Source of the DNA: Octopus sinensis
Taxonomy: Eukaryota
DNA: 64,000 nucleotides
Assembly (NCBI RefSeq): GCF_006345805.1
Contig: NC_043001.1
Coordinates: forward strand, 10,664,001-10,728,000
Direction: 5' to 3'
In this document: piece by piece, positions 1 to 64,000 of the stretch
How the letters are laid out: the number at the start of each line of letters is the position of its first letter
How positions within the stretch are numbered: position 1 is the first letter of the stretch
Program-made: the position numbers and the translations under genes
Notes under the pieces: generated by a model
Told to the model about the DNA's origin: nothing
The model's database searches: none
The model's input: only the letters and a program-made list of their open reading frames with translations

Positions 1-14244: not shown

Positions 14245-15110
14245 TGTAGTGGCGAACGCCCCCAGGTGAGAAGTGGGCTCGTCCACTACTAATAAATAGT
14301 GGACTGATACAGTCAGTAATGTCAGTCAGCGTGGTACGCAGTTTGGGTCAGTCTCGCAGAGACAACGAAGTTTGTCGTCATAATGTGGGACATTGCAGGG
14401 GCGACGAGGATTCGTAGTTCACACAGCCACTGATATGTTGTAGCGGGACATAGCAGTGGCGGCGAGGATACTTCCCACTGTGTCGTTATAACAGTGGTGA
14501 CGAGGTTATGAACGCTTGTAATAGTGTCGAAATGGAAGCCCTACGTTGAAGAACAATGAAAGAAGTTTGCAGGATTGGAAACCTAGCACAGAACTGAACT
14601 TCACACAATGGAAACAAACAAAAAATTCTGAAGAAAATAAAACGCTAGCACAGAACTGAACTTCACACGGTGAAAAGTTATATATAAAAATATCACGAAG
14701 AAAAAAATGTCTGATAAAACTGTAGTTCAACACAAAACTCAACTACACACGGTGAAAAATAATTCTGTGTGGAACAAAAAATAATAAGAATAATAATAAG
14801 TCCGTTCGAACGATTTATACATCAGGTTGCTATATGTAGCAGCGCTACCAGTAATAATGTAGACTTGGTACTACCTGCGGCATTTTGAAAAAAAATTATG
14901 GTTCTGTGGAACAAAAAAACTAACAATAAGTTCGTTCGAAGAAATTATAAGTCAGGTTGATATATGTAGTATCGCTACCAGTAATAATGTAGACTTGGTA
15001 CTACCTGCGGCATTTTGAAAAATGGTTCTGTATGGACCAAAGAAAAAAAAAAAGTCCGTGCGAAGGATTTAGTAATTCTATGTAGAACAAAAAATAATGA
15101 ACCGTTAAAT
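14245..15110 (+). mobile_element. Ty3/Gypsy 5' LTR, PBS and tandemly repeated 5' leader (remnant)
   Basis: tgtagt...ttataaca (14245-14493) followed by gtggtgacgagg, as in the 33.6 kb element; downstream ~125-135-bp and ~60-bp tandem units. Confidence 0.6.
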
Positions 15111-15954
15111 GTGTTTATGGGGAGAGAAAATAGGGGGGAAAATCAATACAAGTCAGAGTGACAAAGAAATGAGGAAGTGGTCGTGAGATGTGCTAAAAAT
15201 AACAGGCAACTAGCCCTTAAATCACACACAAATTTTTTATTTATAATCGTATGAATTTCCATGTGTGGAACACAAATTCGCAAAAATTTTCTCAAAATTA
15301 AAATAAAATGTTATGAGGAGTTATATGGGATGCTTCAACCAGAATCCCACCGAATAACCCTCTGAAACTGGTCGGCTATCCTAATCGACAGCGTAGCCCT
15401 CGATCGGGTTAGCCGACCAGTTTGAATTTCAAAATCCTATAGCATCCCAAATGGTGTCCTTTTTTCAGCAGAGCTACACATCCTGGCTCATAGAACGAGA
15501 ATTTTCCCGTTCTGTGCCCAGGAAATTGACAGACGTCTACCGAATCTAGCAGCAGAACAAGGGATTCTGTTTCTATCTGCAAATCTAATGAGCACCCGAT
15601 TTGGCTGACCCGCTGTAATTACTACCTGTTTAATGAGTATATTCTCTAGGTACCCATTAAACAGTTGCAGACGTTCGAATCCGTTTTCAATGTATTTCAC
15701 CCTGCTTTACAACGACTTAACCTCACACAATCCCAGCATCTGTCAATAATATAATTCCAATCCCGTTTAAACACTAAAGAACGGAATGCTCTTAGAGGTT
15801 TAGAGAGATTCATCAGTTCTTCCCTCTGTCGGGACACTAGCCTAAAGCCATTACCTTTATTGTTGTTCACATTCAGCATTATCGATCTATTGTGGTGGTG
15901 GATTGATAGAATGGTCATAATGTTCGCCAAAATGCGTTCGGACTTTTATTTAGG

Positions 15955-16170
15955 GCGGTGAGTCAGTAAAATCATTAGTACACAAGGAAAATTGCTTAGC
16001 AGCATTTCGTCCGTCTTTAGGTTCTGAGTTCAAATTCTGCCGAGGTCGACTTTACCTTTAACCCTTTCGAGATCGATAAAATAAGTACTAGGTGAGCAGT
16101 GGGATCGATCTGATCGACTTAATCCCTCACTGAAAATTGCTGGCCTTGTGCCAAAATTTGAAACCAATAT
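15955..16170 (+). mobile_element. SINE family A, diverged, alternative tail
   Basis: Body match; tail 'ggccttgtgccaaaatttgaaac'. Confidence 0.75.
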
Positions 16171-16284
16171 TATCGATCTATCGTCAGCATCAAGGAAAAT
16201 CGTTTCTAGCCGGAACAGCATTACCACTCCGCCACCTGATTCTGACAGACCACAAGATTTTTTTTTTTTTCGAAATACATATAT

Positions 16285-16515
16285 ATTTCTTTACTACCCA
16301 CAAGGAGCTAAACACAGAGGAGACAAACAAGTACAGACAAAGAGATTAAGTCGATTACAACGACCCCAGTGCGTAACTCGTACTTAATTTATCGACCCCG
16401 GAAGGATGAAAGGCAAAGTCGACCTCGGCGGAATTTGAACTCGGAACGTAACGGCAGACGAAATACGGCAACGAATTTCGCCCGGTGTGCTAACGTTTCT
16501 GCCAGCTCGCCGCCT
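16285..16515 (-). mobile_element. SINE family A
   Basis: Full body and head. Confidence 0.9.
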
Positions 16516-16960
16516 TAAAACCACAAGATGAGCACGTCCCATAGTCATCAAAAATAAGTCTCAGCACGTGAATTCCAGAAACCCTGGTCTTGCTAATGAT
16601 TGCTACATTTATGTCGGGTGACCCTGACATTGTTGAGAAAATGACCTTGTTTCCAAGCGGATCTCCAAAAACGTGCATTTACGTGATCTACTCTGCGTGA
16701 AGCCTTGTCTGTTGGGGAAAAGAATACGGGGACAAGGGATTCACTCTCGTCTTAGAAAAAACCACGCTAATCTTTAGAAAAATATTCCTTGAAAGACCCT
16801 TCTAATAGATTTCTTTTTTCCCTGAAATTCTAGCATTTCTCAGGAAATTTTAAGTGTCTCGTAAGCATCTGCCGACGTTTTTAGAAATCATCAATCTTTA
16901 GCTATTCAGGATTTGAATTTCTTAAATCGCAACCCGCTTTTAGTGTTTTGTTATATTGTC

Positions 16961-17365
16961 CAGTGGCGGACTGGGTCTAAAAATATTGGTTGCCAGGAGA
17001 CTAAGGGGGTCCACGCGCAACTACAATGCTATCATTTGATTTTTTTTTTTGGTGAAAAGTATTCTGAATTAATATGGCAATATCAAGCGTACAATGTAGG
17101 TCACTAATTCGGACAACTTCGGACATGTTTCAGTACTATCATGACCTCATCAGCGAAACAGACTTCCACATACTTGCCGAAGTAGTGATCGGCGATTGAC
17201 TAATGTAAAGTCCAATTAATGCATTCTTCCAGGAGTGAATAAAAAATTCTCAAACTTGAGGGGATGGGCCCTTAAATACTAACATGGGCCCCCATATATG
17301 GATTGTAATGGCACAGGAGCACACTTGCAATCGTGCAAGCTTGCAACCTGGTCAGTCTACCACTG
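16961..17365. mobile_element. hAT-like MITE
   Basis: TIRs cagtggcggactg / cagtctaccactg (11/13); decayed 8-bp flanks atattgtc / atgctgtt. Confidence 0.55.
17118..17157 (-). ncRNA. Minimal type I hammerhead ribozyme
   Basis: ttcg CTGATGA ggt-catgatagt-act GAA AC at GT C cgaa; GUC cleavage triplet. Confidence 0.75.
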
Positions 17366-17569
17366 ATGCTGTTCATCAACTCACTATTGTTTGAATTTAT
17401 GTCTGTGAATCCAATGAGGTTTTCATTTTACGGACTTGATTATATTCGTTGTTGCTGTTGTCGTAGTTGTTTCCTTGTTGTTTTTAGCATCGTTAAAGGT
17501 TTATCTGTTGTTGTTGTCACTTAAGATTTTGTTGTTAGTGTTTGTTGTTTGTGTTGTTGAGTTGTTGTT

Positions 17570-17874
17570 GTTGTTTGTTCTTTCTCGATCCACGCCTGAC
17601 TCATAAGGGCCGGTATCCCGGTTTCCTTGGCGTATAGCTTCCCCACCTGGACGGGACGCCGGTCCATCTCATGTGAGCTGCAAGATGCAGGAGGAAAGAG
17701 CGAGAGAAAATTGTGGCGAAAGAGTCAGCAGAAGTTCGCCATTACCTTCTGCCGGAGCCGCGTGGACCTTAGGTGTTTCGCTCATAAACACACACATCGC
17801 CCGGTTTGAGGTTCGAACCCGCGATCCCACGACCACGAGTCCGCTGCTCTAACCACTTGGCCATGTGCCTCCAC
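17570..17874 (-). mobile_element. SINE family C
   Basis: Homologous to 62541-62847; (AAC)n tail. Confidence 0.9.
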
Positions 17875-18369
17875 GTGTTGTTAAGTAAGCTTTCTATTTC
17901 TTTTTGTGGTGAGGCTATATTTCTTTTTTCTCTGTCTACATTGGTTACAATTTGCCCCTCTCTTTGTTCTCGTTTTTCTCTCCGTCATTTCACAAAAAAA
18001 CTTAAGGATGTGAGTGAAGACTGACTGATGTGTGTGTGTGTGTTGTGTGTGTGTGTGTGTGTGTGTGCTGTTCTTGCTGCTTTTATTGGTGTTGTTGTTA
18101 TGACTGTGGCATAGTTAGCAAGTGGGGTCTTGCCAGAGAGCCTCGCCCTGTGCGATAATTCTCACCAGGACTTTATTCTCTCGAGAAAAATGTTTGGAAA
18201 TCCTTTCTCTCTATTCTGAGAAGTGCAACATGTGACTCTAGCTTTAATTCAGACCATTTATTTAAGAAGATAAAGTGCCCAGAGGAACACTTGTCCTCAG
18301 GCAATATACAGATTGGCCTGTCACTGGAAGTTGATAAAAGGGCAAAGACTTAGCACTTGGGTCTGTCCT

Positions 18370-18620
18370 GAGCCCTATGACTCATAAGACTGGAGCTTAA
18401 CTTTGTTTCCCAGCTGTATAAGCGACTGAGATTGCATCCACATACCCCTGGAAAGGACGCCAGTCCGTTGCAGGATTAACTTCAAAGTTATTGCTGGAAT
18501 GTATTTGCTGCTGAGTTTACTGGAGTAACGTGAATGAAATATTTTGTTCAAGAAAACTCCGCAATACCTGATCAGGGGACCGAAACCACGATCTGACGAT
18601 AGTCAGTGCAACACTTAAGC
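18370..18620 (-). mobile_element. Old tRNA-derived SINE (CORE/V-like), diverged
   Basis: Minus strand has a B-box-like ggtttcggtccc, cttgaacaaaa and gcaacggactggcgtcctttccagggg. Confidence 0.55.
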
Positions 18621-18659
18621 AATATCAAGCGTACAATGTAGGTCACTAATTTGGACAAC

Positions 18660-18699
18660 TTCGGACATGTTTCAGTATTATTATGACCTCATCAGCGAA
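18660..18699 (-). ncRNA. Minimal type I hammerhead ribozyme (second copy of 17118-17157)
   Basis: ttcg CTGATGA ggt..act GAA AC at GT C cgaa; differences from copy 1 fall in loop II. Confidence 0.75.
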
Positions 18700-19491
18700 A
18701 TAGACTTTCCCATACTTGCCAAAGTAGTGATGTGAGATTTAACGTCCAATTTAACGTCCAATGTTGTGCATTGGCTGGCGTCGACAACCAGAATGGTTTT
18801 AGAATATAAAACTCAGTTATGCCAGATTATTTTAGTCATTACTTCACTCGTGTAATAATTGATTCATTTCACAAAAGTTTTGTGTTATTTATAATCCCCA
18901 TCTGCCCGAAGATAAGTTGGTATTACATAAATTAGAGGCAGTTATTTTCACTCTTTCACATTCAGACATATTGCAGACATCAAACATCCGGCAAAATGTA
19001 AAATGGCCTTTTCACTGTTTCCATCATTTACTACTTCAGCTGACGATTTATTATTATCATCTTGTTTTCAACAGTTTTATGTGAGTTTCTTCTACACCAC
19101 CAAGTGCATCTCCTGTTCCTGAAGCCAATGTTGCTTTGTCTTTTGGGAAAGTAGAATTGTGTTTGTATACTACATCAGTTTTTTGTTTTGGCATTGTTCT
19201 GTGAATTGGTTTTCATTTCTTGTGTTGTTTCACTAAGTTTCCAGTTTGTACTTTATCGCTTCTTCATACACAGGGAATAATTTTTTCTTGTTTTTCTTTC
19301 CTATTTCCATATTACACTAACCAGTTTACCTTTGTTTGCTGTTCAACATTTCTTAGTCCCACTGTTGTTTTTTTTGTAGCATTTCTTATTTATACAAGAG
19401 CCTGTCCCCCAAGTGTAATTCCGAAGGTCTTGGGTGTGTTATGTGTTTTGTTTTGATTGGTAATTTCTGCCGTATTGATGGTAATCTACGT

Positions 19492-19875
19492 GGAAGCACT
19501 CCGTCGGTTACGACGATGAGGGTTCCGGTTGATCCGAATCAACGGAACAGCCTGCTCGTGAAATTAACGTGTAAGTGGCTGAGCACTCCACAGACACGTG
19601 TACCCTTAACGTAGTTGTCGGGGATATTCAGCGTGACACAGAGAGTGACAAGGCTGGCCCTTTGAAATACAGGTACAACAGAGACAGAAAGTAGGAGTGA
19701 GAGAAAGTTGTGGTGAAAGAGTACAGCAGGGATCACCACCATCCCCTGCCGGAGCCTCGTGGAGCTTTAGGTGTTTTCGCTCAATAAACACTCACAACGC
19801 CCGGTCTGGGAATCGAAACCGCGATCCTATGACCGCGAGTCCGCTGCCCTAACCACTGGGCCATTGTGCCTCCAC
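19492..19875 (-). mobile_element. SINE family D (same tRNA-Arg-like head as C, different 3' half)
   Basis: 12-bp TSD ggtaatctacgt at 19480-19491 / 19876-19887; other fragments at 22095-22270, 33295-33488, 47480-47635. Confidence 0.9.
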
Positions 19876-19887
19876 GGTAATCTACGT

Positions 19888-20549
19888 AGTAACATGTCAA
19901 CTATATCAACCCTGATATTTTCTGTATGTTGTCCATATTTATTAGTCCTTGGGTTTTGATTAGGTGCTTGTCTTTATGTCCTACAATCATTTTAAAAACA
20001 TCTGATATTTTCAGTATTGTTTCCGTTTGCAATCTCTACATTCTGGTTATCTCTATTTCCAGATCTTAAAATTTGAATCATTTCTTTCTATTTTTTAAAC
20101 ACATATTATCGTCTGTTGGCCCTGGCCCTCCACGAGACCAACAAAGAAGCCAGTTTCTTTTATATATTGCTCATAATTTTACTGCTATTTGCGTCTTGGG
20201 ATTATTCTCTTTACCCTTTTACTCTTTTACTCTTTTCAGTCATTTGACTGCGGCCATGCTGGAGCACTGCCTTTAGTCGAGCAAATCGACTCCAGGACTT
20301 ATTCTTTGTAAGCCTAGTACTTATTCTATCGGTCTCTTTTGCTGAACCGCTAAGTAACGGGGACGTAAACACACCAACATCAAATGATGTTGGGGGACAA
20401 ACACAAACATATACACACATACATACAAACATACATACATACATACATACATACATACATACATACATACGTACGTATGTATGTATGTATGTATTATGTA
20501 TGTATGTATGTATGTATGTATGTGTGTATATGTTTGTGTTTGTCCCCCC

Positions 20550-20626
<77 letters not shown>

Positions 20627-20627
20627 A

Positions 20628-20669
<42 letters not shown>

Positions 20670-21390
20670 ACATATATACGACGAGCTTCTTTCAGTTTCT
20701 GTCTACCAAATCCACTCACAAGGCTTTGGTCGGCCCGAGGCTATAGTAGAAGACACGTGCCCAATGTGCCACGCAGTGGGACTGAACCCGGAACCATGTG
20801 GTTGGTAAGAAAGCTACTTACCACACAGCCACTCCTACGCCTATGTACAGAATATTATTGTAGTTTTAGAGCAAATAATTCATAATATGTTTCTAGTTGC
20901 ATAATGCCGCTGCCTCTTTGTACTCGTGGTAAATATAATCTCTCTTTGCCAGTTATTGCGTAGTTCATACTAAATACAGTCATTAGTGTCTTTGTTTTTG
21001 AGTCCAGGCTTGTTAGTTTACTTAATGTCCTATTGAGTAGACATTATACTCAACATATAACATATCACTAAGGCAACTAAACTATTGAAGCGTCTTACTT
21101 TTTATTTTTACATCTCGCTTTGTTTTAAGTATTAATCTAATACGTTCCTAATATTATTTCCCAACGTTTGCTTTCATTTGTATTTGCCGTATTCTATTTA
21201 CTTCATTGGTTCCTGACTATTTGTAAGCCTGCATTTCTCTTATCTCTTATTTCTCTTAATTCTCTAACTCTGTTTCTTATCTACCGTGATATTAGTGTTC
21301 CTAATTAATTTTCCTCTCTTCAGAGTTGTCTCAGATTGTTTTTCTAATCCGAATCTCTGCTAAATCATTGTAGTTTTTGCAGCAGTGTTT
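19888..21390 (-). mobile_element. R4/Dong-like LINE fragments, decayed, interrupted by a SINE B
   Basis: Minus-strand DLEIEITRM and IQKI..LLRR (19890-20100) and YLPRVQRGSG (~20920) resemble the R4-like copies at 58-61 kb. Confidence 0.55.
20208..20841 (-). mobile_element. SINE family B with expanded internal (TACA)n/(TA)n
   Basis: Complete head and tail. Confidence 0.9.
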
Positions 21391-21863
21391 ATACGTTTTT
21401 ATCATCTGGAGGTTACAATTTGCTGTCGTCTGCTTACAAAACACGGTCGGTTCTCTGAACATAACTGTATCTAAGACAAGTTCTATACAGCATGTTAGTT
21501 AAAATAGTTAACAGCGAGAAGAATGAGAATAGAGAACAGCAGGAAGAGAAGGCAATAGAGACTAAGTGAGCATTCTTGGAATATTTCTATTCTAATAAAG
21601 ATGGCGTTAGCTTTTAATACTTCCCTATTTCCCCTGTTTCAGCATAAATTCTTTTGCTTGTTTCAGTCATTAGACCGTGGCCATGCTGGGGCACCACCTT
21701 GGATAATTTAATCGAATGAATCGACCCCAATACTTCCTTTTTTTTTAAAAAAAAGCCGGGTACTTATTCTATCAGTCACTTTGCCGGACCGCTAAGTTAC
21801 AGGGAATAAATACACAAACACTAGAACCAAAGACACACACACTCACACAAATAGATAGATAGT

Positions 21864-21915
<52 letters not shown>

Positions 21916-22334
21916 CATACTTACATACATTCATACATGCATACATACATACATACATACATACATACATACATACATACACACATATATATATATGTAT
22001 GTATGGTTGTTACTACCTCAACGTGGTTGTTCCATACAGAACTCTGTTACTACTGTTTTTAACCCCAAGACACTTCATGTCACGTTCTTCCAGTCCACTC
22101 AACTGGCAAAGGGCCAGCCTTATATTCTGTGTCACACTGAATCTTCCCGAGAACCACGTTAAGTACACACATGTCTGTAGAGTACTCAGCCACTTGCATA
22201 TTAATTTCATGAGCAGGCTGTTCTGTTCCTTGGATCAGCTGGAACCTTCGTGGTCGTCACTAATGGAACGCCGGTTATAGGCCGATAGTTTTAGGATTTG
22301 CTGTTCGTTTAGTCCCAATGGATAAGGATGACTT

Positions 22335-22562
22335 TAACCTATTTCTTTACTACCCACAAGGGGCTAAATACAGAGGGGACAAACAAGGACAGACATAGGT
22401 ATTAAGTCGATTACATCGACCCCAGAGCGTAACTGGTACTTAATTTATCAACTCCGAAAGGATGAAAGGCAAGGTCGACCTCGGCGGAATTTGAACTCAC
22501 AACGTAACGCAGACGAAATACCGTTAAGCATTTCGCCCGGCATGCTAACGATTCTGCCAGCT
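22335..22562 (-). mobile_element. SINE family A
   Basis: Body match. Confidence 0.88.
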
Positions 22563-23016
22563 AAGCGATCCAGTATATACCATATCTGTATATATATCAT
22601 ATATAGTATAAATGCAGAATACATACATACAGATGCACACACATACATATATATACATATGTATACACATACATGTATACATACATACATGCATACATAC
22701 ACACATACATACGTAAATGCATGCATGCATAGGCACACGTACACACACACACACTGCCCCCACACACACACTGCCCCCCCCACACACACACACTGCCCCC
22801 CACACACACTGGACCCCACACATGCGCACAAACAAACAAAAAGGAACGCAGTGTAAATAACGGACAGAGTCAAGACTATTGAAAAGGTTGCAAGACGCAG
22901 CAAAACTTTTAGGAAAATAAAATAAAAAAGTGGAAATTTTACCGGTGAGTGTGTTACATTATAAGGCACAAAGAGAAAAAGACTCTCCCCAGACACAACA
23001 GAATACATAGTATATG

Positions 23017-23049
<33 letters not shown>

Positions 23050-23050
<1 letters not shown>

Positions 23051-23280
23051 TAAATTGAATTGTTTTTCGATTAAATTTAATTTAATTGTAATTTGAATTG
23101 AAGTTATAGCCACGAAACGTACGTAGTCTTTTTACTTATTATATATTGTTTATTCATTTTTGTACTTTTTATGATCTAGTTATGCTTTAAAATATATTTT
23201 ATTTTTTCATTATGATTTGGTTTACGTCTATCATTGTTTAAATTACATAATAGTGGTTTTTTCTCTAATCTATATGCATA
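23050..23280 (+). mobile_element. 5'-truncated copy of the long-stem-II hammerhead repeat (3' half only)
   Basis: tatagccac GAA AC gtac GT A gtct at 23105-23129; downstream similarity to 44750-44910. Confidence 0.7.
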
Positions 23281-23369
23281 TATATATATATCATATATTA
23301 AATGTTTTAAAATATCGCGCGCACACACACATACACACAGTCAAATTGATGTTGGAAACCGTTTATGTA

Positions 23370-24300
23370 TAAAAACGTGAATAGAGGGATTAGTATAGGG
23401 TATGTAATCCATATGTGGGAATATAGATTAAAAGATAACTACCTTATAGATGAACTGCTGGAGTTTGGTTTAGATAACGTAAAAACAGACAGGGTTGAAA
23501 GTAAAAATGTATATTTTTCTGGATAAGCACTGCATACGCAGCGGGCATTTGAAGGGAAATAATTAATTTATTCTAATCATGTAACTAATTGAAAAAATTA
23601 TTTGAAAAATGTTGTTGAGTATTGCAGGAGAGAAATTAGGTAAAATATGTAAGGTGATGTAATAAATGAAGCCTCTTAAAAAGCATTGTTTTATCTTACA
23701 TAAGTCGTACATTGATTCTAAATATTTCGGAAAAGAGTCCTCTTTTCAAATAGAAGAAAGAAAATAATCAATGAAATGTAGAGAGAAAAAGAAATGAAAG
23801 TGTTCCAGAGTTTATCATTTAAACTCTATCTCCTCCCAAATATTTAAAATAATACTTAAATGTTTTTGGCAGCTGTTTATTCGAACCGGCAAAGTTTTGC
23901 TTTGAAATGATGAATCTAACTTGTAATGTGTGGTGGGATTATTCTATTACGTAGCCAGGCCCCCACCTCCGACAAACAGTTAAAAGTTGTCTGATGTTAG
24001 AAATTGATGACGAATGTCTTCGATCTTTCAAGCTTTGATTCAAATTGGGGACCTAATATGTTTCCTTTCATTAATTTAGTATTTTAAAAATATTATTCAC
24101 GTGAAATGTCATTTCCTTCTCTTACTGTTTCCAAAGTTGTTGAATGGTTAATTTTTTTCTTCTTCTTTGGGGGTGAGAAGTAATTATTTATTGATCAATG
24201 TAGAGCAATGCATCGTATTGAACAATAATTACTTCTTCACCAAGAAAAAAGAAGTGAATTCTTCTATTAGAAATTTAAACAGCAGGAAAAGGCAAATGAC
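23370..24300 (-). pseudogene. Possible highly decayed Penelope-like RT
   Basis: Collinear weak motifs on minus strand: LGPQF ... KIY ... TLSK ... TLYTNP; many frameshifts. Confidence 0.35.
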
Positions 24301-24338
24301 ATTTCACACAAATAATAATAATGATAATAATAATAATA

Positions 24339-24373
<35 letters not shown>

Positions 24374-24398
24374 TAATAATAATATAATAATAATAATA

Positions 24399-24436
<38 letters not shown>

Positions 24437-24508
24437 AATGATGATGATGATGATGATGATGATGATGTCGATGATGATGTCGATGATGATGTTGATGATG
24501 ATGATAAA

Positions 24509-24550
<42 letters not shown>

Positions 24551-25099
24551 TAATAACAATAATAATAATAATAATAATAATACATTGCCACCGTTATATT
24601 GTTAATTTAAATTAATTAATTCCTGTTGATTTTCTACTAAGTAAGCGACACTTCCAAAAAAAATGTCTATTTTTCTTTTTCTTTTAGCACTGTGAATGTG
24701 TTTCTAACTTGTTTAAAATAAATTGAATTTCTCGAAATCTTTAAATTGGTCCTGTATTAGAAACCCAGGAACTCACTTGAACAATAATTCTCTTTTATCA
24801 CTCAACATTGCCTCCACCCTTCTCCATCCCATCATTATTTTATTTCATCGCTTTACAAATAATTCTTCAATAATCCCAATTCAACGATATGTATTTGTTT
24901 TCAAATCATATTTTACGTCTACGAATTTCTCAATATTATGGTTTTCCCTTATTCTTTTCTTTTATTTATTTGTTTCAGTCATCAGACTGCGGCCACGCTG
25001 GGGCACTGTCTCGAAGGCTTTAGCCAAACAAATCGACTCCAGTACGGTCGTTTTTTTTTCTTTAAGCTCGGTGCTTAATCTATAGGTATCTTTTTTCTT

Positions 25100-25331
25100 T
25101 ATTTCTTTACTACCCACAAGGGGATAAACACAGAGAAGACAAACAAGAACATACAAACGGATTAAGCTGATTATATCCACCCCAGTGCGTAACTGGTACT
25201 TAGTTAATCGACCCCGAAAGGATTAAAGGCGAAGTCGATCTCGGCGGAATTTGAACTCAGAACGTAGCGGCAGACGAAATACCGCTAAGCATTTCGCCCG
25301 ATGTGCTATCGTTTCTGCCAGCTCGCCGCCT
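25100..25331 (-). mobile_element. SINE family A inserted into a SINE B
   Basis: 22-bp duplication gcttaatctataggtatctttt at 25073-25094 / 25403-25424. Confidence 0.88.
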
Positions 25332-25528
25332 TATTAAATATGTAATGGGCGTGATGCTATATTTCGCGGGGTCTTGTCCCTTCATCAGCATCCAGCTAAC
25401 CCGCTTAATCTATAGGTATCTTTTCCTGAACGGACCGCTTAGTTACGGGGAGCGTGAACACACATCACCGGTTGTCAAGCGGTGGTCACACAGACACACA
25501 CAGACACAGACACACACACAGACACACA

Positions 25529-25583
<55 letters not shown>

Positions 25584-26189
25584 CACACGAGCGTTCATTA
25601 ACGATGTACATCGAAGAAAATCAACAATAAAAGACAGTTTATTATAGGTTACAAACACCTTGGAGGGGAAAAAGAGAGCGGGAAGCTGACTGTGGGAATC
25701 GACCCGCATCTTCTCGTAAATGTTTAAAATTTGATGGGAGAAAGTCGGTGTTGTTTTAGTGTGATTAGTAGCACTTCTCTCGTGGTTAGGGAAGATGCTT
25801 GTTTCGAATCCCACAGGTGTCTTTCCAGATTTTTTTAAACAAGGATTTTTAACCCAATGTATTATATGAAGTTATTCATAGCTGAATTATCTATTTCTCG
25901 ATGCTTCTATATATATATAGATATATGTTATAATTCTCTAAGAAGAGCAGTATTGTCAGTGACAGCTGCGCTTCATCCAGCTAAGCCACCATTCCGATGA
26001 TGGTTTATCTGGAAGAAACTTCGAAGTCCCAGTCTGTACTGTTTTTGTTGAAGAATAATTAATTAAAAAATTATACTCTACCAAATGTATTGAGTGATTT
26101 TCAGTTTACTTTTAAAATTGTTTTTCTTATAGCACAGAAACAAATATCAATATTGTACGTGGTATACATACATAAGTCCACACGTATGC

Positions 26190-26304
26190 GGTTCCAGGTT
26201 CAGTCCCACTGCGTGGCACCTTGGGCAAGTTTGTTCTATTATAGTCACGGGCCGACCAAAGCCTTTTGAGTGGATTTGGTAGACCGAAAGTGAAAGAAGC
26301 TCGT

Positions 26305-26357
<53 letters not shown>

Positions 26358-26421
26358 CATACATATAATATATATATGTATGTGTATATATAATATGTAT
26401 ATGTAATATATATATATAATA

Positions 26422-26453
<32 letters not shown>

Positions 26454-26620
26454 ATGTTTGTTTCCCAATATCGTTTGACAACCTAAGCTGGTGCCCTTCT
26501 GCAAAAGAGGCTGATCAAATAAGTACTAGGCTTACAAAGAATAAGTCCTGGGGTCGATTTGCTCGACTAAAGGCGGTGCTCCAGCATGGCCGCAGTGAAA
26601 TGACTGAAAACAAGTAAAAG
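26190..26620 (+). mobile_element. SINE family B
   Basis: Body and tail match. Confidence 0.85.
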
Positions 26621-26649
26621 AATCTATACATCGGAAAGAAAGCTTATTT

Positions 26650-26920
26650 CCCCTTGGGTTGATGTAAATTTAGTACCAGTTTCGCACTGGGGTCGATATA
26701 ATCGACTTAATCCGTTTGTCTGTCCTTGTTTGTTCCCTCTATGTTTAGCCCCTTGTGGGTAATAAAGAAATAGGTATTCTCTCTGCCGCTACGTTCTGAG
26801 TTCAAATTCCGCCGAGGTCGACTTTACCTTTCATCCTTTCGGTTGAAAAACTGAAGTCGATATAATCAAGTAGTCACCACCTCACAAATGTGCGGCCTTG
26901 TGCCTCCAGTAGAAAGGATT
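26650..26920 (+). mobile_element. SINE family A, partial dimer
   Basis: Junction gaaataggtatt at 26767-26778. Confidence 0.85.
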
Positions 26921-41557: not shown

Positions 41558-41607
41558 TTTGTCAAAATATTTTCGTCGCTAAAATCCGCGACCTGTTCAC
41601 TGACAAA
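41558..41607 (-). ncRNA. Hammerhead ribozyme with G3-C8 compensatory core
   Basis: tttgtca GTGAACA g gtcgc-ggatttta-gcgac GAA AATATT T tgacaaa: 7-bp stem I, 5-bp stem II, palindromic stem III. Confidence 0.7.
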
Positions 41608-42639
41608 GTCCGTGCTGCATCTAAGAAAAGTACAGTTAGTTCGTCATATAAATGTACGTATGTATGTGTGTATGTATGCATACATGTGTGTATGTATGTA
41701 CGTATGCATGTACGCACATACGCCTGTGTATGTATGTATGTATGTATGTATGTATGTCTGTATATGTATGTATGTATGTATGTATTATGTGTGTATAAGC
41801 ACGCACATACACTCTATAAAACATAAAGTTATAAACCTGTAAGCGATGGATGGGTGTAGAGTGACCACTCATCACAACGCTATCAAATTTCAACTCCCTA
41901 CGGCCGAGGCTAGAAAGTGAATTTATGACGCTGCTCACAGAACTATACCCTAAAATCTATTATCAGATTTTTATCTCTATATCACACAGAACTAATGTTT
42001 TACTATTGTTCGTATGTATGTATGTATGTGCGTATGTATGTATGTATGTATGTATGCATGTATGTATGTATGTATGTATGTATGTATGTATGTATGTATG
42101 TACATACGTACGCATGTGCGTATGTATGTATACGCGCTCGTATGCATGTGCCCATGTATGTGTGTGTGTACATGTACGTGCGTATGTACGTGTGTATGCC
42201 CATACGTAGGTATGTATGTATGTTTGTATTCATGTGCTACGTATGTATGTGGGTGTCTAGGAGAATGGGCAGATGTGTCCGTGAGAGTGTGTACATGTGT
42301 ATGTGTATGTGAACGTATGTCCGTGTACTGGCATGTGTCCGTCCAAGTTGTGTACATGACTGTTACTTTGCTGAAGGCTGTATACATATTTACATATATG
42401 TTTGTATAGACGCACACACATATATATATATATGGCTGCATATATATATATGTGTGTGGGTGTGTGTTTGTTCCTCTCATCATCGTCTAACCGTGAATGG
42501 ATACAACGCCTAGGTGCAACTGTTCGTATCAAACAACGTCTGCTCATACCGTTGTATATAACTGCACATACGCATTGCAACCTGTATGTAAGGACTAAGG
42601 TGAAAGGGAGAGAGAGGGGGGGTTATAGAATAGTCCTTC

Positions 42640-43330
42640 TGAATGGGATCTGGATGTTATTCCATTCGGACTTTCGGTTGAGATAGGTTTGTATTCTTGT
42701 ATACAAACAGCTTCTGTGACCTGTCTCAACATTGCATCGGTGGGATGTGTAGATAGGATGTTCAACTTAAGCTCCCCTAAGGATCCCTTGTGGCAGTCTA
42801 CAGCAGTTGGGTAGAAGATGGGTTTGGCTTCCTTTCACTGTAGTTGTCCAGGTGTTCTTTGAACCTATCATTGATGCTTCTAGAGGTCCTCACCTATATA
42901 TGACTCGGGGTTAGCCACGCAAGCTCCTCCTGGCACTTAATCTGGTATACAGTGCCCTTGTTTTTACAATTTACGTGTGGATTTGTCGACACACTGCCAC
43001 AATTACTCTGACAGGTGATTCTATCAATGGATATGATCTGCATAATGCCGATTTGATAGTCCTACCTGTCTTTTCTACAACTTTAACTTTTAGGCCGTAG
43101 TGCGCAGGACTTTTTTGAATGCCTTACTTACTCGTTCTTAAGGTGGCGTCAACGAACATCACTCCGTGAAATCTCCTGTTATCGTACAAAGTAACGTTTC
43201 TCATCTTTTTGTGGGTGTCCCTCTCTAACCTATTCCAGAACTTGTTGCGGTACAGGGGGCATATCCGTTTCGTCGTTCCCTAGAATGCGTTCGAATCTAG
43301 CTTTCGCTCCTTTGTACACCCTGACTCTAT
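42640..43330 (-). pseudogene. Penelope-like element linker and GIY-YIG endonuclease remnant
   Basis: PLYRNKFWNR, GVMFVDAT, GLKVKVVEKTGRTIKSAL, CKNKGTVYQIKC..YIGE-TSRSINDRFKEH, RQVTEAVCI, LNRKSEWN; frameshifted. Confidence 0.85.
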
Positions 43331-43355
43331 CGTCTTGTGTGTATCCGGAGCGTTG

Positions 43356-43427
<72 letters not shown>

Positions 43428-43589
43428 ATATATATATATTATATATGTATATATATATATATATATATATCTATATATATAGATTATATATATATATATA
43501 TATTACAACGCGTGCGCACACACATATAATATATGTAAATATATATGTTATATAGATATAAGATATTGAATATATTAAATTCGCGTAGT

Positions 43590-44460
43590 ATTTAGCGAAA
43601 TTTGCTTCCCTTGACCACAAAGTTCCAGGTTCAAGTCCACCGCGGAGCACTTCGGGCAAGTGACTTCTACCATACAGTGGATTTATTTGGCGGAAGCAGT
43701 AAGAAGCTAGTCTTGATAACAAATGCGTGTGTGAGGACGTGGTGGGGCGAGGGTGTCGGGTGTCTTTGTGTCGGTGTTTGTTGCTCATAATCACTTGATA
43801 ATCGGTGTTGGTGTGTTTACGTCTCCGTAATCAAGCGGTTCGATAAAAGAGGACCAATAGAATAACCAAAGCCTTGTAAGTGGATTTGTCAGACGGAAAC
43901 TGAAAGAGGCCCGTCGTATATATAATAATATATAATATATATATATATATCAATGTATGTGTGTATATGTTTGTGTGTCTGTGTATGTTCCCCTACCATC
44001 GCTTGACAACCGATGCTGGTGCGTTTACGTCCCCGCAACTTAGCGGTTCGGCAAAAGAATAAGTACTAGGCTTACAATGAATAAATCCTGGGTTCCATTT
44101 GCTCGACTAAAGGCGGTGCTCCTACATGGCCGCAGTCAAATGACTGAAACAAGTAAAAGAATAAAAGAACATATATATAGATGTATGTCTTTGAATATAT
44201 ATGTGCATATATTTATGCATATATATGTGTGTGTGTGTGTTTGTGTGTTTGTGTGTGTGTATTTGTTTCCCCCCATCACTGCTTGACAACTGATGTTGGT
44301 GTGCTTACATCCCCGTAACTTAGCGGTTCGGCCTAGGGTAAGTACTAAGTTTAAAACAAAATGTCGATTTGTTGTTCCTGGAGTCCTTTTGCTCGACTAA
44401 AACCCTTCAAGGCGGTGCTCCAGCATGGTTGCAATCAAATAACTAAAGCAAGTAAGAAGA
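43590..44460 (+). mobile_element. Three tandem partial SINE family B copies
   Basis: Repeated family B body and tail segments. Confidence 0.8.
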
Positions 44461-44655
44461 AATAATATTTCTTAAAATAAAAATATAACTTATTTTTAAA
44501 ATATATATTATGGAAGGATTTTAGTTAACTAAAAATATTGTTAAATCATTTTCGATTATTTAAAGTCAATACACGTATTTTTATATATTTATTTGATAAT
44601 TAGTATAAGTTAAGTACATTTATTCTATTATTAATTTATTATTATTTATTATTTT

Positions 44656-44775
44656 AGACCTGATGAGTGACTATATTTTTAAATAGAATTAATTTTAGAT
44701 CGATTTAATTTTAAATCGAATTGATTTTATTATTATTATCTATTTGAAAATATAGCCATGAAACGCGCATAGTCT
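44656..44775 (+). ncRNA. Hammerhead ribozyme with ~90-nt stem II (one stem III mismatch)
   Basis: agac CTGATGA gtgactatatttt ... aaaatatagccat GAA AC gcgc AT A gtct. Confidence 0.6.
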
Positions 44776-44991
44776 TTTTACTACTATTTACTATTTGTTG
44801 TACTTTATTGATTTTTAGAACAATGTTCTTATAGTATATGTTTTCTATATGGTGTGAATAACATCTTTCATTATTGAATTGCTTAATAGAGTATTTTTTC
44901 TCTAAATTATATGCATATATTATATATTGGGAAATTTGATTTCAAATTGTTAAATTGAATTTTTCCCTGTAAGTTTTGGAATCATATTTCC

Positions 44992-45042
<51 letters not shown>

Positions 45043-45047
45043 ATACA

Positions 45048-45105
<58 letters not shown>

Positions 45106-45374
45106 GAAATGTGACCGCGTGTGTACCGTTGGCGATTTTTTCCTCGGTCTTCCCAAATCTTAGAAATTTCACTACCAGTGGCCTAGCATGTATAAAAAGT
45201 CAATAGACAACACATTTTCCATATAAAATTAGTGTACATTTAACATAAAAGTAGATATATATATATATATATTATATAATATATAATATATATAATAATA
45301 ATAAATATTAGGGAATAAATCCAAATTTACAGGGAAAATCAGATTAGGATGAATCCAATTTATAGTAAAATATT

Positions 45375-45612
45375 ATATAATATTAATTAGAGACAAAACC
45401 ACTATTTTGCAAATCAAACAAAGAAAGACATAATAACTTAAAATAGAATAGAAGACCTGAATCCACCTGATGAATGTCCTGAGAAGAGACATGAAACAAT
45501 TGTAGTGGCGAATATAATTTTATTTATTTATATTAAAATTTTTTTATGTATGGATTAAGTCTTTCTCGTTGTTGATTGCAAAATAGTGGTTTTGTCTCTA
45601 ATTAATATTATA
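45375..45612. mobile_element. PLE-like short element with ~58-bp inverted arms enclosing a hammerhead
   Basis: Arms 45375-45433 and 45555-45612 (taattagagacaaaaccactattttgcaa / ttgcaaaatagtggttttgtctctaatta). Confidence 0.8.
45463..45508 (+). ncRNA. Canonical minimal type I hammerhead ribozyme
   Basis: ccac CTGATGA atgtc-ctgagaaga-gacat GAA AC aatt GT A gtgg; predicted cleavage after A45504. Confidence 0.85.
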
Positions 45613-45628
45613 TATATATATATATGTG

Positions 45629-45659
<31 letters not shown>

Positions 45660-45945
45660 TGTGTTGTGTGTGTGGTGTGTATAGCGCAGGATTGCCAGTC
45701 GCAAAGAATCCGATAGAATAAGTACTGGGCTTACAAGAAAAATCCTTGGGGCGATTCTTCGACTAAGAGTGATGCTCAGCATGGCCGCAGTCATATGACT
45801 GAAACAAATAAAAGAATATATATATATATATATAGAATATATATATATATATATATATATATATCGTTATATATATTGATAAAAATGGTAAGAACAACAA
45901 AAAATGAGAGACCTCTATATATGTAAATAGAGGAATTTATCTGTA

Positions 45946-46140
45946 AATGTAAATATGTGATAATTATTCGGTAGCCATGATAAAACTCCGAGTTTTGGAT
46001 GCTGGGGTGGAAATTCACGCCGCATCTCTTCAGTTATCCGGCCATCGGAAAAAATAAAAGATGGCGGCTGGTGATTTCACCCCGGCATCCGAAACTCGGA
46101 GTTTTATCATGGCTACCGAATAATTATCACATATTACATT
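45946..46140. repeat. ~70-bp-arm inverted repeat built from a hammerhead-bearing element
   Basis: Arms 45946-46018 and 46071-46140; minus-strand HHR fold at 45980-46037. Confidence 0.85.
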
Positions 46141-46196
46141 AAAGATCTCTCTCTCTCTCTCTCCTATATATATATATATAATATATCTATATTATG

Positions 46197-46269
<73 letters not shown>

Positions 46270-46412
46270 TATATATATAGATATATATATATATATCTAT
46301 ATATATATATGCATATGAATATCTATATGTATGCATATTTCTGTATTGCACCTACATAAACACCACACAAACACACACACATACACTCAAATATACATAT
46401 GTATGTATGTGT

Positions 46413-46464
<52 letters not shown>

Positions 46465-46973
46465 CACACTCCTGCCACACAAATGTTGAACTTCTGCAAA
46501 GTTTCCGTCTACCAAATCCACATATTAATGGATTTCTTTTTATATTTCCACTTCTCTCCTTTCAGGAATCTAACGAGTTTCGTGTCGGTGTAGTCAGCTG
46601 CAGACTGTGTACAACTAATATTACCCGGTCGTGGTTATCATTAATGCGGTTTGAATTCGAAAGTTTATTCTACTTTCAAGCTTTTCCATGTACATCAGCG
46701 AAAAAGGATGTTTTTCTTTTTTTGGTTGGTTTTGCTTTTGTGAATGTCTTCCGTTGAGTGTGTTTAGTTCGTTCGTTGAAGATTTCTCCACAGTTCTACA
46801 ATTTGTTTAGAGGAATTTATTTTTAGAGATGACAATCTGTAAATGTGATGTTTTAGTAATTTCTGATTTCAAATTCTTGTTGGATTTCGTGCAAGGATTA
46901 GCGTTTGTCTGTCTTCTTTCTTTCTTTCATCCTTCCTTCCTTCCTTCCTTCCTTCCTTCCTTCCTTCCTGCCT

Positions 46974-47021
<48 letters not shown>

Positions 47022-47139
47022 TTTGTTGTTTTTATTTTTCTTACCTTTGTTGTCGGAAGCTACGTTTAATGTTTCAGAAAAGTTCTCTACAAAAGGTTTT
47101 TCATTTTTTTTTCGTTTTTGTTTGTGTTTTGTTTACCTT

Positions 47140-47360
47140 TAACATGTTTCAGTCGTTTGACTGTGTCCATGCTGGAGCATCGTCTTGAAAGGTTTTAGTC
47201 GAACAAATCGACCCCAGGACTTTTTTTTTCCTGTTTCCAAGCCTGGTACTTATTTAAGCTGTCTCTTTTCTCGAACCGCTAAATTACGGGGATGTAAACA
47301 AACAAACACCGGTTGTCAAGCGAAGGTGAATTCAAACACATACAGAAACACAGACGCACA
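47140..47360 (-). mobile_element. SINE family B, 3' part
   Basis: Tail and body match. Confidence 0.75.
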
Positions 47361-47364
47361 CTTA

Positions 47365-47410
<46 letters not shown>

Positions 47411-48229
47411 CATATATACTCACACGTACACATATATATACACGAGGTGGGGGGTGTGTTGAAAACACAAAGTCATACATCGTGGTACTCCGTCGGTTAC
47501 GACGACGAGGTTTACAGTTGATCCGATCAGCGAAACAGCCTACTCATTAAGGGTACGTAGACACGTGTAACCTTAACGTAGTTCTCGGGGAGATTCAGCG
47601 TGGTAGAGTGCGACAAGGCTGGCCCTTTGAAATACCTCCTTAAAGTCAAGAACTTTTCAGCACTTTCTCGTACACACATACACAGGTGCATATGTGTGTG
47701 TATGTATAAGGTATGTTCTCTTCTATTTCTAATTAGCTGAAGTGTTTGTGTAAGGAAGGAGCTGTTTCTAAGAAGATGCAAAACTCCATCGTTTTGAAGT
47801 AGATAAAAAAAACAAATTCACATTTTGAACTTGAGGAAAATCTTGCATATTTTAAGCGTTCCGCTTACAGCTTGTGTTTGTAGCATGTGTCTTAACGGGT
47901 TGATTTCTTTCTCTGACAATCTCAGCTTGCCAATTAGCCAGATTGCCAATTAGCCATTTACTTACAAAACCAAGTGAACTAACTATTATTGGTATATAGA
48001 GAAATTTATAATCTCGGTGTAGAGAATAATGATTCTGAAGTGACTGCCAATTGTTCTTCTCTTCCTGTTAGATTTTTCCAAAAGATAATCACATCAGCAG
48101 GACGGTTGCTCTCTATGACAATACACATTTTCCTTGTCGATATCCGGTCTGTTATGAGAGATACTGCCTAATCTCAAATTATAATTCCCCCAGTTTTAAG
48201 ACAGATATTTACAAAAATATATACGCACA

Positions 48230-49200
48230 GATGAAGACTACTTTGGGTGCACAAGGAATATGCGCCGAGATACAGGGGTCGAAATCTCACAGAGAATGAG
48301 GGCAGGACGGAAAGCATTTAACTCGATGAAGGACGTGCGCCAAACAAAGCTCGACAATACCATATGCGCCAGGATTTTGAGTTGCATTGTCTTACCTGAA
48401 CTTTTATGTGCGTGTGAGACGTGGGTCACTATGAAGAAGATAGAACATCGATTGGCTACCATGCAAAGGTCCACGGAGAAATCCATGCAAGGAATAACAT
48501 TAAGAGAATATATTTTCATATATAAAAGTAAGGTTGTGTGCTGTCTGTCTCCTCCGATTTAGATTCCTAACTACTCCCACATTTTGCGGTGCAGTTTAAC
48601 CAAAACCGGGTATCTTATAGTCGTGATTCATATCGAGCCCTTCTGGGTATTAGCGCGCGTTTACGATGAGTCTACGATTTTAAAAATAATTTACCATCAT
48701 TTTTTTCCATTTTAATGCATTTTTTCGCTATTATATAAGGGAAGTAACTCTCTAAAAATGTCTACGATGAGTCAACGATTTAAAAAAAATTACCATAATT
48801 TTTTTCCATTTTTGATGCATTTTTTTGCTATTTTTTGGCTATAACTCTCTAAAAATGCTTATATAGTTATTTCTCTTACAAACCCGAGCAACGCCGGGCG
48901 ATACTGCTAGTTCCAAATAAGATAATTCGAGAATGGAGCGGAGTGAACAATGTGATCGCAGAGTATCGAAAACACATGGGATGGGCATGTCGCGACCGTC
49001 ACTGAAAACAGATGGAGCCGTGCAGTTGCCGAGTGGTAACCAAGAAATCGGAAATAACCACTTGGAAGACCTCCACGGCGATAGGAAGGCGATTTAGTTA
49101 AGCAATTAGGGTGAAGATGGGAAACAATGGGGCAATCAAGACTGAACTGGAAGCGTATTGTGACCAGCGATGTATAACAGCATTTGATGGACTGGCCGAT
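48230..49200 (+). mobile_element. RTE LINE 3' fragment interrupted by a Helitron
   Basis: EISQRMRAGRKAF...LPELLCACETW...GITLREY|IPNKIIREWSGV...GHVA..ENRW. Confidence 0.8.
48513..48910 (+). mobile_element. Non-autonomous Helitron
   Basis: 3' hairpin cccgagcaacgccggg plus terminal CTAG; inserted between A and T with no TSD; removal restores the RTE frame. Confidence 0.85.
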
Positions 49201-49209
49201 ACTGTGATT

Positions 49210-49410
49210 CTTTTATTTGTTTCACTCATTTGACTGCGGCCATGTTGGAGCACCGCCTTTAGTCGAACAAATCGACCCCAGGACTTATTCTTTGTAAGCC
49301 TAGTACTTATTCTATCGGTCTCTTTTGCCGAACCGCGAAGTTACGGGGACGTAAACACACCAACATCGGTTGTCAAGTGATGGCGGGGTACACGCACAGA
49401 CACACAAACA
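49210..49410 (-). mobile_element. SINE family B, 3' half
   Basis: Tail and body match. Confidence 0.85.
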
Positions 49411-49544
49411 TGTACACACATCTATCCATCCATCCATCCATCCATCTATCCATCCATCCATACATACATACATACATACATACATACATACACGCACACA
49501 CACACGCACACACACGCACACACACACACAGACACACACATATA

Positions 49545-49740
49545 TAGTGAATCCAAACAAAGAAGAACAAACAAGAAAACACAACAACGCGAGGACGTGG
49601 TACAAGTATTGTATTATTAGATGATCAGGAAAGGAAAGAGGATTTAATGTTTCGAGCAAAGCTCTTCTTCGGAAACAGAGGAAAGTCCTAAAGAAGGGAA
49701 GACCGAGGAAGAAAATCGCCAAAGATACCCACGTGGTTGA
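49545..49740 (-). mobile_element. Short repeat with degenerate minimal hammerhead (partial second copy at 45108-45155)
   Basis: Minus 49643-49675: ttt CcGAAGA a gagc-ttt-gctc GAA ACaT T aaa. Confidence 0.55.
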
Positions 49741-49870
49741 TTATACATACATACATACATACATACATACATACATACATACATACATACATACATACAT
49801 ACATACATACGTACAACGAGCTTTTTTCAGTTTCTGTCTGTCTGTCACTGTCTGTCTGCTTGCCTGTCTG

Positions 49871-49921
<51 letters not shown>

Positions 49922-49941
49922 CTCTCTCTCTCCTCTCTCTC

Positions 49942-49976
<35 letters not shown>

Positions 49977-50001
49977 CTCTCTATCTCTCTCTATCTATCT
50001 A

Positions 50002-50072
<71 letters not shown>

Positions 50073-50087
50073 CTATCTCTATCTCTT

Positions 50088-50124
<37 letters not shown>

Positions 50125-50130
50125 CTATCC
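49740..50130. repeat. (TACA)n and (TCTA)n/(TC)n microsatellites
   Basis: Direct reading. Confidence 0.95.
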
Positions 50131-51072
50131 ATGTGTCTGTGTGTATGTACTTCTGTATGTCTCAGCATCAAATTGAATAATATATTCCCGAAAAGAAATC
50201 GTGAGACAGTCATGGACGGAACGTCGTTGGCCACAAGATTACTATCCAACCTGGCATTAAAACGCAATCTCGAGTTACTTCTTTAATTTTCTTTCCGATG
50301 TCTCGAGTATCTTTCTTACAAAAGAATAATGCAAATCTTTCAGCACATTTGTTGTCGAGGTTAGCGTCTGTCTCGGCAGTTTTTCAATTGGGAATCAGGT
50401 GGTGACAAAGATCTTATCGTCGTATTGTGCCCAATTACCTTTTGTTACAGACTGAAGATGGATTGTTCCCGCTGGAAATGTATAATTAGCCAAGTAATTA
50501 CCCTTCTTTTTTTGTTCCACGCGGAGACATATCGTTACGAATTTTATAGTCGCTTCTGATTATTTTGCGAGAGTTGTTTGTTACTTAGCACTCTGGATAT
50601 TATGAGCTGTGACAGAGATTGATGTTCGGTTAATAATAGATGATGGATGGAGAGTTAGTATTGGGTTTGAAATTTATATTACAACAAATGAGAGTTTGAG
50701 TGCCGGAGAGGAAAAAAAATACAAGGAGAAAATATTTCAATGCTGTTTTACATTTGTACTTTTCCCGATAATTTCTAAAATTTCATTAATATACAACTCA
50801 CAGCGAGAAGAAATTAAATTTATGACATAACATAGAAACATATGCAGCTCACATATAGTAATATTGTTTCATTGTCTTGCCATATTTACTGGTTTGTTGT
50901 GACTAAGTGAGAGGAAGAAGGGCAGAAGCCTTCGCCTTCTGCAGCGACTTCGTGACTGATGGAAGAAAGGGAAGAAACCAGGATTCAAGGAGTTATTCTA
51001 AAACCGGAGACCTGTTCCAATCCTTGTAACGAACTGGATCCGCTAAGTACACTGACAAGATGATAAGATAAT

Positions 51073-51641
51073 GTATTTCTTTATTGCCCACAAGGGTCTA
51101 AACGTAGAGGGGACGAACAAGGACAGACATAGGTATTAAGTCGATTACATCGACCCCAGTGCGTAACTGGTACTTTATTTAATCGACCCCGAAAGGATGA
51201 AAGGCAACGTCGACCTCGGCAGACGAAATACCTATTTCTTTACTACCCACAAGGGGCTAAACACAGAGAGAACAAACAAGGCCAGACACACAGATTAAGT
51301 CGATTATATCGACCCCAGTGCGTAACTGGAACTTATTTAATCGACCCCGAAAGGATGAAAGGCAAAGTCGACCTCGGCGGAAGTTGAACTCAGAACACAA
51401 CGACAGATGAAATACCTATTTCTTTACTACCCACAAGGGGCTAAACACAGAGAGGACAAACAAGGACAGAAAAAGGGATTAAGTCGATTATATCGACCCC
51501 AGTGCGTAACTGGAACTTATTTAATCGACCCCGAAAGGATGAAAGGTAAAGTCGACCTCGGCGGAGTTTGAACTCAGAACATAACGGCAGACGAAATACT
51601 GCTAAGCATTTCGTCCGACGTGCTAACGTTTCTGCCAGCTC
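51073..51641 (-). mobile_element. SINE family A trimer
   Basis: Three tandem bodies, one head, single 14-bp TSD gatgataagataat at 51059-51072 / 51642-51655. Confidence 0.92.
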
Positions 51642-51867
51642 GATGATAAGATAATAACAACCTATGATTTATCTTAGCTGCAGTTGCTATTCCCACTTTG
51701 TCACGTGACAAAGTGTGTCGCCTGCTCGGTGTGTCGGCTGTTCACTCAACAAGATCGCAGAAGCGTTCCATTGTGAAACATTATTCTTTTTAAATGTGTT
51801 TCTCTTTCACCACATTCACGTTTCTTCCGTTCTACTGACTTTTCCGGTTTCTTAATCCCTAGAGAGA

Positions 51868-53030
<1,163 letters not shown>

Positions 53031-53419
53031 CAGGAATACACACGTACACAAACATGCAAACTCATTCACATATGCTTATATAAAACACTCACGTGTATGC
53101 GACTTCGAATAACTTCACTTTTGCTTGTTTATATTTTTTGCATTACTTCTTTATCATTATATATATATAGGTTTTTTTTTATCTCTGTCTCTCATTAGTG
53201 AAATAGTAAATTAATTAGTTGCGTTCACTGACTTGTGTCACAGGCAGTAGCTACGTTTCTAATGAAATCGGCTGCTTGTTGATATAATGTATCACCGAAA
53301 CACAATGAGTTTATTGCGATTCGTGTCAATCGGTAAATTGTCGGCAATTAGGGTCAAAGACATATCTAATTCACGCATCACTGAATTACAGAATCGGTCT
53401 AAACTGTCGGTTATTCTTA

Positions 53420-53675
53420 TCCACCGCTAGTCACGATGCGCTTCGGATGTTTTCCATCTTGGTCGAAAACGTTTAACTGAATCGTACAACTGTCGTTGGG
53501 GTTCTTCTGAAGGTTTTCCAGAACTCTTGGATGCCAAACGGCAGCTGTACGGCTCCATCTGTTGTCCGTGAAACACGTGCTTTCGCTATTCTGCGATCAT
53601 ATTCTACACTCTGCTCCGTTCTCGAATTTTCTCATTTCGGGTATGTTCTCGCGGTGATATTCCCAGCATGGATCT
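53420..53675 (-). mobile_element. RTE LINE 3' fragment
   Basis: [23 protein letters not shown] on minus strand. Confidence 0.65.
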
Positions 53676-53679
53676 AAAC

Positions 53680-53738
53680 ACATACACACATACACAATAC
53701 ACACACACGCACGCACGCACGCACACACACACACACGT

Positions 53739-53797
<59 letters not shown>

Positions 53798-54185
53798 TAC
53801 ACGTACGCACACACACACACGCACGCACACACACACACGTACGCGCGCACACACACACGCAAAACACACATACACACAAACACACGCACAAACACACGCA
53901 CGCACACACACACACACGTACGCGCACACACACGCACGCAAAACACACATACACACAAACACACACACAAACACACGCACAAGCGCACATACACGCACAC
54001 ACACATGCAAACACAGCACACATCCGCACGCATGCACACGCACGCACGCGCACGCACGTACACGCATTCTCACAAAAACACACAAACACACGCACACGCA
54101 CGCATGCACACGGACGCACTCGCACGCACGTACACGTATTCTCACAAAAACACGCATAAGCACGCAAACGTGCGCTCGCGCGCGC
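53680..54185. repeat. (CA)n/(CACG)n complex array
   Basis: Direct reading. Confidence 0.95.
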
Positions 54186-54307
54186 GTAGAGTGAAGTGCG
54201 TCCCTCAACTCCAAAAAGCAGGAATGTTATAAAAACTAATTAGTGTTTAATTAGGAGACAATGAAATCATTTGCATAGACGTAGGTAAATGGTTGTGAAG
54301 TTAAGAA

Positions 54308-54716
54308 GCAGGAGTGGCTGTGTGGTAAGTAGCTTGCTAACCAACCACATGGTTCCGGGTTCAGTCCCACTGCGTGGCACCTTGGGCAAGTGTCTTCTGC
54401 TATAGCCCCGGGCCGACCAATGCCTTGTGAGTGGATTTGGTAGACGGAAACTGAAAGAAGCCCGTCGTATATATGTATATATATATATGTGTGTGCGTGT
54501 ATGTTTGTGTGTCTGTGTTTGTCCCCCTAGCATTGCTTGACAACCGATGCTGGGTGGTTTCGTCCCCGTAAACTTAGCGGTTCGGCAAAAGAGACCGATA
54601 GAATAAGTACTGGGCTTACAAAGAATAAGTCTCGGGGTCGAGTTGCTCGATTAAAGGCGGTGCTCCAGCATGGCCGCAGTCAAATGACTGAAACAAGTAA
54701 AAGAGTAAAAGAGTAA
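54308..54716 (+). mobile_element. SINE family B, full length
   Basis: A box tggctgtgtgg, B box ggttcagtccc, (gagtaaaa)n tail. Confidence 0.92.
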
Positions 54717-54972
54717 GCTATTTGCCACCCACGGGATTTTAGATTCGATCCTAGCGTGGGACAGGCATCTCGGTCGAGAGCCTCCTAGTATAAACCTCGC
54801 TGCTAACTCGATTCTTGTAGTTAAGCGCCGTATGATCATCTTTCTCCACGAATGAAGAGGATGATAGAAAAATGGTATCAATATGTGGTGAATTCTTAAA
54901 AAATAATGGATTGAACAACAGAAAATTTAAAGACAAGACAATTTAAGGATTCTCAAAGCAGAATATAATAAA

Positions 54973-55360
54973 CTAGCAGTATCGCCCGGCGTTGCTTGGG
55001 TTAGTTTCGACCCTTTAGAATTGGAATTTTTGAAAAGTAAAAATTTTGCATTATGTAGCTTGTTATTCTCTTTAAGTGAACATTTTTCTGGTTGAAATAC
55101 ACCGAAAAATGGCGACACAGCAGTCAAAAAATAGTAAAAAATAGGGATTTTCATAGAAAAAAATGCACCTGTTTGATGTAAATAATTTTTGGTGTTTAAA
55201 TGGTCCGATTTGAATTTTTTCTTTTACGGAATGAAGAGCAACCCTTCTTCTATCATAATCTCAATTTTATTCAACTTGCGCCGCTGGGTCTCGGAGGAGA
55301 TAGAGTTAGTTGAAGGCTACCAAACCTGCCATACACAGACAACTTCAGCTTTATATATTT
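54973..55360 (-). mobile_element. Non-autonomous Helitron
   Basis: ctagcagtatcgcccggcgttgcttggg is the reverse complement of the 3' end of the 48513-48910 element; different interior. Confidence 0.8.
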
Positions 55361-55573
55361 TTGGAGATTATTTTGGCATCGCTAAGGTGAACTGGCTAAA
55401 CTGTCTTTTGTGAAATTCTTCAATGAATTATGGAACCAGAGGAAGAAAATTGGTTGCGTCATTTGGTATTTTTGGGTGATTATCTGCAGTCACATAAATG
55501 AAATAAGTTTATATTTAAAGGGAGTCAGTTCATTATTTCTCTTCCCTACAAAATAAAAAAAATTGAGTAGATA

Positions 55574-56158
55574 GGCGTAGGAGTGGCTGTGTGATAAGTA
55601 GCTTGCTTACCAACCACATGGTTCCGGGTCCAGTCCCACCGCGTGGAACCTTGGGCAAGTGTCTTCTACTATAGCCTCGGGCCGACCAAAGTATTGTGAG
55701 TGGATTTGCTAGACGGATACTGAAAGAAGCCCGTCGTGTATATGTATATATATATGTGTGTGTGTGTATGTGTTTGTGTGTCCGTGTTTTGCCCCCAACA
55801 TCACTTGACAACCGATGCTGGTGTGTTTACGTCCCCGTAACTTAGTGGGTTCAGTCCCACTGCGTGGCACCTCGAGTAAGTGTCTTCTACTATAGCCTCG
55901 GGCCGACCAAAGCCTTGTGAGTGGATTTCGTAGACGGAAACTGAAAGAAGCCCGTCGTTTATATATGCATAAATTTGTTATTCTGTGTTGGTGTGTTTAC
56001 GTAGCTGTAACCTAGCAGTTCGGCAAAATAGACCAATAGAATAAGTACTAGGTTTACAAAGAATAAGTCCTGGAGTCGACTTGCTCGACTAAAGGTGGTG
56101 CTCCAGCATGGCCGCAGTCAAATGACTGAAACAAGTAAAAGAGTAAAAGAGTAAAGAG
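55574..56158 (+). mobile_element. SINE family B with internal tandem duplication
   Basis: Restarts at the B box (~55848). Confidence 0.85.
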
Positions 56159-57241
56159 ATACTGTAATTGTTCATGATCCGAATTAAAACAAAAATTCTT
56201 CATGTTACCATTTCCAGCCCTGAAACAACAGAAATCAGAAACGTTGGTGGAATCTTGTTACGAAGTGTTTCAAACTTTCGGTTGAATGTGGAAAGAGGTT
56301 TTATATTTAAGAATTTATGAGCTCAAATCAAGAATAAAACGAAACTCCTTTTGATGTGATCTTCAATGAAAATCCTCGCAGCTCGAGTTAATTCACTTAT
56401 AGTCGTATAAAACTTTGATATCCAAATTTTATGGATTATCTACTCAAGAATTTTATAAATCTAATGTAGATACTGAGAAATACCCACTTTTCAGTAATTA
56501 CGCATTGAAAATTGAATCTCTGATTCCCACCACTTACCGATGTGAATAGTTTTCCTTAACATTAAATTCAGGTAAGAACCAAGAACCATTTGCTCACTAA
56601 ACTTATCGATAATAATCCTGCAAATCAATTAAGAACTACTGCATCATCAGTCTTATCTAACATCTCATTAAGATCCAAGATAAGAGGGTTTATTAAATTT
56701 AAAACATTAAACTCTGTGAAATTCTTTGATGCTTCGATACGTAAAGCACCATAACTGGCGACTCAATGCATTATAACATTTTAATGACTGTTGCTAGGTG
56801 CAGTTGCGTGTACTCATGGAATTTGTAAAATTAAAGTTTCCTTATTTCATTTAGTATGGATGTGCCCCCTCATGTTCCCATCTAATTACAATTTGCCCTT
56901 AGTACCAAAAACATTTCCCAACCCTGCTCTAGAATTATCTGTATTTGGGAGATTATAAGTGGGAGATAGTCATTCTCCTTGTGAATATTAAAAGTTCCTT
57001 GGAGGGTGAATGCATCCACGTATTGCAAAACAACAACAACAACAAAAGCAAAGCGTATTACTTCCGCGTTTGCCGCAGTAATTAATTAGTTAATCTTAAT
57101 TTTTAATAGTGGGTAGGATATATTCATCAAGGATATATTAATCGGAAGAGTTTTAAGAAAGTTTCTTGCCCGCCTACTCTCTCTCACGCGCGCGCTCTCT
57201 GCCTATCTATCTAGCTACCTAAATACACACACAAACATCTA

Positions 57242-57291
<50 letters not shown>

Positions 57292-57343
57292 TAACATCAA
57301 AAAATACTTTAGGAATGAAAACGTAGGTTCGAAATTTTCCCAA

Positions 57344-57389
57344 GACACCTGAAGAAGGCTGGAGGGTATATCAGCCGAAACGTTGTGTT
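57344..57389 (+). ncRNA. Minimal type I hammerhead ribozyme
   Basis: gacac CTGAAGA a ggctg-gagggtatat-cagcc GAA ACGT T gtgtt, within repeat 57292-57486. Confidence 0.75.
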
Positions 57390-57647
57390 AACAACAAACA
57401 AGATGAAGACAAATATCCGTCGAATGTAAATAATGTAAATAATGTAAATAATGTACATAACTCCTCATCTCTTAAATATAGAACTGTATTGAAACGTACG
57501 TTTCTGAAAATTTTAATAAAAAATGCCCATGTTCCTGAAACATATGAGGAAACAAATTTGACTCATGCGAATTTTCCGAGGCTCCTCTCCTAGCTCATGG
57601 ATTTTTTTTCTCAACAAATTCAGATATAATGTGAATCTACATCATCT

Positions 57648-57708
<61 letters not shown>

Positions 57709-57724
57709 CAGTAGTAGCAGCAGT

Positions 57725-57818
<94 letters not shown>

Positions 57819-57830
57819 TTTGTAGTAGTA
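57648..57830. repeat. (GTA)n/(GCA)n microsatellite
   Basis: Direct reading. Confidence 0.95.
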
Positions 57831-57831
57831 G

Positions 57832-59160
57832 ATGAGCCAGTCTAACATCAAACAAGGCATCTTTCAAGGTGACTCCCTCTCCCTATTACTCTTTTGCATG
57901 GCACTGATCCCACACTCAAACGAACTAAGTAACACCAGGTATGGGTTCAAAATGTACAATATTATAGTAAATCATCTGTTTTATATGGACGATCAGCAGC
58001 TGTTTGCTAGGAATGACAAAGAGCTAATATGGCTGCTAACTACTGTTAAAGAGTTCAGCAATGGCATCAGGATGGATTTTGGCCTTGCTAAGTGTGCTAA
58101 AGCAACAGGCAAGCTCAGACAAACAGCTGCCATTAAATTAGATACCGATCTTACCATCAAGGAGCTTGAGCCACAAAGAAGCTATTAATACCTGGAGATA
58201 AACGAAGAAAATGGTACACAATATGCTACTATGAATGAAAAAATAAGAAAGGAGTATTACAGAACAATACGACCTATACTAAAAACTAAACTCGACTCCA
58301 AAAATTGCATCGCAGCCATTAATACCCCAGCACTTCCAGTAGTCCAATACAGTTTTAAAATCATTAACTGGAATCTTACAGAGCTTCAAAGCATGGACAG
58401 GAATACAAGAATATTACTAACATTTAAGAACACGCACCATCCAAAAACAGACGTTGATCGTCTGTACCGACTTAGAAGTAATGAGGGAAGAGGAATGATG
58501 AGGCTAGAACTGTGCTATAAGACTTCCACAATAGCAATAAACAGGTACTTCTATAGTACAGATGATTGGGTGCTGCGGCTTTTGTGCAAATACGAAAGCA
58601 GCAAAAAATTACATTCTATTGTCAAGGAAGCTTGCAAATTCGCAAGGGAACTTGGCATAAATCCTGAATTGGATGAAAAACCTGAAACCACTGATACGAA
58701 AAAAGAAAACGGATCAAACAGATTGCAAAAAGAACGGGCAGAAACAAATTGAGGAGCAGTGGAGCCAGAAACCCCTGCATGGACAGTATATGCTTCGAAG
58801 TCGAAATGCTGATGTAAACCAAGCAACAGCGACCAGTGGCTGAGAAGCTCAGAACTGAAAGGAGAGACTATAGGTTTCATAATGGCAGCACAAGATCAAA
58901 ACGTTCTTCAAAACGGTTCTGACCCTAAATGCAGATCTGCGATACATTTGATGAAACAATAGACCATTTCGTCTCGGGATGTCCTGTGCTGACACCTAAC
59001 GAGTACAAAAATCACCACGATAAAGTAGGACAGTATTTACATTGGAAAATGTGTAAGCATCACCAGATTAGCACTTCTGCTTGCTGGTGTGAACATCATC
59101 CTGCGCCAGACGTTGAAGGTAAAAATGTCACTATCTTGTAGAATTTTCCAGTCAACACCG
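57832..59160 (+). pseudogene. R4/Dong-like non-LTR retrotransposon ORF remnant (RT, zinc knuckle, start of RLE)
   Basis: GIFQGDSLS, HLFYMDD, HHPKTDVDRLY, CDTFDETIDHFVSGC..EYKNHHDKV..LHWKMC; in-frame stops and frameshifts. Confidence 0.9.
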
Positions 59161-59164
59161 ACAG

Positions 59165-59735
59165 CGGAATTTGAACTCAGAACGTAAAGACAGACAGTAT
59201 TTCTCTACTACCCACAAGGGGCTAAACACTGAGAGGACAAATAAATACAGACAAACGGATTAAGTCGATTACATCGACCCCAGTGCGTAACTGGTACTTA
59301 ATTTATCGACCCCGAAAGGATGAAAGGCAAAGTCGACCTCGGCGGAATTTGAACTCAGAACGTAACGGCAGACAAAATACCGCTAAGCATTTCGTCCGGC
59401 GCGCTAACGTGTCTGCCAGCTCGCCGCCTTTAAGTTAATTTTGATATTGTTTGAGCCCGGCGTGCTAACGATTCTGCCAGGTTACCGCCTTAGGCTCAAA
59501 CAATATCAAAATTAACTTAAAGGTGGCGAGATGGCAGAAACGTTAGCACGCCGGGCTAATTGCTTAGAGGTATTTCGTCTGTTGTTACGTTCTGAGTTCA
59601 AGTTCTGCCGAGGTCGACTTTACCTTTCATCCTTTTGGAGTCGCTAATTTAAGTACCAGTTGCATACTGGGGTTGATCTAATCGATTGCCCTACTTTCCA
59701 AAAATGTCGAGCCTTGTGCCTTGAGTAGAAAAGAA
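59165..59735. mobile_element. Divergent (head-to-head) SINE family A pair around an inverted 28-bp spacer
   Basis: SINE(-) 59165-59430, SINE(+) 59521-59735; inverted segments 59430-59457 / 59494-59520. Confidence 0.85.
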
Positions 59736-61165
59736 TATTAAAATCAAGTGTAGCATTTTCAAAGGTGACTCACTTTCACCTCTAATTTTTTGCATAAGTC
59801 TAATACCTCTTACAAGTGACAGGGTACGGTTAAAAAAATTTGACAATAAGAAAATAAGCCATCTATCTTATATGGATGACTTAAAATTCCATGGCAAAGA
59901 GGATAATGAGCTTGAAGGCCAATTACACATTGTGAAAGCTTTCAGTAATGACATGGGGATGGGATTTGGTTTTGGTAAATGTGCCAAGTTTACTTTCCTG
60001 TCGGAAATTGAAGATCACAGATTCGATCATGTTTGATGTTGATGCAGTTATAAAATAAATTGAGCAAGAACAAAATGACAAATACCTCGGAATAAATGAA
60101 GGATCTGACATTTATCATGCACGCATGAAAGAGAAGATCGGAAAGGAATGTTTGTGGGAGAGTTCGGGAAGTCTTGATGTCTGAGCTAAATGCACGTAAG
60201 GTGTTAGCCTTAAATTCTTAGCAAATGTGTTGAACTGGAATATCAGTGAAGTAAAGAAAATTAACAGAAAAATACACAAGCTACTGAGTTGTTATAAGAT
60301 GCATCACCCAAAGGCAGATGTAGATCGTCTTTATCTTCCCTGAGTACAAGGTGGTCGAGGCCCGAACCAGTTTGAACTCTCTTACAAAACCACCACAACT
60401 GGACTGGTCAAATATCTTGAAAACACAAACGACTGGTGGCTAAAACACGTTGAAAACCACGAGAGTCGTAAGAAGCTTCATTCTGTCGTAAAGGAGAGAA
60501 AAAAAATTCGATCTCATGTATGATACCTAGGTTGAACAAACTGAGGGAAGTGCGGCAACTGGTGTTGCAAAAATGGTGAAATTAATGGCAAAGAAAAAGA
60601 GAAGAGCATGAGTAATTGGCCGATAGGTGGCAGCAGAAACCTCTGTACGCCAAATATTTGACCCGTAGCAAACAAGCGGATGTAGACTAGAAGCACATCC
60701 ACCAGTGACCACGGTACTCAGAACTGAGGGCAGAGAGCAAGGGCTTCATCTTCGCTGCTCAAGATCAAAGTTAACTGACTTGGAACTACCAAACCAATGG
60801 GATGAAAAATGAGATAGAGCCAAAATGCTGATTCTGCAATTACTTCATTTCGTTTTGCAAATGAACAGCCTGATGTGTTTAACTTAATGGCTTATCAATG
60901 TATACAGTAAGTATACAGTAAAATACCAGGACTTATAAACACATATAACATACAGAAAATTGCACTACTAGGTACTGCACACATCCTACGCAGAACACTT
61001 TCCATACAATAACCATCAGAGCATCACAACAAATCACAGCACATACCCAAGGCACACAGAGCTGCGCTCGGTAGTGAAGTGAAAGCACGCTATAAAAAAT
61101 AAAACTACTGAGTAATAATGATAATAATAATAATGATAATAATAATAATAATGATAATAATTAAT
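59735..61165 (+). pseudogene. Second R4/Dong-like LINE remnant with 3' end and (TAA)n tail
   Basis: FKGDSLSPL, YMDDLK, MHHPKADVDRLYLP, QKIALLGTAHILRRTLSIQ*, then (AAT)n. Confidence 0.88.
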
Positions 61166-61389
61166 AACAATAAGAATGGCTCTAAACCTGAAAGTATATT
61201 TCAAATATTGAATTTGTTGATTTTTTAAAAATTTCTTCTCTCCATATGTCCACTTTCCCTGGCATTTTTTCTTTCCTTTTTCGTCAAGTGGACAGCTGTC
61301 ATCTATTAAAGAGATTGCTTTTTATTTAATTGTTTTTATTCCTAAATTCAAACAATATTCATTTGTTTCATAATTTTCACTGTTTACCT

Positions 61390-61665
61390 AACGTTTGCTA
61401 AAAGGTTCCCGGCTTTAAGGATATCGCGAAAGACCTGGTTGGAGGTTGAACTTATGAGTTCTTTTCGAGGGCTTAGAAAAACTGAAGGACCGTTGCAATA
61501 AGTGCGTGAATCTGAGAGGGGGAATATTTTATTAAATTCTTTAAATTGTTTCAGTTTTAAAGCTGTGGCCATGCTGGAGTTGAATAAAATCATAACTAAC
61601 TGACCCTCCTGTATTTTCGTATTTTCTTTTACTCAAAACCAGGAACTTTTCAGCACCACTTCGTA
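61390..61665 (+). mobile_element. Mariner-derived MITE or remnant
   Basis: GLEKLKDRCNKCVNLRG(E)Y transposase C-terminus; TIR-like ccaggaacttttcagcaccacttcgta. Confidence 0.6.
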
Positions 61666-61908
61666 TTAATAATTCTGTTTTGTCTTGCGCTGTTCCAGAT
61701 TGCTCTGGCCACAACATCATCGCTTAATGGAACATTCTATTCCGACGAGAATCTCTCGCAGCTTCAATTTGGCTTTGCGTGGCCTTTCTTTAGCTTTGGC
61801 AGATTTTTTAGACTTCTTTTTTTGGGGGGTGATGAAGGTAACCAAGAAAGAGTCTTGCTCCTGGATTGCATGGAGGTAAACTCCAAGATGAGATCTTACA
61901 CTTACAAA

Positions 61909-62139
61909 GGCGGCGAGCTGGCAGAAACGTTAGCACGTCGGGCGAAATGCGTAGCCGTATTTCGTCTGCCGTTACGTTCTGAGTTAAAATTCCGCCGGGG
62001 CCGACTTTGCCTTTCATCCTTTCGGGGTCGATTAAATAAGTACCAGTAACGCACTGGGGTCGATATAATCGACTTAATCCGTTTGTCTGTCCTTGTTTGT
62101 CCCCTCTGTGTTTAGCCCCTTGTGGGTAGTAAAGAAATA
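61909..62139 (+). mobile_element. SINE family A, full-length monomer
   Basis: 19-bp TSD gagatcttacacttacaaa at 61890-61908 / 62140-62158. Confidence 0.93.
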
Positions 62140-62540
62140 GAGATCTTACACTTACAAACTTGTAACCACTTTCTTTTGTATTTTAGTTGATTTTGTATAT
62201 ATTTTTGTTATAGGCCTGAAGATTTTGTTTCAAATTCCTACTTTCAAATTTCTATATGAATTGTTTTACCTTTGGATGGATTTTCAAATATTCCTTGGAG
62301 AGAAAACTGCTTATTTTTCATATTTCTACAAAAATTTAATAGCTGTCCTCATGCAACTTCAACATGGCTTTCCCTCAGCCAGTGATGCTACGTAATTCTA
62401 CCATTAAAGTTTCATATGATGTTTATACAGATTTCAAGCCTTATGTATATACTGTATTTACACGTTTTCCTCAAGCCGCACCGCCCCCAATTTTTTCACT
62501 TAAAATCAAGTAGGAAATAGCGCGACTTATACACGAATAA

Positions 62541-62847
62541 GTGGAGGCACATGGCCTAATGGTTAGAGCAGCGGACTCGCGATCGAGGGATCACGGGTTC
62601 GAATCTCAGACCGGGCGATGTGTGTGTTTATGAGCGAAACACCTAAGCTCCACGCGGTTCCGGCAGAAGGTAATGGCGAACTTCTGCTGACTCTTTCGCC
62701 AAAACTTTCTCTCACTCTTTCCTCCTGCATCTTGCAGCTCACATGCGACGGACCGGCGTCCCGTCCAGGTGGGGAACCTATACGCCAAGGAAACCGGTAG
62801 ACACGGCCCTTATGAACCAGGGATGGCTCGAGAAGGAACAAACAACA
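62541..62847 (+). mobile_element. SINE family C, full length
   Basis: A box tggcctaatgg, TCG anticodon-like loop, B box ggttcgaatct; 12-bp TSD atacacgaataa. Confidence 0.93.
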
Positions 62848-63090
62848 ATACACGAATAAATTTGGTGCGTATAGTAGTCATATTAATAGACAGTGTGGTT
62901 GCAACACCTTTCTGCGCGTCCTCTCCTATAACTTCTGTTTCACGTTAGTAGCCCATGTTATTCTGCGTCCATTATCAGTTGCAGCCAGTGTTTCAAGCCG
63001 AGAAGATGTAAACGCCGTTTGACTTTTTTCTCCATTTCTTCCCTTTTTCTTTGTCCCCCTGACGAAGGATTAAATCTGAAGCGTTGGATA

Positions 63091-63478
63091 CTCTTTTACT
63101 TGTTTCAGTCATTTGACTGTGGCCATGCTGGAGCACCGCCTTTAGTCGAGCAACTGAACCCCAGGACTTATTCTTTGTAAGCTAGTACTTATTCTATCGG
63201 TCTCTTTTGCCGAACCGCTAAGTTACGGTGACGTAAACACGCCAGCATCGGTTGTCAAGCGATGTTGGGGGGACAAACAAAGACACACACATACATATAT
63301 ATATATACATATATACGACGGGCTTCTTTCAGTTTCCGTTTACCAAATCCACTCACAAGGCCTTGGGTGGCCCGAAGCTATAGTAGAAGACGCTTGCCCT
63401 AGGTGCCACGCAGTGGGACTGAACTCGGAACCATGTGGTTGATAAGCAAGCTACCTACCACACAGTCACTCCTACGCC
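63091..63478 (-). mobile_element. SINE family B, full length
   Basis: 7-bp TSD ttggata at 63084-63090 / 63479-63485. Confidence 0.9.
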
Positions 63479-64000
63479 TTGGATATTCCACTCCTCATGG
63501 CTAGTTCACTGTACGCCTTTCACTTTTTTCCATATTTTTTAGTAACTATATATGCCTCCAACACATATTTATATATGACACATTTTCCTTCGTTTATTAC
63601 AATTTATAAGAACAAAACCCTACACACCCTTAGCAGATATTTCTCAAGGCGAATAGCGCAGTTTAGAGGCGCTGAATATATACACTCTTTGACTACGTAT
63701 AGAGATTAGATTGCTAATATGTGTATAAATGAAATGAGTGATGTATAACTATGAATACGAACTCACTCAAACACATATGATTATAAATAGACACAAATAT
63801 ATATTTAAGTCGTATCTCACGGGTGACTTATGAAAGTAATCTTTACGCAGATTAGTTAATGGCCAGAAATTGTTGATAGATTTTTAATCAATCAGTTAAT
63901 TCCGAAAGACTTTATATGTAAGATCGAACTAATTTTCGAACGGCAACTGAGCGAGTTCGTTGCATCAGATTTTTCCCTTTTTCTATTGTAAACAACACAA

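Follow-up and report, generated by a model that had tools for sequence, protein, structure and literature searches.

Is a hammerhead ribozyme with an inverted tertiary core pair a damaged copy of an ordinary motif, or can such a core be the regular state of an animal lineage? The question is raised by positions 41558–41607 of the DNA from Octopus sinensis analysed here (a stretch of 64,000 nucleotides, below called the window), where the minus strand reads as a minimal type-I hammerhead with G at position 3 and C at position 8. The pair between positions 3 and 8 positions the general acid of the hammerhead. To our knowledge, the inverted form of this pair is known only from engineered mutants, where it acts as a partial rescue.

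Read on the minus strand, the 7-nt 5' arm of stem I (41601–41607) leads into the core box of positions 3 to 9 (GUGAACA, 41594–41600, with G3 at 41600 and C8 at 41595), followed by one extra G (41593), as in published motifs (PMC4209133). Stem II, which has 5 bp and an 8-nt loop that varies by subfamily, occupies 41575–41592. G12-A13-A14 and the palindromic stem III (AAUAUU, A15.1 to U16.1, the predicted dimer helix) lie at 41566–41574, U17 is 41565, and the 3' arm of stem I is 41558–41564. Stems I (7 bp) and II flank the core in the type-I order. All of U4, G5, A6 and A9, G12, A13 and A14, the A15.1-U16.1 pair and H17 are present, as are the extra base between positions 9 and 10.1, the G10.1-C11.1 pair and the short palindromic stem III; C3 and G8 of the literal CUGANGA core are both replaced, by bases that can pair Watson–Crick as G-C. 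The sequence agrees with the earlier note on the strand, both stems and the exchange of C3 and G8, and its predicted cut after 41565, that is, between 41565 and 41564, fits hammerhead numbering.

The minimum-energy fold calculated with RNAfold consists of stems I and II, lengthened by a G3·U17 wobble; this predicted wobble could favour an inactive fold. The folding z of the motif is −1.65, and folding energy taken alone is weak evidence. We used a descriptor that accepts a hammerhead with any Watson–Crick 3-8 pair and set the quality bar at a stem I of at least 7 and a stem II of at least 5 pairs: in 0/100 dinucleotide shuffles of the window was the quality of the motif reached, with six loose hits. 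That standard searches would miss the motif had been anticipated and is the case in Rfam, which misses it at the gathering threshold and whose 12 matches up to E=10 include no hammerhead family.

Rfam also leaves out the two canonical-core hammerheads of the same window, both on the plus strand. The first (45463–45510, CUGAUGA) has an 8-nt palindromic stem III and is probably a repeat of another Penelope-like family. The second (57344–57388, CUGAAGA, with an ACGU palindrome) is a minimal motif ~480 nt before broken non-LTR reverse-transcriptase frames on the same strand (57832–58750), with a further fragment at 59725. The window also holds at least nine occurrences of a short interspersed repeat of ~210 bp (1894, 3350, 16297, 22353, 25113, 39070, 51430, 59211 and 61911).

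The motif had been placed in a separate insert of ~200 bp (41420–41630). This part of the earlier description did not hold: sequence shared among copies continues from the motif through (CATA)n tracts into the GIY-YIG remnant, and what looked like an insert belongs, as its 3' end, to a single uninterrupted 5'-truncated Penelope-like element of probable Neptune/Nematis type (41418–43356, minus strand). Its 3' untranslated region, or pseudo-LTR, with the (CATA)n tracts spans 41418–42622 and ends at the longer of the family's two 3' ends. At 42623–43356 lies a broken, frameshifted 3' part of the ORF, comprising the end of the reverse transcriptase, a CX3CxxC linker and the GIY-YIG endonuclease. 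The (TA)n target repeat is found both at the 3' end of the element (41397–41417) and at the 5' truncation point (43357–43470). With the stop ~1,015 nt upstream of the motif, the hammerhead does sit, as first described, about 1 kb downstream of the GIY-YIG remnant and on the same strand, and it has the same position behind the ORF in 12/12 loci retrieved by the ORF stretch. A first look with the 211 bases around the motif gave 981 candidates in the genome, the best 40 of which are 99–100% identical.

In one full-length copy (L064) the repeat with the hammerhead stands also before the ORF, and here the AUG that opens the ORF (41506–41508 on the minus strand of the window) comes 92 nt after G3 and 56 nt after the predicted cut. 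In L064 each of the three reading frames through the motif meets a stop ahead of this AUG, and we therefore rejected coding constraint as the cause of G3 and C8. The ORF of the element is open in two sister copies, L032 and L042. We recognised its domains (GIY-YIG and the CX3CxxC linker) by eye in the translated ORF against the description in PMC8557442; Pfam and PDB returned no hit for the element ORF, and a weak RVT_1 hit for relatives only. Among named proteins the best relative (56%) comes from Octopus vulgaris, and 99% matches to that protein exist in the host genome. Selenocysteine read-through as in Naiad elements was also considered and rejected: the ORF pieces of the window stayed apart when TGA was read as U. 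Judged from the sequence, the element resembles in layout and (TA)n target the Neptune or Nematis elements described by Craig (2021; PMC8557442) and probably belongs with them, the likeness being a C-terminal GIY-YIG domain after a CX2-5CxxC linker together with (TA)n targets. The swapped hammerhead core is a difference from those elements.

To what extent is the swapped pair shared? A genome-wide pattern with positions 3, 7 and 8 left free gave 4,182 matches, with none for the reversed control and none in viral contigs, and 3,849 of the 4,182 carry both G3 and C8. This set, family A, establishes G3-C8 as the family consensus that the earlier note had proposed; both the stems and the 3-8 pair co-vary among related lineages. 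Subfamilies of family A differ in loop II and are ~81–99% identical to two reference copies.

Within one pattern frame we counted the copies that depart from the consensus: 281 have a change at C8, 116 at G3 and 81 at a C of stem I. Sorted by hand, the first 100 of the 281 changes at C8 lead to G (43), T (43) and A (14), and the first 100 of the 116 changes at G3 to A (56), T (23) and C (21); the 81 changes at the stem I C lead to T (64), A (10) and G (7), and at flanking C/G sites we counted 83 C-to-T, 36 C-to-A and 20 C-to-G changes. The return of C8 to the canonical G thus amounts to ~120 copies versus 7 at the control stem C, and G3-to-C is somewhat raised as well (~24 copies). An old, transposed G3·G8 intermediate lineage, hinted at by L070–L074, was rejected: 43 G8 copies are scattered over all subfamilies and share no flank marker. 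The sole common trait among the G8 copies is an A at the extra position, seen in 5/36.

The inverted pair is also found in a second lineage, E, which has the core GUGACCA, a 7-nt loop II, stem III AAUU and, like family A, U17. With positions 3 and 8 free, 43 of its 59 matches have both G3 and C8 by hand count. Lineages A and E are ~68–73% identical where they can be aligned, and in an unrooted tree of 46 chosen rows, calculated with the core left out, A and E together form one side of a 100/99 branch. We take E as an older sister lineage of A, and the simplest reading is that G3-C8 had a single origin in A and E. That G3 and C8 should both last through the A–E split has about even odds by chance.

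Homologous hammerheads of the same genome display C-G, U·G, U-A and G-C at positions 3 and 8, as well as C·A in one lineage. Family B, which we found via its protein and not via the motif, carries its hammerhead at the same place in the element, with C3-G8 and with C at position 9 in 9/9 rows. Its stem II is GUCAC/GUGAC and its stem III AGAACU, and compensatory changes are seen in stems I, II and III. In family B (L083:5364–5411 and other loci), a sister Penelope-like family, the ORFs are open, stem I carries a bulge and stem III is not palindromic.

An old group of hammerheads, C, gave 152 matches (control 0). In its first 30 loci positions 3 and 8 are U·G in 13, U-A in 11, C·A in three, C-G in two and U·U in one. 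The group stands beside Penelope-like ORF remnants in 1/30 of the first loci and in 2/40 further loci, 20 of these 40 having been chosen largely because position 3 is C or G. In a tree of 103 rows we distinguish lineages with a majority of U·G (two groups), U-A, C-G (D, four rows) and C·A; the last is a small clade with C3·A8 in 5/6 rows, in a sample enriched for C3. This small old lineage (L111, L158, L160, L161 and L163) has seemingly multiplied with C3·A8, and its neighbours have U3-A8 and U3·G8. For groups C and E, the search patterns themselves prescribed several positions in the stems and the core.

Across ten lineage representatives, 91.5% of cells are paired and 6/13 pairs have changed on both sides; the covariation score was reached by 0/500 shuffles, a result that we take as support for a conserved hammerhead fold and not as a probability, the representatives being hand-picked and related and several positions fixed by the patterns. 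Because the stems of related hammerheads co-vary, the fold is, on this comparative evidence, kept.

The known systems closest to the motif are the Penelope-like minimal type-I hammerheads described by Cervera & de la Pena (2014; PMC4209133), with which it shares the type-I order, the extra base between 9 and 10.1, G10.1-C11.1, the short palindromic stem III, the place in the pseudo-LTR and the thousands of 5'-truncated copies. Penelope of Drosophila virilis likewise has an intron-end-like site just before stem I (PMC4209133). The difference lies in the 3-8 pair, which here is G-C: among the 56 motifs of Fig. S3 in PMC4209133, found with search patterns that fixed the core, 53 are C3-G8, two U3-A8 and one U3·G8, and none is G3-C8. 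The published Penelope-like hammerheads cut poorly in vitro (PMC4209133). Natural U3-A8 cores (Perreault 2011, PMC3088659; Schistosoma Cercyon, PMC4209133) are likewise natural compensatory changes at the tertiary pair, and U3-A8 occurs in group C too; however, U3-A8 can be reached by transitions via a U·G wobble, whereas G3-C8 needs two transversions and an unpaired intermediate.

The same pair has been engineered as C3G/G8C, where single mutants are dead and the double mutant is partly rescued, both in standard hammerheads (PMC8495972) and in the anole element PAc (PMC11167929); in the octopus it is natural and lineage-wide. The PAc hammerhead cuts only with the protein of its element (PMC11167929). 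A G3-C8 variant is mentioned, as 'data not shown', to be more active with G17 than with C17 (PMC3884650). Our full-text literature search returned no natural G3-C8 hammerhead, and none turned up in term look-ups of PMC6155905, PMC10085705, PMC11014351 and bioRxiv 10.64898/2026.07.22.740005; a large survey of such variants (Lünse 2017) and supplements lay outside the reach of the search and may contain it.

In the reading that we consider likely, 41558–41607 forms the hammerhead in the pseudo-LTR of a Penelope-like retrotransposon present in many copies; the 3-8 pair is G-C throughout the family, and the RNA is predicted to be cut slowly after U17, likely as a dimer or assisted by the protein of the element. 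Transcription would begin ~20 nt ahead of G3 and continue through copies arranged in tandem. The AAUAUU palindrome would then pair two hammerheads, the core of one cutting the other, by analogy with published systems (PMC4209133, PMC6765202); a nearest-neighbour model favours the dimer over two monomers by just 0.6 kcal/mol. In the core, G3 would pair with C8 in the manner of C3 with G8, and a U at position 17, as in the two G3 lineages, would prevent G3 from forming an inactive pair with C17, although U17 is also common in C3 relatives. Cutting would be slow or late, since inserted copies come mostly from uncut RNA, apparently primed ~90 or 150 nt past the point of cleavage. The new 5' end made by a cut would lie 56 nt ahead of the ORF AUG, and a role in processing or in translation control is our guess.

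The ends of inserted copies bear on whether RNA was cut before insertion. We surveyed 59 copies that contain the motif, the set being drawn from the top of the list of matches. The 5' ends of 35/59 fall 16–27 nt before G3, 19 fall 5–11 nt before G3, a class that is partly an alignment edge effect, and five lie further up. At the 3' side there are two clusters of ends, +122 to +128 (23 of the 59 copies) and +179 to +186 (30 copies), which correspond to the internal priming sites and the 'tail' of PAc (PMC11167929). There is no common upstream exon among the 59 copies. In the window the main 5' cluster maps to 41620–41639 (minus strand), the likely 5' end of the template RNA, with a branch-point-like pentamer, a pyrimidine run and AG; it may be an intron end or a transcription start. 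The YAG at the cluster site is kept as TAG or CAG between subfamilies. Whether the cluster marks an intron end or a start site, the motif-containing copies came from uncut RNA.

Copies of family A truncated at the cut itself would be the complementary footprint. Raw counts of copies joined to foreign DNA are 43 at the cut site, 43 at +21, 77 at +4 and 10 at −5. After removal of intact copies and of a class with 7-base microhomology (we inspected 30 loci in each set, or 10 for −5, and assessed the others from the match listing), ~27 junctions are left at the cut and ~16 at +21, before correction for anchor match rates of 29/63 and 22/63. Genome-wide, the cut site does not stand out from control positions as a peak of 5' truncation in family A. 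Dead cores are not enriched among inserted copies either: G5 is changed in 63 and A6 in 30, versus 81 for A7, to which family E contributes ~13. Inverted copies are often joined via the 7-base complementarity of the stem I arms (~14/43 matches, including L185, L186, L192, L195, L197 and L204), and such junctions are a template-switch signature.

The earlier note had taken the double change in itself as an argument for selection on catalysis. Here we part with it: two changed bases pair by chance one time in four, and the case for selection therefore rests on the whole set of compensations. The C3·A8 lineage, the C9 of family B, the prevalence of copies from uncut RNA and the missing footprint all count against strict catalytic selection. 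They are also what one would expect if the fold were kept as a structure, serving for instance as a start site or as a site of protein binding in the RNA of the retrotransposon, with cleavage vestigial and the 3-8 pair loosely kept for folding; the lineages with C3·A8 and C9 did multiply, and insertion in vitro did not need cleavage, as described for PAc (PMC11167929). However, U4-G5-A6, GAAA, U16.1 and H17 are needed for catalysis, not for structure, and family B, in whose discovery the motif played no part, retains them; in group C, moreover, U16.1 is present in 64/68 rows though the pattern left it free. We regard conservation of structure alone as unlikely, if far from negligible.

A second alternative takes the pair to be a neutral accident: positions 3 and 8 would have drifted in a founder and hitch-hiked to thousands of copies, with their pairing a coincidence. 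The chance of one in four speaks for this idea, position 8 is unusually changeable in comparison with G3 and the stem C, and the copy number reflects few founders, not independent events. Set against it are a Watson–Crick or wobble 3-8 pair in 6/7 lineage groups, in four different forms, and the compensations in three stems, and we hold such an accident to be improbable. Chance resemblance within repetitive DNA, for which the modest folding z and the lack of an Rfam hit could speak, is dismissed, as it is contradicted by the shuffles, by a place in the element that is the known position of Penelope-like hammerheads (PMC4209133) and by homologous canonical-core motifs at the same place in related elements (families B and D).

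The reading that we prefer, a slowly cutting pseudo-LTR hammerhead, can be carried further, to a claim on which we are evenly balanced: an active natural inverted G3-C8 hammerhead would have been kept through at least two successive animal retrotransposon lineages, in a genome that also holds the series C-G, U·G, U-A, C·A and G-C. Cleavage in trans within dimers, or a weak need for cutting, would let the pair pass through unpaired intermediates, and position 8 returns to G far above control bases. On this claim, whole high-copy ribozyme families would be missed by core-fixed searches.

The motif is well known and lies where such motifs are known to lie; the swapped core is a variant of it, and the surprise is a moderate one. 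Still, a natural family of ~3,800 copies and an older sister lineage show that animals tolerate the inverted pair for long periods, and that ribozymes are undercounted where a search is fixed on CUGANGA or UUGANAA. With related elements that have open ORFs and five states of the 3-8 pair, the octopus genome offers a natural series for testing whether the rate of cleavage matters.
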